Source of the DNA: Escherichia coli | GTDB taxonomy: Bacteria > Pseudomonadota > Gammaproteobacteria > Enterobacterales > Enterobacteriaceae | Assembly (NCBI RefSeq): GCF_003790525.1 | Contig: NZ_CP033635.1 | Length of the DNA stretch: 64,000 nucleotides | Reading direction: 5' to 3' (one strand) | Shown here: in pieces, positions 1 through 64,000 of the stretch | Numbering within the stretch: the stretch's first letter is position 1 | Layout of the letters: the number at the start of each line of letters is the position of its first letter | Made by a program: the position numbers and the translations under genes | The notes under the pieces: generated by a model | What the model was told of the DNA's origin: nothing | The model's database searches: none | Seen by the model: the letters and a program-made list of their open reading frames with translations, nothing else

Positions 1-135
1 GTATTCGGCGTACTGGAACCGTTCAACATTCGCATGATTTGTTACGGCGCATCCAGCCATAACCTGTGCTTCCTGGTGCCCGGCGAAGATGCCGAGCAGG
101 TGGTGCAGAAGCTGCATTTTAATTTATTTGAGTAA
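1..135 (+). CDS. lysC: Aspartokinase III, C-terminal 44 codons (partial, 5' end outside window)
   Basis: Frame 1 translates to ...VFGVLEPFNIRMICYGASSHNLCFLVPGEDAEQVVQKLHFNLFE then TAA at 133-135, matching the LysC C-terminus as remembered; synteny with yjbD and rluF. Confidence 0.85.
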   Translation, partial: VFGVLEPFNIRMICYGASSHNLCFLVPGEDAEQVVQKLHFNLFE

Positions 136-387
136 ATACTGTATGGCCTGGAAGCTATATTTCGGGCCGTATTGATTTTCCTGTCACTATGCTTATCAAT
201 AAACGAGCCTGTACTCTGTTAACCAACGTCTTTATCGGAGAATAATTGCCTTTAATTTTTTTATCTGCATCTCTAATTAATTATCGAAAGAGATAAATAG
301 TTAAGAGAAGGCAAAATGAATATTATCAGTTCTGCTCGCAAACGAATTCCCGTACACTGAACTCTCTGGCTCACTGAGGGCACCATC

Positions 388-660
388 ATGGCACTCCCCC
401 GTATTACCCAAAAAGAGATGACTGAACGCGAGCAGCGTGAACTTAAAACACTGCTGGATCGGGCGCGGATTGCGCATGGTCGCGTACTGACCAACTCCGA
501 AACCAACAGCATTAAGAAAGAGTACATCGATAAATTAATGGTCGAGCGTGAGGCTGAAGCGAAAAAAGCCCGCCAGTTAAAGAAAAAGCAGGCTTATAAA
601 CCGGATCCTGAGGCGTCATTTAGCTGGTCAGCAAATACGTCGACGCGCGGCAGGCGCTGA
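388..660 (+). CDS. yjbD: DUF3811 family protein YjbD
   Basis: 90-aa ORF with ATG at 388; protein MALPRITQKEMTEREQRELK... matches YjbD as remembered; conserved position between lysC and rluF. Confidence 0.8.
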   Translation: MALPRITQKEMTEREQRELKTLLDRARIAHGRVLTNSETNSIKKEYIDKLMVEREAEAKKARQLKKKQAYKPDPEASFSWSANTSTRGRR

Positions 661-1533
661 TTAACGTCCCTTCTTTTTTCGCCCCGGCGAGGTAAAACGC
701 TTACCGTTGGACGCCGGGCGACCGCCTTTTTCCGCCGTTTTTTCCATCTTGACGACTGGACGTTTGATGCCTACCGTTTTCGGCTTGGCCTTCGCTTTAG
801 GTTTTGCCTCGGAAGAGGAATTTTCGATGAGCTTAAAGAGGTCGATTAACTCATCGTCGGTTAAATCGCGCCACTCACCCAGCGGAATGCCGCTTAAACT
901 GACGTTCATAATGCGCGTACGTTCCAGCTTTTTCACTTCGTAACCAAAGTGCTCGCACATGCGACGGATCTGACGGTTCAGCCCCTGCACCAGGGTAATG
1001 CGGAAGACAAACGGCGCTTCTTTTTTGACTTTGCACTTTTTCGTCACCGTCCCGAGGATCGGTACTCCCGCCCCCATACCACGAATAAATTCATCGGTAA
1101 TCGGTTTATCAACCGTCACCAGATACTCTTTCTCATGATCGTTACCCGCACGGAGGATCTTATTCACCAGATCGCCGTGATTGGTGAGGAAAATCAGCCC
1201 CTGGGAATCTTTATCCAGGCGGCCAATCGGGAACACGCGTTTGCTGTGGTTAACGAAATCGACAATGTTATCGCGCTCGCCATCTTCGGTGGTGCTGACA
1301 ATACCGACGGGCTTGTTCAGGGCGATAAGTACCAAATCTTCGGCTTCCCGAGGCTCAATCAACTGACCGTTTACTTTCACAACGTCGCCGGGTTTCACCT
1401 GATCGCCAATGGTGGCTCGCTTGCCATTAAGGAACACATTGCCTTGCTCGATATAGCGATCCGCTTCGCGGCGTGAGCAAATTCCGCTTTCGCTGATGTA
1501 TTTATTTAAACGGACTGATGAGTCGGGCAGCAT
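661..1533 (-). CDS. rluF: 23S rRNA pseudouridine synthase RluF
   Basis: 290-aa ORF, ATG confirmed (cat at 1531-1533 on + strand); S4-like N-terminus and RluA/RsuA-type pseudouridine synthase core; lysine-rich C-terminal tail. Confidence 0.9.
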
Positions 1534-1880
1534 AAATTCTCCTGTAAAACGCGGAATATACCGTACCTCTTAGCGGGGAAAAACAGGGTTATGCGGCAAC
1601 GTCGAAATTAAATGTGATCTGCCACGCCTTTTATCACAAAAGTGTCTCCGGAAGTACGATGCAAATTCGCCTGGCAAAATAAGGATAATCAACATATTAC
1701 GAATCGCTGCACACCTGTGCTGATGACTACTACGCAGAGAAACAAATGTGCAAGAGAAAGCGCTATTTCTCCCCATGCAAAGAGTGAAAAATCGCTTTGA
1801 AAGGCCATCATGATGGGGTTATATCAGATCAAGCGGTGAGAAAGCGTATTTGCACAAATGTGCAGAACCAGGAGGCGGCA

Positions 1881-2828
1881 ATGGAAAACAGTGACGATAT
1901 CCGTTTGATTGTGAAGATTGCCCAACTCTATTACGAACAGGATATGACGCAGGCGCAAATCGCGCGCGAACTGGGTATTTACCGCACCACCATCAGCCGC
2001 TTGCTTAAACGAGGCCGCGATCAGGGAATTGTCACCATCGCCATCAACTATGACTACAACGAAAATCTCTGGCTGGAGCAGCAACTGAAGCAAAAGTTTG
2101 GCCTGAAAGACGTTGTGGTGGTGTCGGGAAATGATGAGGATGAAGAGACTCAACTGGCGATGATGGGGTTACACGGCGCGCAACTGCTGGATCGCTTGCT
2201 GGAACCTGGCGATATTGTCGGTTTTTCCTGGGGCCGCGCGGTGAGCGCACTGGTTGAAAACTTGCCGCAGGCGGGGCAATCGCGGCAGTTAATTTGCGTG
2301 CCGATTATTGGCGGCCCGTCCGGTAAACTCGAAAGCCGCTATCACGTAAACACATTAACCTACAGCGCGGCAGCGAAGCTGAAAGGGGAATCGCATCTCG
2401 CGGATTTTCCGGCTCTGCTGGATAACCCATTAATTCGTAATGGGATCATGCAGTCTCAGCACTTTAAAACCATCTCTGCCTACTGGGATAATCTGGATGT
2501 CGCCCTGGTGGGAATTGGCTCACCGGCCATTCGCGACGGCGCTAACTGGCATGCGTTTTATGGTGGTGAAGAGAGTGACGACCTGAATGCCCGCCAGGTT
2601 GCTGGCGATATTTGCTCGCGCTTTTTTGATATTCACGGCGCAATGGTTGAAACGAATATGAGCGAAAAAACACTCTCTATCGAAATGAATAAATTAAAGC
2701 AGGCACGGTATTCCATTGGCATTGCCATGAGCGAAGAAAAATACAGCGGAATTGTTGGTGCACTGCGTGGAAAATATATTAATTGTCTGGTAACGAATAG
2801 CAGCACAGCTGAACTATTACTGAAATAA
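1881..2828 (+). CDS. sorC: SorC-family transcriptional regulator of the sorbose operon
   Basis: ORF track gives 1797..2828; ATG at 1881 (MENSDDIRLIVKIAQLYYEQDMTQAQIARELGIYRTTISRLL) is preceded by AGGAGG at 1869-1874. HTH plus sugar-binding domain typical of the SorC family; first gene of a sorCDFBAME-ordered cluster. Confidence 0.85.
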   Translation: MENSDDIRLIVKIAQLYYEQDMTQAQIARELGIYRTTISRLLKRGRDQGIVTIAINYDYNENLWLEQQLKQKFGLKDVVVVSGNDEDEETQLAMMGLHGAQLLDRLLEPGDIVGFSWGRAVSALVENLPQAGQSRQLICVPIIGGPSGKLESRYHVNTLTYSAAAKLKGESHLADFPALLDNPLIRNGIMQSQHFKTISAYWDNLDVALVGIGSPAIRDGANWHAFYGGEESDDLNARQVAGDICSRFFDIHGAMVETNMSEKTLSIEMNKLKQARYSIGIAMSEEKYSGIVGALRGKYINCLVTNSSTAELLLK

Positions 2829-2897
2829 AAATCTTCCCGATGTTTACCGTAATAAAAATTACGGCGGGTCCCTATTATCTAAAATCAGGAGTCTGTT

Positions 2898-3704
2898 ATG
2901 CAAACGTGGTTAAATTTGCAGGATAAAATCATTATTGTCACCGGCGGCGCATCCGGTATTGGTCTGGCGATTGTGGATGAATTATTAGCACAAGGCGCGA
3001 ATGTACAGATGGTCGATATTCACGGTGGCGATGGTCAATATGAAAACCATAAAGGTTATCAGTTCTGGCCGACCGATATTTCCAGCGCCAAAGAGGTAAA
3101 TCATACGGTAGCAGAAATTATCCAGCGTTTTGGTCGCATCGACGGTCTGGTCAATAACGCCGGGGTCAATTTCCCGCGTCTGCTGGTCGATGAGAAAGCG
3201 CCTGCCGGGCAGTATGAACTCAACGAAGCGGCATTCGAAAAAATGGTCAATATCAACCAGAAAGGCGTTTTTCTGATGTCGCAGGCGGTGGCGCGACAGA
3301 TGGTCAAACAACATGATGGCGTGATTGTGAATGTTTCCTCAGAAAGTGGGCTGGAAGGCTCAGAAGGCCAAAGCTGTTACGCCGCGACCAAAGCCGCGCT
3401 CAATAGCTTCACGCGCTCCTGGTCGAAAGAGCTGGGTAAGCACGGTATCCGTGTGGTCGGTATCGCGCCGGGGATTCTGGAAAAAACAGGACTGCGTACG
3501 CCGGAATATGAAGAAGCGCTGGCGTGGACGCGCAATATCACCGTCGAGCAGCTGCGTGAAGGCTATACCAAAAACGCCATTCCTATTGGGCGCGCCGGAA
3601 GATTAGCAGAAGTGGCTGATTTTGTTTGTTATCTGCTGTCTGAACGCGCCAGCTATATCACCGGAGTAACCACTAACATTGCGGGCGGCAAAACGCGCGG
3701 CTAA
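2898..3704 (+). CDS. sorD: Short-chain dehydrogenase/reductase, sorbitol-6-phosphate 2-dehydrogenase type
   Basis: 268 aa with the SDR glycine motif TGGASGIGLA and a YxxxK motif (YAATK); position 2 in the sor cluster. Confidence 0.8.
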   Translation: MQTWLNLQDKIIIVTGGASGIGLAIVDELLAQGANVQMVDIHGGDGQYENHKGYQFWPTDISSAKEVNHTVAEIIQRFGRIDGLVNNAGVNFPRLLVDEKAPAGQYELNEAAFEKMVNINQKGVFLMSQAVARQMVKQHDGVIVNVSSESGLEGSEGQSCYAATKAALNSFTRSWSKELGKHGIRVVGIAPGILEKTGLRTPEYEEALAWTRNITVEQLREGYTKNAIPIGRAGRLAEVADFVCYLLSERASYITGVTTNIAGGKTRG

Positions 3705-3713
3705 GGAGGCTTT

Positions 3714-4121
3714 ATGGTCAATGCCATTTTTTGCGCCCACGGCAAATTAGCCTGCGCCATGCTGGAATCGGTTCAGATGGTGTACGGCGATGCCAGGGTC
3801 GAGGCCGTTGAATTTGTGCCCGGCGAGAACGCCGGAGACATTGTGGCAAAGCTGGAGAAGTTAGTGAGCATTCACAATCATGACGAGTGGCTAATCGCCG
3901 TGGATTTACAGTGCGGCAGCCCGTGGAATGCGGCAGCGATGCTTGCGATGCGCAATCCTCGTCTGCGGGTAATCAGCGGCCTTTCTCTGCCGCTGGCGCT
4001 CGAACTGGTTGATAACCAGGACAGCATGAATATTGATGAACTGTGTGAACACCTGACGCAAATCGCAAAGCAAATCTGCGTCGTCTGGAGACAGGTGGCA
4101 ACAGCGGAGGAGGATTTCTGA
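3714..4121 (+). CDS. sorF: PTS mannose/sorbose-family EIIA component
   Basis: 135 aa with N-terminal histidine in the CAHG context typical of mannose-family EIIA; stop overlaps the sorB start (TGATG). Confidence 0.8.
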   Translation: MVNAIFCAHGKLACAMLESVQMVYGDARVEAVEFVPGENAGDIVAKLEKLVSIHNHDEWLIAVDLQCGSPWNAAAMLAMRNPRLRVISGLSLPLALELVDNQDSMNIDELCEHLTQIAKQICVVWRQVATAEEDF

Positions 4122-4615
4122 TGAACATTACGCTCGCCCGCATTGATGACCGCCTGATCCACGGCCAGGTCACTACCGTCTGGTCTAAGGTGGCTAACGC
4201 CCAACGCATTATTATCTGCAATGACGAAGTTTATAACGATGAAGTTCGCCGGACATTATTGCGTCAGGCTGCGCCACCGGGAATGAAGGTTAACGTGGTC
4301 AATATTGAAAAAGCCGTCGCGGTTTATCACAACCCGCAATATCAGGACGAAACCGTTTTTTATCTTTTCACTCGCCCACAAGATGCCTTAGCAATGGTTC
4401 GCCAGGGGGTAAAAATAGGTACCCTGAATATTGGCGGTATGGCCTGGCGTCCTGGTAAGAAACAGTTAACCAAAGCAGTTTCATTAGATGACGATGATAT
4501 TAACGCATTTCATGAGTTAAATAATCTTGGCGTCATACTGGATTTACGCGTCGTAGCGTCAGATCCCTCAATCAATATTATCGACAAAATAAACGAACAG
4601 TTAATCGCAAATTAA
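4121..4615 (+). CDS. sorB: PTS mannose/sorbose-family EIIB component
   Basis: 164 aa with the RIDDRLIHGQV motif characteristic of mannose-family EIIB. Confidence 0.85.
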   Translation: MNITLARIDDRLIHGQVTTVWSKVANAQRIIICNDEVYNDEVRRTLLRQAAPPGMKVNVVNIEKAVAVYHNPQYQDETVFYLFTRPQDALAMVRQGVKIGTLNIGGMAWRPGKKQLTKAVSLDDDDINAFHELNNLGVILDLRVVASDPSINIIDKINEQLIAN

Positions 4616-4680
4616 ATAATAGCGCCTGTGTACATATGCTTTAACAGGCAGGGATGACGACACTTAAAAGGTGACAAATC

Positions 4681-5478
4681 ATGGAAATAAGTACCCTACA
4701 AATTATTGCTATATTTCTTTTTTCCTGTATTGCCGGAATGGGCAGCGTGCTGGATGAATTTCAGACTCATCGTCCGTTAATTGCCTGTACGGTGATTGGT
4801 TTAATTCTCGGTGATTTAAAAACCGGAATTATGCTCGGTGGTACGCTGGAATTGATAGCTCTCGGCTGGATGAACGTCGGCGCGGCGCAATCTCCGGATT
4901 CTGCACTCGCCAGCATAATCTCCGCCATTCTGGTTATCGTTGGTCAGCAAAGCATCGCCACCGGAATCGCCATCGCGTTGCCTGTGGCTGCGGCAGGCCA
5001 GGTGCTGACGGTGTTTGCCCGTACCATCACAGTAGTGTTCCAGCACGCGGCGGATAAAGCAGCAGAAGAGGCGCGGTTTCGCACTCTCGATATTCTGCAT
5101 GTCTCCGCGCTTGGCGTGCAGGCGCTGCGCGTTGCTATTCCGGCACTGATTGTCTCGCTGTTCGTCAGCGCCGATATGGTGAGCAATATGCTGAGCGCCA
5201 TTCCCGAATTTGTGACCCGTGGACTGCAGATTGCTGGCGGTTTTATCGTGGTGGTCGGTTACGCCATGGTGCTTCGCATGATGGGCGTGAAATATTTGAT
5301 GCCTTTCTTTTTCCTCGGTTTCCTCGCAGGTGGCTACCTCGATCTCAGTCTGCTGGCGTTCGGTGGCGTCGGCGTGATCATGGCCCTGCTCTACATCCAG
5401 TTAAATCCACAGTGGCGTAAAGCTGAACCACATCCCCAGACCACCACTATCACCGCCCTTGACCAACTTGATGATTAA
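4681..5478 (+). CDS. sorA: PTS mannose/sorbose-family EIIC component
   Basis: 265-aa hydrophobic multi-pass membrane protein; position and size fit EIIC of the Man family. Confidence 0.8.
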   Translation: MEISTLQIIAIFLFSCIAGMGSVLDEFQTHRPLIACTVIGLILGDLKTGIMLGGTLELIALGWMNVGAAQSPDSALASIISAILVIVGQQSIATGIAIALPVAAAGQVLTVFARTITVVFQHAADKAAEEARFRTLDILHVSALGVQALRVAIPALIVSLFVSADMVSNMLSAIPEFVTRGLQIAGGFIVVVGYAMVLRMMGVKYLMPFFFLGFLAGGYLDLSLLAFGGVGVIMALLYIQLNPQWRKAEPHPQTTTITALDQLDD

Positions 5479-5488
5479 CGGAGCCATC

Positions 5489-6313
5489 ATGGAACAGAGA
5501 AAAATTACACGCAGCGATCTGGTGAGCATGTTTCTGCGCTCCAACCTGCAACAGGCATCCTTTAACTTTGAACGTATTCACGGGCTGGGTTTTTGCTACG
5601 ACATGATCCCCGCCATCAAACGACTTTACCCATTAAAAGAGGATCAGGTTGCGGCGCTCAGGCGACACCTAGTGTTCTTCAATACCACGCCAGCCGTATG
5701 TGGCCCGGTCATCGGCGTCACTGCCGCCATGGAAGAGGCGCGAGCCAACGGCGCGGAAATTGATGACGGTACCATTAACGGCATCAAAGTCGGCCTGATG
5801 GGACCGTTGGCAGGTGTTGGCGATCCACTGGTCTGGGGAACGCTGCGCCCGATTACCGCCGCGCTCGGCGCATCTCTGGCACTTTCGGGCAACATTCTCG
5901 GCCCCCTGCTGTTCTTCTTTATTTTCAATGCAGTACGTCTGGCAATGAAATGGTATGGGCTGCAACTGGGCTTTCGTAAAGGGGTGAATATCGTCAGCGA
6001 TATGGGCGGTAATTTGCTGCAAAAACTGACCGAAGGCGCGTCGATTCTCGGGCTGTTTGTAATGGGCGTACTGGTGACCAAATGGACATCGATCAACGTG
6101 CCGTTAGTGGTTTCACAAACGCCTGCCGCCGATGGTGCCACCGTCACTATGACCGTACAGAACATTCTCGACCAGCTTTGCCCTGGATTGCTGGCGCTCG
6201 GTTTGACGCTGCTGATGGTACGTCTGCTCAACAAAAAAATTAACCCGGTATGGCTGATTTTCGCCCTGTTTGGTTTAGGGATTATCGGTAATGCGCTGGG
6301 CTTCCTGTCCTGA
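5489..6313 (+). CDS. sorM: PTS mannose/sorbose-family EIID component
   Basis: ORF track starts at a TTG (5459); the ATG at 5489 (MEQRKITRSDL...) has ACGGAG 5 nt upstream. Membrane protein resembling the EIID family. Confidence 0.8.
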   Translation: MEQRKITRSDLVSMFLRSNLQQASFNFERIHGLGFCYDMIPAIKRLYPLKEDQVAALRRHLVFFNTTPAVCGPVIGVTAAMEEARANGAEIDDGTINGIKVGLMGPLAGVGDPLVWGTLRPITAALGASLALSGNILGPLLFFFIFNAVRLAMKWYGLQLGFRKGVNIVSDMGGNLLQKLTEGASILGLFVMGVLVTKWTSINVPLVVSQTPAADGATVTMTVQNILDQLCPGLLALGLTLLMVRLLNKKINPVWLIFALFGLGIIGNALGFLS

Positions 6314-6364
6314 TTCTTCGCCCCGGCACGACTGCCGGGGTCATCGCTCAACATGAGGTGGTTT

Positions 6365-7594
6365 ATGAAAACAACAGCTCTGCGTCTTTATGGCAAACGT
6401 GACCTGCGTCTGGAAACCTTTGACCTTCCTGAAATGCAGGAGGATGAAATCCTCGCGACGGTGGTCACTGACAGCCTGTGCCTCTCTTCCTGGAAAGAGG
6501 CCAATCTGGGGGAAAACCATAAAAAAGTACCCGACGATGTGGCGACCAATCCCATCATCATCGGCCACGAATTTTGCGGCGATATTCTGGCCGTGGGTAA
6601 AAAGTGGCAGCACAAATTCCAGCCGGGTCAGCGTTATGTGATTCAGGCCAACCTGCAACTCCCCGACCGCCCGGACTGCCCCGGCTACTCCTTCCCGTGG
6701 GTAGGCGGCGAAGCGACGCATGTGGTTATTCCCAACGAGGTCATGGAACAAGATTGCCTGCTGGCATACGACGGCGAAACCTATTTTGAAGGCTCGCTGG
6801 TTGAACCGCTTTCCTGCGTGATTGGCGCGTTCAACGCCAACTATCATCTTCAGGAAGGTAGTTATAACCACACGATGGGGATTCGCCCGCAAGGGCGCAC
6901 GCTGATCCTCGGCGGCACCGGACCAATGGGACTGTTGGCGATTGATTATGCGCTGCATGGACCCGTTAACCCGTCGCTGCTCGTTATTACCGATACCGAC
7001 AACGACAAATTGAGTTATGCGCGCAAGCACTATCCATCAGAACCGCAAACACTGATTCATTATCTCAATGCCACCGATGCAGCATTTGATACGTTAATGG
7101 CGCTGAGTGGCGGTCACGGCTTCGATGATATTTTCGTCTTTGTGCCTAATGAAGGACTGGTGACTCTCGCCTCTTCCTTGCTGGCGACAGATGGTTGCCT
7201 GAATTTCTTCGCCGGACCGCAGGATAAACATTTCAGCGCGCCAATTAATTTCTACGATGTGCATTATGCATTTACCCACTACGTGGGCACGTCAGGCGGC
7301 AATACCGACGACATGCGCGCGGCGGTCAAACTGATCGAAGAGAAAAAAGTGCAGGCCGCAAAAGTGGTAACACATATTCTTGGGCTGAATGCCGCGGGCG
7401 AAACCACGCTTGAATTGCCTGCCGTCGGCGGCGGGAAAAAACTGGTGTATACCGGGAAATATCTGCCGCTGACATCACTCACGCAGATTCAGGATGAAGA
7501 ACTGGCGGCGATTCTGGCGCGTCATCAGGGAGTCTGGTCCGGCGAGGCGGAGCAGTACCTGCTCGCCCATGCAGAGGCGATTTCCCATGATTAA
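6365..7594 (+). CDS. sorE: Zinc-dependent dehydrogenase, sorbose-1-phosphate reductase type
   Basis: About 409 aa; ATG at 6365 preceded by GAGG; medium-chain dehydrogenase fold (GHEFCGDI zinc-ligand region, GGTGPMG Rossmann motif); last gene of the canonical sorCDFBAME order. Confidence 0.75.
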   Translation: MKTTALRLYGKRDLRLETFDLPEMQEDEILATVVTDSLCLSSWKEANLGENHKKVPDDVATNPIIIGHEFCGDILAVGKKWQHKFQPGQRYVIQANLQLPDRPDCPGYSFPWVGGEATHVVIPNEVMEQDCLLAYDGETYFEGSLVEPLSCVIGAFNANYHLQEGSYNHTMGIRPQGRTLILGGTGPMGLLAIDYALHGPVNPSLLVITDTDNDKLSYARKHYPSEPQTLIHYLNATDAAFDTLMALSGGHGFDDIFVFVPNEGLVTLASSLLATDGCLNFFAGPQDKHFSAPINFYDVHYAFTHYVGTSGGNTDDMRAAVKLIEEKKVQAAKVVTHILGLNAAGETTLELPAVGGGKKLVYTGKYLPLTSLTQIQDEELAAILARHQGVWSGEAEQYLLAHAEAISHD

Positions 7595-8399
7595 TCGCGA
7601 TACTCAACTCTGCATGTCGCTGGCCGGCCGCCCCGGTAACTTCGGCACGCGTTTTCACAATTATCTTTATGAAAAGCTGGGGCTGAATTTCATCTATAAA
7701 GCGTTCACCACCCAGGATATTGCAGCGGCGGTGAAAGGGATTCGCGCGTTGGGTATTCGCGGTTGCGCTGTGTCGATGCCGTTTAAAGAAAGCTGCATGC
7801 CTTTTCTCGACGCGATCGATCCGTCGGCGAAGGTCATTGATTCCGTGAATACCATCGTGAATGACGACGGCAGGCTGACCGGGTTTAACACCGACTATAT
7901 CGCGGTGAAAAGCCTGATTACCCACCACCAGCTCAATACCACCACGCGAGTGATGATTCGCGGCAGTGGCGGCATGGGCAAAGCGGTGATTGCCGCCTTT
8001 CGCGACGCGGGGTTTACGGATGTTATCATTGCCGCCCGCAACCGCGAGAGCGGCCCGGCGCTGGCGAAGCAGTATGGGTTTCAGTGGCAACCGCAGCCGG
8101 AAGGCATCGCCTGCGACATTCTGGTCAACGTGACGCCCGTTGGCATGAGCGGCGGTAAAGAGAGCCATGAGCTGGCCTTCAGCGAAGCGATGGTCTCAAC
8201 GGCAAGCGTCGTTTTTGATGTCGTGGCCTTGCCGCCGGAAACGCCGCTCATTCGCCTGGCGCAACGGCTTGATAAGCAGACGATTAGCGGTGCGGAGGTG
8301 ATTGCTTTACAGGCCGTCGAGCAGTTCGCAATGTATACCGGCGTACGGCCTGATGCGCAACTGATTGCTGAGGCGGCACAATTTGCACGAGAAGGATAA
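7587..8399 (+). CDS. Shikimate/quinate dehydrogenase-family (AroE-like) oxidoreductase, translationally coupled to sorE
   Basis: ATG at 7587 overlaps the sorE stop (ATGATTAA). 270 aa with SDH-family hallmarks: the VSMPFK lysine motif, the NTDY aspartate motif and a GSGGMGKAV nucleotide-binding loop. Not part of the canonical sor operon as I remember it. Confidence 0.7.
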   Translation: MINRDTQLCMSLAGRPGNFGTRFHNYLYEKLGLNFIYKAFTTQDIAAAVKGIRALGIRGCAVSMPFKESCMPFLDAIDPSAKVIDSVNTIVNDDGRLTGFNTDYIAVKSLITHHQLNTTTRVMIRGSGGMGKAVIAAFRDAGFTDVIIAARNRESGPALAKQYGFQWQPQPEGIACDILVNVTPVGMSGGKESHELAFSEAMVSTASVVFDVVALPPETPLIRLAQRLDKQTISGAEVIALQAVEQFAMYTGVRPDAQLIAEAAQFAREG

Positions 8400-8521
8400 G
8401 AAACATCAGCGCCTTGTTTGCCACGCCAGAAGCAATGCGCAACATCGTGAGCCATGTCAGTAAGCGGTTAAAATCACAGTGGTAGCATGGCTCCCGTGAT
8501 TTCTTACTAACCGGAGAAGTA

Positions 8522-9211
8522 ATGGAACTGCTTTTATTGAGTAACTCGACGCTGCCGGGTAAAGCCTGGCTGGAACATGCGCTGCCGCTGATTGCTGAAC
8601 AGTTGCAGGGTCGCCGTTCAGCGGTATTTATTCCTTTCGCTGGCGTAACGCAGACCTGGGATGATTACACAGCGAAAACGGCTGCGGTTCTCGCTCCGCT
8701 GGGTGTTTCTGTCACCGGTATTCATAGCGTTGTCGATCCCGTTGCCGCGATTGAAAATGCTGAGATCGTGATTGTCGGCGGCGGGAATACTTTCCAGTTG
8801 CTGAAACAGTGCCGCGAGCGCGGGCTGCTGGCACCAATTACTGACGTGGTTAAACGTGGCGCGCTGTATATTGGCTGGAGCGCAGGCGCTAACCTTGCTT
8901 GCCCAACCATTCGTACCACCAACGATATGCCGATTGTCGATCCGCAAGGTTTCGATGCGCTGAATCTGTTCCCGTTGCAAATCAACCCGCACTTCACCAA
9001 CGCGCTGCCGGAAGGCCATAAAGGTGAAACGCGTGAGCAGCGTATTCGCGAACTGCTGGTCGTCGCGCCAGAACTCACAATTATTGGTCTACCGGAAGGT
9101 AACTGGATCACGGTGAGTAAAGGTCACGCTACGCTGGGTGGCCCGAACACCACTTATGTGTTTAAGGCTGGTGAAGAAGCGGTTCCGCTGGAAGCGGGTC
9201 ACCGTTTTTAA
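8522..9211 (+). CDS. pepE: Peptidase E (alpha-aspartyl dipeptidase)
   Basis: 229 aa, ATG at 8522 with a GGAGAAG ribosome-binding site; matches PepE as remembered (S51 peptidase). Confidence 0.9.
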
Positions 9212-9251
9212 ATGAATTGCCGGATGCATGATCCGGCATCTTGTTCATCGT

Positions 9252-9289
9252 GCCTGATGCGACGCTTTACGCGTCTTATCAGGCCTACA
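9252..9289. repeat. REP (repetitive extragenic palindromic) element, preceded by a GCCGGAT/ATCCGGC hairpin at 9219-9237
   Basis: GCCTGATGCGACGCTTTACGCGTCTTATCAGGCCTACA fits the REP consensus; lies between the convergent pepE and yjbB. Confidence 0.7.
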
Positions 9290-9300
9290 GGGTCACGGTA

Positions 9301-10932
9301 TTAATACTCGTCCCGTCCTTCGTCTTCATCCGGCTGTTCCAGCACACTGTAAGCCACCGAACAAAACAGCGAGTTCAGACGCTGCATATCTCCCAGTAAG
9401 CCTAAATGTAGCGAACTGGTTTCAATGCTTTGCACGTTTTGCTGATGCAGGCGATCGACGTGAGCATGGGAATAACGGCGATTAAGAATGCGAAAGCGAT
9501 GCTTGCTGCGGCGCAAACGACGGGCGCTGGTAACATCGCCAGAGAAGAAAACCGACATTGCCAGTTTTAAATTACTGAGCAATTGCTCATAGAGCGCATC
9601 CAGTTCCTTCAAGCCATCAAGCGAAAATGCCCGCCGTGCTGCCAGCGATTTATCGGCAATTTCGCTCCCCATGCGCTCGACGATATCGGAGGCCTGTTCA
9701 AGGTTGAGCGACATTTCGATGATCTCCGCCCAGCGGCGCGACTCTTCCTCCGCCAGCTCTTCTTTTGGCATCCGCGCCAGATACAGCTTAATGGCGGTAT
9801 AGAGAACGTTGATATCATCTGCCAGCTTACGCAGCTCTTTCTCCTGCCGTGGCTCGCCGTGCATCACTTTATTCAGCCCTTCCATCATCTGTTCCATCGC
9901 GTCACCAATGCGCAGGGTTTCGCGCGCGGCGTTCGCCAGAGCAAGCGTGGGCGTATCCAGCGCGCTGACATCCAGATGTTTGGGTCGTAGCTGGGTATCC
10001 AGTTCCGGTTCATCGCGAATAATCGTTTTGCAAAACCGTGCCATCGGGTCAACAAATGGCAGCATGACCAGGCAGCGTACAAGGTTGTAGAAGACGTGGA
10101 AATAGATCACCAGTTCCGCTTTTGGCAGTGGCAACTTCCCCATTGTCTCTGCCAGCAAATGGACAAACGGCAGGATAATCAGGCTACCCACCAGCTTAAA
10201 CAGCAGGCTACCCAGCGCGACACGGCGGGCTGCGGCATTGGCGGCACTGTTGTTGAGCATCGCCAGCAGACCGGAACCGAGGTTAGCACCAATCACCAGA
10301 CAGAGCGCCACGGGGAAGGAGATAATGCCTGCGGCGGTCAGAGTCGCGGTCAGCAGTACAGCAGCAAGGCTGGAGTAGCTGATAATGGCGAACATCGCGC
10401 CAATCAGCGCATCCAGCAGAATATCGCCGGTCAGCGAGGCAAAGATCACCTGAACGCCGTTTGCCTGGGTGATCGGCGTTACGGCCTGCACAATCAACTC
10501 CAGCGCCAGCAAAATCAGCCCAAGACCAATACCGACGCGGCCCAGTTGCCCGGCGCGTGACTGTTTGCGTCCGAGGAAAAAAATCACGCCGATAAAAATA
10601 AGTAACGGTGACAGCCAGGATAAGTCGAAGGTGAGAATACGCGCCATTAGCGCCGTCCCGACATCTGCACCCAGCACAATCACCAGAGCCGGTGCGAGGG
10701 CTACCAGATCCTGAGCGACAAACGAGGTCACCAGCATGGTGGTGGCATTACTGCTCTGCACCAGTGCGGTAACGCCTATCCCCGCGCAAAAGGCGAGCGG
10801 CTTCTTTTCGACGCTTCGGCTAAGAACAGTACGCAGACGCGCGCCGAAGACGCGCATTACGCCTGTTCGAACAATATGAGTCCCCCAGACCAGCAGGGCG
10901 ACGGCAGAAAGCAGGTGAAGCAGCGTTAACAC
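9301..10932 (-). CDS. yjbB: Na/Pi cotransporter-family inner membrane protein YjbB
   Basis: 543 aa, GTG start (cac at 10930-10932 on + strand) preceded by AAGGAG; membrane domain plus PhoU-like C-terminal domain. Confidence 0.85.
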   Translation of the reverse strand: MLTLLHLLSAVALLVWGTHIVRTGVMRVFGARLRTVLSRSVEKKPLAFCAGIGVTALVQSSNATTMLVTSFVAQDLVALAPALVIVLGADVGTALMARILTFDLSWLSPLLIFIGVIFFLGRKQSRAGQLGRVGIGLGLILLALELIVQAVTPITQANGVQVIFASLTGDILLDALIGAMFAIISYSSLAAVLLTATLTAAGIISFPVALCLVIGANLGSGLLAMLNNSAANAAARRVALGSLLFKLVGSLIILPFVHLLAETMGKLPLPKAELVIYFHVFYNLVRCLVMLPFVDPMARFCKTIIRDEPELDTQLRPKHLDVSALDTPTLALANAARETLRIGDAMEQMMEGLNKVMHGEPRQEKELRKLADDINVLYTAIKLYLARMPKEELAEEESRRWAEIIEMSLNLEQASDIVERMGSEIADKSLAARRAFSLDGLKELDALYEQLLSNLKLAMSVFFSGDVTSARRLRRSKHRFRILNRRYSHAHVDRLHQQNVQSIETSSLHLGLLGDMQRLNSLFCSVAYSVLEQPDEDEGRDEY

Positions 10933-11087
10933 GAGTTCAGGTTCTCCTTATCGTTATATGTTCCTGAAGCAATTGAATGACCAAAGGACCGGAAACACGC
11001 TGACTGGCATCTTTACTGTGCCTTTTGACCTTCGTTTTTCCGGCTAAGATTATTCCAGCCTGTTTCCAGTATAAGTGTTTCATATTA

Positions 11088-11118
11088 ATAAAGAGACAGG
11101 GCACTCATTGAGCGCCCT
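11088..11118 (-). terminator. Putative intrinsic terminator downstream of metH
   Basis: On the minus strand, a CAGGGCGC...GCCCTG stem followed by a U-rich tract (UCUCUUUAUU). Confidence 0.5.
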
Positions 11119-11151
11119 GTTTGTTGTAAGGAAAAGTGACAGATTTGTGAA

Positions 11152-14835
<3,684 letters not shown>

Positions 14836-14992
14836 ACTTGCTCCCGACACGCTCAACCCAGATTTAATAAAAATTCAACAAACCATACTGGCATAAACGC
14901 ATCTGTGGTAAAAGCGACCACCACGCAACATGAGATTTGTTCAACATTAACTCATCGGATCAGTTCAGCAACTATTGCATTAGCTAACAATA

Positions 14993-15013
14993 AAAATGAA
15001 AATGATTTCCACG
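14993..15013 (+). promoter_or_regulatory. Candidate IclR autoregulatory operator in the iclR promoter
   Basis: AAAATGAAAATGATTTCCACG contains a half-palindrome resembling the IclR box (TGGAAAT-N-ATTTCCA), 20-40 bp upstream of the iclR ATG. Confidence 0.45.
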
Positions 15014-15034
15014 ATGCAGAAAAAGGAGACTGTC

Positions 15035-15859
15035 ATGGTCGCACCCATTCCCGCGAAACGCGGCAGAAAACCCGCCGTTGCCACCGCACCAGCGACTGGA
15101 CAGGTTCAGTCTTTAACGCGTGGCCTGAAATTACTGGAGTGGATTGCCGAATCCAATGGCAGTGTGGCACTCACGGAGCTGGCGCAACAAGCCGGGTTAC
15201 CCAATTCCACGACCCACCGCCTGCTAACCACGATGCAACAGCAGGGTTTCGTGCGTCAGGTTGGCGAACTGGGACACTGGGCAATCGGCGCACATGCCTT
15301 TATGGTCGGCAGCAGCTTTCTCCAGAGCCGTAATTTGTTAGCAATTGTTCACCCTATCCTGCGCAATCTAATGGAAGAGTCTGGCGAAACGGTCAATATG
15401 GCGGTGCTTGATCAAAGCGATCATGAAGCGATTATTATCGACCAGGTACAGTGTACCCACCTGATGCGAATGTCCGCGCCTATCGGCGGTAAATTACCTA
15501 TGCACGCTTCCGGTGCGGGTAAAGCCTTTTTAGCCCAACTGAGCGAAGAACAGGTGACGAAGCTGCTGCACCGCAAAGGGTTACATGCCTATACCCACGC
15601 AACGCTAGTGTCTCCTGTGCATTTAAAAGAAGATCTCGCCCAAACGCGCAAACGGGGTTATTCATTTGACGATGAGGAACATGCGCTGGGGCTACGTTGC
15701 CTTGCAGCGTGTATTTTCGATGAGCACCGTGAACCGTTTGCCGCAATTTCTATTTCCGGACCGATTTCACGTATTACCGATGACCGCGTGACCGAGTTTG
15801 GCGCGATGGTGATTAAAGCGGCGAAGGAAGTGACGCTGGCGTACGGTGGAATGCGCTGA
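15035..15859 (+). CDS. iclR: Glyoxylate-shunt repressor IclR
   Basis: 274 aa from the ATG at 15035 (AAGGAG at 15024-15029); MVAPIPAKRGRKPAVATAPATGQVQSLTRGLKLLEWIAES... matches IclR. Confidence 0.95.
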   Translation: MVAPIPAKRGRKPAVATAPATGQVQSLTRGLKLLEWIAESNGSVALTELAQQAGLPNSTTHRLLTTMQQQGFVRQVGELGHWAIGAHAFMVGSSFLQSRNLLAIVHPILRNLMEESGETVNMAVLDQSDHEAIIIDQVQCTHLMRMSAPIGGKLPMHASGAGKAFLAQLSEEQVTKLLHRKGLHAYTHATLVSPVHLKEDLAQTRKRGYSFDDEEHALGLRCLAACIFDEHREPFAAISISGPISRITDDRVTEFGAMVIKAAKEVTLAYGGMR

Positions 15860-15875
15860 CTTTTTCGCCTCTGAT

Positions 15876-17600
<1,725 letters not shown>

Positions 17601-17628
17601 TTAGCGCCCTCATCAGGAGCAGAGAATT

Positions 17629-17761
17629 GCCGGATGCGGCGTAAACGCCTTATCCAGCCTACGTTCGGCAACGGTTGTAGGCATGATAAGACGCGCAAGC
17701 GTCGCATCAGGCATCGTGCACCGATTGCCGGATGCGGCGTAAATGCCTTATCCGGCCTACA
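17629..17761. repeat. BIME: three REP elements in alternating orientation between aceA and aceK
   Basis: GCCGGATGCGGCGTAAACGCCTTATCCAGCCTAC (17629-17662), an inverted copy at about 17677-17715, and GCCGGATGCGGCGTAAATGCCTTATCCGGCCTACA (17727-17761); this is the well-known aceA-aceK intercistronic REP cluster. Confidence 0.85.
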
Positions 17762-17783
17762 GTCAGCAACGTTTGTAGGTTGC

Positions 17784-19088
17784 TTAGAACTGCGATTCTT
17801 CAGTGGAGCCAGTCAGTGCGGTAACCGACGACGTGCCGCCCTGAATAATGGTCGTCACTTTATCGAAGTAACCTGTACCCACTTCCTGCTGGTGAGATAC
17901 GAAGGTATAGCCATCTTTCGCGGCGGCAAATTCCGGCTGCTGCACTTTCTCAACATAGTGCTTCATACCCTCGCCCTGGGCATAGGCGTTTGCCAGGTCA
18001 AACATGTTGAACCACATGCTGTGGATACCTGCCAGGGTGATGAACTGGAACTTGTAGCCCATATCCGACAGCTGCTGCTGGAAGCTGGCAATAGTTTTGT
18101 CGTCGAGGTTTTTCTGCCAGTTGAACGAAGGCGAGCAGTTATAAGCCAGCAGTTTGCCCGGATATTTCGCGTGGATGGCTTGTGCAAAGCGACGCGCCAG
18201 TTCCAGATCCGGCGTGGAGGTTTCACACCATACCAGGTCAGCATATGGCGCATACGCCAGGCCACGGCTGATCGCTTGTTCAATACCTGCATGAGTACGG
18301 AAGAAGCCTTCACTGGTACGCTCGCCGGTAATAAATTCGCTGTCATACGGGTCGCAATCGGAGGTAATCAGATCCGCCGCATCAGCATCGGTACGGGCAA
18401 CCAGAAGGGTTGGAACGCCCGTCACGTCAGCTGCCAGACGCGCCGCGACCAGTTTCTGAATAGCTTCCTGAGTTGGCACTAAAACTTTGCCGCCCATGTG
18501 ACCGCATTTCTTCACTGATGCCAGCTGATCTTCGAAGTGAACTGCCGCTGCACCGGCTTCAATCATCGCTTTCATCAGTTCAAAGGCATTCAGGACACCG
18601 CCAAAACCGGCTTCCGCATCAGCAACGATCGGCAGGAAGTAATCGACATAGCGCGGATCGCCCGGCTCAATGCCCGCGGACCATTGGATCTGATCCGCAC
18701 GGCGGAAGGTGTTGTTGATCCGCTCCACCACAGCTGGCACCGAGTTTGCCGGATAGAGCGACTGATCCGGATACATGCTGGCCGCCAGGTTAGCGTCCGC
18801 CGCTACCTGCCATCCCGACAGATAGACCGCTTCAATACCCGCTTTCGCCTGTTGCAGCGCCTGACCGCCAGTCAGTGCACCGAGGCTGTTGATGTAGCCT
18901 TTTTTCGACTCGCCGTGCAGCAGACGCCACATTTTCGCCGCGCCCAGTTGCGCCAGCGTGCATTCAGGATTGACTGAACCGCGTAATTTCACCACATCTT
19001 CCGCGCTGTATGGCCGAGTAATGCCTTCCCAACGCGGTTGAGTCCACTCTTTCTGTAATTCTTCAATTTGTTGTGTACGGGTTTTCAT
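17784..19088 (-). CDS. aceA: Isocitrate lyase
   Basis: 434 aa from the ATG at 19088 (ORF track starts 5 codons upstream); [33 protein letters not shown]... matches AceA. Confidence 0.95.
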
Positions 19089-19117
19089 GTGCAGATGCTC
19101 CATAGTTATGTGGTGGT

Positions 19118-20719
19118 TTACGCTAACAGGCGGTAGCCTGGCAGGGTCAGGAAATCAATTAACTCATCGGAAGTGGTGATCTGTTCCATCAAACGTGCGG
19201 CATCGTCAAAACGCCCCTGGGAGAAACGTTCTTCGCCCAGTTCGCTGGCAATGACTTTCATCTCTTCGCCCAGCATCTGGCGGAACAAGGCTTTGGTCAC
19301 CGGTTTGCCATTGCTCAACGTTTTTTGATGATGGATCCACTGCCAGATTGAGGTACGGGAAATTTCAGCCGTCGCCGCATCTTCCATCAGGCCATAAATC
19401 GGCACGCAGCCGTTGCCGGAGATCCATGCTTCGATGTACTGCACAGCCACGCGAATGTTGGCGCGCATACCTTCTTCGGTGCGTTCACCATCACAAGGTG
19501 CCAGCAGCTGATCGGCAGTAATCGGCGCGTCTTGTTCGCGCATCACTTCAAGCTGATTTTTACGGGAGCCGAGAATGTCGTTGAATACCGCCATTGCCGT
19601 ATCCGCAAGACCTGGGTGAGCGATCCATGTGCCATCGTGACCGTTATTGGCTTCCAGCGATTTATCCGCTTTTACTTTGTTGAGCACCTGGTTATTGCGC
19701 TCTTCATCTTTGCTCGGAATAAACGCCGCCATGCCGCCCATCGCAAATGCGCCGCGTTTATGGCAGGTTTTAATCAACAGGCGTGAGTAAGCATTCAGGA
19801 AGGGTTTATCCATCGTCACTGCCTGTCTATCTGGCAGGACGCGATCGGGATAGTTTTTCAACGTTTTGATATAACTGAAGATGTAATCCCAACGACCGCA
19901 GTTCAGACCAACAATATGGTCACGCAGCGCGTGAAGGATTTCGTCCATCTGGAACACGGCGGGCAGCGTTTCAATCAGCAACGTCGCCTTGATGGTGCCG
20001 CGCGGCAGATTAAAGCGATCTTCTGCATAGCTGAAGACTTCGCTCCACCAGGCCGCTTCCTGCCAGGACTGGGTTTTCGGCAGATAGAAATAGGGACCGC
20101 TGCCTTTTGCTAACAGAGCCTGGTAGTTGTGGAAGAAATAGAGCGCAAAATCAAACAGGCTGCCAGGAATTGCTTCGCCGCGCCAGGTGACATGTTTTTC
20201 CGGCAAGTGCAGACCGCGAACCCGACAAATCAACACCGCTGGATTGGGCTTGAGCTGATAAATTTTGCCTGCTTCATTGGTATAGCTGATGGTGCCGTTA
20301 ACCGCATCGCGCAGGTTAATTTGCCCGTCGATCACTTTGTTCCAGTCCGGGGCCAGTGAATCTTCGAAATCGGCCATAAAGACTTTCACATTGGCGTTGA
20401 GCGCGTTGATCACCATCTTGCGCTCAACCGGGCCAGTTATCTCGACTCGACGATCTTGTAAGTCCGCGGGAATACCACGAATTTTCCAGTCAGCATCACG
20501 AATGGAAGCTGTTTCCGAAATAAAATCAGGCAACGTTCCGTTATCGATATCCTGCTGCTGCTGAATGCGCGCTGCCAGAAGTTTATTGCGTTGTGGCGTA
20601 AAATGCGTCACCAGCTCAGTCAGAAATTCTACCGCTTCGGCAGTAAGAATTTGCTTCTCCTGCTCGCCATACGGCCTTATGAAAGCCAGTTCATCGGTTG
20701 TTGTTGCCTGTTCAGTCAT
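19118..20719 (-). CDS. aceB: Malate synthase A
   Basis: 533 aa from the ATG at 20719 (cat at 20717-20719 on + strand); [13 protein letters not shown]... matches AceB. Confidence 0.95.
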
Positions 20720-20809
20720 CGTGCAGCTCCTCGTCATGGATCCGAAAACTTCCCCACTGTGAACGAAGGATCGTTGTGCGCTTTTCGTTCAGCACAACTA
20801 AGACTACTC

Positions 20810-20845
20810 ATTTAAAATGCAAAATCAAAAACAATTTCCATTTTA
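20810..20845 (-). promoter_or_regulatory. aceBAK promoter region with candidate IclR operator
   Basis: Minus-strand sequence AATGGAAATTGTTTTTGATTTTGCATTTTAAATGAG lies about 100 nt upstream of aceB, where the IclR box sits in the K-12 aceB promoter as I remember it. Confidence 0.5.
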
Positions 20846-20917
20846 ATTAAAAATACTTGATAACTTATTGATAACAATATGAATAAATTTTATTCACCTA
20901 CTGAGGTGCGTTTCGGA

Positions 20918-20944
20918 AATAAAAAAGGCACCCGAAGGTGCCTG
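20918..20944 (-). terminator. Intrinsic terminator downstream of metA
   Basis: On the minus strand, a GGCACC-UUCG-GGUGCC hairpin followed by a U6 run. Confidence 0.7.
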
Positions 20945-20987
20945 AGGTAAGGTGCTGAATCGCTTAACGATCGACTATCACAGAAGA

Positions 20988-21917
20988 TTAATCCAGCGTT
21001 GGATTCATGTGCCGTAGATCGTATGGCGTGATCTGGTAGACGTAATAGTTGAGCCAGTTGGTAAACAGCAAATTACCGTGACTACGCCAGCTCGCTCGCG
21101 GTTTGTTTTGCGGATCATTGTGCGGGAAATAGTTATACGGTACTTCCGGGTCTAGTCCGGCTTCCACATCGCGGAAATATTCCTGCGCCAGCGTTTGCGC
21201 ATCATATTCGGGATGGCCCGTCACAAAGGCAATGCGCTTATCTTTGCTGGCAAACAGATATGCATCCCCTTCTTCCGTCTCTGCCAGAATTTCCAGATCG
21301 GTGTAATCACGAATCAACGCTGCCGGAAAGTCAGCATAGCGCGAATGCGGTGCCAGGAATGAATCATCAAAGCCACGCGTCAGAAGCGCATGAGGATGGA
21401 GAATATGATGCTCGTAAACGCCAGAGAGTTTGTCGGTGCGAGTTTGCTTAGGAATGCCGTAGAGGATATTTAGCGCGGCCTGTACCGCCCAGCAGACAAA
21501 CAGCGTCGAGGTGACGTGATCTTTCGACCACTCCAGCACCTGTTTGATCTGCGGCCAGTAAGCGACATCATTAAACTCCACCAGGCCCAGCGGCGCGCCG
21601 GTAACTATCAGACCGTCAAAGTTTTGTTCCTGAATATCTTCAAAGTTACAGTAGAAGTTATTCAGATGCTCTGCGGGCGTGTTGCGCGATTCACGGGAAT
21701 CAATGCGCAACAGCTGAATATCGACCTGCAAAGGTGAGTTTGAAAGCAGGCGCAGAAACTGATTTTCAGTTTCGATCTTCTTCGGCATCAGGTTAAGGAT
21801 AAGTACCTTTAGCGGACGAATTTCCTGACCAGACGCACGAGAAGTTGTCATCACAAAGACGTTTTCTTCACGCAAGAAATTGACGGCGGGTAGCTCGTCC
21901 GGCACACGAATCGGCAT
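20988..21917 (-). CDS. metA: Homoserine O-succinyltransferase
   Basis: 309 aa, ATG confirmed; [28 protein letters not shown]... matches MetA. Confidence 0.95.
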
Positions 21918-21930
21918 AACCTGATTACCT

Positions 21931-21963
21931 CACTACATACGCTTATACGTTTAGACATCCAGA
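21931..21963 (-). promoter_or_regulatory. Candidate MetJ operator (tandem 8-bp met boxes) in the metA promoter
   Basis: Minus-strand CTGGATGTCTAAACGTATAAGCGTATGTAGTG shows tandem octamers resembling AGACGTCT just upstream of the metA start. Confidence 0.5.
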
Positions 21964-22355
21964 TAGCTGAAGATAACCAGAAAATTTGCCAATGTCGAGT
22001 CTGCATGTTGAAGGTGAGAAAGTTTCAAGGAAAAGGCTACGTTAGAATATAAGAATGACGAAAAGGAGAGAAAATGGTTATTAGTATTCGCTGCTCACGG
22101 CATGAGGAAGGGGAGGAACTCGTTGCGATTTGGTGTCGTTCTGTCGATGCCACTCACGATTTTTTATCAGCAGAGTATCGGGCCGAGCTGGAGGAGCTAG
22201 TTCGTTCCTTCCTGCCGGAAGCGCCGTTGTGGGTCGCGGTTAATGAGCGGGATCGGCCGGTTGGGTTTATGTTGTTAAGTGGGCAGCATATGGATGCGCT
22301 GTTTATCGATCCTGATGTGCGCGGCTGCGGCGTGGGTCGGATGCTGGTGTAGTGG

Positions 22356-23605
<1,250 letters not shown>

Positions 23606-23860
23606 TGGTGAAGCATGCGCTCTCAATGGCCCCGGAACTGACAACCAATGTTAATGAGCAAAATGAGCAGGCGGTTGGGTTCTATAAGAAGGTGGGTTTT
23701 AAGGTTACGGGACGCTCTGAGGTGGACGATTTGGGGAAACCGTATCCATTGCTGAATCTGGCATATGTGGGGGAATAAGCTGCCCCCTATCGTGCTATCG
23801 TGCCTGCGTAAGCTGGAGCAGACGCGCCAGCGTCGCATCCGGCATTTTTTCTGCGCCAAT

Positions 23861-23890
23861 GCAAAAAGGCCATCCTGACGGATGGCCTTT
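23861..23890 (-). terminator. rrnE operon intrinsic terminator
   Basis: On the minus strand, an AAGGCCAUC...GAUGGCCUU hairpin followed by U5, immediately 3' of the 5S rRNA. Confidence 0.75.
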
Positions 23891-23901
23891 CGCTTAATTT
23901 G

Positions 23902-24021
23902 ATGCCTGGCAGTTCCCTACTCTCGCATGGGGAGACCCCACACTACCATCGGCGCTACGGCGTTTCACTTCTGAGTTCGGCATGGGGTCAGGTGGGACCA
24001 CCGCGCTAAGGCCGCCAGGCA
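23902..24021 (-). rRNA. rrfE: 5S ribosomal RNA
   Basis: 120 nt; the reverse complement begins TGCCTGGCGGC and ends ...CTGCCAGGCAT, matching E. coli 5S rRNA. Confidence 0.95.
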
Positions 24022-24112
24022 AATTCTGTTTCATCAGACCGCTTCTGCGTTCTGATTTAATCTGTATCAGGCTGAAAATCTTCTCTCATCCGCCAAAACA
24101 TCTTCGGCGTTG

Positions 24113-27017
<2,905 letters not shown>

Positions 27018-27210
27018 TCACAACCCGAAGATGTTTCTTTCGATTCGTCATCGTGTTGCGAAAATTTGAGAGACTCACGAACAACTTTCGTTGTTCAGTG
27101 TTTCAATTTTCAGCTTGATCCAGATTTTTAAAGAGCAAATATCTCAAACGTCACCCGAAGATGAGTTTTGAGATATTAAGGCAGGTGACTTTCACTCACA
27201 AACCAGCAAG

Positions 27211-27286
27211 TGGCGTCCCCTAGGGGATTCGAACCCCTGTTACCGCCGTGAAAGGGCGGTGTCCTGGGCCTCTAGACGAAGGGGAC
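27211..27286 (-). tRNA. gltV: tRNA-Glu in the 16S-23S spacer
   Basis: Reverse complement GTCCCCTTCGTCTAGAGGCCCAGGACACCGCCCTTTCACGGCGGTAACAGGGGTTCGAATCCCCTAGGGGACGCCA (76 nt). Confidence 0.95.
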
Positions 27287-27371
27287 GTATCAGTCTGCTT
27301 CGCAAGACGCCTTGCTTTTCACTTTCTATCAGACAATCTGTGTGAGCACTTCAAAGAACGCTTCTTTAAGG

Positions 27372-28913
<1,542 letters not shown>

Positions 28914-29044
28914 AAAAGTTTGATGCTCAAAGAATTAAACTTCGTAATGAATTACGTGTTCACTCTTGAGACTTGGTATTCATTTTTCGTCTTGCGACGT
29001 TAAGAATCCGTATCTTCGAGTGCCCACACAGATTGTCTGATAAA

Positions 29045-29057
29045 TTGTTAAAGAGCA
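29045..29057 (-). promoter_or_regulatory. rrn leader boxA antitermination element
   Basis: Minus-strand TGCTCTTTAACAA matches the rrn boxA consensus. Confidence 0.8.
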
Positions 29058-29097
29058 GTTGCGACGCGGCTTTCAGCTCACTGTCGCGAGGTGGCGT

Positions 29098-29125
29098 ATA
29101 TTACGCTTTCCTCTTTCAGAGTCAA
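29098..29125 (-). promoter_or_regulatory. rrnE P2 promoter
   Basis: Minus strand: -35 TTGACT (29120-29125), a 17-nt spacer, -10 TAATAT (29098-29103), then a GC-rich discriminator. Confidence 0.75.
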
Positions 29126-29207
29126 CCCTGAATTTCAGGATTTTTCTCTTCAACCGAACCGGCTGTTTGTGTGAAGTGATTCACATCCGCCGTGTCGATG
29201 GAGGCGC

Positions 29208-29235
29208 ATTATAGGGAGTTCTCCGCAGGCCGCAA
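29208..29235 (-). promoter_or_regulatory. rrnE P1 promoter with upstream A/T-rich UP element
   Basis: Minus strand: -35 TTGCGG (29230-29235), a 16-bp spacer, -10 TATAAT (29208-29213), GCGCC discriminator; A/T-rich tract upstream (29236-29260). Confidence 0.8.
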
Positions 29236-29406
29236 TAGAAAAATTGCAGAAAAATGACTGACTGCTGCATTCCCCAGCAAAACCCCGCTTTATACCTTTT
29301 TACGCACAGAGTTATCCACAATCATCAATGTAATTTCTGTATTTTTCCCACGGTAAACACTGTCAAAATTGTGATCACCATTGAAAGAGAAAAATTCGCG
29401 AGCGTT

Positions 29407-29428
29407 GCGCAAACGTTTTCGTTACAAT
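29407..29428 (+). promoter_or_regulatory. PurR operator overlapping the purHD promoter -10
   Basis: GCGCAAACGTTTTCGT (29407-29422) matches the 16-bp PurR box (ACGCAAACGTTTTCGT); a TACAAT -10 hexamer follows at 29423-29428. Confidence 0.75.
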
Positions 29429-29529
29429 GCGGGCGAAAAATAAGGATGCCCCGTTAGGGGCGTTAGCTGAGTTTTTCGCGAAAAATTCAGCTAACGCTCT
29501 CTGTAATAGTCAAATCCAGGGGATTTACC

Positions 29530-31119
29530 ATGCAACAACGTCGTCCAGTCCGCCGCGCTCTGCTCAGTGTTTCTGACAAAGCCGGTATCGTCGAATTCGC
29601 CCAGGCACTTTCCGCACGCGGTGTGGAGCTGCTGTCTACAGGGGGCACTGCCCGTCTGTTAGCAGAAAAAGGTCTGCCGGTAACCGAAGTTTCCGATTAC
29701 ACCGGTTTCCCGGAGATGATGGATGGACGCGTGAAGACCCTGCATCCGAAAGTACATGGTGGCATTCTGGGCCGTCGCGGCCAGGACGATACCATTATGG
29801 AAGAACATCAGATCCAGCCTATCGATATGGTGGTTGTTAACCTGTATCCGTTCGCCCAGACCGTTGCTCGTGAAGGCTGCTCGCTGGAAGATGCGGTTGA
29901 GAACATCGATATCGGCGGCCCGACGATGGTGCGCTCTGCCGCCAAGAACCATAAAGATGTCGCCATCGTGGTGAAGAGCAGCGACTACGACGCCATTATT
30001 AAAGAGATAGATGCCAATGAAGGCTCCCTGACTCTGGAAACTCGCTTTGACCTTGCCATCAAAGCCTTCGAACACACCGCCGCCTACGACAGCATGATTG
30101 CCAACTACTTCGGCAGCATGGTTCCGGCTTACCACGGTGAAAGCAAAGAAGCCGCCGGTCGCTTCCCACGCACGCTGAACCTGAACTTCATTAAGAAGCA
30201 GGATATGCGTTACGGCGAGAACAGCCACCAGCAGGCTGCCTTCTATATAGAAGAGAATGTCAAAGAAGCCTCCGTTGCTACCGCAACCCAGGTTCAGGGT
30301 AAAGCCCTCTCTTATAACAACATCGCCGATACCGATGCGGCGCTGGAGTGCGTGAAAGAGTTCGCCGAGCCGGCATGTGTGATTGTGAAGCACGCCAACC
30401 CTTGCGGCGTGGCTATCGGCAATTCCATTCTTGATGCTTACGATCGCGCGTACAAAACCGACCCGACCTCCGCATTCGGCGGCATTATCGCCTTTAACCG
30501 CGAGCTGGATGCGGAAACCGCGCAGGCCATCATTTCTCGTCAGTTTGTTGAAGTGATTATTGCGCCGTCCGCCAGCGAAGAAGCCCTGAAAATCACCGCC
30601 GCCAAACAGAACGTACGCGTCCTGACCTGCGGTCAGTGGGGCGAGCGTGTTCCGGGTCTTGATTTCAAACGCGTGAACGGCGGTCTGCTGGTTCAGGATC
30701 GAGACCTGGGGATGGTCGGTGCAGAAGAACTGCGCGTCGTCACCAAACGTCAGCCGAGCGAACAGGAACTGCGTGATGCGCTGTTCTGCTGGAAAGTGGC
30801 GAAGTTCGTGAAATCCAATGCTATCGTCTATGCCAAAAACAATATGACCATCGGTATTGGCGCAGGCCAGATGAGCCGTGTGTACTCCGCGAAAATCGCC
30901 GGTATTAAAGCGGCCGATGAAGGCCTGGAAGTGAAAGGTTCCTCGATGGCTTCTGACGCATTCTTCCCGTTCCGCGACGGTATTGATGCCGCCGCCGCTG
31001 CGGGTGTGACCTGTGTAATCCAGCCTGGCGGTTCTATCCGTGATGACGAAGTAATTGCCGCCGCCGACGAGCACGGTATTGCAATGCTCTTCACCGACAT
31101 GCGCCACTTCCGCCATTAA
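29530..31119 (+). CDS. purH: Bifunctional AICAR transformylase / IMP cyclohydrolase
   Basis: 529 aa, ATG confirmed; matches PurH throughout. Confidence 0.95.
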
Positions 31120-31130
31120 TGGAGCAATAG

Positions 31131-32420
31131 ATGAAAGTATTAGTGATTGGTAACGGCGGGCGCGAGCACGCGCTGGCCTGGAAAGCGGCCCAGTCGCCGC
31201 TGGTTGAAACTGTTTTTGTTGCTCCGGGTAACGCAGGCACTGCGCTGGAGCCTGCACTGCAAAACGTCGCTATCGGCGTAACCGATATCCCGGCGCTGCT
31301 GGATTTCGCGCAAAACGAAAAGATCGATCTAACCATCGTCGGCCCGGAAGCGCCGCTGGTGAAAGGCGTGGTCGATACCTTCCGCGCCGCCGGGATGAAA
31401 ATCTTCGGCCCAACCGCAGGTGCCGCGCAGCTGGAAGGCTCGAAAGCGTTTACCAAGGATTTCCTGGCCCGCCATCAGATCCCTACGGCGGAATACCAGA
31501 ACTTCACCGAGGTAGAACCTGCGCTGGCGTATCTGCGTGAGAAAGGCGCGCCAATCGTCATTAAAGCTGACGGTCTGGCTGCCGGGAAAGGCGTTATCGT
31601 GGCGATGACGCAGGAAGAAGCGGAAGCGGCTGTTCACGATATGCTGGCGGGCAACGCTTTTGGCGACGCGGGGCATCGCATCGTTATCGAAGAGTTCCTC
31701 GACGGCGAAGAAGCGAGCTTTATCGTGATGGTGGACGGTGAGCATGTGCTGCCGATGGCCACCAGCCAGGATCACAAACGCGTAGGCGATAAAGATACCG
31801 GGCCGAACACCGGCGGGATGGGCGCTTACTCCCCTGCGCCAGTAGTGACCGATGAGGTTCATCAGCGCACGATGGAACGAATCATCTGGCCAACCGTGAA
31901 AGGCATGGCGGCAGAAGGCAACACCTACACTGGTTTTCTCTACGCGGGCCTGATGATCGACAAACAGGGCAATCCGAAGGTTATTGAATTTAACTGCCGC
32001 TTTGGCGATCCAGAAACCCAACCGATTATGCTGCGCATGAAGTCCGATCTGGTTGAACTCTGCCTGGCAGCCTGTGAAGGCAAGCTGGACGAGAAAACGT
32101 CCGAGTGGGATGAACGCGCTTCTCTCGGCGTGGTGATGGCTGCGGGTGGATATCCGGGCGATTACCGCACCGGCGATGTGATCCACGGCCTGCCGCTGGA
32201 AGAAGTGTCTGACGGCAAAGTGTTCCACGCGGGCACGAAACTGGCGGATGACGAGCAGGTAGTGACCAGCGGCGGGCGCGTACTGTGCGTCACCGCGCTG
32301 GGTCATACCGTGGCAGAAGCGCAGAAACGCGCTTATGCCTTAATGACCGATATCCATTGGGACGACTGCTTCTGCCGGAAAGATATCGGCTGGCGCGCTA
32401 TCGAACGCGAGCAGAACTAA
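31131..32420 (+). CDS. purD: Phosphoribosylamine-glycine ligase
   Basis: 429 aa, ATP-grasp fold; matches PurD; operon partner of purH. Confidence 0.95.
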   Translation: MKVLVIGNGGREHALAWKAAQSPLVETVFVAPGNAGTALEPALQNVAIGVTDIPALLDFAQNEKIDLTIVGPEAPLVKGVVDTFRAAGMKIFGPTAGAAQLEGSKAFTKDFLARHQIPTAEYQNFTEVEPALAYLREKGAPIVIKADGLAAGKGVIVAMTQEEAEAAVHDMLAGNAFGDAGHRIVIEEFLDGEEASFIVMVDGEHVLPMATSQDHKRVGDKDTGPNTGGMGAYSPAPVVTDEVHQRTMERIIWPTVKGMAAEGNTYTGFLYAGLMIDKQGNPKVIEFNCRFGDPETQPIMLRMKSDLVELCLAACEGKLDEKTSEWDERASLGVVMAAGGYPGDYRTGDVIHGLPLEEVSDGKVFHAGTKLADDEQVVTSGGRVLCVTALGHTVAEAQKRAYALMTDIHWDDCFCRKDIGWRAIEREQN

Positions 32421-33742
32421 CGCGACAGTTTTGCCAAGAGCGTTTTGCGCGTGATCCCTAACTGACGGGCGGCTTCGGTTTTGTTGCCGCCCGTTTTCTC
32501 CAGTGCCGCAAGAATCACCTCTTTTTCGACTTCCACCAGCGGCTGAATATCCTGACTTTGTACCAGCGGGATCGGCGTACTCGCAATCGCCAGCGGCAGC
32601 TCGCGTTCGGAAATATATTCCCCGGTCAGCAGCACCACCGCCCGTTCCACCGCGTTTTCCAGTTCACGAATATTTCCCGGCCAGTCGTAGTGAATCAGCA
32701 GATCCATCGCCTGGGGCGTAAAACCTTTTACCGCCTTGCGATTACGCTCGGCAAAGCGCTGAAGAAAATGGTTTGTCAGCAGAGGAATATCTTCCCGCCG
32801 CTGACGCAGCGACGGAACTTCAATCGCCACCACGTTCAGGCGATAGTAGAGATCCTGGCGAAAACGCCCGGCATTCACCTCTGCGGCAAGATCGCGATGA
32901 GTCGCCGCAATCAGCCGGACATCAACCGAGATGGTCTGGTTGCTGCCGACACGCTGAACTTCGCGCTCCTGAATCGCACGTAGCAGACGCACCTGCATCA
33001 TCGGCGAGATATCGCCAATTTCATCGAGAAACAACGTGCCGCCGTCCGCCTCAACAAAGCGCCCCTCCCGCCGTTTGTCGGCCCCGGTAAACGCCCCTTT
33101 TTCGTGACCGAACAATTCAGATTCCAGCAAGGATTCGTTGAGTGCCGCACAGTTGAGCGTTACCAGTGGTTTTTCACTCCGTGCGCTACTGGCGTGAATC
33201 GCCCTGGCGACCAGCTCTTTACCGGTGCCGGAATCGCCATGGATCAGCACCGTGGCTTCCGATGGCGCGACGAGGGCGATTTCACTGAGCAGGTGTTGCA
33301 TCGCCGGGCTTTTACCGACCATACCGAACTGGCTGGCAGACACCGCAGGCGTTTCAGCGTCAATACTGTGCGTATGCGCGAGGGCCTTTTCCAGCGTCGC
33401 CTGCAGGTTATCGAAATCCAGCGGCTTGATGAGATAATCCAGCGCCCCGGTTTTCAACGCCTCTACCGCCGTCTCGACGCTGGAGTACGCGGTCATAATC
33501 AGTACCGGAATTGCCGGATTTAACGCTTTGATCTCTTTGAGCGTGGCGATGCCGTCCATCTCTGCCATTCGCACATCGCAAAGCACAAGATCAAAAACCT
33601 GTTCCCGCACCTGCTCCAGCGCCTGTCGCCCGCTGTTCGCCAGCGCGACGTTATAGCCCCAGCCGCGCAGTAAAGCCTGCAAAATAGTGCAGTGGCTAAT
33701 GTCATCATCCACCACCAGAATATCGATATTATCGTGCGTCAT
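32417..33742 (-). CDS. zraR: Sigma-54-dependent two-component response regulator
   Basis: 441 aa with receiver domain, AAA+ sigma-54 activator domain (GESGTGKE and GAFTGA motifs) and C-terminal HTH; its stop overlaps the purD stop. Confidence 0.9.
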
Positions 33743-35115
33743 CCTTGTGGGTCCTTACGCGTAATATTGACCGGAAGCCAGAGGGTGAACGTTGCGCCTT
33801 TTCCCTCCTGGCTTGCGACCTGAATTGTACCACCGTGTTGTTCAACAATATTATGCACGACCGCCAGCCCCAGTCCGGTGCCTTCGGCTTTGGTGGTGAA
33901 GTACGGGGTGAAGATGGCTTCAAGCTGATCTGCCGCAATTCCCTTACCGCTGTCGGTAACGCTGATTTTCACACCCGTGCCGCTTTCGCTGGCCGTCACG
34001 CTAATCACGCCATGCTGACCAATCGCCTGAATAGCATTGAGATAGAGATTCAACAGGACCTGAGTCAGCCTGTCCGGATCGGCCTGAATTTCCGGTAATG
34101 TGTCGTTGGCGGTAAAGCGTAACTGGATCTCCCGGCTGTTTGCATCCTGGCTTACCAGCTGTAATGAGTGGTTAATCAGCGTGTTGAGATCCACCGCCTG
34201 CAAAGCCAGATGCGTTGGCTTAACCAGTTCCAGCAACTCGCTTACCACGCGGTTTAAACGGTCGGCTTCTTTCGCCATCACCTGCGCCAGTTGATGCGCT
34301 TCTCCCCCTGCTGGCGCGCGTTCGGCAAAGTATTTCGCCAGCCCTTTAATCGAGGAAAGTGGGTTACGGATTTCGTGGGCAACACCTGCCGCAAGGTGCC
34401 CCAGCGCCACCAGCTTCTCTTTGCGCTTCATTTCATCCTGCAACAACTGGCGCGAGCGCAGATAGCGACGATACCAGAAGAATGACAACACGCTTGCCAG
34501 CAAGACCGTCGCCAGGGCGAAGAGGATAATCAGGGTGTTTCTCTGCTCACGATCTTCGGCACTCACAATGTTACTGGCGTCGAAAGCAATGAAAATTGCT
34601 TGTGGTGTCGCGGCATATTGCTGCATATGGCGCATCCGGTGCATTCCAGCAGCAAACATCGGTTGAAACTGGCGATAAATTTCCAGAACAGGCTCGCCGT
34701 CTGCGCTATCGATCCGCCGCCACGCTTCTTCATCTCCCGGATGTAACTGCTGCATTTCCTGCGGGGAATAAAGCTGTTTTCCCACCATGCCGGAGTTGCT
34801 ATGCATCACGATTGTTCCTTGTTCATCCGTGACCGCAAACCAACGTACACCAGGCTGCCCGGCCATTTCTTCCAGTAATGCCTGCTGCTGCGCATGATGC
34901 ATGCGCATCCCCATGCCGACGCGCGAGCCGGATTCGAGAGCACGGATAAGTACACTGCCTTTTTCCAGCAGCGTTTGTCTGGCGGCGGCAGTCTCGCGCC
35001 CATAATCGCGAATCACTGTCACCGCAAACAGCCCCACCAGCCCAACAATGACCACGGGGAGGATCGCGCTTAACCATTTAGCTAAGGAGTCTTTAGAACG
35101 TTGCATAAAACGCAT
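33739..35115 (-). CDS. zraS: Two-component sensor histidine kinase
   Basis: 458 aa with transmembrane segments, an H-box (HEIRNPL) and an ATPase domain; overlaps the zraR start. Confidence 0.9.
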   Translation of the reverse strand: MRFMQRSKDSLAKWLSAILPVVIVGLVGLFAVTVIRDYGRETAAARQTLLEKGSVLIRALESGSRVGMGMRMHHAQQQALLEEMAGQPGVRWFAVTDEQGTIVMHSNSGMVGKQLYSPQEMQQLHPGDEEAWRRIDSADGEPVLEIYRQFQPMFAAGMHRMRHMQQYAATPQAIFIAFDASNIVSAEDREQRNTLIILFALATVLLASVLSFFWYRRYLRSRQLLQDEMKRKEKLVALGHLAAGVAHEIRNPLSSIKGLAKYFAERAPAGGEAHQLAQVMAKEADRLNRVVSELLELVKPTHLALQAVDLNTLINHSLQLVSQDANSREIQLRFTANDTLPEIQADPDRLTQVLLNLYLNAIQAIGQHGVISVTASESGTGVKISVTDSGKGIAADQLEAIFTPYFTTKAEGTGLGLAVVHNIVEQHGGTIQVASQEGKGATFTLWLPVNITRKDPQG

Positions 35116-35146
35116 CTTCTTCTTTGCCTGCTCATCCCTTTCTGAC

Positions 35147-35162
35147 AGCAGAAATCATGCCA
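35147..35162 (-). promoter_or_regulatory. Sigma-54 promoter for zraSR
   Basis: Minus-strand TGGCATGATTTCTGCT matches the -24/-12 consensus (TGGCAC-N5-TTGCA/T). Confidence 0.7.
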
Positions 35163-35213
35163 TCTTTTATCAGCGCTTACCCTGCGCTGTAACACAAAGG
35201 CTTAAGTTTCAAT

Positions 35214-35259
35214 GAGTAAAAATGACTCGCTACCCGCAGCAGGCGAGTCATTTTTACTC
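35214..35259. promoter_or_regulatory. ZraR enhancer: perfect 17-bp inverted repeats
   Basis: GAGTAAAAATGACTCGC - 12 nt - GCGAGTCATTTTTACTC, midway between the divergent sigma-54 promoters. Confidence 0.75.
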
Positions 35260-35301
35260 GTTTATCATGCCAGATTACCCGTCATATCAGCGTTTCGCCG
35301 T

Positions 35302-35317
35302 TGGCACGGAAGATGCA
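35302..35317 (+). promoter_or_regulatory. Sigma-54 promoter for zraP
   Basis: TGGCACGGAAGATGCA matches the -24/-12 consensus, 35 nt upstream of the zraP start. Confidence 0.8.
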
Positions 35318-35352
35318 ATACCCGAAGTAAGACAACCACTGGAGGATTAACC

Positions 35353-35772
35353 ATGAAACGGAACACGAAAATTGCCCTGGTAATGATGGCGCTTTCAGCA
35401 ATGGCGATGGGATCGACATCGGCATTTGCTCACGGCGGACATGGTATGTGGCAGCAAAATGCCGCGCCTTTGACCAGCGAACAACAGACAGTCTGGCAAA
35501 AAATTCATAATGACTTTTACGCCCAAAGCAGCGTGCTGCAACAAAAACTGGTGACGAAGCGTTATGAATACAACGCGTTGTTAGCCGCGAACCCACCGGA
35601 TAGCAGCAAAATCAATGCCGTTGCTAAAGAGATGGAAACGCTGCGTCAATCATTAGACGAGTTACGGGTTAAACGCGATATTGCGATGGCTGAAGCGGGT
35701 ATCCCGCGCGGTTGCGGTATGGGTTACGGTGGTTGCGATGGTGGCGGTCATATGGGTATGGGCCACTGGTAA
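35353..35772 (+). CDS. zraP: Periplasmic zinc-resistance-associated protein
   Basis: ATG at 35353 with GGAGGA ribosome-binding site; signal peptide (MKRNTKIALVMMALSAMAMGSTSAFA); Gly/His/Met-rich C-terminus. Confidence 0.9.
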   Translation: MKRNTKIALVMMALSAMAMGSTSAFAHGGHGMWQQNAAPLTSEQQTVWQKIHNDFYAQSSVLQQKLVTKRYEYNALLAANPPDSSKINAVAKEMETLRQSLDELRVKRDIAMAEAGIPRGCGMGYGGCDGGGHMGMGHW

Positions 35773-35773
35773 A

Positions 35774-36469
35774 TCAGAACGTTTTCTCGTTGGGTTGCCA
35801 GCGACAGAAATCAGAGTTTGCCACCAACAGTAATTGCGAACCTTCGGGCGCTTCCAGCCATGCCACGCTGACATCAACAGAAGAGCGGCTCTGGCGGCGC
35901 TCGATATGCGCTATCGCCTGCGAATCTAAATCAGGTTTAATGGTTTGCCCTTCGCAGGTGGTCACAGTCTGCTCCATCGCATGCCAGCGCCCCTGGCGCA
36001 GCACGACTCTCCCCTGACGTAAGGCATCGCTAATCTGGCGGATCTGATCAGCACGATAACGGTATAAATCGATTTGGTCGTTAGAAAGCTGCTGCTTTTC
36101 CCCATCGGATTCACGTTGCATAAAGCTCAGATCGCCGCGATCGTCAAAACGCGCGCGAATGTTCACCGGCGGTTTGCTGTAAACATTGATATTGATGAGC
36201 GTGAGGTTATCGCCCTGCCAGCGATACTCTCGCGTTGTGGTATCGCCACTGCGCCACGGGCTAAACACGGCAAGCAGATGCACATTATCGCCGCTGTCTT
36301 TTCGCCAGATGCGTACCGCGCCCTGGTCTTCAGCAAATCCACTGGCGGTAAAGGGAGGAAGTGAAGAGTTGTGACTACAGGCAGTGAGAAACAGAGCGCC
36401 AGCCAGCATCAATGATCGACGCCAGAAAGACAAAAGGGGTGAAACCACCCCTTCGTTAAAACTGTTCAC
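35774..36469 (-). CDS. yjaH: DUF1481 putative lipoprotein YjaH
   Basis: Lipoprotein signal with LTAC lipobox; GTG start at 36469 chosen from the remembered K-12 hupA-yjaH spacing (ORF track extends to 36475). Confidence 0.7.
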   Translation of the reverse strand: MNSFNEGVVSPLLSFWRRSLMLAGALFLTACSHNSSLPPFTASGFAEDQGAVRIWRKDSGDNVHLLAVFSPWRSGDTTTREYRWQGDNLTLININVYSKPPVNIRARFDDRGDLSFMQRESDGEKQQLSNDQIDLYRYRADQIRQISDALRQGRVVLRQGRWHAMEQTVTTCEGQTIKPDLDSQAIAHIERRQSRSSVDVSVAWLEAPEGSQLLLVANSDFCRWQPNEKTF

Positions 36470-36481
36470 TGCCACGCAATC

Positions 36482-36754
36482 TTACTTAACTGCGTCTTTC
36501 AGTGCCTTGCCAGAAACAAATGCCGGTACGTTAGCTGCGGCAATTTTGATTTCTTTACCGGTCTGCGGGTTGCGGCCAGTACGCTCAGCGCGGTGGTTCA
36601 CTTTGAAGGTACCGAAACCAACCAGTTGTACAGCATCGCCTTCTTTCAGAGACTCAGTAATTGCAGCCAGAGTGGACTCCAGAGCAGCTTTAGCCTGGGT
36701 TTTGGACAGTTCTGCTTTCTCTGCAATTACATCAATCAGTTGAGTCTTGTTCAT
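36482..36754 (-). CDS. hupA: DNA-binding protein HU-alpha
   Basis: 90 aa; [90 protein letters not shown]. Confidence 0.95.
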
Positions 36755-36940
36755 AAGTTATCCTTACAATGTGTTTATCGCTTGCTAAGCATCGAGTGCG
36801 ACGGAAATGCCAGAATAGCACTCTCCTGCATACACGCACCGATAGCCACTTTTTTTCGCCCCCCAAATGTAGACCAGACGGGGGGCGAAAGGGAAGACTC
36901 CAGGTACGACAAATCAGGCGTTAAATCACGTTTTCTGGTC

Positions 36941-37531
36941 TTATTGCTGAAAAATTATACCAATATTGCTCTCACCCGCCTCACGCAGGTCTGCCCTAAG
37001 GCCTTTTATCAGCTCGATATCGCGTTCTTCGCACTCAGCTAAAAGTCGGAATATTTCCCACTGAATGTCCCATTCTTGCTCTACAGCTGGGTTTTCTTTG
37101 AGCTCTTCATCGCTCATTTCGCGACCAGCCTGAGTCATTTCCAGCATCGCAACGGTCGTGATGGAGGTCTTACTCACTTCCACCGCGTGTTCGAGCGTTT
37201 CGCCACTTAAACGCGAATGGACCAGTTCACTTAACGCCACGCATGCATCGATTGCCGGATAAACGCCGTACAGATCGAAATCGTCGGCTGAAGGAATCGC
37301 TTCTTCAAATTTCTCCAGTTGGCTGTCGAAATTTACTTTTGCGTCTTTGACGGTCAGCGTTTCCCAGATGAGATCGAGAATGCGGCGGTAAATTTGCCCA
37401 TCACCAAAACCGGTTTGCTGGCAGAACATGGCGTAATTGGGGTACATGCGTTCGCATAAGCAAGCCATGAAAGTGACGTGCTGCCAGCTTTCCAGGCGCT
37501 CCAGACGCAGATGAATTGGGTTTTGTAACAT
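36941..37531 (-). CDS. yjaG: DUF416 family protein YjaG
   Basis: 196 aa, ATG confirmed; conserved position between nfi and hupA. Confidence 0.8.
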   Translation of the reverse strand: MLQNPIHLRLERLESWQHVTFMACLCERMYPNYAMFCQQTGFGDGQIYRRILDLIWETLTVKDAKVNFDSQLEKFEEAIPSADDFDLYGVYPAIDACVALSELVHSRLSGETLEHAVEVSKTSITTVAMLEMTQAGREMSDEELKENPAVEQEWDIQWEIFRLLAECEERDIELIKGLRADLREAGESNIGIIFQQ

Positions 37532-37573
37532 GTTGAGTTCTCAAATACGGAAATTATCCGCAGTTTACCTGAA

Positions 37574-38245
37574 TTAGGGCTGATTTGCTGTATAGCGCAC
37601 GAACGCCGGACGTTCCGAGGCCACCGCGTCCGCCCAGCGCGTTGGCTCCGGCAGACGATAGCCTTTCATGCAGCGTTGTACCCACGCCAGCGCGCTGTCC
37701 ACGCTGACCCGATGACCGGTAGCGATAAACAACGGGTTACAGCGCGCTTTGCTGCGCCAGACCCAGGCCAGCTGCTCGCCTTTATCCATCAGTGGGGCCA
37801 GCGCGCCCGGTTCGCTGGAGAGCGGTTCGAATTTACCGCAGAGCCGTTTTTTCGCCACGCCAATGGTCGGCACATCCACCAGCAAACCAAAGTGGCTGGC
37901 AACGCCAAGACGGCGAGGATGCGAGATCCCGTGACCATCGACAAACACTAAATCCGGCTTTTGTGACAGCATCTCCCACGCTGCCAGCAGCGCAGGATAT
38001 TCGCGGAAGGAGAGAAAACCTGGAATGTAAGGCATGGTGGTGGCGATGCGGGCCACTTTATACTCCACCAGCTCAAGCGAGGGGTATTTCAGCAGCACCA
38101 TCGCCGCTCGCGTCACTTCTCCGCCCTGCTCAAATCCGACATCGGCTCCGGCGATCAGATCCGGCGGATCTTTATCGAGTCGATCCTCGCGGATCACAGA
38201 AGAAGCCAGTTCAATTTGTTGAGCGCGTAATGACGCGAGATCCAT
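37574..38245 (-). CDS. nfi: Endonuclease V
   Basis: 223 aa; [44 protein letters not shown]... matches Nfi. Confidence 0.95.
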
Positions 38246-38254
38246 AATCGCTCC

Positions 38255-39319
38255 TTAGCGGTGATACTGTTCAGACAAGCGATGCACTGCCTCCACAAAC
38301 ACGCCAGCATGTTCTGGCGGCACATCCTGATGAATGCCGTGACCAAGGTTAAAGACATGACCTTCGCCGTGACCGAAACCGGCAAGTATAGTCGCAACTT
38401 CTTCTTCAATGCGGGCAGGTGGCGCGTACAGCATCGACGGATCCATATTACCCTGCAGCGCGACTTTATTGCCCACGCGACGGCGCGCATCGGCGATGTC
38501 CGTTGTCCAGTCGAGGCCCAGCGCATCGCAACCGGTTTCTGCCATCGCTTCCAGCCACTGTCCGCCACCTTTGGTAAACAGCGTGACCGGTACGCGGCGA
38601 CCGTCGTTTTCACGCAGTAAACCATCAACAATTTTATGCATGTAATAGAGCGAGAACTGTTGATAATCGCGCCCGGTAAGCACGCCGCCCCAGGTGTCGA
38701 AAATCATCACTGCCTGAGCACCGGCTTTAATCTGCGCATTCAGATACAAAGTGACGCTTTTCGCCAGTTTATCGAGTAGCGCGTGCAGCGCCTGCGGATC
38801 GGCATACATCATTTTTTTGATCACGGTGAAGGCTTTGCTGCTGCCGCCTTCCACCATGTAGGTCGCCAGCGTCCACGGGCTGCCAGAAAAACCAATCAGC
38901 GGCACTTCGCCTTTCAGTTCGCGACGAATGGTACGCACCGCGTTCATCACGTAACCCAGCTCATCTTCCGGGTCCGGAATTGGCAGTTTATCGACGTCGG
39001 CTTTGCAGGTGACTGGCGAGGTAAAACGCGGACCTTCTCCGGCTTCAAAATAGAGCCCTAACCCCATCGCGTCCGGCACGGTGAGGATATCGGAAAAGAG
39101 GATCGCCGCATCCAGCGGGTAGCGACGCAGCGGTTGCAAAGTCACTTCGCACGCCAGCTCGGCGTTTTTGCACAGCGACATAAAATCGCCCGCCTGGGCG
39201 CGCGTGGCTTTATATTCCGGTAGATAGCGACCCGCCTGGCGCATCATCCATACTGGAGTGACATCAACGGGCTGGCGCAGCAGCGCCCGCAGATAACGAT
39301 CGTTTTTAAGTTCGGTCAT
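38255..39319 (-). CDS. hemE: Uroporphyrinogen decarboxylase
   Basis: 354 aa; [36 protein letters not shown]... matches HemE. Confidence 0.95.
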
Positions 39320-39358
39320 TTTGGCTGTTCCTTAGTGCGTCAGGCGGTCAGTGTATCA

Positions 39359-40132
39359 TCACTCATACTCTGCCCGACACATCGCCACTGTATCTTCTAT
39401 CAGACGGCGCGCTACGGTGCCGGGCGGCGGGAGTAACGGCAAATCGTCATAGCGATACCAGTTCGCCTCAAGCAATTCTTTCGGGTCGATCACGATCTCG
39501 CCGCTGTCATATTCCGCCATAAACGCGGTCATTAAAGACTGAGGAAACGGCCACGGCTGGGAAGTCACGTAACGCAAGTTTTTAACTTTAATTCCGCTCT
39601 CTTCCATCACTTCCCGCGCGACAGCCTGCTCGAGGGTTTCGCCCACTTCGACGAATCCGGCAAGTACCGTATGGACACCGTTACGATGGCGGGTATGCTG
39701 GGCGAGGAGGATCGAATCATCGCGACGGATGGCAACAATAATGCAGGGGGCGATTTGCGGGTAGTAACGCTCACGGCAATGGCTGCACAGCATCGCCCAT
39801 TCGGTTTTGCTTGGATACATTTCATGCCCGCAGTAACCACAGTATTTATGCGATCGGTAAAACTCCGCCAGTTGCACGCCACGTCCGGCCAGTTGAAACA
39901 GCCCAACATCGAGATCAATGACCTGACGTACCGACCCCATATCGTGACGCCGCTGCTGTTGTACTAACCAAACAGGTTCCCCCTGCCATTCGCCGATTTG
40001 TAGTGCGCGCTGACCCACAAGATCGAAATTTGCCGCTTCGCCATATGGCAATTCTCCCTTCGGCAACCATAATTTTTGTTCATGGCTGACGACCCACCAG
40101 CCGTGATCTAATTTTTCAATTATACGATCCAT
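39359..40132 (-). CDS. nudC: NADH pyrophosphatase (Nudix hydrolase)
   Basis: 257 aa with Nudix box and a zinc-ribbon cysteine cluster. Confidence 0.9.
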
Positions 40133-40226
40133 AGCTCTTGCACTACCTTTGCATCACTGGCATGTTTAACATGGTTTTTACATTTCTCACTGAGCAGTTT
40201 TTGAATACAAACTTGCGGAGTCAATC

Positions 40227-40703
40227 ATGCTTAACCAGCTCGATAACCTGACGGAGCGCGTCAGAGGAAGTAACAAACTGGTTGATCGCTGGCTACATGT
40301 ACGTAAGCATCTGCTCGTGGCTTACTACAATCTGGTTGGCATTAAGCCTGGCAAAGAATCGTACATGAGGCTAAACGAAAAAGCCCTTGATGATTTTTGT
40401 CAGAGCCTGGTCGATTACTTGTCTGCCGGACATTTCAGTATTTATGAGCGCATTCTTCATAAGCTGGAAGGCAACGGGCAACTCGCGCGCGCCGCGAAGA
40501 TTTGGCCGCAACTCGAAGCCAATACCCAACAGATCATGGATTACTACGATTCCAGCCTGGAAACCGCCATCGATCATGATAATTACCTTGAGTTTCAACA
40601 GGTTTTATCTGACATCGGCGAGGCGCTGGAAGCGCGCTTTGTGCTGGAAGATAAGCTGATTCTGCTGGTGCTTGACGCCGCCCGCGTCAAACATCCTGCT
40701 TGA
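40227..40703 (+). CDS. rsd: Regulator of sigma D (anti-sigma-70 factor)
   Basis: 158 aa; MLNQLDNLTERVRGSNKLVDRWLHVRKHLLVAYYNLVGIKPGK... matches Rsd. Confidence 0.9.
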   Translation: MLNQLDNLTERVRGSNKLVDRWLHVRKHLLVAYYNLVGIKPGKESYMRLNEKALDDFCQSLVDYLSAGHFSIYERILHKLEGNGQLARAAKIWPQLEANTQQIMDYYDSSLETAIDHDNYLEFQQVLSDIGEALEARFVLEDKLILLVLDAARVKHPA

Positions 40704-40754
40704 GTTCTGCGCTGTTAACGCGTAATTTACATTCAACGCCCCGTTTGTGGGGCT

Positions 40755-40925
40755 AATTTCTTGTCGGAGTGCCTTAACTGGCTGAGACCGTTTATTCGGG
40801 ATCCGCGGAACCTGATCAGGCTAATACCTGCGAAGGGAACAAGAGTTAATCTGCTATCGCATCGCCTTTGCGGCGATCGTCTCTTGCTTCATCCGTCGTC
40901 TGACAAGCCACGTCCTTAACTTTTT
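40755..40925 (+). ncRNA. TPP (thiamine pyrophosphate) riboswitch / thi-box leader of thiC
   Basis: Conserved thi-box elements GGAGUGCC, CUGAGA and ACCUGAUCAGGCUAAUACCUGCGAAGGGAAC at 40765-40839, with an expression platform extending to the thiC ribosome-binding site. Confidence 0.85.
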
Positions 40926-40932
40926 GGAATGA

Positions 40933-42830
<1,898 letters not shown>

Positions 42831-42831
<1 letters not shown>

Positions 42832-43466
42832 TGTATCAGCCTGAGTTTCCTCCTGTACCCTTTCGTTTAGGACTGTACCCGGTGGTTGACAGCGTACAGT
42901 GGATCGAACGTCTGTTGGATGCAGGCGTACGTACTCTCCAGCTACGCATCAAAGATCGGCGCGATGAAGAGGTAGAAGCCGATGTCGTGGCGGCAATTGC
43001 GCTGGGCCGCCGATATAACGCGCGATTGTTTATTAATGATTACTGGCGACTGGCGATCAAGCATCAAGCATACGGCGTCCATTTGGGGCAGGAAGATTTG
43101 CAAGCCACCGATCTCAGCGCCATCCGCGCGGCAGGTCTGCGACTGGGCGTTTCGACACATGATGATATGGAAATCGACGTCGCGCTGGCGGCACGTCCTT
43201 CTTATATCGCGCTGGGACATGTGTTTCCGACACAAACCAAACAGATGCCTTCCGCACCGCAGGGGCTGGAACAGCTGGCACGGCATGTTGAGCGCCTGGT
43301 GGATTATCCCACCGTGGCGATTGGCGGTATCAGTCTGCCGCGCGCGCCTGAGGTGATAGCAACGGGTGTCGGCAGTATCGCCGTCGTCAGCGCCATTACT
43401 CAAGCCGCAGACTGGCGTTTGGCAACGGCACAGTTGCTGGAAATTGCAGGAGTTGGCGATGAATGA
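42831..43466 (+). CDS. thiE: Thiamine-phosphate synthase
   Basis: 211 aa from the ATG at 42831, overlapping the thiC stop (TGATG); the ORF track begins one codon upstream at a GTG. Confidence 0.9.
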
Positions 43467-44214
43467 CCGTGACTTTATGCGTTATAGCCGCCAAATCCTG
43501 CTCGACGATATCGCTCTGGACGGGCAGCAAAAACTGCTCGACAGCCAGGTGCTGATTATTGGTCTTGGCGGGCTGGGTACACCTGTTGCGCTATACCTGG
43601 CGGGGGCTGGCGTCGGGACGCTGGTACTGGCAGATGACGACGATGTGCATTTAAGCAATCTGCAACGACAAATCCTCTTTACCACTGAAGATATCGATCT
43701 CCCGAAATCACAGGTCAGCCAACAGCGACTGACACAGTTGAATCCCGACATTCAACTGATGGCATTACAACAACGATTAACGGGTGAGACGTTAAAAGAT
43801 GCGGTTGCACAAGCCGATGTGGTGCTCGACTGTACTGACAATATGGCGACTCGCCAGGAGATTAATGCCACCTGCGTGGCACTCAACACGCCGCTTATCA
43901 CCGCCAGCGCGGTCGGATTTGGCGGTCAGTTGATGGTACTGACGCCGCCCTGGGAGCAGGGGTGTTACCGCTGCCTGTGGCCAGATAACCAGGAGCCAGA
44001 ACGCAACTGCCGCACGGCGGGCGTGGTTGGCCCGGTGGTCGGGGTTATGGGCACTTTACAGGCACTGGAAGCCATTAAGTTATTAAGCGGTATAGAGACG
44101 CCTGCGGGAGAACTCCGACTGTTCGACGGTAAATCGAGCCAGTGGCGCAGTCTGACGTTGCGCCGCGCCAGCGGTTGCCCGGTATGTGGAGGATGCAATG
44201 CAGATCCTGTTTAA
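43459..44214 (+). CDS. thiF: ThiS adenylyltransferase (E1-like)
   Basis: 251 aa from the ATG at 43459 ([15 protein letters not shown]...); ThiF/MoeB fold with GLGGLG motif and CxxC pairs. Confidence 0.9.
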
Positions 44215-44398
44215 CGATCAACCGATGCAGTGTGTCGCCGGACTAACTGTTCACGAACTGCTGGAGCAACTCGATCAACAACAAGCAGGTGCGGCACTGG
44301 CGATTAATCAGCAAATCGTCCCGCGGGAACAATGGGCGCAACATATCGTGCAGGATGGCGACCAGATCCTGCTTTTTCAAGTTATTGCAGGGGGTTGA
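44198..44398 (+). CDS. thiS: Sulfur-carrier protein ThiS
   Basis: 66 aa ending in the diglycine GG; the ATG at 44198 overlaps the thiF 3' end. Confidence 0.9.
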
Positions 44399-44399
44399 G

Positions 44400-45170
44400 A
44401 TGTTACATATTGCGAACAAAACGTTTGATTCACATCTGTTTACTGGCACCGGAAAATTCGCCTCTTCACAACTGATGGTGGAGTCTATTCGCGCTTCCGG
44501 CAGCCAACTGGTGACGCTGGCGATGAAACGCGTCAACTTGCGCCAGCACAACGACGCTATCCTCGAACCGCTTATCGCGGCGGGTGTGACCCTGCTGCCA
44601 AATACATCCGGGGCGAAAACAGCGGAAGAAGCCATTTTCGCCGCCCATCTGGCTCGTGAAGCGTTAGGCACAAACTGGTTAAAATTAGAGATTCACCCTG
44701 ACGCCCGCTGGCTGTTGCCCGATCCCATCGAAACCCTGAAAGCCGCCGAAACGCTGGTACAACAGGGATTTGTCGTGCTGCCTTACTGCGGGGCCGATCC
44801 GGTATTGTGTAAACGTCTGGAAGAAGTCGGCTGTGCAGCGGTGATGCCGCTCGGCGCGCCGATTGGCTCGAATCAGGGACTGGAAACCCGTGCCATGCTG
44901 GAGATTATTATCCAGCAAGCCACGGTTCCGGTGGTTGTCGATGCTGGCATCGGCGTTCCCAGCCATGCCGCGCAGGCGCTGGAAATGGGGGCCGACGCGG
45001 TGTTAGTGAATACGGCGATTGCCGTCGCGGACGATCCCGTCAACATGGCGAAGGCATTTCGTCTGGCAGTAGAAGCAGGCCTGCTGGCACGTCAGTCCGG
45101 ACCGGGCAGCCGCAGTCATTTTGCTCATGCCACCAGCCCGCTGACCGGATTTCTGGAGGCATCGGCATGA
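44400..45170 (+). CDS. thiG: Thiazole synthase
   Basis: 256 aa from the ATG at 44400 ([20 protein letters not shown]...); the ORF track extends upstream in the same frame. Confidence 0.9.
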
Positions 45171-46300
45171 AAAACTTCAGCGATCGCTGGCGACAACTGG
45201 ACTGGGACGACATCCGCCTGCGTATCAACGGCAAAACGGCTGCTGACGTAGAGCGGGCGCTAAATGCCTCGCAACTCACCCGCGACGATATGATGGCGCT
45301 GTTATCGCCAGCCGCCATTGGCTATCTGGAACCACTGGCCCAACGGGCGCAGCGTCTGACCCGTCAACGATTTGGCAACACTGTTAGCTTCTACGTCCCG
45401 CTTTATCTTTCCAATCTTTGCGCTAACGACTGCACGTACTGCGGATTCTCTATGAGCAACCGCATCAAGCGCAAAACGCTGGATGAAGCGGATATTGCCA
45501 GGGAAAGCGCCGCTATACGGGAGATGGGCTTTGAACATCTGCTTTTAGTCACTGGTGAACATCAGGCGAAAGTGGGGATGGATTACTTTCGTCGTCATCT
45601 CCCTGCCCTGCGTGAACAGTTCTCTTCACTACAGATGGAAGTGCAACCGCTGGCGGAGACGGAATACGCCGAGTTAAAGCAACTAGGTCTGGATGGCGTG
45701 ATGGTTTATCAGGAGACATATCACGAGGCGACTTATGCCCGCCATCATCTGAAAGGTAAAAAACAGGACTTCTTCTGGCGGCTGGAAACGCCGGATCGGC
45801 TAGGGCATGCGGGGATTGATAAGATAGGCCTCGGCGCGCTAATCGGCCTTTCCGACAACTGGCGAGTTGACTGCTATATGGTTGCCGAACATTTGCTATG
45901 GCTGCAACAACATTACTGGCAAAGCCGCTACTCTGTCTCCTTCCCACGCCTGCGTCCATGTACTGGCGGCATTGAGCCTGCGTCGATTATGGATGAACGC
46001 CAGTTAGTGCAAACCATCTGCGCCTTCCGGCTGCTTGCACCGGAGATTGAACTGTCACTCTCCACGCGGGAATCACCGTGGTTTCGCGATCGCGTTATTC
46101 CGCTGGCAATTAATAACGTCAGCGCTTTTTCGAAAACGCAGCCAGGTGGCTATGCCGACAATCACCCCGAGCTGGAACAGTTCTCACCACACGACGATCG
46201 CAGGCCGGAAGCGGTTGCTGCCGCGTTAACCGCTCAGGGTTTGCAGCCGGTATGGAAAGACTGGGACAGCTATCTGGGACGCGCCTCGCAAAGGCCATGA
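45167..46300 (+). CDS. thiH: 2-iminoacetate synthase (tyrosine lyase, radical SAM)
   Basis: 377 aa with the CxxxCxxC radical-SAM motif (CANDCTYC); overlaps the thiG stop. Confidence 0.9.
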
Positions 46301-46492
46301 GACAGAATGTAAGAACGTAAATTTATTCCGAGCCGCTACGGAAGATGAAAAACGCAAGGTTGTTGAAAGCGTTGTGTTTTTTTATGGTAGTGCCGTCAGC
46401 AGGAATGTTGTCCAGGGCGAAAAGCTTCTTCCTCGTTTCGCCCTGCCTTTCTTAATATTTCCCATGAAGAATTTGCCCTCTGAATAACACCC

Positions 46493-46520
46493 ATAAAAAA
46501 ACCCGCCGAAGCGGGTTTTT
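46493..46520 (-). terminator. rpoC (rpoBC operon) intrinsic terminator
   Basis: On the minus strand, an AAAAACCCGCUUCGGCGGGUUUUUUU hairpin with a U7 run about 20 nt after the rpoC stop. Confidence 0.85.
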
Positions 46521-46541
46521 ACGTTATTTGCGGATTAACGA

Positions 46542-49500
46542 TTACTCGTTATCAGAACCGCCCAGACCTGCGTTCAGCAGTTCTGCCAGGCTGGCAGATG
46601 CGTCTTCTGCAGTCACCTGCGGTGCAGCCGGAGCTTCACCCGCAGCACGGCGACGCATACGATCCTGGTGGTACGCGTAACCGGTACCTGCCGGGATCAG
46701 ACGACCCACGATAACGTTCTCTTTCAGGCCGCGCAATTCGTCGCGTTTGCCCGCAACGGCTGCTTCGGTCAGCACGCGAGTGGTCTCCTGGAACGATGCC
46801 GCGGAGATGAAGGACTCGGTTGCCAGAGACGCTTTGGTGATACCCAGCAGATCGCGGGAGTAAGTTGCCCCCACTTTGCCGTTCGCTTCCAGTTCGCGGT
46901 TTGCGATCTTGACGCGAGAGTATTCAACCTGTTCACCTTCCAGGAAGTCGGAGCTGCCCGCGTTAACGATGGTAGCTTTACGCAGCATCTGACGAACGAT
47001 AACTTCGATGTGTTTATCGTTAATCTTAACGCCCTGCAGACGGTATACGTCCTGTACTTCGTTAACGATGTAACGAGTAACAGCATGAACACCACGCAGA
47101 CGCAGAATGTCGTGCGGCGCTTCCGGACCGTCGGAAATTACGTCACCACGTTCTACACGTTCACCTTCGAACACGTTGAGCTGACGCCATTTCGGAATCA
47201 TCTCTTCGTACGGATCGCTACCGTCTACCGGGGTGATAACCAGACGACGTTTACCTTTGGTTTCTTTACCGAAGGAAACGATACCGCTGATTTCAGCCAG
47301 GATTGCCGGCTCTTTCGGACGACGTGCTTCGAACAGGTCCGCAACGCGCGGCAGACCACCGGTGATGTCCTTGGTACCGCCGGATTCCTGCGGAATACGC
47401 GCCAGGGTGTCACCAGAGCTGATCTGTACGCCATCTTCCAGCTGAACAATCGCTTTACCCGGCAGGAAGTACTGCGCAGGCATATCGGTACCCGGGATCA
47501 GAACGTCGTTACCCTGAGCATCAACGATTTTCAGTGCCGGACGCAGATCTTTACCACCTGCGGTACGTTCTGCGGAATCCAGAACCACCAGCGAAGACAG
47601 ACCGGTCAATTCGTCGGTCTGACGAGTAATGGTCTGGCCGTCGATCATGTCAGTAAAGCGTACAAAACCGCTTACTTCGGTGATAACCGGCATGGTGTGC
47701 GGGTCCCAGTTTGCAACGGTTTCGCCGCCAGCAACCTGTTCGCCATCGCCTTTCGCCAGTACCGCACCGTAAGGTACTTTGTAGCTTTCTTTGGTACGAC
47801 CGAATTCGTCGATCAGTTTCAGTTCGGTGTTACGGGAAGTGATAACCAGTTTACCGCTGGAGTTCACAACCGACTTCACGTTGCTGAGCTTGATGCTACC
47901 TTTGTTTTTCACCTGGATGCTGGATTCAGCAGCCGCACGAGATGCCGCACCACCGATGTGGAACGTACGCATGGTCAGCTGTGTACCCGGTTCACCGATG
48001 GACTGTGCCGCGATTACACCGATTGCTTCACCTTTGTTGATGAGGTGGCCACGCGCCAGGTCACGACCGTAGCAGTGCGCACATACACCAAAGTCGGTGT
48101 CACAAGATACAACAGAACGTACTTTAACCGCGTCGACAGAGTTCTCTTCCAGCAGGTCACACCACTGTTCGTGCAGCAGCGTGTTGCGCGGAACGAGGAT
48201 ATCAGCAGTACCCGGCTTCAGAACGTCTTCAGCAGTTACACGACCCAATACGCGATCGCGCAGCGGCTCTTTAACGTCACCACCCTCGATAACCGGAGTC
48301 ATCATGATACCTTCATGGGTACCACAATCGTCTTCGGTAACCACCAGGTCCTGCGCCACGTCAACCAGACGACGAGTCAGGTAACCGGAGTTCGCCGTTT
48401 TCAGTGCGGTATCCGCCAGACCTTTACGAGCACCGTGGGTGGAGATGAAGTACTGGAGTACGTTCAGACCTTCACGGAAGTTCGCGGTGATTGGCGTTTC
48501 GATGATGGAGCCATCCGGCTTCGCCATCAGACCACGCATACCCGCCAGCTGACGAATCTGTGCCGCAGAACCACGCGCACCGGAGTCGGCCATCATGTAG
48601 ATGCTGTTGAAGGAAACCTGCTTCTCTTCCTGACCGTCACGGTTAATAACGGTTTCAGTTTGCAGGTTATCCATCATCGCTTTGGATACACGATCGTTCG
48701 CCGCAGCCCAGATATCGATAACTTTGTTGTAGCGTTCGCCCGCAGTTACCAGACCAGACTGGAACTGCTCCTGAATTTCAGCAACTTCTGCTTCTGCCTC
48801 GGAGATGATTTCGTGTTTCTTCTCCGGGATGACCATGTCATCGATACCAACAGATGCACCAGAACGCGCTGCATAGGCAAAGCCGGTATACATGATCTGG
48901 TCCGCAAAAATAACGGTCGGTTTCAGACCGAGAATGCGGTAGCAGGTGTTCAGCATTTTGGAGATTGCTTTTTTACCCAGCGCCTGGTTGACGATGGTGT
49001 AAGGCAGACCTTTCGGTACAATCATCCACAGAATGGCACGGCCAACAGTCGTGTCTTTCAGGCTGGTTTTCGCCACTAATTCACCGTTAGCATCTTTTTC
49101 ATACTCGGTGATACGCACTTTAACGCGCGCATGCAGAGAAGCCAGACCAGAGCGATACAGACGTTCTGCTTCTTTCGGGCCAGTCAGCACCATGCCTTCG
49201 CCTTTGGCGTTAACACAGTCGCGGGTCATGTAGTACAGACCCAGTACAACGTCCTGAGACGGAACGATGATTGGTTCGCCGTTTGCCGGGGACAGGATGT
49301 TGTTGGTAGACATCATCAGCGCACGCGCTTCCAGCTGGGCTTCCAGCGTCAGCGGTACGTGAACAGCCATCTGGTCACCATCGAAGTCGGCGTTATATGC
49401 CGCACAAACCAGCGGGTGCAGCTGGATAGCTTTACCTTCGATCAGTACCGGTTCAAATGCCTGGATACCCAGACGGTGCAGAGTCGGTGCACGGTTCAGC

Positions 49501-50765
49501 AGTACCGGGTGTTCGCGGATAACTTCGTCCAGGATATCCCAAACGACAGCTTCTTCGCGCTCAACCATTTTCTTCGCAGCTTTAATGGTGGTAGCAAGAC
49601 CACGCAGTTCCAGCTTGCCGTAGATGAACGGTTTGAACAGCTCCAGTGCCATTTTCTTCGGCAGACCGCACTGATGCAGACGCAGGTATGGACCTACGGT
49701 GATTACAGAACGACCGGAGTAGTCAACACGCTTACCGAGCAGGTTCTGACGGAAACGACCCTGTTTACCTTTGATCATGTCGGCCAAAGATTTCAGAGGA
49801 CGCTTGTTAGAACCGGTGATTGCACGACCGCGACGACCGTTATCCAGCAGGGCGTCTACCGCTTCCTGCAGCATACGTTTTTCGTTACGTACGATGATGT
49901 CCGGCGCAGCCAGATCCAGCAGACGTTTCAGACGGTTGTTACGGTTAATGACGCGACGATACAGATCGTTCAGGTCAGAAGTCGCGAAACGACCACCATC
50001 CAGCGGAACCAGCGGACGCAGATCTGGCGGCAGTACCGGCAGAACGGTCAGGATCATCCACTCTGGTTTGTTACCAGACTGAACGAACGCTTCCAGCAGT
50101 TTGATACGCTTGGTCAGCTTTTTACGCTTGGTTTCGGAGTTGGTTTCGTTCAGCTCTTCACGCAGCTGTTCGCACTCTTGCTCCAGATCCATGCTCTTCA
50201 GCAGGGCCTGGATTGCTTCCGCACCCATCTTCGCGTCGAATTCGTCACCGAACTCTTCCAGCGCGTCCAGATACTGCTCTTCAGTCAGGATCTGCTGACG
50301 CTCCAGGTTGGTCATACCGCCTTCGATAACCACATAGGATTCGAAGTACAGTACGCGTTCGATATCGCGCAGCGGCATATCGAGCAGCAGGCCGATACGG
50401 GACGGCAGCGATTTCAGGAACCAGATGTGCGCAGTCGGGGAAGCCAGTTCGATGTGGCCCATACGCTCACGGCGTACTTTAGTCTGGGTCACTTCAACAC
50501 CGCACTTCTCACAGATGACGCCACGGTGTTTCAGGCGCTTGTACTTACCGCACAGGCACTCGTAATCTTTTACCGGCCCAAAGATACGGGCGCAGAAAAG
50601 GCCGTCACGTTCTGGTTTGAACGTACGGTAGTTGATGGTTTCCGGCTTTTTAACTTCACCGAAAGACCATGAACGGATCATGTCTGGCGAAGCCAGAGCA
50701 ATTTTGATCGCATCAAACTCTTCGGTTTTAGTCTGCGCTTTCAGAAACTTTAATAAATCTTTCAC
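46542..50765 (-). CDS. rpoC: RNA polymerase beta' subunit
   Basis: 1407 aa, GTG start; [40 protein letters not shown]... Confidence 0.97.
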
Positions 50766-50841
50766 GGATTTGCTCCCGTCGGAGTTAGCACAATCCGCTG
50801 CCGGGTTTTACCCCGACAGCAGTGACCTGTTTGAGCGAGAA

Positions 50842-53800
50842 TTACTCGTCTTCCAGTTCGATGTTGATACCCAGCGAACGAATCTCTTTCAACAATACGT
50901 TGAAGGATTCTGGCATGCCCGGCTCCATCTGATGGTTGCCGTCCACGATGTTTTTATACATCTTAGTACGACCGTTCACGTCATCAGACTTAACGGTGAG
51001 CATTTCCTGCAGGGTGTATGCTGCGCCGTATGCTTCCAGCGCCCACACTTCCATCTCCCCGAAACGCTGACCACCGAACTGTGCCTTACCACCCAGCGGC
51101 TGCTGAGTAACCAGGCTGTAAGAACCGGTGGAACGCGCGTGCATCTTGTCGTCGACCAGGTGGTTCAGTTTCAGCATGTACATGTAACCAACGGTTACCG
51201 GACGCTCGAACTGTTCACCAGTGCGGCCGTCGTACAGGCGGATCTGACCAGAAGTCGGCAGGTCGCCAAGTTTCAGCAGCTCTTTAATTTCTGCTTCTTT
51301 CGCACCGTCGAAGACCGGCGTTGCGATTGGCATACCTTTGCGCAGGTTTTCAGCCAGACGCATAACTTCTTCATCGCTGAAGGTACTCAGGTCAACTTTC
51401 TGACGAACGTCAGCGCCCAGATCGTACGCACGCTGGATGAATTCGCGCAGTTTCGCGACTTCTTGCTGCTGTTTCAGCATGGCGTTGATCTTGTCGCCGA
51501 TACCTTTCGCAGCCATACCCAGGTGGGTTTCGAGGATCTGACCGATGTTCATACGAGACGGTACGCCCAGCGGGTTCAGTACGATGTCTACCGGCGTACC
51601 GTTTTCATCGTAAGGCATATCTTCGATCGGGTTGATCTTAGAAATTACACCCTTGTTACCGTGACGACCTGCCATCTTGTCACCAGGCTGGATACGGCGT
51701 TTAACCGCCAGATATACTTTAACAATCTTCAGCACGCCCGGTGCCAGATCGTCGCCCTGGGTGATTTTGCGGCGTTTCGCTTCGAGTTTCTTCTCGAACT
51801 CGTGTTTCAGTTCGTCATACTGCTCAGCCAGCTGTTCCAGCTGATTTTGTTTCTCTTCGTCGGTCAGGCCCAGCTCCAGCCAGCGATCGCGCGGCAGTTT
51901 GTCGAGCTTCTCAGCTTCAACGCCACCGGCTACCAGCACAGCACGGATACGGCTGAACAGACCCGCTTCGAGGATCTGCAGTTCTTCAGACAGGTCTTTC
52001 TTCGCCTGTTTGAGCTGCATTTCTTCGATTTCCAGCGCACGTTTGTCTTTTTCTACGCCATCGCGAGTAAAGACCTGAACGTCGATAACCGTACCGGATA
52101 CACCGTTTGGTACGCGCAGAGAAGAGTCTTTAACGTCAGACGCTTTCTCACCGAAGATCGCACGCAGCAGTTTTTCTTCTGGGGTCAGCTGAGTTTCGCC
52201 TTTCGGCGTAACCTTACCAACCAGAATGTCGCCACCGGTCACTTCCGCACCAATGTAAACGATACCGGATTCATCCAGTTTGGAGAGCGCAGCTTCACCC
52301 ACGTTCGGGATGTCAGCGGTGATCTCTTCCGGCCCCAGCTTGGTGTCACGGGACACACACGCCAGTTCCTGAATGTGGATGGTGGTGAAACGGTCTTCCT
52401 GAACAACACGCTCGGATACGAGGATGGAGTCTTCGAAGTTGTAACCATTCCACGGCATGAACGCTACGCGCATGTTCTGACCAAGCGCCAGTTCACCGAG
52501 GTCGGTGGACGGACCATCTGCCAGCACGTCGCCACGCTCTACCGGTTCCCCCAGAGACACACACGGCATCTGGTTGATACAAGTGTTCTGGTTAGAACGG
52601 GTGTATTTGGTCAGGTTGTAGATGTCGATACCTGCTTCACCCGGATACATCTCGTCTTCGTTAACTTTGATAACGATACGGGAAGCATCCACGTACTGAA
52701 CGACACCACCACGTTTAGCAACCGCAGTTACACCGGAGTCAACGGCAACAGCACGTTCCATACCCGTACCAACCAGCGGCTTATCAGCGCGCAGAGTCGG
52801 AACGGCCTGACGTTGCATGTTCGCACCCATCAATGCACGGTTGGCGTCATCGTGTTCCAGGAACGGGATCAGGGACGCACCGACGGATACCACCTGCTGG
52901 GTGGATACGTCCATGTAGTCAACCTGGTCACGGCTGAACAAGCTGGATTCGCCTTTGCTACGGCAAGTTACCAGGTCTTCTACGAAGTGGCCTTCTTCAT
53001 CCAGGTTGGAGTTCGCCTGGGCGATAACGTAGTTGCCTTCTTCGATAGCAGACAGGTAGTGAATTTCGTCAGTTACAACACCGTCGGTCACTTTACGATA
53101 CGGAGTCTCAAGGAAGCCGTATTCGTTAGTCTGTGCGTACACGGACAGAGAGTTGATCAGACCGATGTTCGGACCTTCAGGGGTTTCGATTGGACATACG
53201 CGACCGTAGTGAGTCGGGTGTACGTCTCGAACTTCGAAGCCTGCACGTTCACGGGTCAGACCACCCGGGCCGAGTGCGGAGATACGACGTTTGTGCGTAA
53301 TCTCAGACAGCGGGTTGTTCTGGTCCATAAACTGAGACAGCTGGCTGGAACCGAAGAACTCTTTCACTGCTGCAGAAATCGGCTTGGCGTTGATCATATC
53401 CTGAGGCATCAGGGTATCCAGATCGCCCAGAGACAGACGCTCTTTCACCGCACGCTCTACACGCACCAGGCCAACGCGGAACTGGTTTTCCGCCATTTCG
53501 CCAACAGAACGGATACGACGGTTGCCGAGGTGGTCGATATCATCGACTTCGCCTTTACCGTTACGGATATCGATGAGCTTTTTCATAACATCAATGATGT
53601 CGTCTTTGCTCAGGATACCGGAACCTTCGATTTCTTCGCGCAGCAGAGAACGGTTGAACTTCATACGACCAACCGCAGACAAGTCATAGCGGTCTTCGGA
53701 GAAGAACAGGTTCTCGAACAGGCTTTCAGCAGCTTCACGAGTCGGCGGCTCGCCAGGGCGCATCATACGGTAGATTTCTACCAGTGCGCTCAGACGGTCG

Positions 53801-54870
53801 TTAGTTGGGTCGACACGTAAGGTTTCAGAGATATATGGGCCGTGATCCAGGTCGTTGGTGAACAGCGTTTCGATACGCTTGTGACCAGACTGGCTCAGCT
53901 TAGCCAGCAGATCCAGGCTCAGCTCCATGTTCGCTGCGCAGATCAGCTCGCCGGTAGACTCATCAATATAGTCTTTAGCAACCACTTTACCTGCGATGTA
54001 CTCAACCGGGACTTCGATCAGTTTGACGTCGTCTTTTTCCAGCTGGCGAATATGGCGCGCAGTAATACGGCGGCCTTTTTCTACGTACACTTTACCGTTA
54101 GCTTCGATGTCAAAAGATGCGGTTTCACCACGCAGGCGTTCCGGCACCAGTTCCATCTGCAGCTTGTTATCACGGATTTCAAAGATAACTTTTTCAAAGA
54201 ACAGGTCGAGGATCTGCTCTGTGGTATAGTTCAGGGCGCGCAGAATGATGGTCGCAGGCAGTTTACGGCGACGGTCGATACGTACGAACAGGTTGTCCTT
54301 CGGATCGAATTCGAAGTCCAGCCAGGAACCACGGTAAGGGATGATGCGCGCGTTATACAGCACTTTACCCGAAGAGTGGGTTTTACCTTTGTCGGAGTCA
54401 AAGAAGACGCCCGGACTACGGTGCAGCTGGGAAACGATAACACGCTCAGTACCGTTGATAACAAAGGTACCGTTGTCTGTCATGAGCGGAATTTCGCCCA
54501 TGTAGACTTCTTGTTCTTTAATGTCTTTTACGGTGCCTTCCGGCGCTTCGCGCTCATAGATCACCAGACGCAGTTTAACGCGCAGCGGTGCGGAATAGGT
54601 CACGCCACGGATTTGACATTCCTGGACGTCAAACACCGGTTCGCCAAGGCGGTAGCTGACGTATTGCAGCTCGGAATTACCGCTGTAGCTCTGAATCGGG
54701 AATACGGAACGGAAAGCAGCTTCCAGACCATACTGCCCTTCAGGATCTTGCTCGATAAATTTCTGAAACGAGTCAAGCTGGATAGAAAGGAGATAAGGTA
54801 CATCCAGAACTTGTGGACGTTTACCAAAATCCTTACGAATACGTTTTTTCTCGGTATAGGAGTAAACCAT
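50842..54870 (-). CDS. rpoB: RNA polymerase beta subunit
   Basis: 1342 aa from the ATG at 54870 ([21 protein letters not shown]...); the ORF track extends 11 codons upstream. Rifampicin cluster I reads as wild type. Confidence 0.97.
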
Positions 54871-55119
54871 AGGGTTCCTCAGCTCGCTGACAAGTCGACC
54901 CATCTGTCCATTGAGCGGACAGTTTGTGCAACACTATTTTGTTGACCGGAAAATGGAACACTTTCCGCAATGCCTGTTGCTATCACGCTTAAACCATTTC
55001 ATTGCGATTTACACAGAACGGACGTCCTGTCGCAGTATATTAAGTCGTCGATAGAAACAAGCATTGAAAGGCACAGCAGTAGTCAAACAGTGTGAAACGC
55101 TACTGGCGCCTTACAGCGC

Positions 55120-55150
55120 AAAAAGGCTGGTGACTAAAAAGTCACCAGCC
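55120..55150 (-). terminator. rplL-rpoB intergenic attenuator (partial terminator)
   Basis: On the minus strand, GGCUGGUGAC-UUUUUA-GUCACCAGCC followed by U5; a second perfect 8-bp hairpin (CAGCCTGA/TCAGGCTG) lies at 55153-55172. Confidence 0.8.
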
Positions 55151-55189
55151 ATCAGCCTGATTTCTCAGGCTGCAACCGGAAGGGTTGGC

Positions 55190-55555
<366 letters not shown>

Positions 55556-55621
55556 TTAAATTGTTCCTGAATATCAGAATAAGTTTATACGTAAGCGGAT
55601 GCGTTAAAAAGATAACTGCGA

Positions 55622-56119
55622 TTAAGCAGCTTCTTTCGCATCGCGTACAGCAGCCAGAGTACGAACCAGTTTGCCAGCCGAAGCTTCTTTCATGGTTGCC
55701 ATCAGGCGTGCAATTGCTTCTTCGTAGGTCGGCAGAGTTGCCAGGCGGTCGATCTGAGACGCCGGGATCAGCTCACCTTCAAAGGCAGCGGCTTTGACCT
55801 CAAATTTTGCATTCGCTTTCGCGAACTCTTTGAACAGACGAGCAGCAGCGCCCGGGTGTTCCATAGAGTATGCAATCAGGGTCGGACCAACAAACGCGTC
55901 TTTCAGGCACTCGAACGGAGTACCTTCAACAGCACGGCGCAGCAGGGTGTTACGAACAACACGCATGTATACGCCAGCTTCGCGACCTGCTTTACGCAGT
56001 TCAGTCATTTTATCTACAGTTACGCCACGGGAATCCGCAACTACTGCAGACAGCGCGCCTTTGGCTACTTCGCTGACTTCAGCAACAATCGCTTGTTTGT
56101 CTTGAAGATTTAAAGCCAT
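55622..56119 (-). CDS. rplJ: 50S ribosomal protein L10
   Basis: 165 aa, ATG confirmed; matches L10. Confidence 0.97.
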
Positions 56120-56410
56120 TAGCTTTGCTCCTGGATGTTTGCCAGAGAAAATCTCTGGAACTCACTTCACTCCTCCAAACGGAGAGAGCGTCTTAATTAC
56201 GGTGAGCAGAAACAAGCCAGAATATAAAAGAATAATCTTAGCGTTCTGTCACCGTCTACGCAGGGGATTAAGTTTCTTGCGAAACTCCTGCGGTCTTCGA
56301 CGGAGGCCTGGATAGGCCAGGCTCCAACGAACAAATCTTTTTAGCTGCTAACTTTCGTTAGCATACGTGGGGGTAAGATTGTAGACAAAATCACCGCCCA
56401 CGTAAAGGCA
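56120..56410 (-). promoter_or_regulatory. rplJ leader (L10 promoter and L10-L12 autoregulatory target)
   Basis: About 290 nt of untranslated leader between rplA and rplJ, where the rplJL promoter and translational feedback site lie in E. coli; assigned by position only. Confidence 0.55.
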
Positions 56411-57610
<1,200 letters not shown>

Positions 57611-57625
57611 TTACGGGCAAGGCCC

Positions 57626-57666
57626 ATAAAAACAAAAGGCGCGAAATTGTATTCCAATCTCGCGCC
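57626..57666 (-). terminator. Intrinsic terminator downstream of nusG
   Basis: On the minus strand, a GGCGCGA...UCGCGCC hairpin followed by UUUUGUUUUU. Confidence 0.65.
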
Positions 57667-57705
57667 TTGTGCAACGATTAAATCGCCGCTTTTTTGATCG
57701 CTGGG

Positions 57706-58251
57706 TTAGGCTTTTTCAACCTGGCTGAAGTCCAGCTCTACCGGGGTCGCACGACCGAAGATAGAAACAGACACTTTCAGACGAGATTTCTCGTAATCCA
57801 CTTCTTCAACAACACCGTTGAAGTCAGCGAACGGACCATCATTAACACGGACCATTTCACCCGGTTCAAACAGCGTTTTCGGACGCGGCTTATCACCAAC
57901 CTGCTGCAGGCGGTTCATAATCGCATCGACTTCTTTATCGCTGATTGGTGCAGGACGATCGGAAGTACCGCCGATGAAGCCCATCACACGCGGTACGCTG
58001 CGCACCAGGTGCCAGCTCGCGTCGTTCATCACCATCTGAACGAGGACGTAGCCAGGGAAGAATTTACGTTCGCTTTTGCGACGCTGACCGCCACGGATTT
58101 CAACCACTTCTTCGGTTGGTACCATGACTTCACCAAACAAATCTTCCATGTTGTGTAATTTGATATGCTCACGCAGCGACGTTGCTACGCGGCCTTCAAA
58201 ACCGGAAAACGCCTGAACGACGTACCAGCGCTTTTTAGGAGCTTCAGACAT
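57706..58251 (-). CDS. nusG: Transcription termination/antitermination factor NusG
   Basis: 181 aa; [50 protein letters not shown]... Confidence 0.97.
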
Positions 58252-58252
58252 C

Positions 58253-58636
58253 TCAGAACCTCAGGCCAGTGATAAAGGATACCAGGCGAACCAGAATACC
58301 ATCCAGTCCCCACAGGATCAGTGACATTACTGCGGTAACCGCAGCCACAATCAGCGTGGTGTGCAATGTTTCCTGGCGAGTCGGCCAAATGACCTTACGG
58401 ACTTCGGTACGCGCTTCACGGGCAAAAGCAACGGTAGCTTTACCTTTTGTCGTTAACAGCGCGACACCACCCGCTGCAGCAATCAGAATTACTACGGCCA
58501 GCGCACGCAGCGGCAGCATAATGTCGCGATAAAGATAGTTGCCGACAATCGCCACCAGGAGCAATGCCACCACAACGACCCACTTCATCGCTTCCAGGCC
58601 GCGCCCGCTTCCTTGAGCTTCGGTATTCGCACTCAT
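58253..58636 (-). CDS. secE: Preprotein translocase subunit SecE
   Basis: 127 aa three-helix membrane protein; [36 protein letters not shown]... Confidence 0.95.
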
Positions 58637-58807
58637 AAACCAACCTGTCAGAAGTTTTCTACAAACATTTTCACCCCGCGATCGCGAGGCAAACCAAATC
58701 GAAACGCGTATTAGCTTTTCGGATTATACGCCCTCAACAGAGCCTGTCTCAGCAATGATTATGACAAAGAAAATCACTGATGAGCCAGGTTCTGGTACGA
58801 AAGCGTG

Positions 58808-58831
58808 CAAAAAGGGCATCAAATGATGCCC
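58808..58831 (-). terminator. Intrinsic terminator downstream of tufB
   Basis: On the minus strand, a GGGCAUC-AUUU-GAUGCCC hairpin followed by U5. Confidence 0.7.
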
Positions 58832-58865
58832 TTTTAGTGCGCATTGCGTCAAATGTTATCGGCAA

Positions 58866-60086
<1,221 letters not shown>

Positions 60087-60164
60087 TCACCACATCAACC
60101 AGGCAACATGCCCGACTTGTTGAATGCAATAAACAGAAGGAAAAAACAGGGAGGAGAAAAGAAG

Positions 60165-60240
60165 TGGTGCTGATAGGCAGATTCGAACTGCCGACCTCAC
60201 CCTTACCAAGGGTGCGCTCTACCAACTGAGCTATATCAGC
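60165..60240 (-). tRNA. thrT: tRNA-Thr (GGU)
   Basis: Reverse complement GCTGATATAGCTCAGTTGGTAGAGCGCACCCTTGGTAAGGGTGAGGTCGGCAGTTCGAATCTGCCTATCAGCACCA (76 nt). Confidence 0.95.
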
Positions 60241-60246
60241 ACATCT

Positions 60247-60321
<75 letters not shown>

Positions 60322-60437
60322 ATCCTGGAACTCGGCTACCTGATTTTCATTCTGCACTGAATATCGAGAGAAGCTCTCTTTATTCGAGCCGGTAAGCGAA
60401 CTTATCGTCTCGGGCTACGCCATCGCGTGGCCGAAAT

Positions 60438-60522
<85 letters not shown>

Positions 60523-60530
60523 GGACTTGA

Positions 60531-60606
<76 letters not shown>

Positions 60607-60967
60607 ATCAAGTAGCGCGCATTCTATGGAGACATGCGAGTTCATGCAACTAAAAAATTGCATAATTTGTTTTATTGGTCACATTTTATGCGACACGATG
60701 AAGAAACAGCCGAACGGAGGGCAGATTAGCACACTTTTTCAACATCATTGTGCTCAACAATGCGCTCCTGCTAAACCATAATTCTTTTTATCAGATGGAA
60801 TATCTGTCACATTGCTTTTCAACGATAGCTTCCTGGGAGAGATTTTTTCTTATTATTCCTCCCCATCTGGTGTTACCCTCCTGCCCATTAACCCATTCAA
60901 CAGAACTGTGACGCGCCATGGCAAATATCGCTTTGCCGATAGAGCTATGACCGCCAGAAACATGCTT

Positions 60968-61918
60968 ATGAGTATAAAAGAGCAAACGTTAATGACGCCT
61001 TACCTACAGTTTGACCGCAACCAGTGGGCAGCTCTGCGTGATTCCGTACCTATGACGTTATCGGAAGATGAGATCGCCCGTCTCAAAGGTATTAATGAAG
61101 ATCTCTCGTTAGAAGAAGTTGCCGAGATCTATTTACCTCTGTCACGTTTGCTGAACTTCTATATAAGCTCGAATCTGCGCCGTCAGGCAGTTCTGGAACA
61201 GTTTCTTGGTACCAACGGGCAACGCATTCCTTACATTATCAGTATTGCTGGTAGTGTCGCGGTGGGGAAAAGTACAACCGCCCGTGTATTGCAGGCGCTA
61301 TTAAGCCGTTGGCCGGAACATCGTCGTGTTGAACTGATCACGACTGATGGCTTCCTTCACCCTAATCAGGTACTGAAAGAACGTGGTCTGATGAAGAAGA
61401 AAGGCTTCCCGGAATCGTATGATATGCATCGCCTGGTGAAGTTTGTTTCCGATCTCAAATCCGGCGTGCCAAACGTTACAGCACCTGTTTACTCGCATCT
61501 TATTTATGATGTGATCCCGGATGGAGATAAAACGGTTGTTCAGCCTGATATTTTAATTCTTGAAGGGTTAAATGTCTTACAGAGCGGAATGGATTATCCA
61601 CACGATCCACATCATGTATTTGTTTCTGATTTTGTCGATTTTTCGATATATGTTGATGCACCGGAAGACTTACTTCAGACGTGGTATATCAACCGTTTTC
61701 TGAAATTCCGGGAAGGGGCTTTTACAGACCCGGATTCCTATTTTCATAACTACGCGAAATTAACTAAAGAAGAAGCGATTAATACTGCCATGACGTTGTG
61801 GAAAGAGATCAACTGGCTGAACTTAAAGCAAAATATTCTACCTACTCGCGAGCGCGCCAGTTTAATCCTGACGAAAAGTGCTAATCATGCGGTAGAAGAG
61901 GTCAGACTACGCAAATAA
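60968..61918 (+). CDS. coaA: Pantothenate kinase (type I)
   Basis: 316 aa from the ATG at 60968 ([26 protein letters not shown]...); P-loop GSVAVGKST; the ORF track extends upstream in frame. Confidence 0.95.
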
Positions 61919-61946
61919 TTTTCAGGGGAGCTAATGCTCCCCTATC

Positions 61947-62912
61947 TTATTTTTCCGCACTACGCAGGGATATTTCACCGCCCATCCAGGGTTTTATTAT
62001 TCCATCCTGCTCAAGCAATAAAGCGCCCTGTTTGTCTATTCCACGTGAAATGCCAAATATTTCTTTATCACCAATGATAAGTTTCACTGGGCGATTAATA
62101 AAATTATCCAGCTTTTCCCAGCGCGAAAGATAAGGTGCCAATCCTTCTTGCTCGAAGAGTTCCAGCGCCGCGCGTAATTCACGTATGAGCATGGCCGCCA
62201 ACGTATTACGATCGAGATTGATTCCCGCTTCCTGCAGCGTGATCCACCCTTGATTAACGACACTCTCTTCAACACGACGCATTGCCATGTTGATCCCGGC
62301 TCCAATGACTATTTGCGCCGCATCGCCGGTTTTGCCAGTTAGCTCCACAAGAATGCCTGCCAGCTTGCGATCCTGCAAATAGAGGTCATTAGGCCATTTA
62401 ACACGAACTTTATCTGCACCCAGCTTGCGTAATACTTCCGCCATCACGATACCGATAACCAGACTTAAACCAATCGCCGCCGCCGGGCCTTGTTCCAGAC
62501 GCCAGAACATCGACAAATATAAGTTTGCGCCAAAAGGCGAAAACCATTTCCGACCCCGGCGACCACGGCCAGCCTGCTGGTATTCTGCAACACAGGCATC
62601 GCCCGATTTAAGCTCTCCGATACGATCAAGAAGGTACTGATTCGTGGAGTCAATAACGGGCAGCACAGTTACACTACCGCCATCCAGCTGACCCAATATC
62701 TGTTCAGCATTAAGTAACTGGATAGGCTCAGGCAGGCTGTATCCTTTACCCGGAACGGTAAAGACATCAACGCCCCAGTCACGCAGTGTCTGAATGTGTT
62801 TATTAATAGCCGCCCGGCTCATTCCTAACGTTTCACCCAACTGCTCACCAGAGTGAAATTCGCCATTCGCTAACAGCGCGATTAATTTCAGCGGAACGGT
62901 ATTATCCTTCAT
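61947..62912 (-). CDS. birA: Bifunctional biotin-protein ligase / biotin operon repressor
   Basis: 321 aa; [60 protein letters not shown]... Confidence 0.95.
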
Positions 62913-63937
62913 GAAATCGTCTCCACTGCGCTAACTTCACCTGATGCACCAATAAAGCGAACTTCAGGCTCAAGCCAGACATTAAATTTTTCACCCACTT
63001 TTTGTCTTACATGATGTGCCAGTTGCACCACATCTTCGCTTTTTGCATTGTCTTCATTAATGAGGACTAACGCCTGTTGACGGTGCACCGCAGCCCCACC
63101 CATTTGCATCCCTTTTAGCTGGCACTGATCGATAAGCCAACCTGCTGCCAGTTTTACTGAACCATCCGCCTGGGGATAATTTGGTGCTGTTGGAAATTGT
63201 GCCAGTAATGCTTTAGCCGTTTCGGCAGATACAACAGGGTTTTTGAAGAAACTACCGGCATTGCCATTCACTTTTGGATCAGGGAGTTTGGTGGTGCGCA
63301 TATGACATACCGCATTAAATACTTGCTGTGGCGTTACGGTTGTAGGATCCAGACGAGTTAAGTCACCATACGTTAGTACAGGTTGCCACTCTTTTGGCAG
63401 ACGCAGACCTACGGCTACAATGGCGAAGCGGTCCTGGTATTCATGTTTAAAAATACTGTCGCGATAGCCAAAACGGCACTCTTTGGCAGTTAAGCGCACT
63501 TGCTTGCCTGTCGCCAGTTCAACACAGTCAACATAAGCGCAAACTCGCTGTAATTCTACGCCATAAGCACCAATATTCTGGATAGGTGATGAGCCGACAC
63601 AACCAGGAATTAATGCCAGATTTTCCAGACCAGGCATACCTTCCTGCAAAGTGTATTTTACCAGGCGATGCCAGTTTTCTCCGGCTCCTACATGTAAATA
63701 CCACGCATCAGGTTCATCATGAATTTCGATACCTTTGATCCGGTTGATGATCACCGTACCGCGATAGTCTTCCAGAAAAAGTACATTACTTCCTTCACCC
63801 AGAATAAGAACGGATTGTCCTTTTGCGGTTGCATGCTGCCAGGCATTGAGTAGTTGTTGTTCGTCTTCGGCACATACAATGTGCTGAGCATTATGATCAA
63901 TGCCAAATGTGTTCCAGGGTTTTAAGGAGTGGTTCAT
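62909..63937 (-). CDS. murB: UDP-N-acetylenolpyruvoylglucosamine reductase
   Basis: 342 aa FAD-binding enzyme; [38 protein letters not shown]...; its stop overlaps the birA start. Confidence 0.95.
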
Positions 63938-64000
63938 AGCTGCTTTCCTGATGCAAAAACGAGGCTAGTTTACCGTATCTGTGGGGGGATGGCTTGTAGT

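Follow-up and report, generated by a model that had tools for sequence, protein, structure and literature searches.

Taken whole, the best explanation of the DNA between rluF and pepE in Escherichia coli SMS-3-5 is, with high probability, a complete eight-gene chromosomal L-sorbose utilisation operon, in which the sor genes encode a full import and catabolic pathway, an eighth gene, sdhL, is most likely coupled to them, and the whole cluster has long been in place at the locus. The window, that is, the whole stretch of 64,000 nucleotides analysed here, is 100% identical to SMS-3-5, and the identical RefSeq record NC_010498.1 was used for annotation.

Organization of the rluF-pepE interval

The interval contains eight intact genes on one strand, in the order sorC, sorD, sorF, sorB, sorA, sorM, sorE and sdhL, and all eight open reading frames are full length beside their orthologues. 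A sequence-only reading of the window had proposed the sorCDFBAME order, one extra gene and a TGATG junction between sorF and sorB in this interval, all of which were found where it had placed them, and the family models agree with the gene classes it had named (regulator, SDR, EIIA/B/C/D, zinc dehydrogenase). The features are as follows.

661..1533, minus strand: rluF, left flanking core gene (NF007784 RluF equivalog, 607 bits, cut-off 318; RefSeq annotation)
1569..8425, no strand: segment without counterpart in K-12 MG1655 (6857 bp; BLAST of the K-12 rluF-pepE spacer)
1709..1864, plus strand: sor control region (conserved motif blocks upstream of sorC; candidate SorC operators and promoter)
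1881..2828, plus strand: sorC, SorC-family sugar-binding transcriptional regulator, 315 aa (full-length match to PDB 2W48, K. pneumoniae SorC, E=2e-183)
2898..3704, plus strand: sorD, SDR-type D-glucitol(sorbitol)-6-phosphate dehydrogenase, 268 aa (NF004817, 501 bits, cut-off 304)
3714..4121, plus strand: sorF, sorbose PTS EIIA, 135 aa (TIGR00824 EIIA-man, 145.7 bits, cut-off 98)
4121..4615, plus strand: sorB, sorbose PTS EIIB, 164 aa (PDB 1NRZ, E=5.6e-91; TIGR00854, 223 bits)
4681..5478, plus strand: sorA, EIIC membrane subunit, 265 aa (TIGR00822 EII-Sor, 422 bits, cut-off 340)
5489..6313, plus strand: sorM, EIID membrane subunit, 274 aa (TIGR00828 EIID, 473 bits, cut-off 293)
6365..7594, plus strand: sorE, L-sorbose-1-phosphate reductase, zinc-type medium-chain dehydrogenase, 409 aa (RefSeq name sorE; Pfam ADH_N and ADH_zinc_N)
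7587..8399, plus strand: sdhL, shikimate-dehydrogenase-like oxidoreductase, 270 aa (PDB 1NPY, E=2.9e-112, residues 1-268; NF009202, 467 bits, cut-off 306)
7645..8345, plus strand: sdhL stretch deleted in the common seven-gene E. coli form (701 bp, flanked by CGGC microhomologies)
8522..9211, plus strand: pepE, right flanking core gene (NF003642 PepE, 357 bits; annotation)

The start of sorC agrees with the RefSeq annotation and its product is a SorC/DeoR-family regulator by family models. The translation of SorD shows the motifs TGGASGIG and YAATK, that of SorF has the CAHGK histidine near the N-terminus, and the mannose-family models for EIIA, EIIB, EIIC and EIID all exceed their curated cut-offs. 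SorE carries a GHEFCG motif; among the NCBIfam models none reached its cut-off for this protein, and the name is taken from the RefSeq annotation and from orthology, its homologues in Citrobacter, Klebsiella and Enterobacter being named L-sorbose 1-phosphate reductase. The start of sorB overlaps the stop codon of sorF (TGATG, 4119-4123), sorE and sdhL overlap by 8 nt (ATGATTAA, 7587-7594), and the remaining intergenic spacers are, in operon order, 69, 9, 65, 10 and 51 nt.

The annotation of K-12 MG1655 has rluF and pepE adjacent with a 211 bp spacer and no sor genes between them, as the earlier reading had stated. By BLAST, nucleotides 1-35 of this spacer correspond to window 1534-1568 and nucleotides 116-211 to window 8426-8521, and no other part of it matches, so K-12 lacks 1569-8425 and carries 80 unrelated nucleotides in its place. 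The 6857 bp found are close to the expected excess of about 6.9 kb.

The eighth gene, sdhL

The "one extra gene" counted beside the seven is present and, far from being a chance neighbour, is sdhL, a long-standing eighth member of the cluster. Its product is 66-68% identical by alignment, over the full length, to H. influenzae HI0607 (PDB 1NPY), the type member of its class, which has the same length and shares the catalytic residues K67 and D103; N88 and Q242 are conserved as well, and dN/dS is 0.05-0.16. SdhL is an oxidoreductase with the shikimate dehydrogenase fold and NAD(P) dependence; it has the Lys/Asp catalytic pair and lacks the carboxylate-binding residues of AroE. The genomic setting of the class differs between families, since the Pasteurellaceae gene is located after secB-gpsA-cysE whereas in Enterobacteriaceae sdhL ends the sor operon.

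The start codon of sdhL lies within the final codons of sorE, which makes co-transcription and translational coupling of the two genes most likely. The overlap recurs across these Enterobacteriaceae loci by tblastn coordinates and is again 8 nt long in K. variicola, as its called genes show. ST648 is the one sequence type reported with sdhL beside the sor operon, and sdhL was expressed only there, differentially with L-sorbose, in a study that reports expression and not operon structure (PMC12817954); this sorbose-dependent expression supports the coupling. The same paper gives the position of sdhL as 'upstream' of the sor operon (PMC12817954).

The alternative that sdhL encodes an AroE isozyme, a further shikimate dehydrogenase for aromatic amino-acid synthesis that is expressed on its own and functionally unconnected with sor, is unlikely. 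RefSeq and NCBIfam do name the gene shikimate 5-dehydrogenase, and Singh et al. in 2005 reportedly found that HI0607 oxidises shikimate weakly. The gene is also found apart from sor in Pasteurellaceae, Pseudomonas, Lautropia, Neisseria and Pluralibacter, and the mSystems paper groups it with the shikimate-pathway genes (PMC12817954). The protein nevertheless scores only 165 bits against the AroE model TIGR00507, under the cut-off of 200, and is 24% identical to E. coli AroE. The carboxylate clamp with which AroE holds shikimate (S14, S16, Y215) is not conserved, the S14/S16 loop being two residues shorter and Y215 being replaced by A214, which is invariant among 14 aligned SdhL sequences. The overlap with sorE is kept across genera, and sdhL accompanies sor into unrelated genomic contexts, the eight-gene cluster being found with other flanks in a Yersiniaceae-like contig and in Serratia sp. 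H1w. Its response to sorbose in ST648 also speaks against this alternative. Finally, sdhL is missing from 94% of sor-positive E. coli and from all K-12-type strains, and aromatic biosynthesis therefore does not depend on it.

The sdhL gene can be separated from sor, standing alone in Pluralibacter and behind only a diverged sorC in Kluyvera, and seven-gene operons work without it, so its role may be unrelated to sorbose; it is dispensable for growth on L-sorbose. As a side observation, 5-keto-D-fructose reductase (PDB 7COK) shares the fold family (E=3e-16) and illustrates that enzymes with a shikimate dehydrogenase fold can accept a neutral ketohexose only a single redox step away from L-sorbose or D-fructose. 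The AroE proteins, however, are far closer to SdhL (E about 1e-32) than this enzyme is, the product of the Tatumella enzyme is D-fructose and not L-sorbose (PMC7954740), and a Clostridium homologue is inactive on 5-ketofructose. It is a precedent only and not evidence for the same specificity in SdhL.

Distribution in E. coli

The content had been described as strain-variable, and at least 80% of the sor region is indeed found in 2865 of 5426 complete E. coli genomes (about 53%), with sdhL kept in 176 of the 5426. Apart from the K-12-type strains, most E. coli lost only sdhL, through one 701-bp deletion. In pairwise alignments of O157 and EC67 with SMS-3-5, nucleotides 1-58 of sdhL are joined to its last ~55 nt and the remnant has CAA changed to TAA at codon 7; one shared 701-bp scar is contiguous in 2646 of the 5426 genomes. 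The sampled seven-gene strains carry this scar and stop codon, and an extra ~155-bp hairpin/REP insert before pepE, whereas SMS-3-5 has sdhL intact and is without the REP insert. The reverse-strand PCR primer used for CFT073 falls on the deletion scar (PMC2831201).

Ancestry of the locus

The description of the block as an accessory "island" holds for the extra segment relative to K-12 but probably not for the history of acquisition that it implies, given an arrangement conserved across genera and no signs of mobility. The order rluF-sorCDFBAME-sdhL-(pepE)-yjbB is found in Pseudocitrobacter, E. albertii and six Citrobacter species, and also in the Klebsiella oxytoca group, K. spallanzanii, K. 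indica, K. variicola, Raoultella and Enterobacter sp.; the same sor arrangement occupies the same locus in at least six other genera, and partial remnants lie at this position in Kluyvera and Pluralibacter. At the sor locus we found no genes for an integrase, a transposase or a tRNA and no repeats, direct or inverted, on its flanks, and its GC content (0.42-0.59) is similar to that of the surroundings. In comparisons with Citrobacter, Klebsiella and Raoultella, the dS of the sor genes and sdhL resembles that of rluF, pepE and yjbB.

These observations make it quite improbable that the 6.9-kb block is a horizontally acquired island of the SMS-3-5 lineage and that the empty K-12 site is ancestral, even though presence is polymorphic within E. 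coli, sor-positive strains have nothing corresponding to the middle 80 nt of the K-12 spacer and the shared flanks of that spacer are only ~94% identical. Such an origin could also draw on Pseudocitrobacter, where the dS of sor and sdhL (0.36-0.75) is below that of rluF and yjbB (0.86-1.22). The lower values also bear on a transfer of the cluster from one genus to another through homologous recombination at its conserved flanks, which may have occurred. Because the arrangement is conserved across genera and signs of mobility are absent, K-12-type strains most likely lost the entire sor cluster, which would have been in place since early on at the rluF-pepE-yjbB-metH locus of Enterobacteriaceae.

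Sorbose specificity, pathway and control

That the cluster is a sorbose system rather than another mannose-family PTS is supported by SorC and SorB, which closely match K. pneumoniae SorC and EIIB-Sor over their full length, as the comparison with Klebsiella proteins had been expected to show. A system for mannose, fructoselysine/glucoselysine, N-acetylgalactosamine/galactosamine or fructose is largely refuted and has next to no probability: the four PTS subunits also match generic mannose/fructose/sorbose models and PRK15088 (ManX) and PRK11103 (ManZ) give strong partial scores, but SorB is far closer to EIIB-Sor than to EIIB-Man (2e-49), fructose permease IIB (1e-40) or aga IIB (4e-20), the regulator matches SorC end to end, the aga and galactosamine models score far under their cut-offs, the companion enzymes are of the SorD/SorE type and not deglycases, isomerases or aldolases, and near-identical operons are sorbose-specific by experiment (PMC2831201, PMC12817954). 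E. coli ManXYZ has the same EIIA/B/C/D architecture, EIID included (SorB to IIB-Man, 170 bits). It differs in that EIIA and EIIB are fused in ManX and separate in the sor cluster, which is sorbose-specific and has SorD/SorE catabolic enzymes and a SorC regulator.

Orthology is the basis for assigning the pathway steps and SorC control here, both of which are established in the sor systems of Klebsiella and E. coli. L-sorbose would be imported and phosphorylated to L-sorbose-1-phosphate by the mannose-family PTS, with phosphate passing from PEP through EI, HPr, SorF (EIIA) and SorB (EIIB) to the sugar in the SorA/SorM (EIIC/EIID) membrane complex. SorE would reduce L-sorbose-1-phosphate to D-glucitol-6-phosphate, and SorD would oxidise the latter to D-fructose-6-phosphate, which enters glycolysis.

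SorC, the product of the first gene, is predicted to control the operon in response to L-sorbose, probably via the TGCACA..TGTGCA palindromes that are conserved immediately ahead of sorC. The control region contains the following blocks.

1709-1720: palindrome GCACACCTGTGC, conserved block
1743-1753: half-site CAAATGTGCAA, conserved block
1817-1831: conserved block GGTTATATCAGATCA
1850-1864: palindrome TTGCACAAATGTGCA, 17 nt upstream of the sorC start codon

When the regions ahead of sorC from 10 genera are aligned, these four blocks are invariant or nearly so and the surrounding sequence is not; we infer that they are candidate SorC operators and promoter. A simple sigma-70 scan of the region found no promoter.

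A sorbose-positive phenotype is predicted for SMS-3-5, in agreement with the literature. The seven-gene operon of CFT073 enables DH5alpha (K-12) to grow on L-sorbose, and SMS-3-5 is among the operon-positive strains listed in that 2010 paper (PMC2831201). ST131 and ST648 strains grow on L-sorbose with the operon induced, the ST648 strain uses it in minimal medium, and a sorE mutant cannot use it (PMC12817954).

Comparison with known sor operons

The K. pneumoniae sorCDFBAME operon for L-sorbose uptake by a PTS and catabolism was reportedly described by Sprenger and Lengeler and by Wehmeier et al. Its seven genes have the same order as those in the window, which has sdhL as an eighth after sorE with the 8-nt overlap. 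In K. variicola, the products other than SorC and SorB are 71-96% identical to those of the window and the chromosomal neighbourhood (rluF ... yjbB-metH-iclR) is shared; sdhL is present there too, and the classical account of seven genes may simply have ended before reaching it. Within E. coli, c4981-c4987 of CFT073 (PMC2831201) and the ST131 sor operon (PMC12817954) occupy the same locus as in SMS-3-5, and the sampled seven-gene operons, a set in which CFT073 is not listed, show ~96-98% nucleotide identity to the window. The sor operon of E. coli, that of SMS-3-5 included, is already known, and the only less ordinary point is that this strain has kept the old eighth gene, sdhL, that is deleted in most E. 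coli.

Gene content of the rluF-pepE interval

Over 1534-8521 the sequence shows 100% identity to NC_010498.1 (E. coli SMS-3-5), and the genes of the locus were listed from ORF calls and from the RefSeq annotation of NC_010498.1, which are in agreement.

Genes at the locus (window coordinates; from both the ORF list and RefSeq)
661-1533, minus strand, rluF
1881-2828, plus strand, sorC
2898-3704, plus strand, sorD
3714-4121, plus strand, sorF
4121-4615, plus strand, sorB
4681-5478, plus strand, sorA
5489-6313, plus strand, sorM
6365-7594, plus strand, sorE
7587-8399, plus strand, sdhL (eighth gene)
8522-9211, pepE
9301-10932, minus strand, yjbB, then metH

All eight genes of the interval lie on the plus strand, with spacers of, in order, 69, 9, -1, 65, 10, 51 and -8 nt. 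The -1 spacer is the TGATG of the sorF/sorB junction at 4119-4123, while sorE and sdhL overlap by 8 nt (ATGATTAA at 7587-7594). A longer, TTG-initiated ORF for sorC (1797-2828) was rejected because 1881 is where both the RefSeq gene and the alignment with K. pneumoniae SorC begin. The sequence-only reading had described sorCDFBAME in this order with one extra gene, and the TGATG junction; ORFs, family models and RefSeq bear out the order, the junction reads as described, and the description of genes and positions was accurate in every particular.

Nearby, yjbD and rluF abut with a 0-nt gap (window 660/661) in SMS-3-5 and O157, and K-12 has an additional 132 bp there (L003:1381-1512, the K-12 locus). 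Matches at Rfam gathering scores in the rest of the window are a complete rrn operon (16S, tRNA, 23S, 5S) with an isrC-like match just downstream (23415-28913, minus strand), a TPP riboswitch (40755-40855, plus strand), a four-tRNA cluster (60168-60606, minus strand) and a naRNA4/REP-type element (17680-17757, minus strand), all of them ordinary for that chromosomal region.

Identification of the cluster as an L-sorbose system

Sequence comparisons identify the cluster as a Klebsiella-type L-sorbose PTS/catabolism operon. SorC matches the crystallised K. pneumoniae SorC (PDB 2W48) over the whole protein (315 residues, E=2e-183), and for SorB the E-value against K. pneumoniae EIIB-Sor (1NRZ) is 5.6e-91, as compared with 2e-49 for IIB-Man, 1e-40 for IIB-Lev (fructose) and 4e-20 for IIB-Aga (N-acetylgalactosamine). 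All four mannose-family PTS components, EIIA, EIIB, EIIC and EIID, were found above the curated mannose/fructose/sorbose cut-offs (SorF, TIGR00824, 145.7 bits, cut-off 98; SorB, TIGR00854, 223 bits, cut-off 164; SorA, TIGR00822, 422 bits, cut-off 340; SorM, TIGR00828, 473 bits, cut-off 293), and in the same family-model search the aga and galactosamine models fell far under their cut-offs on the PTS subunits. The assignment to sorbose rather than to another mannose-family PTS, made beforehand from the sequence, is upheld by the SorC match, the preference of SorB for 1NRZ and the low aga scores.

The histidines in the xHG motif of EIIA and the RLIHGQV motif of EIIB are phosphorylatable. In translation, SorF begins MVNAIFCAHGK, with the N-terminal xHG histidine present, and SorB carries ARIDDRLIHGQV, which matches the EIIB motif and was aligned to 1NRZ. 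SorD, the SDR protein, reaches 501 bits with NF004817, the model for sorbitol-6-phosphate dehydrogenase (cut-off 304). SorE is full length, is named sorE / L-sorbose 1-phosphate reductase in RefSeq and is 86-92% identical to proteins that bear the name "L-sorbose 1-phosphate reductase" at the loci of Citrobacter, Klebsiella and Raoultella; none of the NCBIfam HMMs reached its cut-off on SorE. As judged from established Klebsiella and E. coli sor work, the PTS would take up L-sorbose in a PEP-dependent manner as L-sorbose-1-phosphate, SorE would reduce this to D-glucitol-6-phosphate, SorD would oxidise the latter to fructose-6-phosphate, and SorC would be the regulator responsive to sorbose.

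Conserved blocks upstream of sorC

A promoter/terminator scan of 1400-8700 gave fewer promoter-like sites than shuffled sequences and none in the rluF-sorC spacer or after sdhL. In its place, we aligned the sorC upstream regions of ten genera, which share four conserved blocks within otherwise variable sequence.

Conserved blocks upstream of sorC (window coordinates)
1709-1720, GCACAnnTGTGC, conserved block
1743-1753, CAAATGTGCAA, conserved block
1817-1831, GGTTATATCAGATCA, conserved block
1850-1864, TTGCACAAATGTGCA, perfect palindrome, 17 nt before the sorC start

Kluyvera, which has sorC followed by sdhL only, retains all four blocks upstream of sorC, including the palindrome. The blocks may plausibly serve as SorC operator and promoter elements.

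Distribution in E. coli

The sor operon of SMS-3-5 is already known and has been explicitly reported for this strain. In 2010 SMS-3-5 was listed among operon-positive strains, its operon was grouped in a tree with those of UPEC/APEC, and DH5alpha carrying the CFT073 seven-gene operon was shown to grow on L-sorbose (PMC2831201). An analysis of tens of thousands of genomes (PMC12817954, December 2025) found the operon in >86% of the genomes of each phylogroup except A (9.6%) and B1 (12.1%), and showed that L-sorbose induces the operon and supports growth, including in an sdhL-positive ST648 strain, and that there is a competitive advantage. Inducible growth on L-sorbose is predicted for SMS-3-5 from these closely related E. 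coli operons. Of the 5426 complete E. coli genomes, 2865 contain at least 80% of the region, in line with the strain-variable content expected from the sequence alone.

Comparison with K-12 and ancestry of the locus

In MG1655 the distance between rluF and pepE is 211 bp. Nucleotides 1-35 of this spacer correspond to window 1534-1568 and nucleotides 116-211 to window 8426-8521, so that window 1569-8425 (6857 bp) is missing from K-12; rluF and pepE are indeed neighbours there, with the ~6.9 kb extra here that had been anticipated. The middle 80 nt of the K-12 spacer (nt 36-115; L003:2421-2500) have no match in the sor region or in sor-positive E. coli, and the first ~24 of them are similar to the spacer next to rluF in Kluyvera and Citrobacter. 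The spacer flanks common to K-12 and SMS-3-5 are only ~94% identical, lower than the adjacent genes suggest.

For the ancestry survey, the SdhL alignment was scanned against one genome per species, which returned 80 loci in which the Sor proteins and flanking genes were then located. The gene order rluF-sorCDFBAME-sdhL-(variable insert)-pepE-yjbB recurs in two species of Pseudocitrobacter, in E. albertii, in six species of Citrobacter, in Klebsiella spallanzanii, K. grimontii, K. michiganensis and K. indica, in three species of Raoultella and in an Enterobacter sp., and K. variicola has it without pepE. In Citrobacter, Klebsiella and Raoultella the dS of the sor genes relative to SMS-3-5 is ~0.9-3, like that of rluF, pepE and yjbB. 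The sor cluster of Pseudocitrobacter is somewhat less diverged than its flanks, and some exchange via flanking homology is possible there.

The region had been called an accessory island. As an extra segment relative to K-12 this stands; as an acquired, mobile genomic island it probably does not, because the locus is conserved across genera, no integrase or transposase ORF and no tRNA was found at or near it, a border-repeat search gave only short, chance-level repeats and thus no attachment sites, and its GC (0.42-0.59) is like that of the flanks. Together, the conserved arrangement, the flank-like dS, the lack of mobility genes and border repeats and the ordinary GC make it the parsimonious reading that the sor cluster is an old resident of the locus which K-12-type strains have lost. 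The polarity is then that of an ancestral sor locus with K-12, phylogroup A and phylogroup B1 strains as the losers.

In other genera the sdhL-pepE junction is a hotspot for variable content, and Citrobacter and K. spallanzanii (L008, L010, L012 and L016) carry inserts of 3.5-8 kb there. In E. fergusonii (L087/L088, 10374-10967) an opposite-strand DUF2058 gene takes the place of sdhL/pepE downstream of sorE.

The eighth gene and its deletion scar

By homology, the extra gene is sdhL. Its 270-aa product aligns along the whole length (residues 1-268, E=2.9e-112, 66-68% identity in alignments) with H. influenzae HI0607 (1NPY, 'shikimate 5-dehydrogenase-like') and scores 467 bits on NF009202, which passes the cut-off of 306. 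Only 176 of the 5426 complete E. coli genomes, IAI39 and SMS-3-5 among them, carry sdhL. O157 and EC67 keep its first 58 nt, in which codon 7 is changed from CAA to TAA, joined to its last ~55 nt; the deletion corresponds to window 7645-8345 (701 bp) and lies between CGGC microhomologies. After the scar and before pepE, the seven-gene E. coli loci L002 (8112-8347) and L084 have a ~155-bp insert made up of a GC hairpin (GCGCCTTAAGGGGCGC) and then REP-like sequence (GCCGGATGCGG...AGGCCTGGTAAGCG), which SMS-3-5 does not have. In 2646 of the 5426 complete genomes a 141-nt probe across the scar matches contiguously, and the CFT073 cloning primer published in PMC2831201 sits on the scar.

Since seven-gene E. 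coli keep the remnant ends of sdhL around one scar, the presence of sdhL is ancestral. The common seven-gene form is thus a deletion derivative of the eight-gene form and not the original, and sdhL, called an "ST648-specific insertion" in PMC12817954, is the ancestral state. The single scar, identical in those 2646 genomes, is a simple lineage marker.

JNEC-KY178 (L085) is the only E. coli genome with a diverged sdhL (91% nt identity). Between yjbB and metH it carries two hypothetical genes, as does E. fergusonii, and espL4 comes after iclR; the segment may be introgressed.

Association of sdhL with the operon

In the Enterobacteriaceae loci tblastn coordinates place the start of sdhL within the end of sorE, and in K. 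variicola the called genes overlap by 8 nt. The K. pneumoniae complex was approached through the SorE cluster of K. variicola, which carries sdhL after sorE. In a Yersiniaceae-like contig sorCDFBAME and sdhL occur together in entirely different flanks (gap 136 nt; identities 49-85% for the Sor proteins and 64% for SdhL), and Serratia sp. H1w also has them in different flanks. The dN/dS of sdhL is 0.05-0.16, a purifying selection similar to that on the sor genes, and in ST648 its expression is sorbose-dependent (PMC12817954).

The gene is also found apart from a complete operon. At the rluF-pepE site of Kluyvera (L014, L015, L022 and L025; ~9057-10810 per locus) sdhL, which has a ribosome-binding site of its own, lies 20 nt after a diverged sorC (70% identical), and sorDFBAME are missing. 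Pluralibacter (L024 and L029; 9774-10768) has sdhL alone between rluF and yjbB, with a 227-bp spacer before it and its own ribosome-binding site, and has no sor genes and no pepE. In Brenneria sp. (L074, 7551-10801) an intact sdhL is immediately preceded by a gene resembling sorC (56% identical), a truncated sorD and the C-terminal part of sorE; here the sor operon has decayed and sdhL has been kept. In Pasteurellaceae sdhL follows a rhodanese-like gene, secB, gpsA and cysE; beyond Pasteurellaceae the contexts vary, and the sdhL neighborhoods outside Enterobacterales gave no functional hint. Conversely, sdhL is missing beside the sor genes of E. fergusonii and a Yersinia species, and the seven-gene operon is enough for growth on L-sorbose (PMC2831201). 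Like the separate occurrences of sdhL, this counts against a strict tie. In our view sdhL is a co-expressed, accessory member of the operon rather than a step of the pathway, and we consider both its membership and its ancestry there to be quite probable.

Possible function of SdhL

SdhL is probably not a true AroE. It scores 165.5 bits on the AroE equivalog TIGR00507, under the cut-off of 200.2, and is 24% identical to E. coli AroE, whose sequence was verified against 1NYT for the alignment. SdhL K67 and D103, invariant in 14 of 14 aligned SdhL sequences, align with the catalytic pair K65 and D102 of AroE, and N88 and Q242 are also kept. The shikimate carboxylate clamp of AroE consists of S14, S16 and Y215 (E. 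coli numbering). This clamp is not kept in SdhL: the Ser-x-Ser loop (N-F-G-T-R) has two residues fewer, and Ala214, invariant in the 14 sequences, stands in place of Tyr215. The loss fits the weak shikimate activity that HI0607 reportedly has, and suggests that the SdhL substrate may lack that carboxylate. To our knowledge, the SdhL class is an orphan one, for which a structure has been solved (HI0607) but no physiological role is known.

A specific kinship with 5-ketofructose reductase was rejected, the match to 7COK (3e-16) being weaker than those to ordinary AroE proteins. That enzyme (7COK; PMC7954740) is a fold-family precedent for ketohexose chemistry whose sequence relation to SdhL is remote, and it serves as a lead only. 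From the gene linkage, the lost carboxylate clamp and this fold precedent, we put forward, as a long shot, that SdhL is an ancestral, translationally coupled eighth sor gene whose substrate lies in sorbose-type ketohexose/polyol chemistry. Speculatively, the candidates would be L-sorbose-1-phosphate, D-glucitol-6-phosphate, and 5-keto-D-fructose or its phosphate entering via the Sor PTS.

Significance

The finding is real and was correctly interpreted, for an operon that is known and in a strain for which it had been reported. The sor operon is textbook material, of importance chiefly as a strain marker; extraintestinal pathogenic lineages are enriched for it, and it accounts for the classical polymorphism among E. 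coli in the fermentation of sorbose. The residual value is modest and lies in the polarity (loss in K-12, deletion of sdhL in most E. coli), the shared scar as a marker and the SdhL linkage lead, to which the palindromes upstream of sorC, as SorC operator candidates, add a little. The linkage of sdhL to sorE across Enterobacterales offers a concrete and cheap experimental handle on the SdhL class. If the proposed substrate range is true, SdhL would widen or safeguard the sorbose pathway rather than serve aromatic biosynthesis.

What the first reader, a model, noticed from the sequence alone, without database searches (positions are those of the whole stretch)
1743..1864. Repeated CAAATGTGCA motifs and a palindrome just upstream of sorC: candidate operator
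The 10-mer CAAATGTGCA occurs twice (1743-1752 and 1855-1864). The second copy is part of the inverted repeat TGCACAAATGTGCA (1851-1864), which sits between the likely promoter and the sorC ribosome-binding site (AGGAGG at 1869-1874). A palindrome overlapping the 5' UTR of an autoregulated SorC-family repressor-activator gene is the expected layout for its operator.
Basis: seen in the sequence. Interest (0 to 1): 0.3.

Follow-up and report, generated by a model that had tools for sequence, protein, structure and literature searches.

The report
SorC operator boxes flanking sor promoter
The repeated motif is real and is very probably the DNA site bound by SorC, the regulator of the L-sorbose operon; three or four copies at fixed distances bracket the promoter, which is an ordinary kind of gene switch, but I found no paper that gives its sequence.

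Summary
CAAATGTGCA occurs only at 1743-1752 and 1855-1864 in the 64 kb window, and the second copy lies in the perfect dyad TGCACA-AA-TGTGCA (1851-1864).

In 29 orthologous sor control regions from Enterobacterales, including K. pneumoniae, the boxes are nearly invariant while the DNA between them drifts. The spacing is fixed:
- S2 to S4 is 143 bp.
- S3 to S4 is 112 bp in 26 of 30 regions, and 101 bp in Kluyvera.
- The -10-like block to S4 is 33 bp in 30 of 30.

Distant homologues that share SorC's recognition helix (YRTTISR) carry the same TGCACA-NN-TGTGC box beside their genes. Homologues with HR(S/T)TISR carry ATCACA-NN-TGTGAT instead. The box has the 5-6-5 layout of the Bacillus subtilis DeoR box and differs by one base per arm.

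The only promoter-like element conserved across species (TTGAAA-17-TATATC, 1797-1825) puts box S4 at about +26, next to the ribosome-binding site.

The operator reading is therefore supported. I infer that tetrameric SorC bridges the upstream and downstream boxes and loops out the promoter. Binding and the transcription start remain untested. This is a new member of a known kind and of modest interest.

The parts
1849..1864 (.). Box S4, the proximal operator TTGCACAAATGTGCAg. It has a 5-6-5 dyad layout with core GCAC-N4-GTGC. Its centre, 1857.5, is at about +26 from the predicted start, and it lies 5 bp from the Shine-Dalgarno sequence.
   Evidence: Sequence. 13 of 16 columns are invariant in 15 representative species. 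The box is present in 30 of 30 sor regions, always 33 bp from the -10-like block.
1742..1753 (.). Box S3, a conserved half-box aCAAATGTGCAa. It is a direct repeat of the right half of S4; its left arm is not conserved. Its centre is at about -86.5.
   Evidence: 7 of 12 columns are invariant. It lies 112 bp from S4 in 26 of 30 regions. In Kluyvera it is a full palindrome, TGCACAAACGTGCA, 101 bp from S4.
1708..1721 (.). Its centre is at about -117.5, 31 bp upstream of S3.
   Evidence: 1 mismatch. The core GCAC/GTGC is conserved while the central 4 nt vary among species. It lies 143 bp from S4 in 26 of 30 regions.
1633..1646 (.). Box S1, a candidate degenerate box aTCACAAAAGTGTc. CACAAAAGTG is nearly invariant. 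Whether SorC binds it is uncertain.
   Evidence: (family D1). It lies 218-220 bp from S4 in 28 of 30 regions. It resembles the TCACA-type boxes of homologues with an HR(S/T)TISR helix.
1797..1825 (+). Predicted sigma-70 promoter: -35 TTGAAA (1797-1802), a 17 bp spacer, then a weak -10 TATATC (1820-1825). The predicted start is near 1832.
   Evidence: In the position-weight scan of 28 regions it is the only promoter-like pair that recurs at the same alignment column, in the top four in 24 of 28. The stricter scanner finds no consensus promoter in 1534-1880. No transcription-start data were available.
1816..1830 (+). Nearly invariant 15 nt block GGTTATATCAGATCA, which holds the -10-like hexamer and a GATC.
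   Evidence: Mean identity 0.96, with 7 of 15 columns invariant. It is 33 bp from S4 in 30 of 30 regions.
1870..1875 (+). Shine-Dalgarno sequence AGGAGG of sorC.
   Evidence: Sequence; it lies 5 nt before the ATG at 1881.
1881..2828 (+). sorC, the SorC-family regulator (315 aa).
   Evidence: E-value 1.9e-183 to PDB 2W48, K. pneumoniae SorC. Pfam Sugar-bind domain plus an N-terminal helix-turn-helix.
1687..1699 (+). Candidate IHF site AATCAAcataTTA (matches WATCARNNNNTTR), lying between S1 and S2.
   Evidence: One of 6 consensus matches in 64 kb. AATCAR-N4-TTA is conserved in the alignment and in K. pneumoniae and Sodalis. This is a consensus match only.
1609..1630 (.). Candidate CRP site AAATGTGATCTgccACgCCTTT, with a perfect left half and a weak right half. 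Which promoter it serves is unknown.
   Evidence: TGTGATC and CCTTT are conserved. My comparison with the CRP consensus AAATGTGATCTAGATCACATTT, which I quote from memory, gives 16 of 22 matches. The predicted position, about -211 from the sorC start, is atypical.

Best explanation
The repeated motif is the operator of SorC.

The unit is a 16 bp dyad, TTGCA-N6-TGCAA, with core GCAC-N4-GTGC. One SorC dimer would recognise it through its N-terminal helix-turn-helix. The sor control region carries an array of these boxes at fixed distances:
- S2, a full box (1708-1721).
- S3, a half-box 31 bp downstream of S2 (1742-1753).
- S4, a near-perfect box 112 bp further on (1849-1864), in the 5' leader, 33 bp past the -10-like block and next to the ribosome-binding site.
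- Possibly S1, a degenerate box (1633-1646).

The following steps are inferred, not shown. SorC is a tetramer made of two dimers. Without L-sorbose, a tetramer, or cooperating tetramers, holds the upstream boxes and S4 together. This loops out the weak promoter (TTGAAA-17-TATATC) and sits in the path of RNA polymerase at about +26. The result is repression of the operon and of sorC itself. With inducer, the contact between dimers weakens, as shown for CggR. S4 and the loop are released. SorC still bound at S2 and S3 (about -117 and -86) then helps RNA polymerase at the weak promoter. That would account for SorC's known dual role as repressor and activator.
For: Shown here:
1. The boxes are concentrated in this region. 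Two of the three exact GCAC-N4-GTGC cores in 64 kb lie here, and only 3 matches to the 14-mer dyad with up to 2 mismatches exist in the window.
2. Phylogenetic footprint. In 15 representative species, S4 has 13 of 16 invariant columns and S3 has 7 of 12, against 2 of 148 for the rest of 1600-1865. In S2 the arms are conserved while the centre varies, which is the pattern expected for a site bound by a dimer.
3. Rigid geometry. S2 to S4 is 143 bp and S3 to S4 is 112 bp in 26 of 30 regions, and the -10 block to S4 is 33 bp in 30 of 30. Kluyvera has only two full boxes, 101 bp apart, which is 11 bp or about one helical turn less. The module keeps this form in Sodalis, where the upstream neighbour is a LysR gene rather than rluF.
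4. The box tracks the recognition helix. Seven independent distant homologue loci (33-49% identity) with an xYRTT[IV]SR helix carry TGCACA-NN-TGTGC(A/T), or a one-mismatch TGTAC variant of it, in intergenic DNA beside the regulator or its operon. Homologues with HR[ST]TISR carry ATCACA-NN-TGTGAT instead.
5. The gene is SorC itself.

From the literature:
- The B. subtilis DeoR box is TTGAA-N6-TTCAA, arranged as a palindrome plus a direct repeat of its 3' half, and is bound by a tetramer (PMC11229326).
- The CggR operator lies at +32 to +77 in the leader of an operon whose first gene is cggR.
- SorC is a tetramer, and a model based on cooperativity between dimers has been proposed to explain its repressor and activator roles (PMC2943609).
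- SorC acts as activator with sorbose and repressor without it (PMC12817954, citing Wöhrl 1990).
Against: - There are no binding data and no mapped transcription start. The promoter is only the best conserved weak match.
- DeoR and CggR half-operators lie about two helical turns apart, and the DNA-binding domains in the SorC crystal were judged to fit sites about 70 Å apart. Here the box spacings are 31 and 112 bp, so the family's compact tetramer-on-tandem-sites geometry is not met, and looping or bending has to be assumed.
- 112 and 101 bp are each about n + 0.6 helical turns, not an integer, so the loop geometry is unclear.
- S3 is only a half-box in most species.
- S1 has T instead of G at the outer positions and may belong to another protein.
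- The correlation between helix and box rests on about 11 lineages. One homologue of the His type (L051) showed no clear box.
Confidence: 0.8

Rival explanations
1. The boxes are SorC sites but work independently, with no loop. S4 alone represses by blocking polymerase in the leader, as the CggR operator does. S2 and S3 are a separate activator site.
For: The CggR precedent for a leader operator. The 31 bp spacing between S2 and S3 is about three helical turns, which would suit one tetramer on a bent duplex. The fixed spacings could simply reflect each site's own fixed distance to the promoter.
Against: Kluyvera keeps just two full boxes flanking the promoter. Its spacing differs by 11 bp, which is equally consistent with keeping phase to the promoter or to S4. 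In the DeoR family, single half-operators are not bound stably without the partner site.
Confidence: 0.35
2. The proximal palindrome works mainly as an RNA hairpin in the sorC 5' leader, next to the Shine-Dalgarno sequence, affecting translation or mRNA stability rather than acting as a protein-binding DNA site.
For: The leader can form UUGCAC-AAAU-GUGCAG, with a centroid energy of -7.9 kcal/mol. In most species the 3' arm abuts GGAG.
Against: The fold is no better than shuffled sequence (z = -0.99; 31 of 200 shuffles fold as well). The arms are invariant in sequence with no compensatory changes. The same box recurs upstream of the predicted promoter (S2, S3) and over the -35 and spacer of promoters in Firmicute homologues.
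Confidence: 0.05
3. The motif is bound by a different host factor, for example CRP (AAATGTG resembles the CRP flank plus core), and not by SorC.
For: AAATGTG is shared with the CRP left half-site. A better CRP-like site exists at 1609-1630.
Against: No TCACA lies six bases after TGTGC at S3 or S4 in any species. The dyad has the opposite polarity, CACA..TGTG. The box follows SorC-type regulators into Firmicutes and changes with their recognition helix.
Confidence: 0.04
4. Chance repeat with no function.
For: Short palindromes are common; one search lists 8 inverted pairs in 367 nt. 2 of 100 shuffles of the window give two copies of a 10-mer.
Against: Near-invariance and fixed spacing in 30 regions whose spacer DNA has diverged.
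Confidence: 0.01

Closest known systems
Bacillus subtilis DeoR operator of dra-nupC-pdp (SorC family, helix-turn-helix subclass)
   Same: Same protein subfamily; the best NCBIfam hit of this SorC is the DeoR model. The box has the same 16 bp 5-6-5 dyad layout: TTGAA-N6-TTCAA versus TTGCA-N6-TGCAA, one base different per arm. The grammar is also the same: a full palindrome plus a direct repeat of its 3' half, bound by a tetramer.
   Different: The two DeoR halves are about 22 bp apart and overlap the -35 region, at -60 to -21. Here the boxes are 31 and 112 bp apart and bracket the promoter. DeoR is a pure repressor encoded outside the operon it controls; SorC is both repressor and activator and is the first gene of its operon.
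Bacillus subtilis CggR operator of the gapA operon (SorC family, winged-helix subclass)
   Same: The regulator is the first gene of the operon it controls. The operator lies in the transcribed leader (+32 to +77), compared with S4 at about +20 to +33. Tetramer binding is cooperative and the inducer breaks the contacts between dimers.
   Different: The DNA-binding domain is of a different type and the motif is unrelated (CGGGAC-N5-TGTC repeats). It is one compact 45 bp operator with no upstream boxes.
E. coli gal operon operators OE and OI (GalR loop; from my own knowledge of the system)
   Same: Two operators bracket the promoter about 113 bp apart and are joined by a protein bridge that loops out the promoter. 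The S3-to-S4 distance of 112 bp is nearly the same.
   Different: GalR belongs to the LacI family, needs HU, and has an unrelated motif. Looping by SorC is only inferred here.
E. coli LsrR (SorC family) at the lsrR-lsrA region
   Same: It is a homologous tetrameric regulator with a similar helix, LGLTRLKVSRLL, and it is autoregulated.
   Different: The reported LsrR boxes are AT-rich and have no TGCACA dyad (PMC8487509). The effector is also different.

Membership tests
Operator of a SorC-family (DeoR-like helix-turn-helix subclass) regulator | Dyad-symmetric box sized for a helix-turn-helix dimer (about 15-16 bp, 5-6-5 layout) | tested here: met
   TTGCA-CAAATG-TGCAg at 1849-1864 compared with the DeoR box TTGAA-N6-TTCAA.
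Operator of a SorC-family (DeoR-like helix-turn-helix subclass) regulator | Located in the control region of the regulator's own operon | tested here: met
   All boxes lie in the 347 bp region upstream of sorC, the first gene of a sorCDFBAME-type cluster.
Operator of a SorC-family (DeoR-like helix-turn-helix subclass) regulator | Conserved in orthologous control regions while the flanking DNA diverges | tested here: met
   30 regions compared: S4 has 13 of 16 invariant columns against 2 of 148 for background.
Operator of a SorC-family (DeoR-like helix-turn-helix subclass) regulator | Motif co-varies with the recognition helix among paralogues | tested here: met
   Homologues with a YRTT[IV]SR helix carry TGCACA..TGTGC boxes (seven distant homologue loci plus the SorC clade; one of them, L027, has a TGTAC variant in each box). 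Homologues with HR[ST]TISR carry ATCACA..TGTGAT (3 loci, one of them truncated); one locus is unclear.
Operator of a SorC-family (DeoR-like helix-turn-helix subclass) regulator | Two half-operators about two helical turns apart, matching the compact tetramer seen for DeoR and CggR | tested here: not met
   Spacings in this window are 31 bp and 112 bp. Only the Firmicute homologue L027 has two boxes 20 bp apart.
Operator of a SorC-family (DeoR-like helix-turn-helix subclass) regulator | Direct, sequence-specific, inducer-sensitive binding by the purified regulator | not testable with these tools
   This needs gel-shift or footprinting experiments with SorC, with and without L-sorbose or sorbose-1-phosphate.
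Promoter-bracketing looped operators (gal, lac and ara type) | Operators on both sides of the promoter | tested here: inconclusive
   True if the predicted promoter at 1797-1825 is the real one. No transcription-start data.
Promoter-bracketing looped operators (gal, lac and ara type) | A change in spacing preserves helical phase | tested here: inconclusive
   112 bp versus 101 bp in Kluyvera (11 bp less), with 111 and 113 bp in two other genera. This is suggestive but amounts to a single natural indel event.
Promoter-bracketing looped operators (gal, lac and ara type) | A multivalent regulator able to bridge two sites | not tested
   SorC is described as a tetramer in the literature (PDB 2W48; PMC2943609). 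I did not examine this here.

The most novel reading that the evidence does not exclude
The sor control region is a fixed-geometry nucleoprotein switch. One tetrameric regulator alternates between a loop of about 112 bp that represses the promoter (upstream boxes joined to a leader box) and an upstream-bound form that activates it, possibly helped by a conserved IHF-type bend and a distal CRP-type site. Within this subfamily, the residue at the start of the recognition helix (Tyr versus His in xR(T/S)TISR) sets the outer base of the box (G versus T). That would give a readable specificity code for hundreds of uncharacterised SorC-type sugar regulators.
Probability: 0.3. Interest if true: 0.5.

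Novelty: new member of a known kind. Interest (0 to 1): 0.35.

Why it matters
SorC gave its name to a widespread family of sugar and quorum-sensing regulators, and its crystal structure has been known since 2009. A 2010 paper in the held literature says operators in the family had been identified only for B. subtilis DeoR and CggR. No held paper contains this box sequence.

A concrete box and a site map at fixed distances make it possible to test directly how SorC both represses and activates, a question open since 1990. The box also offers a way to predict targets of many unannotated homologues.

About half of complete E. coli genomes carry the sor operon. Recent papers link it to high-risk lineages and to fitness, so its control region has some practical interest.

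It remains a conventional kind of element: an operator in front of an autoregulated gene.

Tried and rejected
- **RNA hairpin at S4.** Folding 1832-1895 gives z = -0.99, no better than shuffled sequence, and there is no covariation.
- **CRP site at S3 or S4.** No right half-site is present in any species.
- **Sigma-54 promoter at TTTGCA.** There is no GG 12 nt upstream, and that stretch is not conserved (by inspection).
- **Alternative upstream promoters.** Candidates near 1684-1698 appear in some species only.
- **LsrR boxes as a parallel.** The reported boxes are AT-rich and unrelated.
- **Literature search for a published SorC operator or transcription start.**
  - Wöhrl 1990 and de Sanctis 2009 are not held.
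  - Searches for the sequence string, RegPrecise and transcription start sites found nothing relevant.
  - A prior description in those papers or in RegPrecise therefore cannot be excluded.
- **First homologue search.** It returned only relatives at 70% identity or more. The search of cluster representatives was needed to reach distant ones.
- **Failed or uninformative look-ups.** P0124 has no contig on record. L051 and L052 have too little upstream DNA to be informative.
- **Genome-wide search for further boxes (the SorC regulon).** Within the window, no further box lies in or near the sor genes.

Full report
**1. The observation**

The window starts with the end of a lysC-like gene and a small ORF. 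rluF follows on the minus strand (661-1533). A 347 bp intergenic region comes next, and then a gene cluster on the plus strand:
- a SorC-family regulator (ATG at 1881, ending at 2828)
- a sorbitol-6-phosphate dehydrogenase
- four mannose/sorbose-type PTS subunits
- a 413 aa putative dehydrogenase that matches only zinc-type dehydrogenase models, below their cut-offs, at the position where sorE lies in the K. pneumoniae operon (my recollection)

This is the sorCDFBAME arrangement.

The regulator is 88% identical to K. pneumoniae SorC (PDB 2W48), and 74 of its first 75 residues, which include the DNA-binding domain, are identical.

CAAATGTGCA is at 1743-1752 and 1855-1864, exactly as reported, and nowhere else in the 64 kb. 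The exact repeat is 11 nt long. TGCACAAATGTGCA at 1851-1864 is a perfect 6 + 2 + 6 dyad.

**2.

A search for the dyad with mismatches finds only three matches in the window. Two are in this region: the reported one, and TGCACAccTGTGCt at 1708-1721. The stripped core GCAC-N4-GTGC occurs exactly three times in 64 kb, at 1709, 1852 and 25479.

A fourth, weaker relative is aTCACAAAAGTGTc at 1633-1646 (family D1).

**3. Conservation**

A scan of reference genomes for relatives of the protein returned 44 loci. Twenty-seven are sor-type loci from Enterobacterales: Escherichia, Pseudocitrobacter, Citrobacter, Klebsiella, Raoultella, Mangrovibacter, Serratia, Pantoea, Cedecea, Entomohabitans, Kluyvera and Enterobacter. 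I added K. pneumoniae itself and a Sodalis genome.

In every region S4 is present. It reads TTTGCACAAATGTGCAG in most, and TTTGCACATATGTGCAG/A in Kluyvera and Sodalis.

S3 reads CAAATGTGCAA with a variable left arm.

S2 keeps GCAC and GTGC while its four central bases change (ACCT, ATCT, ATAT, AAAC, AAAG, AAAA, AAAT). That pattern is what a site read by a protein dimer looks like. It is not what an RNA stem looks like.

| Element (15 representative species) | Invariant columns |
|---|---|
| S4 | 13 of 16 |
| S3 | 7 of 12 |
| Remainder of 1600-1865 | 2 of 148 |

**4. Geometry**

| Distance (30 regions) | Result |
|---|---|
| S2 to S4 | 143 bp in 26 |
| S3 to S4 | 112 bp in 26 |
| -10-like block to S4 | 33 bp in 30 |
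| S1 to S4 | 218-220 bp in 28 |

The exceptions are informative. Serratia has one extra base and Sodalis one fewer. The two Kluyvera species lack everything upstream of S3. In them S3 is a full palindrome (TGCACAAACGTGCA), and an 11 bp deletion places it 101 bp from S4.

In Sodalis the module keeps this form although its upstream neighbour is a LysR-type gene rather than rluF. The whole control region of about 290 bp therefore travels with the operon.

**5. Promoter**

The strict scanner finds no consensus sigma-70 promoter in the region. A position-weight scan of all 28 aligned regions finds one pair that recurs at the same column: TTGnnn-17-TATATC. In the window this is TTGAAA at 1797-1802 and TATATC at 1820-1825. 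It ranks first in about half of the species and in the top four in 24 of 28.

The -10-like hexamer lies inside a nearly invariant 15 nt block, GGTTATATCAGATCA (1816-1830).

The hexamer lacks the final T, so this would be a weak promoter that depends on an activator. That fits a positively controlled operon.

With a start near 1832, the box centres are:
- S4 at about +26
- S3 at about -86.5
- S2 at about -117.5

No DNA is left for a promoter between S4 and the ribosome-binding site, so S4 must lie at or downstream of whatever promoter drives sorC. The start site itself is a prediction.

**6. Is it SorC that binds?**

Three Firmicute homologues (43-48% identity) have the identical helix-turn-helix segment LGIYRTTISR(L/M)LK(R/K). 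In about 7 kb of DNA each, their only good match to the box lies directly upstream of the regulator:
- L026: TTGCACAATTGTGCTT
- L028: CTGCACAATTGTGCTT
- L027: TTGCACAATTGTACTG and GTGTACATTTGTGCAA, 20 bp apart

In L026 and L028 the box overlaps the -35 and spacer of TATAAT-type promoters.

I then searched cluster representatives, read their helices and fetched contigs.

| Locus | Protein | Helix | Box found |
|---|---|---|---|
| L047 | P0141 | YRTTISR | TGCACAAATGTGCT before the operon; TGCACAAATGTGCA before the next gene |
| L048 | P0182 | YRTTISR | AGCACATTTGTGCA |
| L053 | P0146 | YRTTVSR | ATGCACAAAAGTGCAA before a PTS operon |
| L054 | P0123 | YRTTISR | TTGCACAAATGTGCAT, plus a CAAATGTGCAA half-box next to the ribosome-binding site |
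| L049 | P0127 | HRSTISR | ATCACATTTGTGAT and TTCACAAGTGTGAT; sits beside a divergent sorbose-type PTS operon |
| L050 | P0138 | HRTTISR | AATCACAAATGTGATA |
| L052 | P0131 | HRSTISR | ...CATTTGTGAT, cut by the contig end |
| L051 | P0129 | HRSTISR | nothing clear |

(Boxes.)

The box therefore follows this branch of the family across phyla, and it changes when the helix changes. This is the strongest argument that the regulator itself reads the box.

**7. Comparison with known operators**

The 2024 structural study of the family gives the DeoR operator as ATTGAACAAAATTTCAAT...TTTACATATGTTCAA. It is a palindrome plus a direct repeat of its 3' half, is bound only as a whole by a tetramer, and has the half-site TTGAACA. 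The SorC box is TTGCACA...TGTGCAA: the same 5-6-5 layout with one base changed per arm. The S2-plus-S3 pair repeats the grammar of a palindrome followed by a 3' half repeat.

The CggR operator lies at +32 to +77 in the leader of an operon that begins with cggR. That is a precedent for the position of S4.

The difference is spacing. The DeoR and CggR halves are about two helical turns apart, and the DNA-binding domains in the SorC crystal were judged to fit sites about 70 Å apart. Here the distances are 31 and 112 bp.

The 112 bp distance across the promoter is close to the 113 bp separating the gal operators OE and OI, which I cite from my own knowledge.

**8. Mechanism**

Shown: the boxes, their conservation, their spacing, and their link to the recognition helix.

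Inferred: SorC dimers bind each box. In the absence of sorbose, a tetramer or cooperating tetramers join the upstream boxes to S4. This loops out and blocks the weak promoter, repressing the operon and sorC itself. The inducer loosens the contacts between dimers, as it does in CggR. S4 is then freed, and SorC at S2 and S3 activates transcription.

Two observations fit phase-dependent cooperation: the minimal Kluyvera arrangement of two full boxes flanking the promoter, and the 11 bp change in spacing. They fit equally well a simple requirement that S3 stay on one face of the helix relative to RNA polymerase.

I put about 0.8 on "these are SorC operators" and about 0.4-0.5 on looping.

**9. Rival explanations**

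- **RNA hairpin.** The fold is no better than shuffled sequence, shows no covariation, and cannot explain the upstream copies.
- **CRP.** The dyad has the opposite polarity, and no species has a second half-site.
- **Chance.** The conservation excludes it.
- **Independent sites without a loop.** This remains a serious alternative.

**10. Novelty**

A 2010 paper states that operators in the family were known only for DeoR and CggR. The 2024 study mentions SorC only as a structure. Two recent E. coli sorbose papers do not discuss the operator. No held paper contains the box sequence.

The 1990 and 2009 SorC papers and RegPrecise could not be consulted.

This is a predicted operator for a known regulator, with an unusually clear multi-box layout. 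It is a new member of a known kind and of modest interest.

Noticed in passing
window 1609-1630: AAATGTGATCTgccACgCCTTT has a perfect CRP-type left half and a weak right half. TGTGATC and CCTTT are conserved in nearly all species. It would lie about 211 bp upstream of the predicted sorC start. By my own unscanned reading of the minus strand, it would lie about 72 bp from a possible divergent rluF start, with a TATATT -10 at 1560-1555. Which promoter it serves is unknown.
   Followed up: partly
window 1687-1699: AATCAAcataTTA matches the IHF consensus WATCARNNNNTTR. It is one of 6 matches in 64 kb and is conserved between boxes S1 and S2 in all species that have the long control region.
   Followed up: partly
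window 1659-1670: There is a second kind of conserved palindrome, TGCAAaTTcGC; in some species it is the perfect TGCAA-NN-TTGCA. It differs from the SorC box in arm order and length. From memory it resembles a CytR-type TGCAA repeat. It remains unexplained.
   Followed up: no
window 1816-1830: The block GGTTATATCAGATCA is more strictly conserved than a -10 hexamer would need. It contains a GATC, as does the conserved TGTGATC at 1613-1619. Possible Dam methylation or another protein contact was not examined.
   Followed up: no
window 1754-1762 and 1838-1846: GAGAAAGCG is repeated, once just after S3 and once just before S4. This holds only in the Escherichia and Pseudocitrobacter group, so it is probably not a general feature.
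   Followed up: partly
window 2847-2864: A hairpin, CCGTAAT-aaaa-ATTACGG, lies in the 69 bp sorC-sorD spacer with no run of T after it. It could be an mRNA processing or stability element that sets the ratio of regulator to enzymes.
   Followed up: no
window 1534-1568: The region is present in 2872 of 5426 complete E. coli genomes. A sor-negative genome matches only the first 35 nt next to rluF, so the left edge of the sor segment is near 1568. In Citrobacter, Klebsiella, Raoultella and Kluyvera the operon also sits next to rluF.
   Followed up: partly
L026, L028, L054 (Firmicute loci): The closest non-enterobacterial relatives of SorC (43-49% identity, same helix, same box) are not next to sorbose genes. 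They face a divergent pair of genes: a ribose-5-phosphate-isomerase-like protein and a GFO/IDH/MocA oxidoreductase. The sugar pathway is unknown.
   Followed up: partly
L049 2815-3003: A 42%-identical homologue with a His-type helix faces a divergent sorD-like and sorbose-type PTS operon. The intergenic region has ATCACATTTGTGAT and TTCACAAGTGTGAT boxes 93 bp apart.
   Followed up: partly
L054 2324-2481: A full box and a CAAATGTGCAA half-box next to the ribosome-binding site are 144 bp apart. This is close to the 143 bp S2-to-S4 distance in Enterobacterales and may be coincidence.
   Followed up: no
L046 2521-2679: In Sodalis the sorD position is occupied only by a 52 aa ORF, so the dehydrogenase gene seems to be lost or truncated there, while the control region is intact.
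   Followed up: no

What the first reader, a model, noticed from the sequence alone, without database searches (positions are those of the whole stretch)
6319..6343. GC-rich stem-loop inside the sor operon between sorM and sorE
CCCCGGCA-CGAC-TGCCGGGG is a perfect 8-bp GC-rich hairpin located 6 nt after the sorM stop and about 20 nt before the sorE ribosome-binding site. It has no U-tract, so it is unlikely to be a strong terminator. It may serve as an mRNA stability or processing element that uncouples expression of the PTS genes from the two downstream dehydrogenase genes. A similar hairpin (GCCTGT...ACAGGC) lies between sorB and sorA at 4623-4650.
Basis: seen in the sequence. Interest (0 to 1): 0.2.

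Follow-up and report, generated by a model that had tools for sequence, protein, structure and literature searches.

The report
Conserved RNA hairpin between sorM and sorE
A strong GC-rich RNA hairpin just after the sorM stop codon is real and is kept, with compensating base changes, in every enterobacterial sorbose operon examined; it is not a terminator and most likely marks an mRNA-decay boundary inside the operon, a known kind of element.

Summary
The hairpin exists as described: G-CCCCGGCA-CGAC-UGCCGGGG-U, window 6320-6341, 6 nt after the sorM UGA and 15 nt before the sorE Shine-Dalgarno (-18.3 kcal/mol, z -4.6). Its existence alone proves little, because shuffles of the window give about 1.5 such hairpins. 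Comparison is what counts. The hairpin sits 6-8 nt after the sorM stop in all 33 distinct Enterobacterales sor operons examined, from about 14 genera. Its loop varies freely (3-7 nt). Its basal GCCCCG/CGGGGC stem is more conserved than synonymous sites (94% vs 71%). The three apical pairs show compensatory changes, including two alleles within E. coli. G·U pairs far outnumber A·C, so the sense-strand RNA is what is selected. It occurs once per genome, so it is not a REP. No lineage has a U-tract. Published RNA-seq shows sorE induced as strongly as the upstream genes, so it is not a strong terminator. The best mechanism, inferred and not shown, is a protective structure at a differential-decay boundary. 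Blocking 3'-5' exonucleases to stabilise sorCDFBAM is most likely; a papBA-like 5' cap for sorE mRNA is the main rival. This is a new member of a known kind, of low to modest interest.

The parts
5489..6313 (+). sorM (PTS EIID-Sor); stop codon TGA at 6311-6313
   Evidence: NCBIfam TIGR00828, E = 2.8e-142. PGAP annotation of the identical locus L001, 5340-6164.
6314..6319 (+). Pyrimidine-rich single-stranded spacer UUCUUC. Together with the stop codon it reads GA|UU, matching the core of the RNase E RN|WUU motif.
   Evidence: The spacer is 6-8 nt to the conserved G-C base pair in all 33 loci. RN|WU is present in 29 of 33 loci and the full RN|WUU in 10 of 33. The motif is low in information, so this is only a lead.
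6320..6341 (+). Hairpin 1: 5' arm 6320-6328, loop 6329-6332 (CGAC), 3' arm 6333-6341; 8 Watson-Crick pairs plus a closing G·U.
   Evidence: -18.3 kcal/mol, z = -4.64. Covariance model R2 finds it once in each of 33 loci at E <= 0.007. 97.8% of cells are paired, against 33-54% in the slid controls.
6342..6345 (+). CAUC tetranucleotide just 3' of the hairpin, complementary to GGUG of the sorE Shine-Dalgarno (6358-6361). A weak possible anti-SD contact.
   Evidence: The RNAalifold consensus of 21 short-spacer loci pairs these columns, and 20-21 of 21 sequences are compatible, but the changes are one-sided only. The window spacer's MFE structure also sequesters the SD, contributing only about -3.8 kcal/mol. 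Speculative.
6356..6367 (+). sorE Shine-Dalgarno GAGGTGG (6356-6362) and start codon ATG (6365-6367)
   Evidence: Invariant in all Enterobacterales loci. PGAP start in L001.
6365..7594 (+). sorE, L-sorbose-1-phosphate reductase
   Evidence: RefSeq annotation of the 100% identical locus.
7587..8399 (+). Shikimate-5-dehydrogenase-like gene (sdhL). It overlaps the sorE stop by 8 nt and is a variable accessory of the operon.
   Evidence: NF009202, E = 7.8e-141; annotation. PMC12817954 reports it co-induced in ST648 and absent in ST131.
4624..4649 (+). sorB-sorA intercistronic hairpin: GCCTGT, 14-nt loop, ACAGGC
   Evidence: Both arms are retained across about 30 loci, even where 25-125 nt are inserted in the loop. 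K. michiganensis and K. oxytoca carry one compensatory change, GCCTTT/AAAGGC.

Best explanation
The element is a conserved stem-loop in the sense-strand sor mRNA. It folds just beyond the sorM stop codon, so sorM-translating ribosomes should not need to unwind it. It does not terminate transcription. It most likely acts as a protective structure at a differential-decay boundary of the polycistronic sorCDFBAME(-sdhL) transcript. In this model an endonuclease cuts somewhere in the sorE segment. PNPase and RNase II then digest back from the 3' side and stall at the GC-rich base of the stem. That leaves a stable, fully translatable sorCDFBAM mRNA that still has its stop codon, so the relative output of the PTS genes and sorE can differ despite one promoter. 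Shown here: the structure, its position, its conservation with compensatory changes, its sense-strand polarity, its single-copy status and the absence of a U-tract. Taken from published data: sorE is co-induced with the upstream genes. Inferred only: the exonuclease block and any difference in half-life.
For: The hairpin is present 6-8 nt after the sorM stop in all 33 distinct Enterobacterales loci, at -10.7 to -21.3 kcal/mol. The loop varies in length (3-7 nt) and sequence, with 21% column identity. The basal six pairs are 94% identical, against 71% at third codon positions in the last 60 codons of sorM. That pattern fits a barrier whose strength depends on the base of the stem, which a 3' exonuclease meets first.

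Compensatory changes are seen at the apical pairs:
- G-C / A-U / C-G, with G·U intermediates, at the seventh pair counted from the base of the stem.
- C-G / U-A with U·G, and A-U / G-C with G·U, at the next two pairs.
- K. oxytoca has lost one C and its partner G.

The covariation score is 0.157 against <= 0.051 for the slid controls, and 2 of 500 shuffles reach it. G·U cells number 28 against 2 A·C cells, or 13 against 2 without the apical pair. That points to the + strand RNA rather than to a DNA palindrome or the antisense strand.

E. coli itself carries two alleles, about 2010 and about 842 genomes, that differ by a double A-U to G-C change plus a G-C to G·U change. No U-tract follows in any lineage. 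sorE mRNA is induced like sorM.

The mechanism has direct precedent. Protective 3' hairpins without U-tracts at operon segment boundaries account for 70% of differential-decay cases in E. coli and are usually conserved in Salmonella and Enterobacter (PMC5927463). SorE protein induction is much lower than that of the other Sor proteins, log2FC 2.6/0.6 against 5-13, which would fit a less favoured downstream segment.
Against: No 3' end, cleavage site or half-life has been measured for this operon. The equal log2 fold changes of sorM and sorE neither demonstrate nor rule out a stability difference. SdhL, encoded downstream of sorE, shows strong protein induction (log2FC 6.77), so the low SorE value may be a measurement artefact rather than segmental decay. 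In the published Northern blots the sorE probe lights up later (stationary phase) than the sorC probe, which would fit a more stable downstream segment instead. In the E. coli group the only RNase E-like motif in the spacer lies 5' of the hairpin, which fits the rival papBA-like model at least as well. The sor operons compared are close relatives (SorM 91-99% identical, mostly 93% or more), so the number of independent compensatory events is small, about five or more.
Confidence: 0.4

Rival explanations
1. papBA-like 5' protection. RNase E cuts the single-stranded GA|UU(N)UUC at the sorM stop codon. The hairpin then sits near the new monophosphorylated 5' end and shields the sorE(-sdhL) mRNA from further 5'-end-dependent RNase E attack, while the upstream sorCDFBAM part, now lacking a 3' structure, decays faster.
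For: An RN|WU motif with the key +2 U lies exactly between the stop codon and the hairpin in 29 of 33 loci. In the E. coli group no such motif lies 3' of the hairpin. [quoted passage not shown] The published Northern detects sorE-probe signal later (stationary phase) than sorC-probe signal. Many genera add a second conserved hairpin directly 5' of the sorE SD.
Against: Cleavage at GA|UU would leave 6-7 unpaired nt 5' of the stem. From my own knowledge of 5'-hairpin stabilisers (ompA-type), that is usually too long for full protection. The motif is low in information and partly supplied by the stop codon itself. The low apparent SorE protein induction does not suggest a favoured downstream segment. 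Only 30% of known cases are of this type.
Confidence: 0.2
2. A translational insulator or gate for sorE. The stable hairpin blocks ribosomes that have finished sorM from scanning or re-initiating at sorE. It also presents the adjacent YAYY (CAUC) segment for weak pairing with GGUG of the sorE Shine-Dalgarno, so sorE translation is set independently of sorM, and low.
For: The hairpin starts 6-8 nt after the stop in all loci, which would place it at the mRNA entrance of a terminating ribosome; that geometry is my inference from known ribosome footprints. The RNAalifold consensus pairs the 4 nt after the hairpin with the SD, and 20-21 of 21 short-spacer sequences are compatible. The MFE structure of the spacer sequesters the SD. 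SorE protein induction is strikingly low although its mRNA is induced equally.
Against: The anti-SD helix has only 4-8 weak pairs (about -3.8 kcal/mol), and because the SD is invariant it shows only one-sided changes. E. coli variants break two of the extended pairs. In long-spacer genera the SD lies 40-150 nt away, behind another hairpin or an ERIC-like insertion, yet hairpin 1 is kept all the same. The SorE proteomic value may be an artefact.
Confidence: 0.13
3. A weak transcriptional attenuator or RNA-polymerase pause hairpin, or the eroded relic of an ancestral terminator at the end of a sorCDFBAM unit, giving partial termination or pausing before sorE.
For: The GC-rich 8-9 bp stem resembles the stems of intrinsic terminators. 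The other two perfect 8-bp GC hairpins in the window both have A/T-tract flanks. By eye, one distant sor-like operon (Gilliamella L045) has a long AT-rich sorM-sorE spacer containing a long-range stem followed by a T-run. ST131 shows a small drop in log2FC, 7.36 to 7.10.
Against: Only 1-4 T occur in the 8 nt after the stem in all 33 lineages, and 2 in E. coli, so the lack of a U-tract is itself conserved. The terminator scan finds nothing here, and it found no terminator-like site in Gilliamella L045 either. There is no drop in ST648, 5.58 to 5.62. A decaying relic would not show a basal stem more conserved than synonymous sites together with compensatory changes.
Confidence: 0.1
4. A DNA-level palindrome (a protein operator or recombination site) or a member of a dispersed repeat family (REP/BIME-like), rather than an RNA element.
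For: It is a perfect inverted repeat, CCCCGG...CCGGGG, with an invariant core.
Against: There is exactly one copy per genome, in 2866 of 5426 complete E. coli genomes, always at this junction. The covariance model finds no other convincing copy in the window or the loci. The spacing between the arms varies from 3 to 7 nt, the half-site sequence changes, and G·U outnumbers A·C by 28 to 2. These points argue for a folded sense-strand RNA. There is no Rfam match.
Confidence: 0.03

Closest known systems
Protective 3' stem-loops at boundaries of differentially decaying operon segments (malE-malF, Rhodobacter puf, and the transcriptome-wide E. coli set of Dar & Sorek 2018, PMC5927463)
   Same: A stable GC-rich hairpin without a U-tract lies at a cistron boundary inside a co-transcribed operon. 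It is conserved across related enterobacteria, and the downstream gene is still transcribed.
   Different: No 3' end or half-life has been measured here. The malE-malF element is a multi-copy REP, whereas this one is a unique sequence. Most Dar & Sorek structures lie inside the downstream ORF, whereas this one is intergenic, 6 nt after the stop.
papB-papA intercistronic RNase E site followed by a hairpin (5' protection of the downstream mRNA)
   Same: An AU/U-rich single-stranded segment matching the RN|WU core lies immediately 5' of a stable hairpin in an intercistronic region.
   Different: Cleavage has not been mapped. The 6-7 nt 5' overhang it would leave may be too long for protection. 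There is no evidence that sorE mRNA outlives the sorCDFBAM part.
Intrinsic (Rho-independent) terminators
   Same: A GC-rich stem of 8-9 bp with a 3-7 nt loop.
   Different: There is no U-tract in any of 33 lineages. sorE is induced as strongly as sorM.
REP/BIME palindromic units
   Same: An extragenic imperfect palindrome within a transcription unit. A genuine REP lies after pepE in this same window (9253-9285).
   Different: It is single-copy, shorter (22 nt), and bears no similarity to the REP consensus.

Membership tests
Intrinsic terminator | GC-rich stem-loop | tested here: met
   8 Watson-Crick pairs plus G·U, -18.3 kcal/mol
Intrinsic terminator | U-tract (about 5 or more U in the 8 nt after the stem) | tested here: not met
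   2 of 8 in E. coli and 1-4 of 8 across all 33 loci; the terminator scan reports no site here
Intrinsic terminator | Drop in downstream transcript level | tested here: inconclusive
   Published log2FC for sorM vs sorE is 7.36 vs 7.10 and 5.58 vs 5.62. These are fold changes, not absolute coverage.
REP/BIME dispersed repeats | Many copies per genome | tested here: not met
   Exactly 1 place per genome in 2866 genomes and none in the other 2560. Covariance model searches find no other convincing copy in the window.
REP/BIME dispersed repeats | Similarity to the REP consensus | tested here: not met
   The Rfam scan hits the REP-derived naRNA4 model only at 9218-9285, not at 6320-6341.
Protective 3' structure of differential operon decay | Stable RNA structure at a cistron boundary within one transcription unit | tested here: met
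   sorE is co-induced with the upstream genes
Protective 3' structure of differential operon decay | Evolutionary conservation of the structure | tested here: met
   Present in 33 of 33 loci, 97.8% of cells paired, compensatory changes, basal stem more conserved than synonymous sites
Protective 3' structure of differential operon decay | Mapped RNA 3' end at the 3' base of the structure | not testable with these tools
   Needs Term-seq or 3' RACE on sorbose-induced cells
Protective 3' structure of differential operon decay | Longer half-life of the upstream segment than of the downstream segment | not testable with these tools
   Needs a rifampicin decay time course
papBA-like 5' protective structure | RN|WUU RNase E motif in unstructured RNA just 5' of the structure | tested here: inconclusive
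   RN|WU in 29 of 33 loci and the full RN|WUU in 10 of 33. In E. coli the site is GA|UUC. The motif is low in information.
papBA-like 5' protective structure | RNase E-dependent 5'-monophosphate end | not testable with these tools
   Needs 5'-end sequencing in wild type versus rne-ts
Bacterial SECIS / programmed UGA read-through | Conserved UGA, conserved apical loop nucleotides, and a conserved in-frame extension | tested here: not met
   Serratia sp. H1w has TAA. The loops are unrelated (CGAC, CAAC, GAT, CGC, GGTAA and others). Spacer lengths of 49-181 nt are often not multiples of 3.

The most novel reading that the evidence does not exclude
Hairpin 1, the adjacent YAYY anti-SD-like tetranucleotide and (in many genera) a second covarying hairpin abutting the sorE Shine-Dalgarno together form a dedicated post-transcriptional gate. 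This gate would hold SorE (sorbose-1-phosphate reductase) synthesis far below that of the co-transcribed PTS proteins. It would explain why SorE protein rises only about 1.5- to 6-fold while its mRNA rises 50- to 140-fold, like the rest of the operon.
Probability: 0.08. Interest if true: 0.4.

Novelty: new member of a known kind. Interest (0 to 1): 0.22.

Why it matters
The sor operon is an accessory locus enriched in high-risk extraintestinal E. coli lineages (PMC12817954). If the hairpin sets the ratio of transporter to reductase, it would influence how much of the intermediate sorbose-1-phosphate accumulates and how well cells grow on sorbose. More generally it is a clean example of an intergenic, single-copy protective or processing hairpin. 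It has natural compensatory alleles segregating within one species, which gives a ready-made allelic series for testing the differential-decay model. It does not point to a new kind of mechanism.

Tried and rejected
- **MAFFT alignment.** A plain MAFFT alignment of the 45-nt segments put the 5' arm out of register, because the spacer varies by 1-2 nt. I used covariance model alignments instead.
- **Covariance model searches.** The first searches were contaminated by reverse-strand self-hits of the palindrome. I fixed this by rebuilding the model (R2) and cutting at E <= 0.01. The covariance model still mis-gaps the Erwinia/Pantoea C-G flip, so the formal count of covariation is an underestimate.
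- **Rfam.** No family matches the site.
- **Promoter scan.** No internal sigma-70-like promoter lies near 6200-6360.
- **UGA read-through or sorM-sorE fusion.** The two genes are in frame in E. coli with a 51-nt stop-free spacer. I rejected this reading because spacer lengths and frames vary and one lineage uses TAA.
- **SECIS.** Rejected because the loop is not conserved.
- **Frameshifting.** By eye I saw no slippery heptamer before the stop, and a +1 reading would end after about 14 codons.
- **REP family.** Rejected.
- **DNA operator.** Rejected on the variable arm spacing and the G·U over A·C asymmetry.
- **Thermodynamic significance in an 81-nt context.** Not significant (z = -1.2). Only the local segment stands out.
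- **Original sor sequence papers (Wehmeier & Lengeler).** Not held in the library, so I cannot say whether the hairpin was noted in 1992-94.
- **Gilliamella terminator check.** The scan was negative.
- **sorE codon-identity figure.** It looked unreliable, probably because of start-codon offsets, so I did not use it.

Full report
**Locus.** The window is E. coli of a non-K-12 type. ORF and family scans give this order: rluF (minus strand), sorC, sorD (sorbitol-6-P dehydrogenase), sorF (EIIA), sorB (EIIB), sorA (EIIC), sorM (EIID), sorE, a shikimate-5-dehydrogenase-like gene, and pepE. A 401-nt query across the junction matches 2866 of 5426 complete E. coli genomes, always on the chromosome and once per genome, annotated as EIID and 'sorE: L-sorbose 1-phosphate reductase'. 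In the 100% identical record, PGAP puts sorM at window 5489-6313 and sorE at 6365-7594. The intercistronic spacer is therefore 51 nt.

**The observation.** The sequence is TGA-TTCTTC-G CCCCGGCA CGAC TGCCGGGG T-CATCGCTCAACAT-GAGGTGG-TTT-ATG. The stem is 6321-6328 with 6333-6340, closed by G6320·U6341, and the loop is CGAC. The local segment folds at -18.3 kcal/mol (z = -4.64). The 51-nt spacer gives z = -2.8 and an 81-nt context only z = -1.2. Perfect GC-rich 8-bp hairpins occur 3 times in the window against 1.5 +/- 1.4 in dinucleotide shuffles, so existence alone proves little. The other two such hairpins both carry A/T-tract flanks and look like terminators. The sor hairpin is the only one that does not. 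The consensus scan reports neither a terminator nor a promoter here, and Rfam reports nothing.

**Conservation within E. coli.** Eight representative strains show two hairpin alleles. Allele A is GCCCCGGCA-CGAC-UGCCGGGG(U/C). Allele B is GCCCCGGCG-CAAC-CGUCGGGGC. B differs from A by a double change at the apical pair (A-U to G-C), a G-C to G·U change two pairs below, and a loop change, and the stem stays fully paired. A 36-nt search shows one copy per sor-positive genome. About 2010 genomes carry A-type sequences, 367 of them identical to the window, and about 842 carry B-type. The element is therefore not a dispersed repeat.

**Conservation across genera.** A genome-collection scan with SorE returned 80 loci. 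All Enterobacterales sor operons carry a hairpin whose conserved G-C base pair lies 6-8 nt after the sorM stop. The genera are Escherichia (4 species), Pseudocitrobacter, Citrobacter, Klebsiella, Raoultella, Enterobacter, Cedecea, Mangrovibacter, Entomohabitans, Serratia, Erwinia and Pantoea, plus unnamed Enterobacteriaceae. There are 32 distinct hairpin sequences, at -10.7 to -21.3 kcal/mol. More distant sor-like operons lack it: Enterococcus has a 21-nt spacer, and Gilliamella has long AT-rich spacers.

After two rounds of covariance model building, model R2 finds exactly one + strand hit per locus at E <= 0.007. On that alignment:
- 97.8% of cells are paired, against 33-54% when partners are slid by 1-3 columns.
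- The covariation score is 0.157, against <= 0.051 for the slid controls, and 2 of 500 shuffles reach it.

The six basal pairs (GCCCCG/CGGGGC) are almost invariant. The three apical pairs vary:
- G-C, A-U (E. albertii, Citrobacter FP75) and G·U, plus a C-G flip in Erwinia and Pantoea that the covariance model mis-gaps.
- C-G, U-A (Citrobacter MGH106, a Raoultella MAG) and U·G.
- A-U, G-C and G·U.
- K. oxytoca has lost one C and its partner G.

Mean pairwise identity is 94% for the basal stem, 59% for the apical stem, 21% for the loop columns and 73% for the spacer. Third codon positions in the last 60 codons of sorM give 71%. A conserved stem with a free loop and compensatory changes is the signature of selection on structure.

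The compared operons are close relatives (SorM 91-99% identical, mostly 93% or more). I therefore estimate only about five or more independent double substitutions. The alignment was also fitted to the structure.

**Which strand and molecule.** G·U cells number 28 against 2 A·C cells, or 13 against 2 without the apical pair. G·U is tolerated only in the sense-strand RNA. On the antisense strand, or in a symmetric DNA site, it would be a mismatch. Together with the variable arm spacing, this argues against a protein operator or an antisense element.

**Not a terminator.** The 8 nt after the stem hold 1-4 T in all 33 lineages and 2 in E. coli. On the minus strand the tail is A-rich. A 2025 study of sorbose-induced ST131 and ST648 strains reports these transcript log2 fold changes (ST131 / ST648; PMC12817954 supplement):

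| gene | ST131 | ST648 |
|---|---|---|
| sorC | 6.89 | 5.55 |
| sorD | 7.42 | 5.60 |
| sorF | 7.40 | 5.67 |
| sorB | 7.37 | 5.65 |
| sorA | 7.30 | 5.67 |
| sorM | 7.36 | 5.58 |
| sorE | 7.10 | 5.62 |
| sdhL | absent | 6.01 |

sorE is therefore co-transcribed with the upstream genes. These are fold changes, so they say nothing about absolute segment abundance.

The same paper notes that a sorC probe detects induction in transition phase and a sorE probe in stationary phase. It also reports that SorE protein rises far less (log2FC 2.62 / 0.58) than SorD, SorA, SorM (5-13) or the downstream SdhL (6.77). These are hints of post-transcriptional differences across the junction, but they are ambiguous and point in opposite directions.

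**Mechanism.** The closest established mechanism is differential decay of polycistronic mRNA. Dar & Sorek (PMC5927463) describe two arrangements in E. coli:
- A 3' protective structure that blocks PNPase and RNase II and stabilises the upstream segment (malEFG-like, 70% of cases).
- An RNase E cut at RN|WUU just upstream of a hairpin that then protects the downstream segment (papBA-like, 30% of cases).

Both fit the anatomy here. Four points favour the first. The stem is very stable. Its most conserved part is the base, which a 3' exonuclease meets first. The hairpin lies just outside the footprint of a ribosome terminating at the sorM UGA, so it should stay folded, and the trimmed mRNA would keep its stop codon; this is my inference from known ribosome geometry. 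The prior also favours this type. One point favours the second: the stop codon plus spacer reads GA|UU in 29 of 33 loci, and the E. coli group has no such motif 3' of the hairpin. I commit to the 3' barrier at 0.4 and give the papBA-like model 0.2.

A translational role is a weaker third option. RNAalifold pairs the four nucleotides after the hairpin (CAUC, 6342-6345) with GGUG of the Shine-Dalgarno, and 20-21 of 21 short-spacer sequences are compatible. The helix is tiny, however, and because the SD is invariant only one side varies.

GCCTGT/ACAGGC at 4624-4649 is thermodynamically unremarkable. Both arms are nonetheless retained in about 30 loci, even where 25-125 nt, including ERIC-like elements, sit in the loop. 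K. michiganensis and K. oxytoca show a compensatory GCCTTT/AAAGGC. It may be a real long-range pairing, but the evidence is thinner.

**Verdict.** This is a new member of a known kind of element, of low to modest interest.

Noticed in passing
L014-L016, L018, L021, L023, L024, L026, L033, L035, L037, L041 (sorM-sorE spacer, about 20-45 nt before the sorE ATG); absent from the window: Genera with longer spacers carry a second hairpin directly 5' of the sorE Shine-Dalgarno. It shows covariation: CCUC-GAAA-GAGG in Citrobacter, CCCC...GGGG in Raoultella, Enterobacter and Cedecea, UCCC...GGGA in Citrobacter MGH106, and CCCCGG-GUAAA-CCGGGG in Entomohabitans.
   Followed up: partly
L020, L022, L027, L028, L029, L036 (sorM-sorE spacer); L018-L024, L027, L029, L031, L041 (sorB-sorA spacer): Insertions of about 30-130 nt make the spacers 100-190 nt long in the Klebsiella oxytoca group, Mangrovibacter, K. 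indica, Raoultella and others. By eye, many have a core resembling the ERIC consensus (GTGACTGGGG...). They sit inside the loops of the second sorM-sorE hairpin and of the sorB-sorA hairpin, and they leave hairpin 1 and the outer arms intact.
   Followed up: partly
window 6342-6345 and 6358-6361: CAUC immediately after the hairpin is complementary to GGUG of the sorE Shine-Dalgarno. The equivalent YAYY is present in 20-21 of 21 short-spacer loci. It is a possible weak anti-SD contact.
   Followed up: partly
window 9218-9285: After pepE lies a hairpin (9218-9238) that the scan scores as terminator-like on both strands. It is followed by a classical REP palindrome (GCCUGAUGCGACGC...GCGUCUUAUCAGGCCUAC). 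The region matches Rfam naRNA4 below the gathering score (43.7 vs 59.5 bits) and folds at -38 kcal/mol, z = -6.5.
   Followed up: partly
window 7587-8399: A shikimate-5-dehydrogenase-like gene overlaps the sorE stop by 8 nt. According to PMC12817954 it is present and co-induced by sorbose in ST648 but absent in ST131, so the 3' end of the operon is variable within E. coli.
   Followed up: no
window 8447-8500: A long imperfect hairpin (GAGCCAUG...CAUGGCUC) followed by a U-containing tail (CCGUGAUUUCUUACU) lies between the shikimate-dehydrogenase-like gene and pepE. It is a candidate terminator of the sor operon.
   Followed up: no
window 23868-23887 and 61924-61943: These are the only other perfect GC-rich 8-bp hairpins in the window. 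Both are flanked by A- and/or T-tracts, so they look like terminators. By eye, the first lies next to sequence that looks like the end of a 5S rRNA gene on the minus strand.
   Followed up: no
window 6365-7594 (sorE); PMC12817954 supplementary table: SorE protein log2FC on sorbose is only 2.62 (ST131) and 0.58 (ST648). The other Sor proteins give 5-13 and downstream SdhL gives 6.77, although all the mRNAs are induced equally. This is unexplained and could be a proteomic artefact or poor sorE translation.
   Followed up: partly
window 6328-6341 vs L003/L007/L008: The two E. coli hairpin alleles differ at 5 positions within 14 nt (86% identity over 36 nt), while the surrounding 400 nt are 94-95% identical. 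Allele B is identical to that of Escherichia whittamii (L009). This suggests either recombination or rapid compensatory turnover at the stem apex.
   Followed up: partly

What the first reader, a model, noticed from the sequence alone, without database searches (positions are those of the whole stretch)
7587..8399. Shikimate-dehydrogenase-family gene translationally coupled to the end of the sor operon
A 270-aa ORF starts at an ATG that overlaps the sorE stop (ATGATTAA), which implies co-transcription and translational coupling with the sorbose genes. The protein has the hallmarks of the AroE/YdiB/SdhL shikimate-quinate dehydrogenase family (VSMPFK lysine motif, NTDY aspartate motif, GSGGMGKAV nucleotide loop), so it is probably catalytically competent. 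The classical sor pathway needs only SorE and SorD, so an additional NAD(P)-dependent dehydrogenase of this family has no assigned role there. It may act on a sugar or polyol phosphate, or mark an undescribed branch of the pathway. This is the most likely place in the window for unassigned biochemistry.
Basis: inference. Interest (0 to 1): 0.6.

Follow-up and report, generated by a model that had tools for sequence, protein, structure and literature searches.

The report
SdhL dehydrogenase gene ending sorbose operon
The ORF is real: it encodes an already annotated enzyme of the SdhL class, whose natural substrate is unknown. It is made together with the L-sorbose genes as an old eighth gene of that operon, which most E. 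coli have since deleted.

Summary
Window 7587-8399 (+) is a 270-aa ORF whose ATG overlaps the sorE stop (ATGATTAA).

- **Identity.** The window is 100% identical to E. coli SMS-3-5, where RefSeq calls the gene 'shikimate 5-dehydrogenase'. It is an orthologue of H. influenzae HI0607/SdhL (PDB 1NPY, E 3e-112). It passes only the SdhL-specific NCBIfam model and fails the AroE and YdiB cut-offs.
- **Active site.** The catalytic Lys67/Asp103 are kept. The three AroE residues that hold the shikimate carboxylate are replaced by Asn18, Gly20 and Ala214, near-invariantly in 81 clade members.
- **Expression.** A 2025 mSystems paper reports sdhL induced by L-sorbose in an ST648 strain (log2FC 6.0 RNA, 6.8 protein).
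- **Evolution.** sorCDFBAME-sdhL is conserved in many enterobacterial genera. 2,644 of 5,426 E. coli genomes carry a 701-bp internal deletion of sdhL and 176 keep it intact. Kluyvera and Pluralibacter deleted the sorbose genes but kept sdhL under purifying selection. Pasteurellaceae have it after cysE.

It is therefore an accessory, separable enzyme, not a core pathway step. The substrate is unknown and probably not shikimate. Already known; moderate interest.

The parts
1881..2828 (+). sorC, SorC/DeoR-type sugar-binding regulator; first gene of the operon
   Evidence: RefSeq CDS in the identical SMS-3-5 locus (window = L001 minus 1701). SorC/DeoR-type NCBIfam matches, below cut-off.
2898..3704 (+). 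sorD, sorbitol-6-phosphate dehydrogenase (SDR family)
   Evidence: NCBIfam NF004817, 501 bits against a cut-off of 304. RefSeq CDS.
3714..6313 (+). sorF, sorB, sorA, sorM: sorbose PTS subunits EIIA, EIIB, EIIC and EIID (3714-4121, 4121-4615, 4681-5478, 5489-6313)
   Evidence: RefSeq annotation of the identical locus. ORFs listed.
6365..7594 (+). sorE, L-sorbose-1-phosphate reductase; its last 8 nt overlap the sdhL start
   Evidence: RefSeq CDS named sorE. Translation. Present in 2,867 of 5,426 E. coli genomes.
7573..7577 (+). AGAGG, probable Shine-Dalgarno for sdhL, lying inside the sorE coding sequence 9 nt before the ATG
   Evidence: Sequence. A GAGG at the same place is kept in Citrobacter, Klebsiella and Raoultella, and in Kluyvera, where the rest of sorE is gone. 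Its function is inferred.
7587..7594 (+). ATGATTAA: sdhL start codon overlapping the sorE stop codon (translational-coupling junction)
   Evidence: The same overlap is seen in Escherichia, Pseudocitrobacter, Klebsiella and Raoultella; Citrobacter has TAA-C-ATG instead.
7587..8399 (+). sdhL: 270-aa SdhL-class (HI0607-type) member of the shikimate dehydrogenase family; eighth and last cistron of the sor operon
   Evidence: RefSeq WP_000610343.1. Induced by L-sorbose at RNA and protein level in ST648 (PMC12817954).
7638..7646 (+). Codons for Asn18-Phe19-Gly20. Asn18 and Gly20 stand where AroE and YdiB have the two serines that hold the shikimate carboxylate
   Evidence: Alignment A3: AroE S14 aligns with N18 and S16 with G20. 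N18 is present in 80 of 81 and G20 in 81 of 81 clade members. The role of the serines is prior knowledge.
7785..7787 (+). Codon of catalytic Lys67
   Evidence: Aligns with AroE K65 and HI0607 K67. Present in 81 of 81. Lys67 of HI0607 is reported as critical for catalysis (PMC2789096).
7893..7895 (+). Codon of catalytic Asp103, followed by the clade-specific Tyr104 (NTDY; AroE and YdiB have NTDG)
   Evidence: D103 in 81 of 81, Y104 in 80 of 81.
7962..7988 (+). GSGGMGKAV dinucleotide-binding loop (residues 126-134). Ala150-Arg151-Asn152 further on aligns with AroE Asn149-Arg150-Thr151
   Evidence: The inference of NADP(H) preference rests on the AroE comparison and on the report that HI0607 uses NADP+ (PMC3089730).
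7645..8345 (+). 701-bp segment of sdhL that is deleted in most sor-positive E. coli
   Evidence: Pairwise alignment with strain IHE3034. The deletion junction is found in 2,644 of 5,426 complete genomes.

Best explanation
Shown: window 7587-8399 is sdhL, the eighth and last cistron of the L-sorbose operon (sorCDFBAME-sdhL). It encodes a catalytically intact member of the SdhL (HI0607-type) class of the shikimate dehydrogenase family.

Shown plus inferred: it is transcribed with the sor genes under SorC control. Translation most likely starts by ribosomes terminating on sorE and re-initiating at the overlapping ATG, so the protein appears when L-sorbose is present.

Shown from comparative data: this arrangement is ancestral for the enterobacterial sor locus. 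The enzyme is accessory, because the core route (PTS to sorbose-1-P, SorE to glucitol-6-P, SorD to fructose-6-P) works without it. Lineages have lost either partner independently.

Inferred mechanism: the enzyme uses its Lys67/Asp103 pair and NADP(H) to interconvert a ring C-OH and C=O on a polyhydroxylated six-membered-ring compound that lacks the shikimate carboxylate, that is, a neutral sugar-like or cyclitol-like substrate. In this operon the best candidate is the pyranose ketose pair L-sorbose / 5-keto-D-fructose.

My probabilities:
- Identity and operon membership: about 0.95.
- Accessory and dispensable for sorbose growth: about 0.85.
- Physiological substrate is not shikimate: about 0.7.
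- Substrate is sorbose-related: about 0.35.
- Substrate is specifically 5-keto-fructose / L-sorbose: about 0.2.
For: Identity:
- NF009202 scores 467 bits against a cut-off of 306, and it is the only SDH-family NCBIfam model passed.
- 1NPY/HI0607 matches at E 2.9e-112 over residues 1-268, 66% identical in A3.
- Pfam finds Shikimate_dh_N and Shikimate_DH.

Operon membership:
- An 8-nt start/stop overlap.
- No convincing terminator between sorE and sdhL; terminator-like hits are at chance level, 15 found against 10 +/- 3.5 expected.
- The junction is conserved across genera.
- sdhL log2FC is 6.01 (RNA) and 6.77 (protein) on L-sorbose, against 5.67 for sorA and sorF (PMC12817954).

Ancestry:
- sorCDFBAME-sdhL is found in Pseudocitrobacter, E. 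albertii, E. whittamii, Citrobacter, the K. oxytoca complex, K. variicola, Raoultella, Enterobacter, Serratia sp. and Entomohabitans.
- In E. coli IHE3034, 58 nt of the 5' end (with CAA to TAA at codon 7) and 54 nt of the 3' end of sdhL remain around a 701-bp deletion.
- That junction is in 2,644 genomes; the gene is intact in 176.

Separability:
- Kluyvera (6 species) has rluF-sorC-sdhL-pepE with only the last ~15 nt of sorE left. Pluralibacter has sdhL preceded by a sorE 3' remnant.
- sdhL dN/dS is 0.05-0.065 at dS about 1 within Kluyvera.
- Kluyvera sorC is intact in 6 of 6 species with dN/dS 0.03-0.13 (0.10-0.13 between the more distant species).
- A strain of ST131, a lineage the paper describes as lacking sdhL, grows on sorbose (PMC12817954).

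Substrate:
- AroE S14, S16 and Y215 become N18, G20 and A214, while T61, K65, N86, D102 and Q244 are kept as S63, K67, N88, D103 and Q242.
- These positions are 80-81 of 81 conserved in the clade.
- Precedent: SDH-family enzymes that reduce the ketose 5-keto-fructose (PDB 7COK; Tatumella KFR at 1,428 U/mg, PMC7954740).
Against: - No enzymology exists for the E. coli protein.
- HI0607 does oxidise shikimate with NADP+ (PMC3089730). That its rate is about 1000-fold below AroE is my recollection of Singh et al. 2005, which I could not read.
- Orthologues 65-68% identical sit in Pasteurellaceae directly after cysE (gap 7-12 nt in 14 of 15 loci) with no sor genes within 10 kb. This argues against a sorbose-specific substrate.
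- Contexts in Pseudomonas, Lautropia, Pantoea and Ewingella are heterogeneous.
- The similarity to 5-ketofructose reductase is weak (62.7 bits against 377 for SdhL), and I could not compare active-site residues with it.
- The roles of AroE S14, S16 and Y215 are taken from prior knowledge, not tested here.
- I could not exclude a sor operon elsewhere in Kluyvera genomes. The only evidence is weak and negative: no SorE cluster is named for Kluyvera.
Confidence: 0.55

Rival explanations
1. The enzyme has a general function unrelated to sorbose, for example acting on a common metabolite or a damaged metabolite. Its place at the end of the sor operon is then a historical accident, kept by inheritance among related genera.
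For: - Pasteurellaceae carry an orthologue after secB-gpsA-cysE.
- Other taxa show unrelated neighbours.
- sdhL is kept under strong purifying selection in Kluyvera and Pluralibacter without sorDFBAME at the locus.
- Most E. coli and E. fergusonii lost it while keeping sor.
- The Yersinia sor-like operon lacks it.
Against: - The start/stop coupling with sorE is kept in about 29 species-level lineages.
- When Kluyvera deleted sorDFBAME it kept exactly the SorC regulator plus sdhL, with the sorE-embedded ribosome-binding site, and sorC stays under purifying selection. This suggests sugar-responsive control still matters.
- A general essential role is hard to square with its loss in most E. coli.
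Confidence: 0.3
2. It is a true, if slow, shikimate / 3-dehydroshikimate dehydrogenase: a third AroE paralogue that supports aromatic amino-acid synthesis during growth on sorbose.
For: - RefSeq names it shikimate 5-dehydrogenase.
- HI0607 oxidises shikimate with NADP+.
- The catalytic dyad and the hydroxyl-binding residues are conserved.
- The mSystems paper groups sdhL with the shikimate pathway and sees aroL and the trp genes up on sorbose.
Against: - All three carboxylate-binding positions of AroE and YdiB are replaced, and replaced near-invariantly.
- It scores below the AroE (165.5 against 200.2) and YdiB (96.5 against 349) cut-offs.
- E. coli K-12, taken as reference, carries both aroE and ydiB. 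That sdhL-bearing strains such as SMS-3-5 also carry them is expected but was not checked here.
- The turnover of HI0607 on shikimate is reported as very low (from memory of Singh 2005).
- aroL and trp are also induced in the ST131 strain, whose lineage is described as lacking sdhL.
Confidence: 0.1
3. It is a decaying or non-functional passenger gene, expressed only through read-through.
For: Deleted in 2,644 E. coli genomes with no known cost. No phenotype is known.
Against: - Intact 270-codon ORFs occur in all 78 loci examined that hold a full copy.
- dN/dS is 0.05-0.16.
- Active-site residues are invariant.
- The protein is detected and strongly induced.
Confidence: 0.03

Closest known systems
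SdhL / HI0607 of Haemophilus influenzae (PDB 1NPY), the 'shikimate dehydrogenase-like' class III of the SDH family
   Same: Full-length orthologue: E 2.9e-112 over residues 1-268, 66% identity in A3. Same length, same N-terminus, same Lys67/Asp103, and same N18, G20, A214 and Y104. Same NCBIfam equivalog, NF009202.
   Different: Genomic setting: HI0607-type genes follow cysE in Pasteurellaceae, whereas this one overlaps sorE and is induced by sorbose. Position 22 is Arg here and Thr in HI0607. The physiological role is unknown for both.
AroE, the biosynthetic NADP-dependent shikimate dehydrogenase (E. coli b3281, PDB 1NYT)
   Same: Same two-domain fold family, catalytic Lys/Asp, Asn/Gln/Ser-Thr hydroxyl ligands, glycine-rich loop and an NADP-type Arg.
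   Different: Only 24% identical. TIGR00507 scores 165.5, below its cut-off of 200.2. S14, S16 and Y215 are replaced by N18, G20 and A214, and NTDG becomes NTDY.
YdiB, the quinate/shikimate dehydrogenase (E. coli b1692, PDB 1NPD/1O9B)
   Same: Same family and same catalytic dyad; 30% identity.
   Different: NF009390 scores 96.5 against a cut-off of 349. YdiB keeps both serines and the tyrosine (mapping table). YdiB sits with aroD and the transporter gene ydiN, not with sugar genes.
5-ketofructose reductases of the SDH family (Gluconobacter KFR, PDB 7COK; Tatumella morbirosei KFR)
   Same: SDH-family enzymes whose real substrate is a ketose ring, not shikimate. 5-keto-fructose is the oxidation product of both D-fructose and L-sorbose, which links the family chemically to sorbose (PMC7954740).
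   Different: Distant: 62.7 bits, E 3e-16, aligned only from residue 35. This is not the same clade. I recall that KFR has an Asn where SDHs have a Ser, but I could not obtain the KFR sequence to test whether that matches Asn18.
Classical sorCDFBAME operon of Klebsiella pneumoniae (seven genes, as described in the 1990s; cited from memory)
   Same: Same seven genes in the same order, with the same regulator, at window 1881-7594.
   Different: An eighth gene follows here. In the genomes I examined, the eight-gene form is the common one in Enterobacteriaceae, including a K. variicola and a genome labelled K. pneumoniae.

Membership tests
SdhL (HI0607-type) class of the shikimate dehydrogenase family | Full-length sequence orthology to HI0607 and a score above the class-specific model cut-off | tested here: met
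   NF009202 scores 467.4 bits against a cut-off of 306, covering residues 1-268. 1NPY matches at E 2.9e-112.
SdhL (HI0607-type) class of the shikimate dehydrogenase family | Catalytic Lys67 / Asp103 pair | tested here: met
   K67 and D103 are present and found in 81 of 81 clade members.
SdhL (HI0607-type) class of the shikimate dehydrogenase family | Kinetic signature: slow NADP+-dependent oxidation of shikimate and no activity on quinate | not testable with these tools
   Needs purified enzyme. The property is known for HI0607 only (for the NADP+/shikimate activity; the rates are from memory of Singh 2005).
Shikimate dehydrogenase superfamily (two-domain SDH fold) | N-terminal substrate-binding domain plus a Rossmann NAD(P)-binding domain with a glycine-rich loop | tested here: met
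   Pfam PF08501 at E 7.7e-18 and PF01488 at E 3e-5. GSGGMG loop present. 40 solved SDH-family chains matched.
AroE (biosynthetic shikimate dehydrogenase) | Score above the AroE equivalog cut-off | tested here: not met
   TIGR00507 scores 165.5 against 200.2. All PRK00258-type models are below cut-off.
AroE (biosynthetic shikimate dehydrogenase) | The two serines and the tyrosine that bind the shikimate carboxylate (E. coli S14, S16, Y215) | tested here: not met
   They are replaced by N18, G20 and A214, which are conserved in 80-81 of 81 clade members.
YdiB (quinate/shikimate dehydrogenase) | Score above the YdiB equivalog cut-off | tested here: not met
   NF009390 scores 96.5 against 349; NF010631 scores 78.4 against 515.
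SDH-family 5-ketofructose reductases (KFR) | Close sequence relationship to 7COK or Tatumella KFR, with the KFR-type substrate pocket | tested here: inconclusive
   Only 62.7 bits to 7COK, so it is not in the same clade. The pocket residues could not be compared because no KFR sequence was obtainable.
sor (L-sorbose) operon | Same strand, no intergenic gap or terminator, and co-induction by L-sorbose | tested here: met
   8-nt overlap. No convincing terminator. Junction conserved across genera. Induction is published for ST648. A transcript spanning the junction has not itself been shown.
sor (L-sorbose) operon | Required for growth on L-sorbose | tested here: not met
   2,644 sor-positive E. 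coli genomes carry a deleted sdhL. A strain of ST131, a lineage described as lacking sdhL, grows on sorbose (PMC12817954).

The most novel reading that the evidence does not exclude
SdhL enzymes are not shikimate enzymes at all. They would be NADP(H)-dependent oxidoreductases of pyranose-ring ketoses. In Enterobacteriaceae, SorC-controlled SdhL would interconvert L-sorbose (or D-fructose) and 5-keto-D-fructose, adding an unrecognised, PTS-independent branch to sorbose metabolism. This would give the SdhL class, orphan since 2005, its physiological substrate. The two-gene sorC-sdhL unit of Kluyvera would be the minimal form of that branch.
Probability: 0.18. Interest if true: 0.6.

Novelty: already known. 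Interest (0 to 1): 0.35.

Why it matters
The SdhL class has had a crystal structure since 2005 but still has no known physiological role.

Three findings together give a concrete, cheap set of experiments that could assign that role:
- In most Enterobacteriaceae the gene is translationally coupled to sorE.
- It is induced about 64-fold by L-sorbose.
- It has lost every carboxylate-binding residue of true shikimate dehydrogenases.

The analysis also corrects two points:
- The RefSeq product name 'shikimate 5-dehydrogenase' probably over-states what is known.
- The gene is not an ST648-specific insertion next to the sor operon, as the 2025 paper describes it. It is the ancestral state, and most E. 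coli lost it through one 701-bp deletion.

If the enzyme proves unrelated to sorbose, the finding is just an annotated accessory gene of modest interest.

Tried and rejected
- **Arg22 as a phosphate or anion ligand, implying a sugar-phosphate substrate.** It looked invariant in my first 15-sequence alignment. Across 81 clade members it is Arg in only 51, and Thr in Pasteurellaceae including HI0607, so I dropped the idea.
- **The Kluyvera sorC-sdhL pair as the ancestral module, with sorDFBAME inserted later.** Rejected. The ~15 nt before the Kluyvera sdhL ATG match the end of sorE, including its GAGGA, and Pluralibacter keeps about 60 nt of the sorE 3' end. These are deletions.
- **Guilt by association outside the sor context.** Neighbours are housekeeping or heterogeneous: secB-gpsA-cysE, udp, rplS/trmD, exbBD, RTX genes, yidA. 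No metabolic partner recurs.
- **Residue-level comparison with 5-ketofructose reductase.** I could not obtain the 7COK sequence, because only the top alignments are printed. The J Bacteriol 2021 paper is not held.
- **Reading Singh et al. 2005 for HI0607 kinetics.** Not held under PMID, DOI or PMC id.
- **Literature on fitness data for sorbose in Klebsiella M5al, or on sorE plus shikimate.** Nothing useful.
- **Foreign origin of the gene.** GC is 0.57, like its neighbours.
- **Antisense ORFs and the upstream in-frame extension 7494-7586.** No family matches.
- **Structure prediction.** Not run, because a solved structure that is 66% identical (A3) already exists.
Full report
**1. The observation**

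The window is 100% identical over 7300-8600 to E. coli SMS-3-5 and many other strains. At 7587 an ATG starts a 270-codon ORF that ends at 8399. The upstream ORF, annotated sorE in RefSeq, stops at TAA 7592-7594. The two genes therefore share ATGATTAA.

The longest ORF in this frame begins at 7494. Three things fix the start at 7587: the residue-1-to-residue-1 alignment with HI0607, the RefSeq call, and the same start in other genera. AGAGG at 7573-7577 lies 9 nt upstream.

Antisense ORFs over the region match no family, and base composition is unremarkable.

**2. What the protein is**

- NCBIfam places it in one model only: NF009202, at 467 bits against a cut-off of 306. AroE (165.5 against 200.2), YdiB (96.5 against 349) and all other SDH models fall below their cut-offs.
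- Pfam finds the SDH substrate-binding and NAD(P)-binding domains.
- The best solved structure is 1NPY, the 'shikimate 5-dehydrogenase-like protein HI0607' of H. influenzae, at E 2.9e-112 over residues 1-268. The next hit is an archaeal AroE at 1e-32.

It is therefore an orthologue of SdhL, the third class of the SDH family (classes summarised in PMC3608921). HI0607 oxidises shikimate with NADP+ (PMC3089730), and its Lys67 is catalytic (PMC2789096). From memory of Singh et al. 2005, which I could not open, its turnover is about 1000-fold below AroE and it does not use quinate. Its physiological role has remained unknown.

**3. Active site**

I aligned the protein with E. coli AroE and YdiB, fetched.

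| AroE residue | SdhL residue | Role |
|---|---|---|
| T61 | S63 | hydroxyl ligand, kept |
| K65 | K67 | catalytic, kept |
| N86 | N88 | hydroxyl ligand, kept |
| D102 | D103 | catalytic, kept |
| Q244 | Q242 | hydroxyl ligand, kept |
| S14 | N18 | carboxylate ligand, replaced |
| S16 | G20 | carboxylate ligand, replaced |
| Y215 | A214 | carboxylate ligand, replaced |
| G103 | Y104 | NTDG becomes NTDY |

The carboxylate-binding role of S14, S16 and Y215 is prior knowledge from AroE and plant SDH complexes.

Across 81 clade sequences these SdhL-specific residues are present in 80-81 of 81. Ala150-Arg151-Asn152 aligns with the NADP-type Asn149-Arg150-Thr151 of AroE.

I infer an active NADP(H)-dependent dehydrogenase whose natural substrate resembles the hydroxylated ring of shikimate but not its carboxylate. 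I first thought Arg22 might bind a phosphate. It is conserved in only 51 of 81 sequences, so I withdrew that idea.

**4. Operon membership**

The gene overlaps sorE. There is no convincing terminator between them, nor a strong one after sdhL: terminator-like hits are at chance level, 15 found against 10 +/- 3.5 expected.

Swiatek et al. 2025 (PMC12817954) grew an ST648 (phylogroup F) strain with L-sorbose. [quoted passage not shown] Co-regulation and translation are therefore experimentally shown. A transcript spanning the junction, and coupling itself, are inferred.

**5. Distribution within E. coli**

| Feature | Complete genomes (of 5,426) |
|---|---|
| sorE present | 2,867 |
| sdhL intact | 176 |
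| sdhL deletion junction | 2,644 |

The intact set includes SMS-3-5, IAI39 and ST648 strains. In the B2 strain IHE3034 the sorE-pepE spacer still contains the first 58 nt of sdhL, with CAA changed to TAA at codon 7, and the last 54 nt. These flank a 701-bp deletion of window 7645-8345. A REP-like insertion follows.

So sdhL is ancestral and was lost once. It is not an ST648-specific insertion as the paper suggests. The paper describes ST131 as lacking sdhL and reports growth of its ST131 strain PBIO729 on sorbose, so the gene is dispensable for the pathway.

**6. Other taxa**

I scanned one genome per species and kept the 80 best loci, then mapped the sor genes.

- **Eight-gene operon.** The full sorCDFBAME-sdhL, with the same or a near-identical junction, is present in Pseudocitrobacter, E. 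albertii, E. whittamii, many Citrobacter, the K. oxytoca complex, Raoultella, Enterobacter spp., a Serratia and Entomohabitans. It is also in a K. variicola and a genome labelled K. pneumoniae.
- **sor without sdhL.** E. fergusonii and a Yersinia sor-like operon lack sdhL.
- **sdhL without sorDFBAME.** Six Kluyvera species have rluF-sorC-sdhL-pepE, with only about 15 nt of sorE (including GAGGA) left before the ATG. Two Pluralibacter have sdhL preceded by a sorE 3' remnant.
- **Selection.** Within Kluyvera, sdhL dN/dS is 0.05-0.065 at dS about 1, as low as in sor-linked lineages. The retained sorC is intact in all six species, with dN/dS 0.03-0.13 (0.10-0.13 between the more distant species).
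- **Caveat.** I could not scan whole Kluyvera genomes for a second sor operon. A SorE homologue list reaching down to 63% identity names no Kluyvera cluster, which is only weak negative evidence.
- **Pasteurellaceae and beyond.** In Pasteurellaceae the orthologue (65-68% identical) follows secB-gpsA-cysE with a 7-12 nt gap in 14 of 15 loci. In Pseudomonas, Lautropia, Pantoea, Ewingella and others the neighbours are unrelated.

**7. Interpretation**

Three facts are firm:
- It is an SdhL-class enzyme.
- It is expressed as the last cistron of the sor operon.
- It is evolutionarily separable from the sorbose catabolic genes in both directions.

The substrate is open. Three observations favour a sugar-related role. 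The coupling to sorE is conserved. Kluyvera retained exactly the sugar-responsive regulator together with sdhL. And the SDH family contains true ketose reductases: 7COK and Tatumella KFR, which acts on 5-keto-fructose at 1,428 U/mg (PMC7954740). The same paper notes that reduction of 5-keto-fructose yields either D-fructose or L-sorbose, so this compound is the obvious candidate.

Against this stand the Pasteurellaceae and other non-sor contexts, and the low similarity to KFR.

I put about 0.35 on a sorbose-related substrate (0.2 on the 5-keto-fructose / L-sorbose pair specifically). I put about 0.3 on a function unrelated to sorbose, about 0.1 on a genuine shikimate role, and very little on a dead gene.

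**8. Verdict**

The feature is already annotated, belongs to a structurally characterised class, and its sorbose induction is published. What this analysis adds:
- the ancestral eight-gene operon;
- the single deletion in most E. coli;
- the reciprocal loss in Kluyvera and Pluralibacter;
- the clade-wide loss of the carboxylate ligands.

It is a reasonable target for enzymology, but not a new kind of system.

Noticed in passing
L002 4363-4507 (E. coli IHE3034, between the sdhL remnant and pepE); no counterpart in window 8415-8441: About 145 bp are inserted in the B2 strain, containing REP/BIME-like sequence (GCCGGATGCGG...CCTACA type, judged by eye). The sorE-pepE spacer therefore differs from the window by both a deletion and an insertion.
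   Followed up: partly
L015 10847-11457; also L019, L026, L035, L054, between sdhL and pepE: A small two-gene cassette on the opposite strand (97 aa and 105 aa, clusters c24 and c25) is inserted between sdhL and pepE in several genera. By eye it resembles a CcdA/CcdB-type toxin-antitoxin pair. It was not run against any library.
   Followed up: no
L005 8780-10005; L008 1517-2772; L006 4068-4870: sorE is split over two reading frames in Escherichia sp. MOD1-EC7003 and in E. albertii NBRC 107761. sorD is split in the E. coli-labelled SCPM-O-B-8794. sdhL is intact in all three. These are draft assemblies, so the splits may be sequencing errors or real decay of the sor genes.
   Followed up: partly
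L087 4547-7251 (Yersinia vastinensis): A sor-like operon (SorC-type regulator, EIIA-D, a SorE homologue at 76%) has no sorD or sdhL. It is followed instead by a DUF1537-type kinase (SBD_N/NBD_C), a class II aldolase and a DeoR regulator. This suggests a different downstream chemistry for the PTS product.
   Followed up: no
L088 4374-4913 (E. fergusonii): After sorE both sdhL and pepE are missing. A DUF2058 gene on the opposite strand lies before yjbB.
   Followed up: no
NZ_AP045174.1 4724823-4725618 (E. coli JNEC-KY178, hit H45): One of the 176 E. coli genomes with an intact sdhL is only 91.1% identical to the window copy. The other 175 are at least 99% identical. This could be a divergent lineage or a recombinant allele.
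   Followed up: no
L080 9051-9788 (Serratia silvae): A SorC-family sugar-binding protein, 55% identical to SorC, lies directly upstream of a distant sdhL (65% identity) with exbBD downstream. It was called here as a 245-aa ORF that lacks the N-terminal DNA-binding part. It may be another decayed sor locus or a separate regulator-sdhL pairing.
   Followed up: partly
L059 991-3971 (Enterobacter soli): A distant sdhL (66% identity) sits between the sugar-phosphatase gene yidA (NF007806, 544 bits) and a 407-aa protein with no NCBIfam match. This is the only non-sor context found with a sugar-related neighbour.
   Followed up: partly

Follow-up and report, generated by a model that had tools for sequence, protein, structure and literature searches.

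An arpA-free iclR–aceK junction in an Escherichia coli strain closely related to SMS-3-5: probably an ancestral empty site

The absence of arpA between aceK and iclR is a well-known signature of Escherichia coli phylogroups B2, F, and G. In the stretch of E. coli DNA analyzed here (64,000 nucleotides, called the window throughout) iclR and aceK lie side by side with nothing but a short spacer between them. This arrangement raises two questions: what does the junction say about the background of the strain, and was arpA deleted from this position or did it never arrive there?

Anatomy of the junction and comparison with K-12

The features that make up the junction and its surroundings are listed below (window coordinates, strand, description, and, in brackets, the basis of the assignment).

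15035–15859, plus strand: iclR, glyoxylate bypass operon repressor, 274 aa, stop codon TGA at 15857–15859 (SMS-3-5 RefSeq annotation, NCBIfam, translation)
15876–17600, minus strand: aceK, isocitrate dehydrogenase kinase/phosphatase, 574 aa (translation, NCBIfam, SMS-3-5 RefSeq annotation)
15860–15875, no strand: 16-bp spacer CTTTTTCGCCTCTGAT with the convergent iclR and aceK stops on either side (sequence, annotation, position of arpA in K-12)
15867–15888, no strand: 22 bp GCCTCTGATTTATACGAATCGA without a K-12 counterpart, allelic alternative to the 2,489-bp arpA segment (blastn breakpoints)
17784–20737, minus strand: aceA and aceB, the aceBAK operon genes upstream of aceK (ORFs and RefSeq annotation)
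11152–14835, minus strand: metH, divergent neighbor of iclR (RefSeq annotation, ORF)

For the aceA/aceB range the upper end marks how far the raw ORF reaches upstream, and the RefSeq coordinates place aceA at 17784–19088 and aceB at 19118–20719. The ORF listing gave 14996–15859 on the plus strand and 15876–17600 on the minus strand; the RefSeq start of iclR is 15035. Between 15820 and 15880 the letters read ...aatgcgcTGA ctttttcgcctctgat TTA tacgaa..., where ctttttcgcctctgat represents the 16 bp from 15860 to 15875 and the TTA at 15876–15878 is the complement of the aceK stop codon TAA. The spacer is too short and thus, no ORF fits into it. A preliminary description of this DNA had placed the iclR stop at 15859 and the aceK stop at 15876–15878, with 16 bp and no ORF between them, and these coordinates proved to be exact in both the sequence and the ORF listing. 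Both flanking proteins scored above the corresponding NCBIfam equivalog cut-offs (AceK: NF002804, 939 bits, cut-off 488; IclR: NF008601, 569.5 bits, cut-off 380). The RefSeq record of the near-identical strain SMS-3-5 also shows 16 bp from iclR to aceK and no feature in between. When K-12 ArpA was used as tblastn query, its sequence was not found in the 64-kb window (best E-value 0.098), and no ShET2/ankyrin sequence of the ArpA type was present within the window. The short spacer, the SMS-3-5 annotation, and this null result together bear out the earlier claim that arpA is absent.

In K-12 MG1655 (locus L002) the order is aceK (stop at 6333), arpA (6302–8488, 728 aa), and iclR (stop at 8805). 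Here arpA comprises 2,187 bp, is located on the strand opposite to aceK, and overlaps aceK by 32 bp. The MG1655 annotation and Pfam agree with the statement in the preliminary description that K-12 carries an ankyrin-repeat gene of about 2.2 kb at this place. Comparison with MG1655, which had been proposed as a check, gave a stop-to-stop distance between aceK and iclR of 2,471 bp in K-12 versus 16 bp in the window, so that the short junction is not shared by K-12. Inspection of the blastn alignments indicated that homology ends at window position 15889 (L002 6308) on the aceK side and at 15866 (L002 8798) on the iclR side. The two alleles are therefore related by replacement rather than by a clean indel: 22 bp in the window (15867–15888) stand against 2,489 bp in K-12, and the K-12 segment consists of arpA plus an AT-rich spacer of 316 bp. 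GCCTCTGATTTATACGAATCGA is made up of the final 9 bp of the spacer, the stop codon of aceK, and the 10 coding bases at the 3' end of aceK, which are the codons for R-F-V and one base of the preceding codon. Since the K-12 segment extends into the end of aceK and supplies its last codons, the C-termini of the two AceK proteins differ (...RFSVRFV*, 574 aa, in the window vs. ...RFSVRYGEMLF*, 578 aa, in K-12).

Strain background and Clermont markers

The window corresponds to the reverse complement of positions 4517566–4581565 of NC_010498.1 (E. coli SMS-3-5), with 6 mismatches in 64,000 bases. These are located at window positions 25791, 25800, 25809, 26528, 26737, and 43586; five of them fall into a 23S rRNA gene and one into thiF. 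The clustered 23S rRNA differences may stem from the assembly or from variation among the rRNA operons. Given these six differences, the window may come from a sister isolate of SMS-3-5 or from another assembly. When a 24-kb part of the window was compared, at least 11 other genomes tied with SMS-3-5 (identical bit score, 100.0% identity). SMS-3-5 serves as phylogroup F reference (PMC10100065). It was originally reported as D but has been typed as F by phylogeny, ClermonTyping, and EzClermont, and its published typing is arpA-negative/F (PMC7656184).

For in silico Clermont typing we used the published primers (PMC4322292, Table 1) and searched for them at up to 3 mismatches. The arpA assay of the quadruplex employs the primers AceK.f and ArpA1.r and yields a 400-bp product (PMC4322292, Table 1). 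Two features of the window are relevant for this typing.

16255–16274, minus strand: AceK.f primer site (perfect match)
23774–23894, no strand: yjaA-empty site, 121 bp between the 5S rRNA gene and the yjaB remnant (blastn of K-12 4212800–4214400, annotations)

No ArpA1.r site was found in the window at up to 3 mismatches and thus, no 400-bp arpA amplicon is expected. In the K-12 positive control AceK.f matched L002 5923–5942 and ArpA1.r matched 6303–6322, which gives exactly 400 bp. The in silico arpA test suggested in the preliminary description is therefore negative for the window, with a control that behaves as it should. ArpA1.r straddles the breakpoint at which homology ends (L002 6308): its 3'-terminal 6 nt are shared with arpA-negative strains and the remaining 14 nt are K-12-specific. 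Because ArpA1.r sits on the breakpoint, the arpA PCR reads the junction and not the body of arpA, and its amplicon consists almost wholly of aceK.

The absence of yjaA constitutes a second negative Clermont marker within the same window. In K-12, 518 bp including yjaA separate rrfE and yjaB, versus 121 bp in the window, and neither of the two yjaA primers had a site in the window when up to 3 mismatches were allowed. The chuA gene lies outside the window; the SMS-3-5 record annotates it and has perfect sites for both of its primers, which span 288 bp (L090 24435–24722). Taken together, the Clermont markers read arpA-negative and yjaA-negative in the window and chuA-positive in the SMS-3-5 record. 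[quoted passage not shown]

Two other regions of the window attracted our attention. The yjaB gene (GNAT acetyltransferase, 22074–23778) is split by an IS3-family element with its transposase coding sequence at 22356–23533, and RefSeq annotates the yjaB pieces as pseudogene fragments. Between pepE and rluF (1881–8399) there is a sorbose-type PTS operon with sorE, four PTS subunit genes (IIA–IID), an SDR oxidoreductase, a shikimate 5-dehydrogenase-like gene, and a regulator; in K-12, pepE and rluF are presumably adjacent.

Two doubts about this picture have to be weighed. The contiguous junction might be a sequencing or assembly artefact, a collapsed region that conceals arpA. However, the same contiguous junction is present in 1,308 independently finished genomes, and the iclR and aceK ORFs on both sides are intact and of full length, so that we attach practically no weight to this possibility. 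Alternatively, the strain might belong to another arpA-negative background, such as B2, G, or a cryptic clade; in the 2019 extension of the Clermont scheme phylogroup G is reportedly arpA-negative too. The window alone shows just the arpA-negative and yjaA-negative states, and a −,+,−,+ profile would mean B2 or G. On the other hand, only 6 of 64,000 positions separate the window from SMS-3-5, whereas B2 strains are about 97% identical to the window across the junction and cryptic-clade loci just 91–94%. Moreover, SMS-3-5 was assigned to F by phylogeny and by two in silico tools (PMC7656184) and is used as F reference (PMC10100065). A background other than phylogroup F is thus very improbable. 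The expectation that the junction informs on the strain background was correct: the arpA assay is negative in silico and the window is near-identical to a phylogroup F reference.

The junction of the window is an established phylotyping marker, already known and of textbook character, in a reference-like strain. Its value is that of a strain identifier only, in which the arpA-negative state and the missing yjaA give the background and the near-identity with SMS-3-5 gives the phylogroup. What the present analysis adds are tidy clarifications and not discoveries, namely the probably ancestral nature of the empty site, the equivalence of arpA and espL4, the rewritten AceK tail, and the fact that the arpA PCR assays the junction.

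Distribution of the two alleles and direction of change

Among 5,426 complete E. coli genomes the contiguous junction was found in 1,308, with one alignment over at least 80% of a 621-bp query centered on the spacer as criterion, and the arpA segment in 4,114. Both alleles together account for 5,422 of the 5,426 genomes, and these numbers suggest that the contiguous-junction and the arpA-carrying classes barely overlap. In the B2 strain BH100N the 16-bp spacing and the spacer itself are identical to those of the window. In a spread sample of K-12-like, O157:H7, and other strains the arpA segment aligned from its first to its last base with 97–100% identity. The same boundaries as in K-12 were also found in a divergent lineage (L087, NZ_OZ197100.1), and the equal boundaries in K-12, in the spread sample, and in L087 point to a single origin of the segment. 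About half of the arpA-positive genomes carry a shorter arpA/espL4, for which two separate alignments cover 75% of the K-12 segment; the encoded proteins (524–545 aa) are annotated as ShET2/EspL2 family (E. coli matches H50–H69), and in match H50 an ISKpn26-type IS5 is located within arpA/espL4.

The K-12 segment has a GC content of 37.0%, versus 52.8–55.8% for aceK, iclR, metH, and aceA. Pfam identified in K-12 ArpA the ShET2 N-terminal region (PF07906, Toxin_15, E-value 1.3e-96) and ankyrin repeats (Ank_2, E-value 2.2e-07), and ankyrin matches were also obtained among the solved structures of the PDB; no NCBIfam model matched ArpA. RefSeq names the gene espL4 and its product "type III secretion system effector EspL4" or a "ShET2/EspL2 family" protein. 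That arpA and espL4 are the same gene has apparently received little notice: one study says that among the quadruplex genes chuA alone is contained in its virulence-factor table, in which espL4 is nevertheless listed (PMC9973021). Our literature search retrieved no paper that treats arpA together with ankyrin, iclR, and aceK. A search for ArpA homologues gave no donor lineage and returned only clusters that were labelled E. coli or unnamed. When terminal direct or inverted repeats and a target-site duplication were sought at the boundaries of the K-12 segment, we obtained short matches at chance level and none at 6309/8797.

For the direction of change we considered outgroup loci. An IclR scan of species-representative genomes yielded 80 loci, of which 79 hold both iclR and aceK and none carries the name E. 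albertii, E. fergusonii, E. marmotae, or E. ruysiae. An ArpA homologue was present at the iclR–aceK junction in none of these 79 loci (4 from non-coli Escherichia and 75 from other Enterobacteriaceae). The four non-coli Escherichia loci (L003–L006, including E. whittamii) share 90.9–93.9% DNA identity with the window. Their spacer is likewise 16 bp long (CATTTCCGCCTCTGAT and close variants) and differs from that of the window at 2–4 positions, and their AceK tail (...RFSVRFV*) is identical to that of the window. One of them (L003, NZ_JAATUR010000012.1) is labelled Escherichia coli SCPM-O-B-8794; over metH–iclR–aceK it is only 90.9–92.4% identical to the window, a value more in line with a cryptic clade or a different Escherichia species than with E. 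coli.

Two genomes show a more complex history. In NZ_CP137696.1 (L086) an IS1 has taken the place of arpA. The end of its aceK is of the K-12 type, the AceK tail is new (...SVRYGGDAANLLI*), and 94 bp from the iclR end of the K-12-specific segment are kept. Judged from this arrangement, NZ_CP137696.1 represents a genuine secondary loss of arpA. A comparable case has been published for IAI42, in which an IS1 insertion disturbs the arpA assay and the K-12-type junction sequence as well as part of the segment next to iclR are retained (PMC6113867). The second genome is L087, an environmental isolate labelled E. coli and possibly a member of cryptic clade I, with flanks that are 91.6–95% identical to the window; its espL4/arpA is frameshifted and 97.3% identical to that of K-12. 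The comparison of flank and arpA identities suggests transfer of the arpA segment between lineages, and the presence of arpA in L087 would imply either recombination or a particular placement of the root in arpA history.

These data bear on the possibility that the ancestor of the window's lineage possessed arpA and that a later deletion removed it; the 16-bp junction would then be a deletion scar. Such a scenario might appear attractive since arpA is found in the majority of the complete E. coli genomes (4,114 of 5,426), the divergent lineage L087 has it as well, and secondary losses such as that in NZ_CP137696.1 do exist. However, the one genuine loss examined retains the K-12-type junction and an IS1, and the four non-coli Escherichia lineages have equal 16-bp spacing, a near-identical spacer, and the AceK tail SVRFV*. 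In addition, arpA was found at the junction in no other Enterobacteriaceae locus examined, and the arpA segment has 37% GC amid a neighborhood of 53–56%. Finally, a deletion in B2, F, or G could not recreate the 22 bp that are missing from K-12 and thus, the empty site is most simply regarded as ancestral and arpA as a later insertion. We consider the deletion scenario largely refuted already and its truth improbable. From the outgroup states and the GC content of the segment we infer that the empty site is probably ancestral and that arpA was inserted later, so that arpA was most likely never inserted in the window rather than deleted from it.

On the basis of these findings the following course of events can be proposed. 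The arpA-free junction would be the ancestral Escherichia arrangement. On the branch from which phylogroups A, B1, C, D, and E descend, a foreign AT-rich segment of 2,489 bp would have replaced 22 bp and would have brought in arpA/espL4, which encodes an effector-like protein of the ShET2/EspL2 family with ankyrin repeats; the end of the segment that overlaps aceK would have rewritten the last aceK codons. In the lineage of the window this insertion would never have occurred, which would account for the arpA-negative Clermont score and for an AceK that ends with ...SVRFV. As a whole, the explanation that the window carries the ancestral arpA-free allele in a phylogroup F strain of the SMS-3-5 lineage, with the arpA segment as a later insertion in other lineages, appears highly probable to us.

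Transcript ends, AceK tail, and relation to known systems

A consensus scan for a bidirectional terminator at the junction gave only a weak hairpin of 7 pairs (15837–15858), and the RNA folds of both junction strands were not better than those of shuffled sequences (z-scores of −1.05 and −1.74). An Rfam scan of 14800–18000 gave no match at the junction. In the aceA–aceK spacer (17622–17757) there is a REP-derived naRNA4 (RF02564, 81.8 bits, minus strand, 17680–17757) together with a weaker partial copy. The two convergent genes thus have no convincing intrinsic terminator between them, and transcription of aceBAK and of iclR probably stops within the opposite gene or via Rho.

Across Enterobacteriaceae the AceK residues beyond RFSVR[FY] form a hypervariable tail, which often reads into REP-like palindromes. 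This variability suggests that the tail is not functionally critical. The strain of the window lacks ArpA/EspL4 and has an AceK with what is probably the ancestral tail; its junction is an allele and not a device, and we infer that the lack of ArpA would be its only functional consequence. A more far-reaching idea would be that the arpA/espL4 insertion, apart from the AceK tail, also altered termination or collision of the aceBAK and iclR transcripts and thereby led to a lineage-specific difference in the control of the glyoxylate shunt. This idea comes from the observation that in the window the stops are 16 bp apart without a recognizable intrinsic terminator, and that iclR is pushed 2.5 kb away in K-12. 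If it were true, one would expect arpA-negative lineages (B2, F, G) to deviate from arpA-positive ones in their AceK tails and in the termination or collision of convergent transcripts, but we regard it as a very unlikely proposal.

In Enterobacteriaceae the iclR–aceK junction is a hot spot of variation. For loci L003–L082 the distance between the two stops varies from −47 to 2,714 bp (median 77), and these junctions contain REP/BIME-like palindromes into which the AceK ORF often reads. An ORF of 137 aa (MSDLKSYWQDKYP...) is present at the junction in Klebsiella, Raoultella, Kluyvera, and S. diarizonae. Toxin–antitoxin-like ORF pairs occur in L022, L026, and L031, and a three-gene cluster of membrane/phospholipid-like proteins in L040, L054, L061, and L079. 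The labels of all these ORFs were given by reading their translations.

The closest known systems include SMS-3-5 (NC_010498.1), which matches the window with 100% identity over 621 bp at the junction and has equal gene order and annotation. With K-12 MG1655 the window shares homologous flanks (96.7% identity on the aceK side, 98.6% on the iclR side) and the operon context, but the K-12 AceK is 4 aa longer with another tail and arpA overlaps aceK. In NZ_CP137696.1 the arpA assay is disturbed as well, but its K-12-type junction sequence, the IS1, and the segment remnant are all missing from the window. The arpA marker of the Clermont quadruplex addresses the very same locus, and the window gives the negative result that this scheme assigns to B2 and F.

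What the first reader, a model, noticed from the sequence alone, without database searches (positions are those of the whole stretch)
23779..23901. yjaA appears to be absent between yjaB and the rrnE 5S gene
The yjaB stop (23778) and the 3' end of 5S rRNA (23902) are separated by about 120 bp that contains only the rrnE terminator. K-12 has the small gene yjaA in this interval as I remember it. yjaA is another Clermont marker; together with the missing arpA, this suggests an arpA-negative, yjaA-negative lineage (for example phylogroup F or a cryptic clade, pending chuA status).
Basis: partly seen in the sequence, partly recalled or inferred. Interest (0 to 1): 0.35.

Follow-up and report, generated by a model that had tools for sequence, protein, structure and literature searches.

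The report
Common yjaA-less E. coli variant
The small gene yjaA really is missing between yjaB and the 5S rRNA gene, but about half of all complete E. coli genomes lack it in the same way, it is already a standard typing marker, and here it marks a phylogroup F strain almost identical to E. coli SMS-3-5.

Summary
The yjaB stop codon is at 23776-23778 and the 3' end of the rrnE 5S rRNA is at 23902. The 123 bp between them hold no yjaA, and no YjaA homologue exists anywhere in the window.

This is not a clean deletion. From 7 bp past the 5S end to the last codons of yjaB, K-12 has 518 bp: its own terminator, yjaA and a spacer. The window has an unrelated 121 bp: an rrn 'T2-type' terminator hairpin and one REP-like element.

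The yjaA-less junction occurs in 2797 of 5426 complete E. coli genomes; yjaA occurs in 2594. Another Escherichia species, Salmonella, Citrobacter and Klebsiella also have yjaB next to the 5S gene without yjaA.

The window is 99.985% identical over 40.5 kb to E. coli SMS-3-5 (ST354). Published in silico Clermont typing gives SMS-3-5 the profile (- + - -), phylogroup F. arpA is also absent here.

yjaB itself is split by a 1258-bp IS3-family insertion (22348-23605), and the spacer contains a REP-like element as well as the terminator.

This is a known marker polymorphism of low interest.

The parts
22074..22347 (+). yjaB 5' fragment (codons 1 to about 91), cut off by the IS insertion
   Evidence: tblastn with K-12 YjaB: residues 1-92 at 94.6%. 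NCBIfam NF007807 positions 1-92 of 147. Annotated as a partial pseudogene in SMS-3-5.
22348..23605 (-). 1258-bp IS3-family insertion sequence (IS911-like ends TGTAGTGG...CCACTACA), flanked by a 3-bp target duplication TGG (22345-22347 and 23606-23608)
   Evidence: Sequence inspection. Pfam HTH_Tnp_1 and rve, and NCBIfam transpos_IS3. SMS-3-5 annotates an 'IS3 family transposase, programmed frameshift' here. SMS-3-5 has 5 places matching this element.
23606..23778 (+). yjaB 3' fragment, with the stop codon TAA at 23776-23778
   Evidence: tblastn with K-12 YjaB: residues 91-146 at 96.4%. NCBIfam NF007807 positions 91-146.
23779..23901 (.). The yjaB-rrfE spacer of the yjaA-less haplotype (123 bp). 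It has no similarity to the 518 bp that K-12 has here.
   Evidence: Pairwise alignment with K-12 and blastn breakpoints K-12 6167/6686 = window 23895/23773. The same junction occurs in 2797 of 5426 E. coli genomes.
23787..23802 (.). 8-bp tandem duplication CTATCGTG CTATCGTG, present as a single copy in Escherichia sp. E1V33
   Evidence: Alignment of the window with L005.
23808..23844 (.). Single, slightly degenerate REP-like element (GTAAGCTGGAGCAGACGCGCCAGCGTCGCATCCGGCA)
   Evidence: It is homologous to the REP next to the second terminator downstream of K-12 rrnA and to the better-conserved copy in Escherichia sp. E1V33. REP-like sequences occupy the same position in Salmonella, Citrobacter and Klebsiella.
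23865..23890 (-). rrnE terminator hairpin of the 'T2 type' (AAAGGCCATCC-GTCA-GGATGGCCTTT followed by TT on the - strand). It is symmetric, so it could also terminate the convergent yjaB transcript.
   Evidence: Terminator-like site found by the scan, scored on the + strand with 11 pairs. The RNA fold of the - strand gives a 14-pair hairpin, with z = -2.7 for the whole spacer. The same hairpin precedes the 5S gene in most Enterobacteriaceae loci.
23902..24021 (-). rrfE, the 5S rRNA at the end of the rrnE operon (16S, tRNA, 23S, 5S)
   Evidence: Rfam RF00001 at 93 bits, and the LSU, SSU and tRNA hits. K-12 rrfE mapped by blastn.
15860..15875 (.). arpA-less junction: a 16-bp spacer between the convergent iclR (15035-15859, +) and aceK (15876-17600, -). 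K-12 has about 2.5 kb here, including arpA.
   Evidence: blastn and tblastn against K-12. SMS-3-5 annotation. AceK.f primer present and ArpA1.r absent.

Best explanation
The window comes from an E. coli sensu stricto strain of phylogroup F, in the ST354 / SMS-3-5 lineage. It carries the common yjaA-less haplotype of the rrnE-yjaB boundary.

In this haplotype the 5S gene is followed directly by an rrn 'T2-type' intrinsic terminator hairpin, one REP-like element, and then the stop codon of the convergent yjaB. The alternative haplotype, as in K-12, replaces this 121-bp module with 518 bp made up of a different terminator, yjaA and a spacer.

The absence is inherited with the haplotype. It is not a private deletion, a relocation or an assembly error. 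The yjaA-less module is the one shared with Salmonella, Citrobacter and Klebsiella, so it is probably the older state in the Escherichia-Salmonella-Citrobacter group. That last step is an inference.

Practically, the strain types as yjaA-negative and arpA-negative in the Clermont scheme. Functionally, it lacks a small protein annotated as stress-response.
For: Shown:
- No yjaA in the window.
- Homology with K-12 breaks 7 bp past the 5S end and at the last codons of yjaB, and the two inserts are unrelated.
- The junction is 100% identical in SMS-3-5 and 22 other complete genomes, and covers at least 80% of the query in 2797 of 5426 genomes. yjaA is found in 2594 of 5426. The two counts sum to 5391.
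- The window is 99.985% identical to SMS-3-5 over 40,461 bp.
- SMS-3-5 is ST354, in silico profile (- + - -), phylogroup F (PMC6113867 Table S2).
- The terminator and REP module is paralogous to the module downstream of K-12 rrnA.
- Escherichia sp. E1V33 has an orthologous yjaA-less spacer.
- Salmonella arizonae and diarizonae, Citrobacter, Klebsiella and Pseudocitrobacter have yjaB, a REP-like sequence, the T2-type hairpin and 5S, without yjaA.
- yjaA has 45.3% GC, against 54.5% for yjaB and 50% for metA.

Inferred: the polarity of the change, with yjaA-less as the older state.
Against: A syntenic yjaA lies between yjaB and 5S in Phytobacter diazotrophicus and Kosakonia sp. S29, at 65-66% amino-acid identity. 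It is also present in E. whittamii. An ancient presence of yjaA followed by repeated loss is therefore not excluded.

The full genome of the window's source was not available. Relocation of yjaA outside the 64 kb is excluded only indirectly: published in silico PCR on the near-identical SMS-3-5 is yjaA-negative, and the genome counts for the yjaA-bearing and yjaA-less haplotypes barely overlap, if at all. chuA and TspE4.C2 lie outside the window.
Confidence: 0.93

Rival explanations
1. yjaA was deleted recently in this particular lineage, perhaps by the IS3-family element that sits 170 bp away in yjaB.
For: An IS element lies very close, at 22348-23605, and IS elements can cause adjacent deletions.
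Against: The IS has both inverted-repeat ends and an intact 3-bp target duplication (TGG), so it made a simple insertion. The identical yjaA-less spacer occurs in genomes with an intact, IS-free yjaB, such as IAI39, CE10 and AR_0077. It occurs in 2797 genomes in all, including BL21 and O157:H7, and in another Escherichia species. The spacer is not a deletion scar but a different sequence module.
Confidence: 0.02
2. yjaA is present in the genome but has moved elsewhere, outside the 64-kb window.
For: Only 64 kb of the genome could be examined. In the genomes that have yjaA, up to 3 places per genome were seen, and one place was on a plasmid.
Against: In silico Clermont PCR on the complete genome of the near-identical SMS-3-5 is yjaA-negative. 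Genomes with yjaA (2594) and with the yjaA-less junction (2797) sum to 5391 of 5426, so overlap must be small at most.
Confidence: 0.02
3. The yjaA-bearing state is ancestral for Escherichia and beyond, and the yjaA-less haplotype arose by an old replacement. For example, gene conversion could have copied the terminator-REP module of another rrn operon over yjaA, and the result then spread by recombination.
For: Syntenic yjaA occurs in Kosakonia and Phytobacter at 65-66% amino-acid identity. The yjaA-less spacer resembles the module downstream of rrnA at 82-89% identity, as a conversion donor would.
Against: The yjaA-less arrangement, with a REP and a T2-type hairpin in the same position, is found in Salmonella, Citrobacter, Klebsiella and Pseudocitrobacter. 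That would require several independent replacements. The 29 bp next to yjaB have no counterpart at rrnA. yjaA has low GC.
Confidence: 0.25
4. The source is a cryptic Escherichia clade rather than E. coli sensu stricto.
For: Lack of both arpA and yjaA is also seen in some cryptic clades. Clade III strain TA004 is (- - - -) in ClermonTyping Table S2.
Against: The window is 99.985% identical over 40.5 kb to SMS-3-5, an E. coli phylogroup F genome. It is 97-99% identical to K-12 across the shared genes.
Confidence: 0.01

Closest known systems
yjaA presence/absence marker of the Clermont triplex and quadruplex E. coli phylotyping scheme
   Same: It is the same locus and the same polymorphism. The yjaA primers match K-12 yjaA and have no site in the window. 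The negative state is shared by about half of complete E. coli genomes.
   Different: Nothing differs in kind. This report adds only the anatomy of the negative allele: a terminator and REP module replaces the yjaA module, rather than a simple deletion.
E. coli SMS-3-5 (NC_010498.1; ST354, phylogroup F)
   Same: There are 6 mismatches in 40,461 bp. The two share the yjaA-less junction, the arpA-less aceK-iclR junction and the IS insertion in yjaB.
   Different: The window is not strictly identical, given the 6 differences. It could be any of the 23 genomes that share the IS-yjaB junction, or an unsequenced relative.
rrnB T2-type terminator and REP module downstream of other rrn operons (K-12 rrnA, next to mobB)
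   Same: It has the same hairpin (AAGGCCATCC-N4-GGATGGCCTT) followed by the same REP (TGCCGGATGCGACGCTGGCGCGTCT...), at 82-89% identity.
   Different: At rrnA the module lies about 175 bp downstream of the 5S gene, after a first terminator and a 5S-like remnant. In the window it directly abuts the 5S gene and is the only terminator.
K-12 rrnE-yjaA-yjaB haplotype
   Same: The flanking genes are the same: rrnE on one side and yjaB-metA-aceBAK on the other, at 97-99% identity.
   Different: K-12 has a private terminator (AAAAACCCCGGTCCATAAGGCCGGGGTTTTTT), yjaA (384 bp, 45% GC) and a 62-bp spacer. The last YjaB codon and the stop codon also differ, GCG TAG in K-12 against GAA TAA in the window.

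Membership tests
E. coli phylogroup F (Clermont quadruplex genotype arpA- chuA+ yjaA- TspE4.C2-) | arpA absent | tested here: met
   No ArpA homologue by tblastn (best E=0.098). aceK and iclR converge 16 bp apart. ArpA1.r primer absent and AceK.f present.
E. coli phylogroup F (Clermont quadruplex genotype arpA- chuA+ yjaA- TspE4.C2-) | yjaA absent | tested here: met
   No YjaA homologue in the window. Both yjaA primers have no site. The native locus is empty.
E. coli phylogroup F (Clermont quadruplex genotype arpA- chuA+ yjaA- TspE4.C2-) | chuA present and TspE4.C2 absent | not testable with these tools
   Both loci lie outside the 64-kb window. For the near-identical SMS-3-5, the published in silico profile is (- + - -) (PMC6113867 Table S2).
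E. coli phylogroup F (Clermont quadruplex genotype arpA- chuA+ yjaA- TspE4.C2-) | Whole-sequence relatedness to reference phylogroup F genomes | tested here: met
   99.985% identity to SMS-3-5 over 40.5 kb. The next-best IS-free matches of the junction are the F strains CE10 and IAI39, at 99.3-99.5%.
Escherichia cryptic clades | Genome-wide divergence from E. coli sensu stricto | tested here: not met
   The window is near-identical to an E. coli sensu stricto genome and 97-99% identical to K-12 in shared genes.
Intrinsic (Rho-independent) terminator of an rrn operon | G+C-rich hairpin followed by a T run, immediately downstream of the 5S gene | tested here: met
   A hairpin of 11-14 pairs at 23865-23890, followed by TTTTT on the - strand when the stem is drawn as GGCCATCC/GGATGGCC. 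It is conserved in position across genera. Termination activity itself was not tested.
REP (repetitive extragenic palindromic) element | Imperfect palindrome of about 35 bp matching the REP consensus, in an intergenic position between convergent genes | tested here: inconclusive
   23808-23844 aligns with the REP copies downstream of K-12 rrnA and in Escherichia sp. E1V33. It carries substitutions in the conserved arms (GCTGGAGCAG against GCTGGATAAG). No formal REP model was run.

The most novel reading that the evidence does not exclude
The two unrelated modules at the rrnE-yjaB boundary may be an old polymorphism that crosses species boundaries, kept or repeatedly exchanged by recombination across Escherichia. 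One module is yjaA with a private terminator; the other is a REP with a T2-type terminator. E. whittamii carries the yjaA form with YjaA 100% identical to K-12, and Escherichia sp. E1V33 carries the yjaA-less form. A syntenic yjaA in Kosakonia and Phytobacter hints at an origin before the genus. Under this reading the Clermont marker would track a recombining haplotype rather than phylogeny.
Probability: 0.25. Interest if true: 0.25.

Novelty: already known. Interest (0 to 1): 0.06.

Why it matters
It matters little beyond typing. The absence of yjaA and arpA, together with near-identity to SMS-3-5, identifies the source as a phylogroup F (ST354-like) E. coli, a lineage found in poultry, dogs, humans and water. 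The one small addition is anatomical. The yjaA-negative allele is not a deletion of the K-12 sequence but a different, widely conserved terminator and REP module. This explains why the marker behaves as a clean presence/absence character, and suggests that yjaA is the gained or exchanged state.

Tried and rejected
- I looked for any residual similarity between the window's 121 bp and K-12's 518 bp. The alignment shows only scattered chance matches, so a simple internal deletion is rejected.
- I considered IS-mediated deletion. It is rejected because the IS has an intact 3-bp target duplication and IS-free genomes share the same spacer.
- I considered assembly collapse at the rrn repeat. It is rejected because the junction is identical in 23 complete genomes and is present in 2797.
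- I tried to read the outgroup loci directly in Python, but the loci from the search for related loci were not copied to the script machine. I exported them through an alignment instead.
- Most outgroup contigs stop in or just after the 5S gene, and the E. albertii contig ends 27 bp after yjaB, so its state is undetermined. E. fergusonii was not recovered by the scan.
- I could not name the IS element beyond 'IS3 family, IS911-like ends', because no ISfinder-type library is available.
- A literature search for yjaA function returned only a gene-list mention under biofilm and adhesion. Function therefore rests on the RefSeq and NCBIfam label 'stress response protein'.

Full report
**Observation.** metA lies at 20988-21917 on the - strand. 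yjaB starts at 22074 on the + strand, and its reading frame ends with TAA at 23776-23778. Rfam finds a complete rrn operon on the - strand: 16S at 27372-28913, a tRNA at 27214-27286, 23S at 24114-27017 and 5S at 23904-24019. Mapping the 120-nt K-12 rrfE onto the window puts the mature 5S 3' end at 23902.

tblastn with K-12 YjaA against all six frames of the window gives only chance matches, the best at E=1.3. The two Clermont yjaA primers, recalled from memory and found in the K-12 yjaA sequence printed, have no site in the window at up to three mismatches.

**What is there instead.** Homology between the window and K-12 runs through the rrn operon to 7 bp past the 5S end (K-12 locus position 6167 = window 23895). 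It resumes only at the last codons of yjaB (6686 = 23773). Between those points K-12 has 518 bp and the window has 121 bp, with no meaningful similarity between them.

- The K-12 segment consists of a private terminator (AAAAACCCCGGTCCATAAGGCCGGGGTTTTTT), yjaA and a 62-bp spacer.
- The window segment consists of, on the - strand going downstream from 5S, a hairpin AAAGGCCATCC-GTCA-GGATGGCCTTT at 23865-23890 followed by TT, then a REP-like element at about 23808-23844, then 29 bp of unique sequence that includes an 8-bp tandem duplication (23787-23802).
- Even the final sense codon and the stop codon of yjaB differ, GAA TAA here against GCG TAG in K-12.

The polymorphism is therefore a replacement of one module by another, not a deletion scar. 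The hairpin-plus-REP module is paralogous to the second-terminator region downstream of K-12 rrnA next to mobB. There it follows a first terminator and a 5S-like remnant. It matches what I recall as the rrnB T2 terminator of cloning vectors; that recollection is from my own knowledge.

**Frequency.** A 461-bp query spanning the yjaB 3' fragment, the spacer and the 5S gene is covered at 80% or more in 2797 of 5426 complete E. coli genomes. Genomes with yjaA can reach only about 67% coverage with this query, because the spacer does not match. K-12 yjaA DNA is found in 2594 of 5426 genomes, nearly always once. The two classes sum to 5391, so they are close to mutually exclusive and exhaustive. 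Roughly 52% of complete genomes are yjaA-less and 48% carry yjaA. The yjaA-less spacer is found in strains as different as BL21, O145:NM and O157:H7, at 90-97% identity.

**Identity of the source.** The best matches are 100% identical, including the junction with an IS element. They comprise E. coli SMS-3-5 and 22 other complete genomes from humans, chickens, dogs, water and a pangolin. Over 40,461 bp the window differs from SMS-3-5 at six positions, which is 99.985% identity. ClermonTyping Table S2 lists SMS-3-5 as Warwick ST354, in silico quadruplex (- + - -), and phylogroup F by both the PCR logic and Mash (PMC6113867). The next-best IS-free matches of the junction include the F strains CE10 and IAI39.

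arpA is also missing. iclR (15035-15859, +) and aceK (15876-17600, -) converge with a 16-bp spacer, where K-12 has about 2.5 kb including arpA. The AceK.f primer site is present and the ArpA1.r site is absent. chuA and TspE4.C2 lie outside the window and are known only through the published SMS-3-5 profile.

- Escherichia sp. E1V33 has an orthologous yjaA-less spacer. It is roughly 90% identical to the window's by my count from the printed alignment, and has a single copy of the 8-bp unit.
- Salmonella enterica subsp. arizonae and diarizonae, several Citrobacter, four Klebsiella species and a Pseudocitrobacter MAG all have yjaB, then REP-like sequence, then the same type of hairpin (AAAAAGSCCATCC...GGATGGSC), then 5S. 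The distance is 90-230 bp and there is no yjaA.
- yjaA sits between yjaB and 5S in K-12, in E. whittamii (YjaA 100% identical to K-12), and, at 65-66% amino-acid identity, in Phytobacter diazotrophicus and Kosakonia sp. S29.
- K-12 yjaA has 45.3% GC, against 54.5% for yjaB and 50% for metA.

The simplest reading is that the window retains the arrangement common to the Escherichia-Salmonella-Citrobacter-Klebsiella group, and that yjaA is the gained or exchanged module in part of Escherichia. The syntenic yjaA in Kosakonia and Phytobacter keeps open the alternative of ancient presence with repeated loss. Either way, the absence here is not a private event of this lineage.

The yjaB that ends at 23778 is only a fragment. 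A 1258-bp IS3-family element (22348-23605) splits the gene after about codon 91. It has a two-ORF transposase with a programmed frameshift on the - strand and terminal inverted repeats TGTAGTGG...CCACTACA. It is flanked by a 3-bp target duplication TGG. SMS-3-5 annotates both yjaB halves as pseudogene fragments. The insertion is specific to the 23 genomes of this lineage, since IAI39, CE10 and others have an intact yjaB next to the same spacer. The intact target duplication argues against any IS-mediated deletion of yjaA. SMS-3-5 has 5 places matching this element, and matches covering 80% or more of it occur in 1648 of 5426 genomes. The Rfam 'isrC' hit at 23415-23537 (145 bits) lies inside the IS orfA, so it most likely reflects IS homology rather than a separate sRNA gene.

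**Function and consequences.** YjaA is a 127-aa protein with no Pfam domain. NCBIfam NF041448 and RefSeq label it a stress-response protein, and a gene-set table lists it under adhesion and biofilm (PMC9501238). The strain lacks yjaA, and it also lacks a functional YjaB acetyltransferase because of the IS. The single symmetric hairpin probably terminates rrnE transcription and, on the other strand, any yjaB read-through. This is inferred from sequence only.

**Verdict.** The feature is the well-known yjaA-negative state used in Clermont phylotyping, here in a phylogroup F, SMS-3-5-like strain. Novelty: already known. Interest is low. The only modestly interesting residue is that two unrelated modules at this boundary are shared across species, which might reflect an old recombining polymorphism.

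Noticed in passing
window 22348-23605 (target duplications at 22345-22347 and 23606-23608): yjaB is split by a 1258-bp IS3-family (IS911-like) insertion with a 3-bp TGG target duplication. The insertion is shared at 100% identity with SMS-3-5 and 22 other complete genomes, and is absent from the other phylogroup F genomes IAI39 and CE10. It could serve as a lineage marker.
   Followed up: yes
window 23415-23537 (- strand): The Rfam 'isrC Hfq binding RNA' hit (145 bits, E=4e-35) lies entirely inside the IS orfA coding region. It is probably IS-derived homology rather than an independent sRNA gene.
   Followed up: partly
window 15860-15875: arpA is absent. iclR and aceK converge with a 16-bp spacer, where K-12 has about 2.5 kb. 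As a result the aceK C-terminus is 574 aa, against 578 aa in K-12.
   Followed up: yes
window 23787-23802: There is an 8-bp tandem duplication CTATCGTG/CTATCGTG in the yjaB-5S spacer. Escherichia sp. E1V33 (L005) has a single copy, and the first 20-30 bp of the spacer vary among yjaA-less E. coli.
   Followed up: partly
L004 3441-3975 (Escherichia whittamii Sa2BVA5): The E. whittamii representative carries the K-12-type yjaA module, with YjaA 100% and YjaB 99% identical to K-12. This is unexpectedly close for a different species and suggests a recent import from E. coli.
   Followed up: no
L025 and L026 (Phytobacter diazotrophicus, Kosakonia sp. S29), downstream of yjaB: A syntenic yjaA homologue (65-66% amino-acid identity) lies between yjaB and 5S. 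Here it is followed by the T2-type hairpin rather than the K-12 private terminator.
   Followed up: partly
L007 3430-3570 ('E. coli' SCPM-O-B-8794, YjaB 92% identical): The sequence downstream of yjaB is a third, unrelated variant, neither the yjaA module nor the window's spacer. The contig ends before the 5S gene.
   Followed up: no
window 24005-24010: The window's 5S differs from K-12 rrfE at two adjacent positions near the 5' end of the RNA (GCTAAGGCC against GCTACTGCC on the + strand). The same positions vary among the other Enterobacteriaceae 5S genes.
   Followed up: no

Follow-up and report, generated by a model that had tools for sequence, protein, structure and literature searches.

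A conserved stem-loop in the purH leader of Escherichia coli and its enteric relatives

The stretch of DNA analysed here (64,000 nucleotides, in the following referred to as the window) belongs to Escherichia coli and shows the gene order rrnE, purHD, zraRS. The region 29230-29640 is 100% identical to the corresponding region of strain ATCC 11775 and is present in 5419 of the 5426 complete E. coli genomes. Neither the K-12 nor the ATCC 11775 RefSeq record contains an annotated feature in the interval between rrsE and purH. This interval harbors a palindrome of 38 bp, which lies together with several smaller elements in front of the purH gene (Table 1). Further inverted repeats of the window are located at 35211-35262 in the zraS-zraP intergenic region (20-nt arms, 95% complementary, 12-nt gap), and, as hairpin-type repeats, at 58800-58845 (22-nt arms) and 57633-57671 (17-nt arms). 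The first of these we take to be a possible ZraR binding site of divergent sigma-54 promoters.

Table 1. Features of the purHD leader and its surroundings, given in positions of the window.
Feature	Position	Strand	Basis and remarks
16S rRNA gene of rrnE (rrsE)	upstream of purH	-	RefSeq annotation of the identical region in ATCC 11775
PurR operator GCGCAAACGTTTTCGT	29407-29422	+	abuts the -10 hexamer from upstream; conserved in Enterobacterales leaders
-10 hexamer TACAAT of the purHD promoter	29423-29428	+	every Enterobacterales leader has TA(C/A)AAT after its PurR box
P1, short GC hairpin GCCCC-GUUA-GGGGC	29448-29461	+	abuts P2 and competes with its lowest pairs; minimum free energy fold of 29446-29503
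Extended P2	29457-29500	+	GGG (29457-29459) pairs with UCU (29498-29500); 20 bp; excludes P1
Palindrome, P2 stem-loop of the purH leader	29460-29497	+	structure, conservation, covariation, G.U over A.C, covariance model
Pyrimidine-rich tail UCUCUGUAAUAG after P2	29498-29509	+	conserved; 4 U among its first 8 nt, no canonical U tract
Local hairpin AAAUCC-AGG-GGAUUU	29512-29526	+	covers part of the Shine-Dalgarno sequence AGGGGA (29518-29523); minimum free energy and centroid folds
purH coding sequence	29530-31119	+	529 aa; open reading frame list and RefSeq record of ATCC 11775, which is identical in this region
purD	31131-32420		after purH; followed by zraR, zraS and zraP

The PurR operator in front of purH matches the motif ACGAAAACGTTTGCGC, which was reported for purH-purD in a PurR ChIP-chip study (PMC3159470). 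A consensus scan revealed no full sigma-70 match at the purHD promoter. Judged from the geometry of the PurR box and the -10 hexamer, transcription of purHD should start near 29435, which would result in a 5' UTR of about 95 nt. The palindrome is located between the PurR-controlled promoter and the ATG and is therefore placed in the 5' UTR on the basis of this promoter geometry. The positions of the -10 hexamer and of the purH ATG that were named in the original prediction agree with the sequence.

Several observations were made in the DNA further upstream. A double DnaA box, TTACGCACA-gag-TTATCCACA, is found at 29300-29320, 140 bp upstream of the palindrome, and matches a DnaA site "upstream of purH" that is already known and was verified by ChIP-seq and ChIP-qPCR (PMC11317965). 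In E. coli EP91B an insertion of the IS3 family is located at about 29322, 2 bp past the consensus DnaA box; it parts the DnaA box from the purH promoter and leaves promoter, leader and hairpin intact. The minus strand of 29200-29235 resembles the P1 promoter of rrnE, with CCGCAA (-35 TTGCGG) at 29230-29235, ATTATA (-10 TATAAT) at 29208-29213, a 16-bp spacer and a GC-rich discriminator. A match to the Rfam family Ysr197 at 29035-29268 on the minus strand is below the threshold (118 bits vs 167) and probably represents just the conserved rrn leader. In the O157:H7 strain SS52 many positions of 29330-29390 deviate from both the window and K-12, and none does so from 29390 to about 29565, where the alignment ends. 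The edge of this divergence may reflect either a recombination boundary or a strong constraint on promoter and leader. Most Enterobacterales draft contigs of our collection (L004-L040) stop 150-700 bp upstream of purH. Since contig ends at this place are expected of a repeated rrn operon, the adjacency of purH and rrn seems to be widely conserved.

The palindrome consists of the arms 29460-29478 (GCGTTAGCTGAGTTTTTCG) and 29479-29497 (CGAAAAATTCAGCTAACGC), which were revealed by an inverted-repeat search as well as by direct reading and comprise 19 nt each with a spacer of 0 nt. Eighteen of the 19 positions are Watson-Crick complementary (95%), and the sole exception, G29471 opposite T29486, corresponds to a G.U pair in RNA, exactly as had been claimed. 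By chance, a complementarity of at least 18/19 is expected with 2.1e-10 per centre, which amounts to 1.4e-5 per 64 kb and about 1e-3 per genome of 4.9 Mb. A census of all centres in the 64-kb window identified none besides the palindrome with more than 15/19. The 19-bp stem of the original prediction holds for the match of the arms, but it has to be modified for the RNA: the central CGCG (29477-29480) is obliged to form the apical loop, so that the palindrome itself provides a helix of 15-17 bp. If longer flanks are included in the fold, the helix is extended to 20 bp by the pairs G29459.U29498, G29458-C29499 and G29457.U29500. The basal arms of P2, CGUUAGCUGA and UUCAGCUAACG, are conserved. 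For the RNA 29446-29503 (58 nt) a folding energy of -29.7 kcal/mol was calculated, corresponding to z = -6.1 in comparison to 200 dinucleotide shuffles.

For the comparison with other species purH loci were collected via the PurH protein and not via the hairpin motif, and the sampling was therefore blind to the leader. The same hairpin could be identified in 35 of the 37 purH leaders of Enterobacteriaceae, Erwiniaceae, Yersiniaceae and Pectobacteriaceae. Conservation beyond the strain had been set beforehand as one of the tests on which the original prediction would stand or fall, and with these leaders from four families it is clearly evident. The base of P2 is conserved as CGUUAnCUGA...UUCAnnUAACGCUCU, and with its flanks as GGGG-CGUUAnCUGA...UUCAnnUAACG-CUCU. 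The two arm motifs are separated by 15 nt in Escherichia, Citrobacter, Kluyvera and others, and by up to 66 nt in Cedecea, Serratia and Rahnella. The four central bases vary even among close relatives (CGCG, UGCG, CGUG, UACG, CACG, CGGU, AGAG, AGCC). The variants from metagenomes (see below) show free variation of these bases, and no more than a loop is formed at the palindrome centre. The predicted helix comprises 19-34 pairs in the 35 species, with a median of 20 and never less than 19, the E. coli helix having 20. Across K-12, O157:H7 and EP91B the leader is invariant, despite the O157 divergence just upstream of the promoter. On this sequence comparison, the palindrome is the shortened form, found in E. 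coli, of a conserved enteric purH-leader hairpin.

The long form of P2 in Yersiniaceae and Erwiniaceae carries at its apex a stem-loop with the recurring motif YCUCUAUAUAGAGR, which sometimes occurs twice (L024, L027, L029, L032, L035-L038). A similar CUAUAUAG hairpin was seen in Edwardsiella (L067). This apical part is missing from the Escherichia-type leaders.

Pairing was evaluated in a MAFFT alignment of the 35 leaders, using as controls the same columns with the 3' partners slid by 1-3 columns as well as 500 shuffles. In the alignment 90.8% of the cells are paired, compared to 38-52% in the slid controls. Both sides have changed in 10 of the 20 pairs, and the observed values were attained by none of the 500 shuffles. 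The pair of columns 26 and 104 may serve as an example, which is GC in 21 sequences, CG in eight, UG in three and UA in two. The columns of the P2 extension (17-19/111-113) are G.U, G-C and G.U in 32-34 of the 35 sequences and never covary. RNAalifold independently recovers P1 and, directly after it, P2. In this consensus P1 is formed by columns 9-12 with 17-20, it occurs with CG, UG and UA variants, and its loop differs among species.

G.U and U.G cells amount to 106, compared to 14 A.C and C.A cells, and within the core helix the numbers are 41 and 13. Such an excess of G.U over A.C points to an RNA on the sense strand of purH, since it is unexpected for a symmetry of the DNA or for the antisense strand. 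In column 27 a conserved C has a G as its partner only in Escherichia-like sequences, whereas a C or U is found opposite to it in 19 of the 35 sequences. The near-perfect palindrome is therefore a local feature of Escherichia and a few relatives. The conserved entity is an RNA structure of the sense strand that is specific for purH, with a base conserved in sequence and a tip free to vary, and it is very probable that this structure as such is under selection.

In each E. coli genome the palindrome occupies one locus; the two places that are reported by BLAST with a 61-nt query are the two strands of one site. A covariance model built from the enteric leader alignment identified a single site in the 64-kb window, with 73.9 bits on the plus and 32.9 bits on the minus strand, and no match in 46 other loci; the Vibrio, Aeromonas, Pasteurellaceae and Morganellaceae loci likewise gave none. 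Scanning metagenomes for the two arm motifs revealed at least 120 stretches, 80 of which were read. Nineteen of these 80 fold as hairpins with -21 kcal/mol or better, and all 19 are preceded by GGGG and have purH downstream. In the remaining 61 the arms do not fold onto each other, the GGGG is missing, and purH is not nearby; these 61 are chance matches, as expected of a gapped pattern of 18 bases. We also considered a regulon of similar hairpins, which was rejected because the covariance model found nothing else in the window or in the 46 loci and because the metagenome matches away from purH do not fold.

To the extent of Rfam, the RefSeq annotation and the searchable literature, which was also queried with the palindrome sequence, the hairpin has not been described; the purHD sequence papers of 1989-1990 may mention a dyad symmetry. 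Rfam gave nothing relevant in the window up to E = 10, the best hit being a chance microRNA match with 23.8 bits vs a gathering score of 76, and at the gathering score there was no match in 16 related loci. As no Rfam family reached the threshold, no ZTP riboswitch was recognized in the scanned leaders.

A distance of about 20 nt separates P2 from the ribosome-binding site downstream of it. The GGA within the Shine-Dalgarno sequence has a low predicted probability of being unpaired, and the local hairpin, which covers part of that sequence, is kept only in the group of Escherichia, Citrobacter and Enterobacter. A three-codon open reading frame, AUG CCC CGU UAG (29446-29457), overlaps P1 and stands directly after AAGGA. 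It was rejected as a conserved feature, as many relatives have no AUG or a frame that runs on. A canonical terminator was looked for on both strands and likewise rejected: the plus strand was not flagged, and the match on the minus strand is weak and its tail not conserved. The conserved CUCU after P2 was discarded as an anti-Shine-Dalgarno sequence on account of a predicted pairing probability of 0-0.15.

No such hairpin is present in the purH leaders of Rosenbergiella, Budvicia, the Pasteurellaceae and some Vibrio, and it is thus dispensable in those lineages. A different long hairpin, whose sequence is unlike the enteric one, is found in purH leaders of the Vibrionales and Aeromonadales, namely in Vibrio, Aliivibrio, Grimontia, Photobacterium, Aeromonas and Oceanisphaera. 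It was studied in the 160 nt before purH of the loci L042, L044, L045, L048-L050, L052-L055, L058-L061, L069, L070, L074, L076 and L083. Its base reads GGKNUUUNNNAAA...UUUNNNAAANNCC, its tip is variable, and usually a short hairpin is located just upstream. In the basal helix 84.9% of the cells are paired vs 31-58% in slid controls, and nine of the 17 pairs have changed on both sides. The Vibrio leaders L041 and L051 contain no such hairpin. A third long-range helix, AUGUUAUUG...CAAUAACAU, is formed in the purH leaders of the Morganellaceae. Within 2 kb upstream of purH the scanned Vibrio, Photobacterium and Aeromonas loci showed no rRNA match, and therefore the hairpin of these genera is not tied to an rrn neighbor. 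A link between hairpin and neighboring rrn operon was rejected for this reason.

The original prediction had also offered a binding site for a dimeric regulator and a REP-like sequence as explanations, and both have to be weighed against the leader comparison. The palindrome could act as DNA, as an operator (a second PurR site, or one for RbsR or PhoP) or as a cruciform. It is an inverted repeat in the DNA, both RbsR and PhoP have been reported to regulate purHD, and on comparison by eye with the motifs of PMC3159470 each arm bears a loose resemblance to a PurR half-site (CGTTAGC vs CGTTTGC). However, these half-site-like words stand in everted order, the spacing of the arm motifs (15-66 nt among species) is too variable for a dimer on B-DNA, the centre is not conserved, the arms are mismatched in 19 of the 35 species, and 106 G.U vs 14 A.C cells are not expected under a symmetry of the DNA. 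An operator is rejected, being largely refuted by the spacing data, and a function of the palindrome as DNA appears highly improbable to us. To our knowledge, the consensus sequences of RbsR, LexA, CRP, ArgR and PhoP share with the palindrome only half-site-like words in the wrong order. In purB and purR, PurR operators are located downstream of the start site, so that there too a palindrome lies downstream of a pur promoter; the purH palindrome differs from these by having no match to the 16-bp PurR box, a variable spacing and an unconserved centre. A REP-like or mobile-element remnant without a function of its own, or an antisense terminator of the minus strand, has hardly any probability either. 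Conserved ends and a variable interior do resemble miniature inverted-repeat elements, and on the minus strand the complement of P1 followed by AUCCUUAUUU was flagged as terminator-like. Yet the palindrome is confined to a single locus per E. coli genome, and by this copy number the REP-like sequence of the original prediction is rejected; in four families its position relative to purH is constant, the U-rich tail of the minus strand is not conserved, and the asymmetry of G.U favors the plus strand. We know of no match between the palindrome and the REP consensus.

Two further explanations accept an RNA structure and assign different functions to it. P2 could be a weak or conditional intrinsic terminator, a pause signal, or a promoter of Rho-dependent termination when purH translation is poor. 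Like intrinsic terminators and attenuators, the leader combines a very stable hairpin with a conserved pyrimidine-rich stretch after it and an upstream hairpin, P1, which overlaps the base of P2 in the manner of an antiterminator; the tails of Serratia, Rahnella and Pantoea have six U in the first 8 nt (UCUUUAUU, UCUUUUAU, UCUUAUUU), and the Vibrio hairpin also precedes a U-rich stretch. In E. coli, in contrast, the tail UCUCUGUA has four U in 8 nt (canonical tails have at least five) and the plus strand was not flagged by the terminator scan, the stem of 20 bp or more is far longer than usual terminator stems, and the part of the E. coli 3'-end map available to us lists no 3' end upstream of purH (PMC7815308), which is an absence from a list and not a direct test. 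Judged by the U content of the tails, attenuation would fit better in Serratia and Pantoea than in E. coli, and altogether we regard such a signal as quite unlikely. Also unlikely, though to be taken somewhat more seriously, is a platform or switch, in which P2 binds a protein or small molecule that reports the purine or one-carbon status and a shift between P1 and the P2 extension alters the access to the Shine-Dalgarno sequence, so that translation of purH would be controlled in a riboswitch-like or protein-dependent manner. It would account for a basal helix that is conserved in sequence beyond pairing and for the conserved C of column 27, whose partner is C or U in 19 of the 35 sequences. 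The GGGG can pair with CCCC in P1 or with CUCU in the P2 extension, and for the different species the predicted energies of both states are similar. According to the predictions, the Shine-Dalgarno sequence is mostly engaged in pairing (mean probability of being unpaired 0.29), its partner in several Yersiniaceae and Pantoea being the 5' strand of P1, and in other bacteria the ZTP riboswitch most often controls purH (PMC10912719). Against this reading stand the fully paired stem of E. coli, which has no internal loop as a pocket, the position of the conserved bases inside helices and not in junctions, the restriction of the predicted pairing between P1 and Shine-Dalgarno sequence to some species, the negligible pairing of CUCU with the Shine-Dalgarno sequence (summed probability 0-0.15), and the lack of a known candidate factor. 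The ZTP (pfl) riboswitch is likewise a cis-acting RNA of the purH leader (PMC10912719), but P1-P2 has no Rfam match, no pseudoknot of two subdomains, and conserved bases that are helical.

We tentatively favor, at a probability somewhat short of even, that P2 of the purHD leader is a cis-acting element for processing or stability of the mRNA, which would act on top of the repression by PurR. In this function P2 would act in cis after the start of transcription and set the amount of purHD mRNA that survives or is translated. A cut by RNase III within P2 would detach the ribosome-binding site from the 5' part of the leader, while an uncut P2 might be a barrier to decay that depends on the 5' end. 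The original prediction had described a stable leader hairpin which is not a simple terminator and possibly an element of stability or processing. This description gains support from the wide conservation, the compensatory changes, the excess of G.U over A.C and the poor U tract, with the placement in the 5' UTR following from the promoter geometry.

RNase III recognizes a helix of about 20 bp, corresponding to two helical turns, and because of the helix size it is the leading candidate for such a function. The 19-34 predicted pairs in all 35 species agree with this size of about 20 bp or more. In the leaders of pnp, rnc and adhE cleavage by RNase III alters the stability or translation of the mRNA, and these leaders also contain a long, near-perfect stem of about two turns in the 5' UTR upstream of the ribosome-binding site. 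Different from them, P2 of purH has a base conserved in sequence, which is not needed for RNase III, and its cleavage is a prediction. Stabilizers of the ompA type, or obstacles for RNase E, are similar in being stable leader stem-loops with enteric conservation that act independently of the ribosome-binding site. The ompA-type stabilizer, however, is located at the very 5' end, whereas about 13 unpaired nt should precede P1 in purH, and the purH stem is much longer than protection would need. As the sequence preference of RNase III is weak, the near-invariance of the basal 6-10 bp from E. coli to Yersinia is left unexplained, and this conservation keeps the binding of a factor or ligand alive as a reading. 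In the part of a published RNase III map that was available, the purH-rrsE site 4207874 belongs to the rrsE leader, and none among the listed sites falls into 4207565-4207602, the position of the hairpin in K-12 (PMC5371410). RNase III or a stability mechanism as the specific mode of action is accordingly graded by us as doubtful.

The operon purHD is a textbook member of the PurR regulon, yet its leader bears a conserved structure for which no database or annotation entry was found. If the hairpin controls the fate of the mRNA, it would add a post-transcriptional layer to enteric purine synthesis at the point where AICAR (ZMP) is consumed, a step that is controlled by a riboswitch in other bacteria. 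Vibrio and Aeromonas have a long hairpin of unrelated sequence in the corresponding place, which suggests a common need and not an accident. The hairpin would matter more if it reports the purine or one-carbon status. It is conceivable, although improbable, that P1-P2 represents a so far undescribed class of purH-specific regulatory RNAs in Gammaproteobacteria, with an enteric and a Vibrio/Aeromonas sequence family, which senses a purine or one-carbon signal directly or via a protein. If this were true, the P1-P2 class would do for purH what the ZTP riboswitch does in other phyla.
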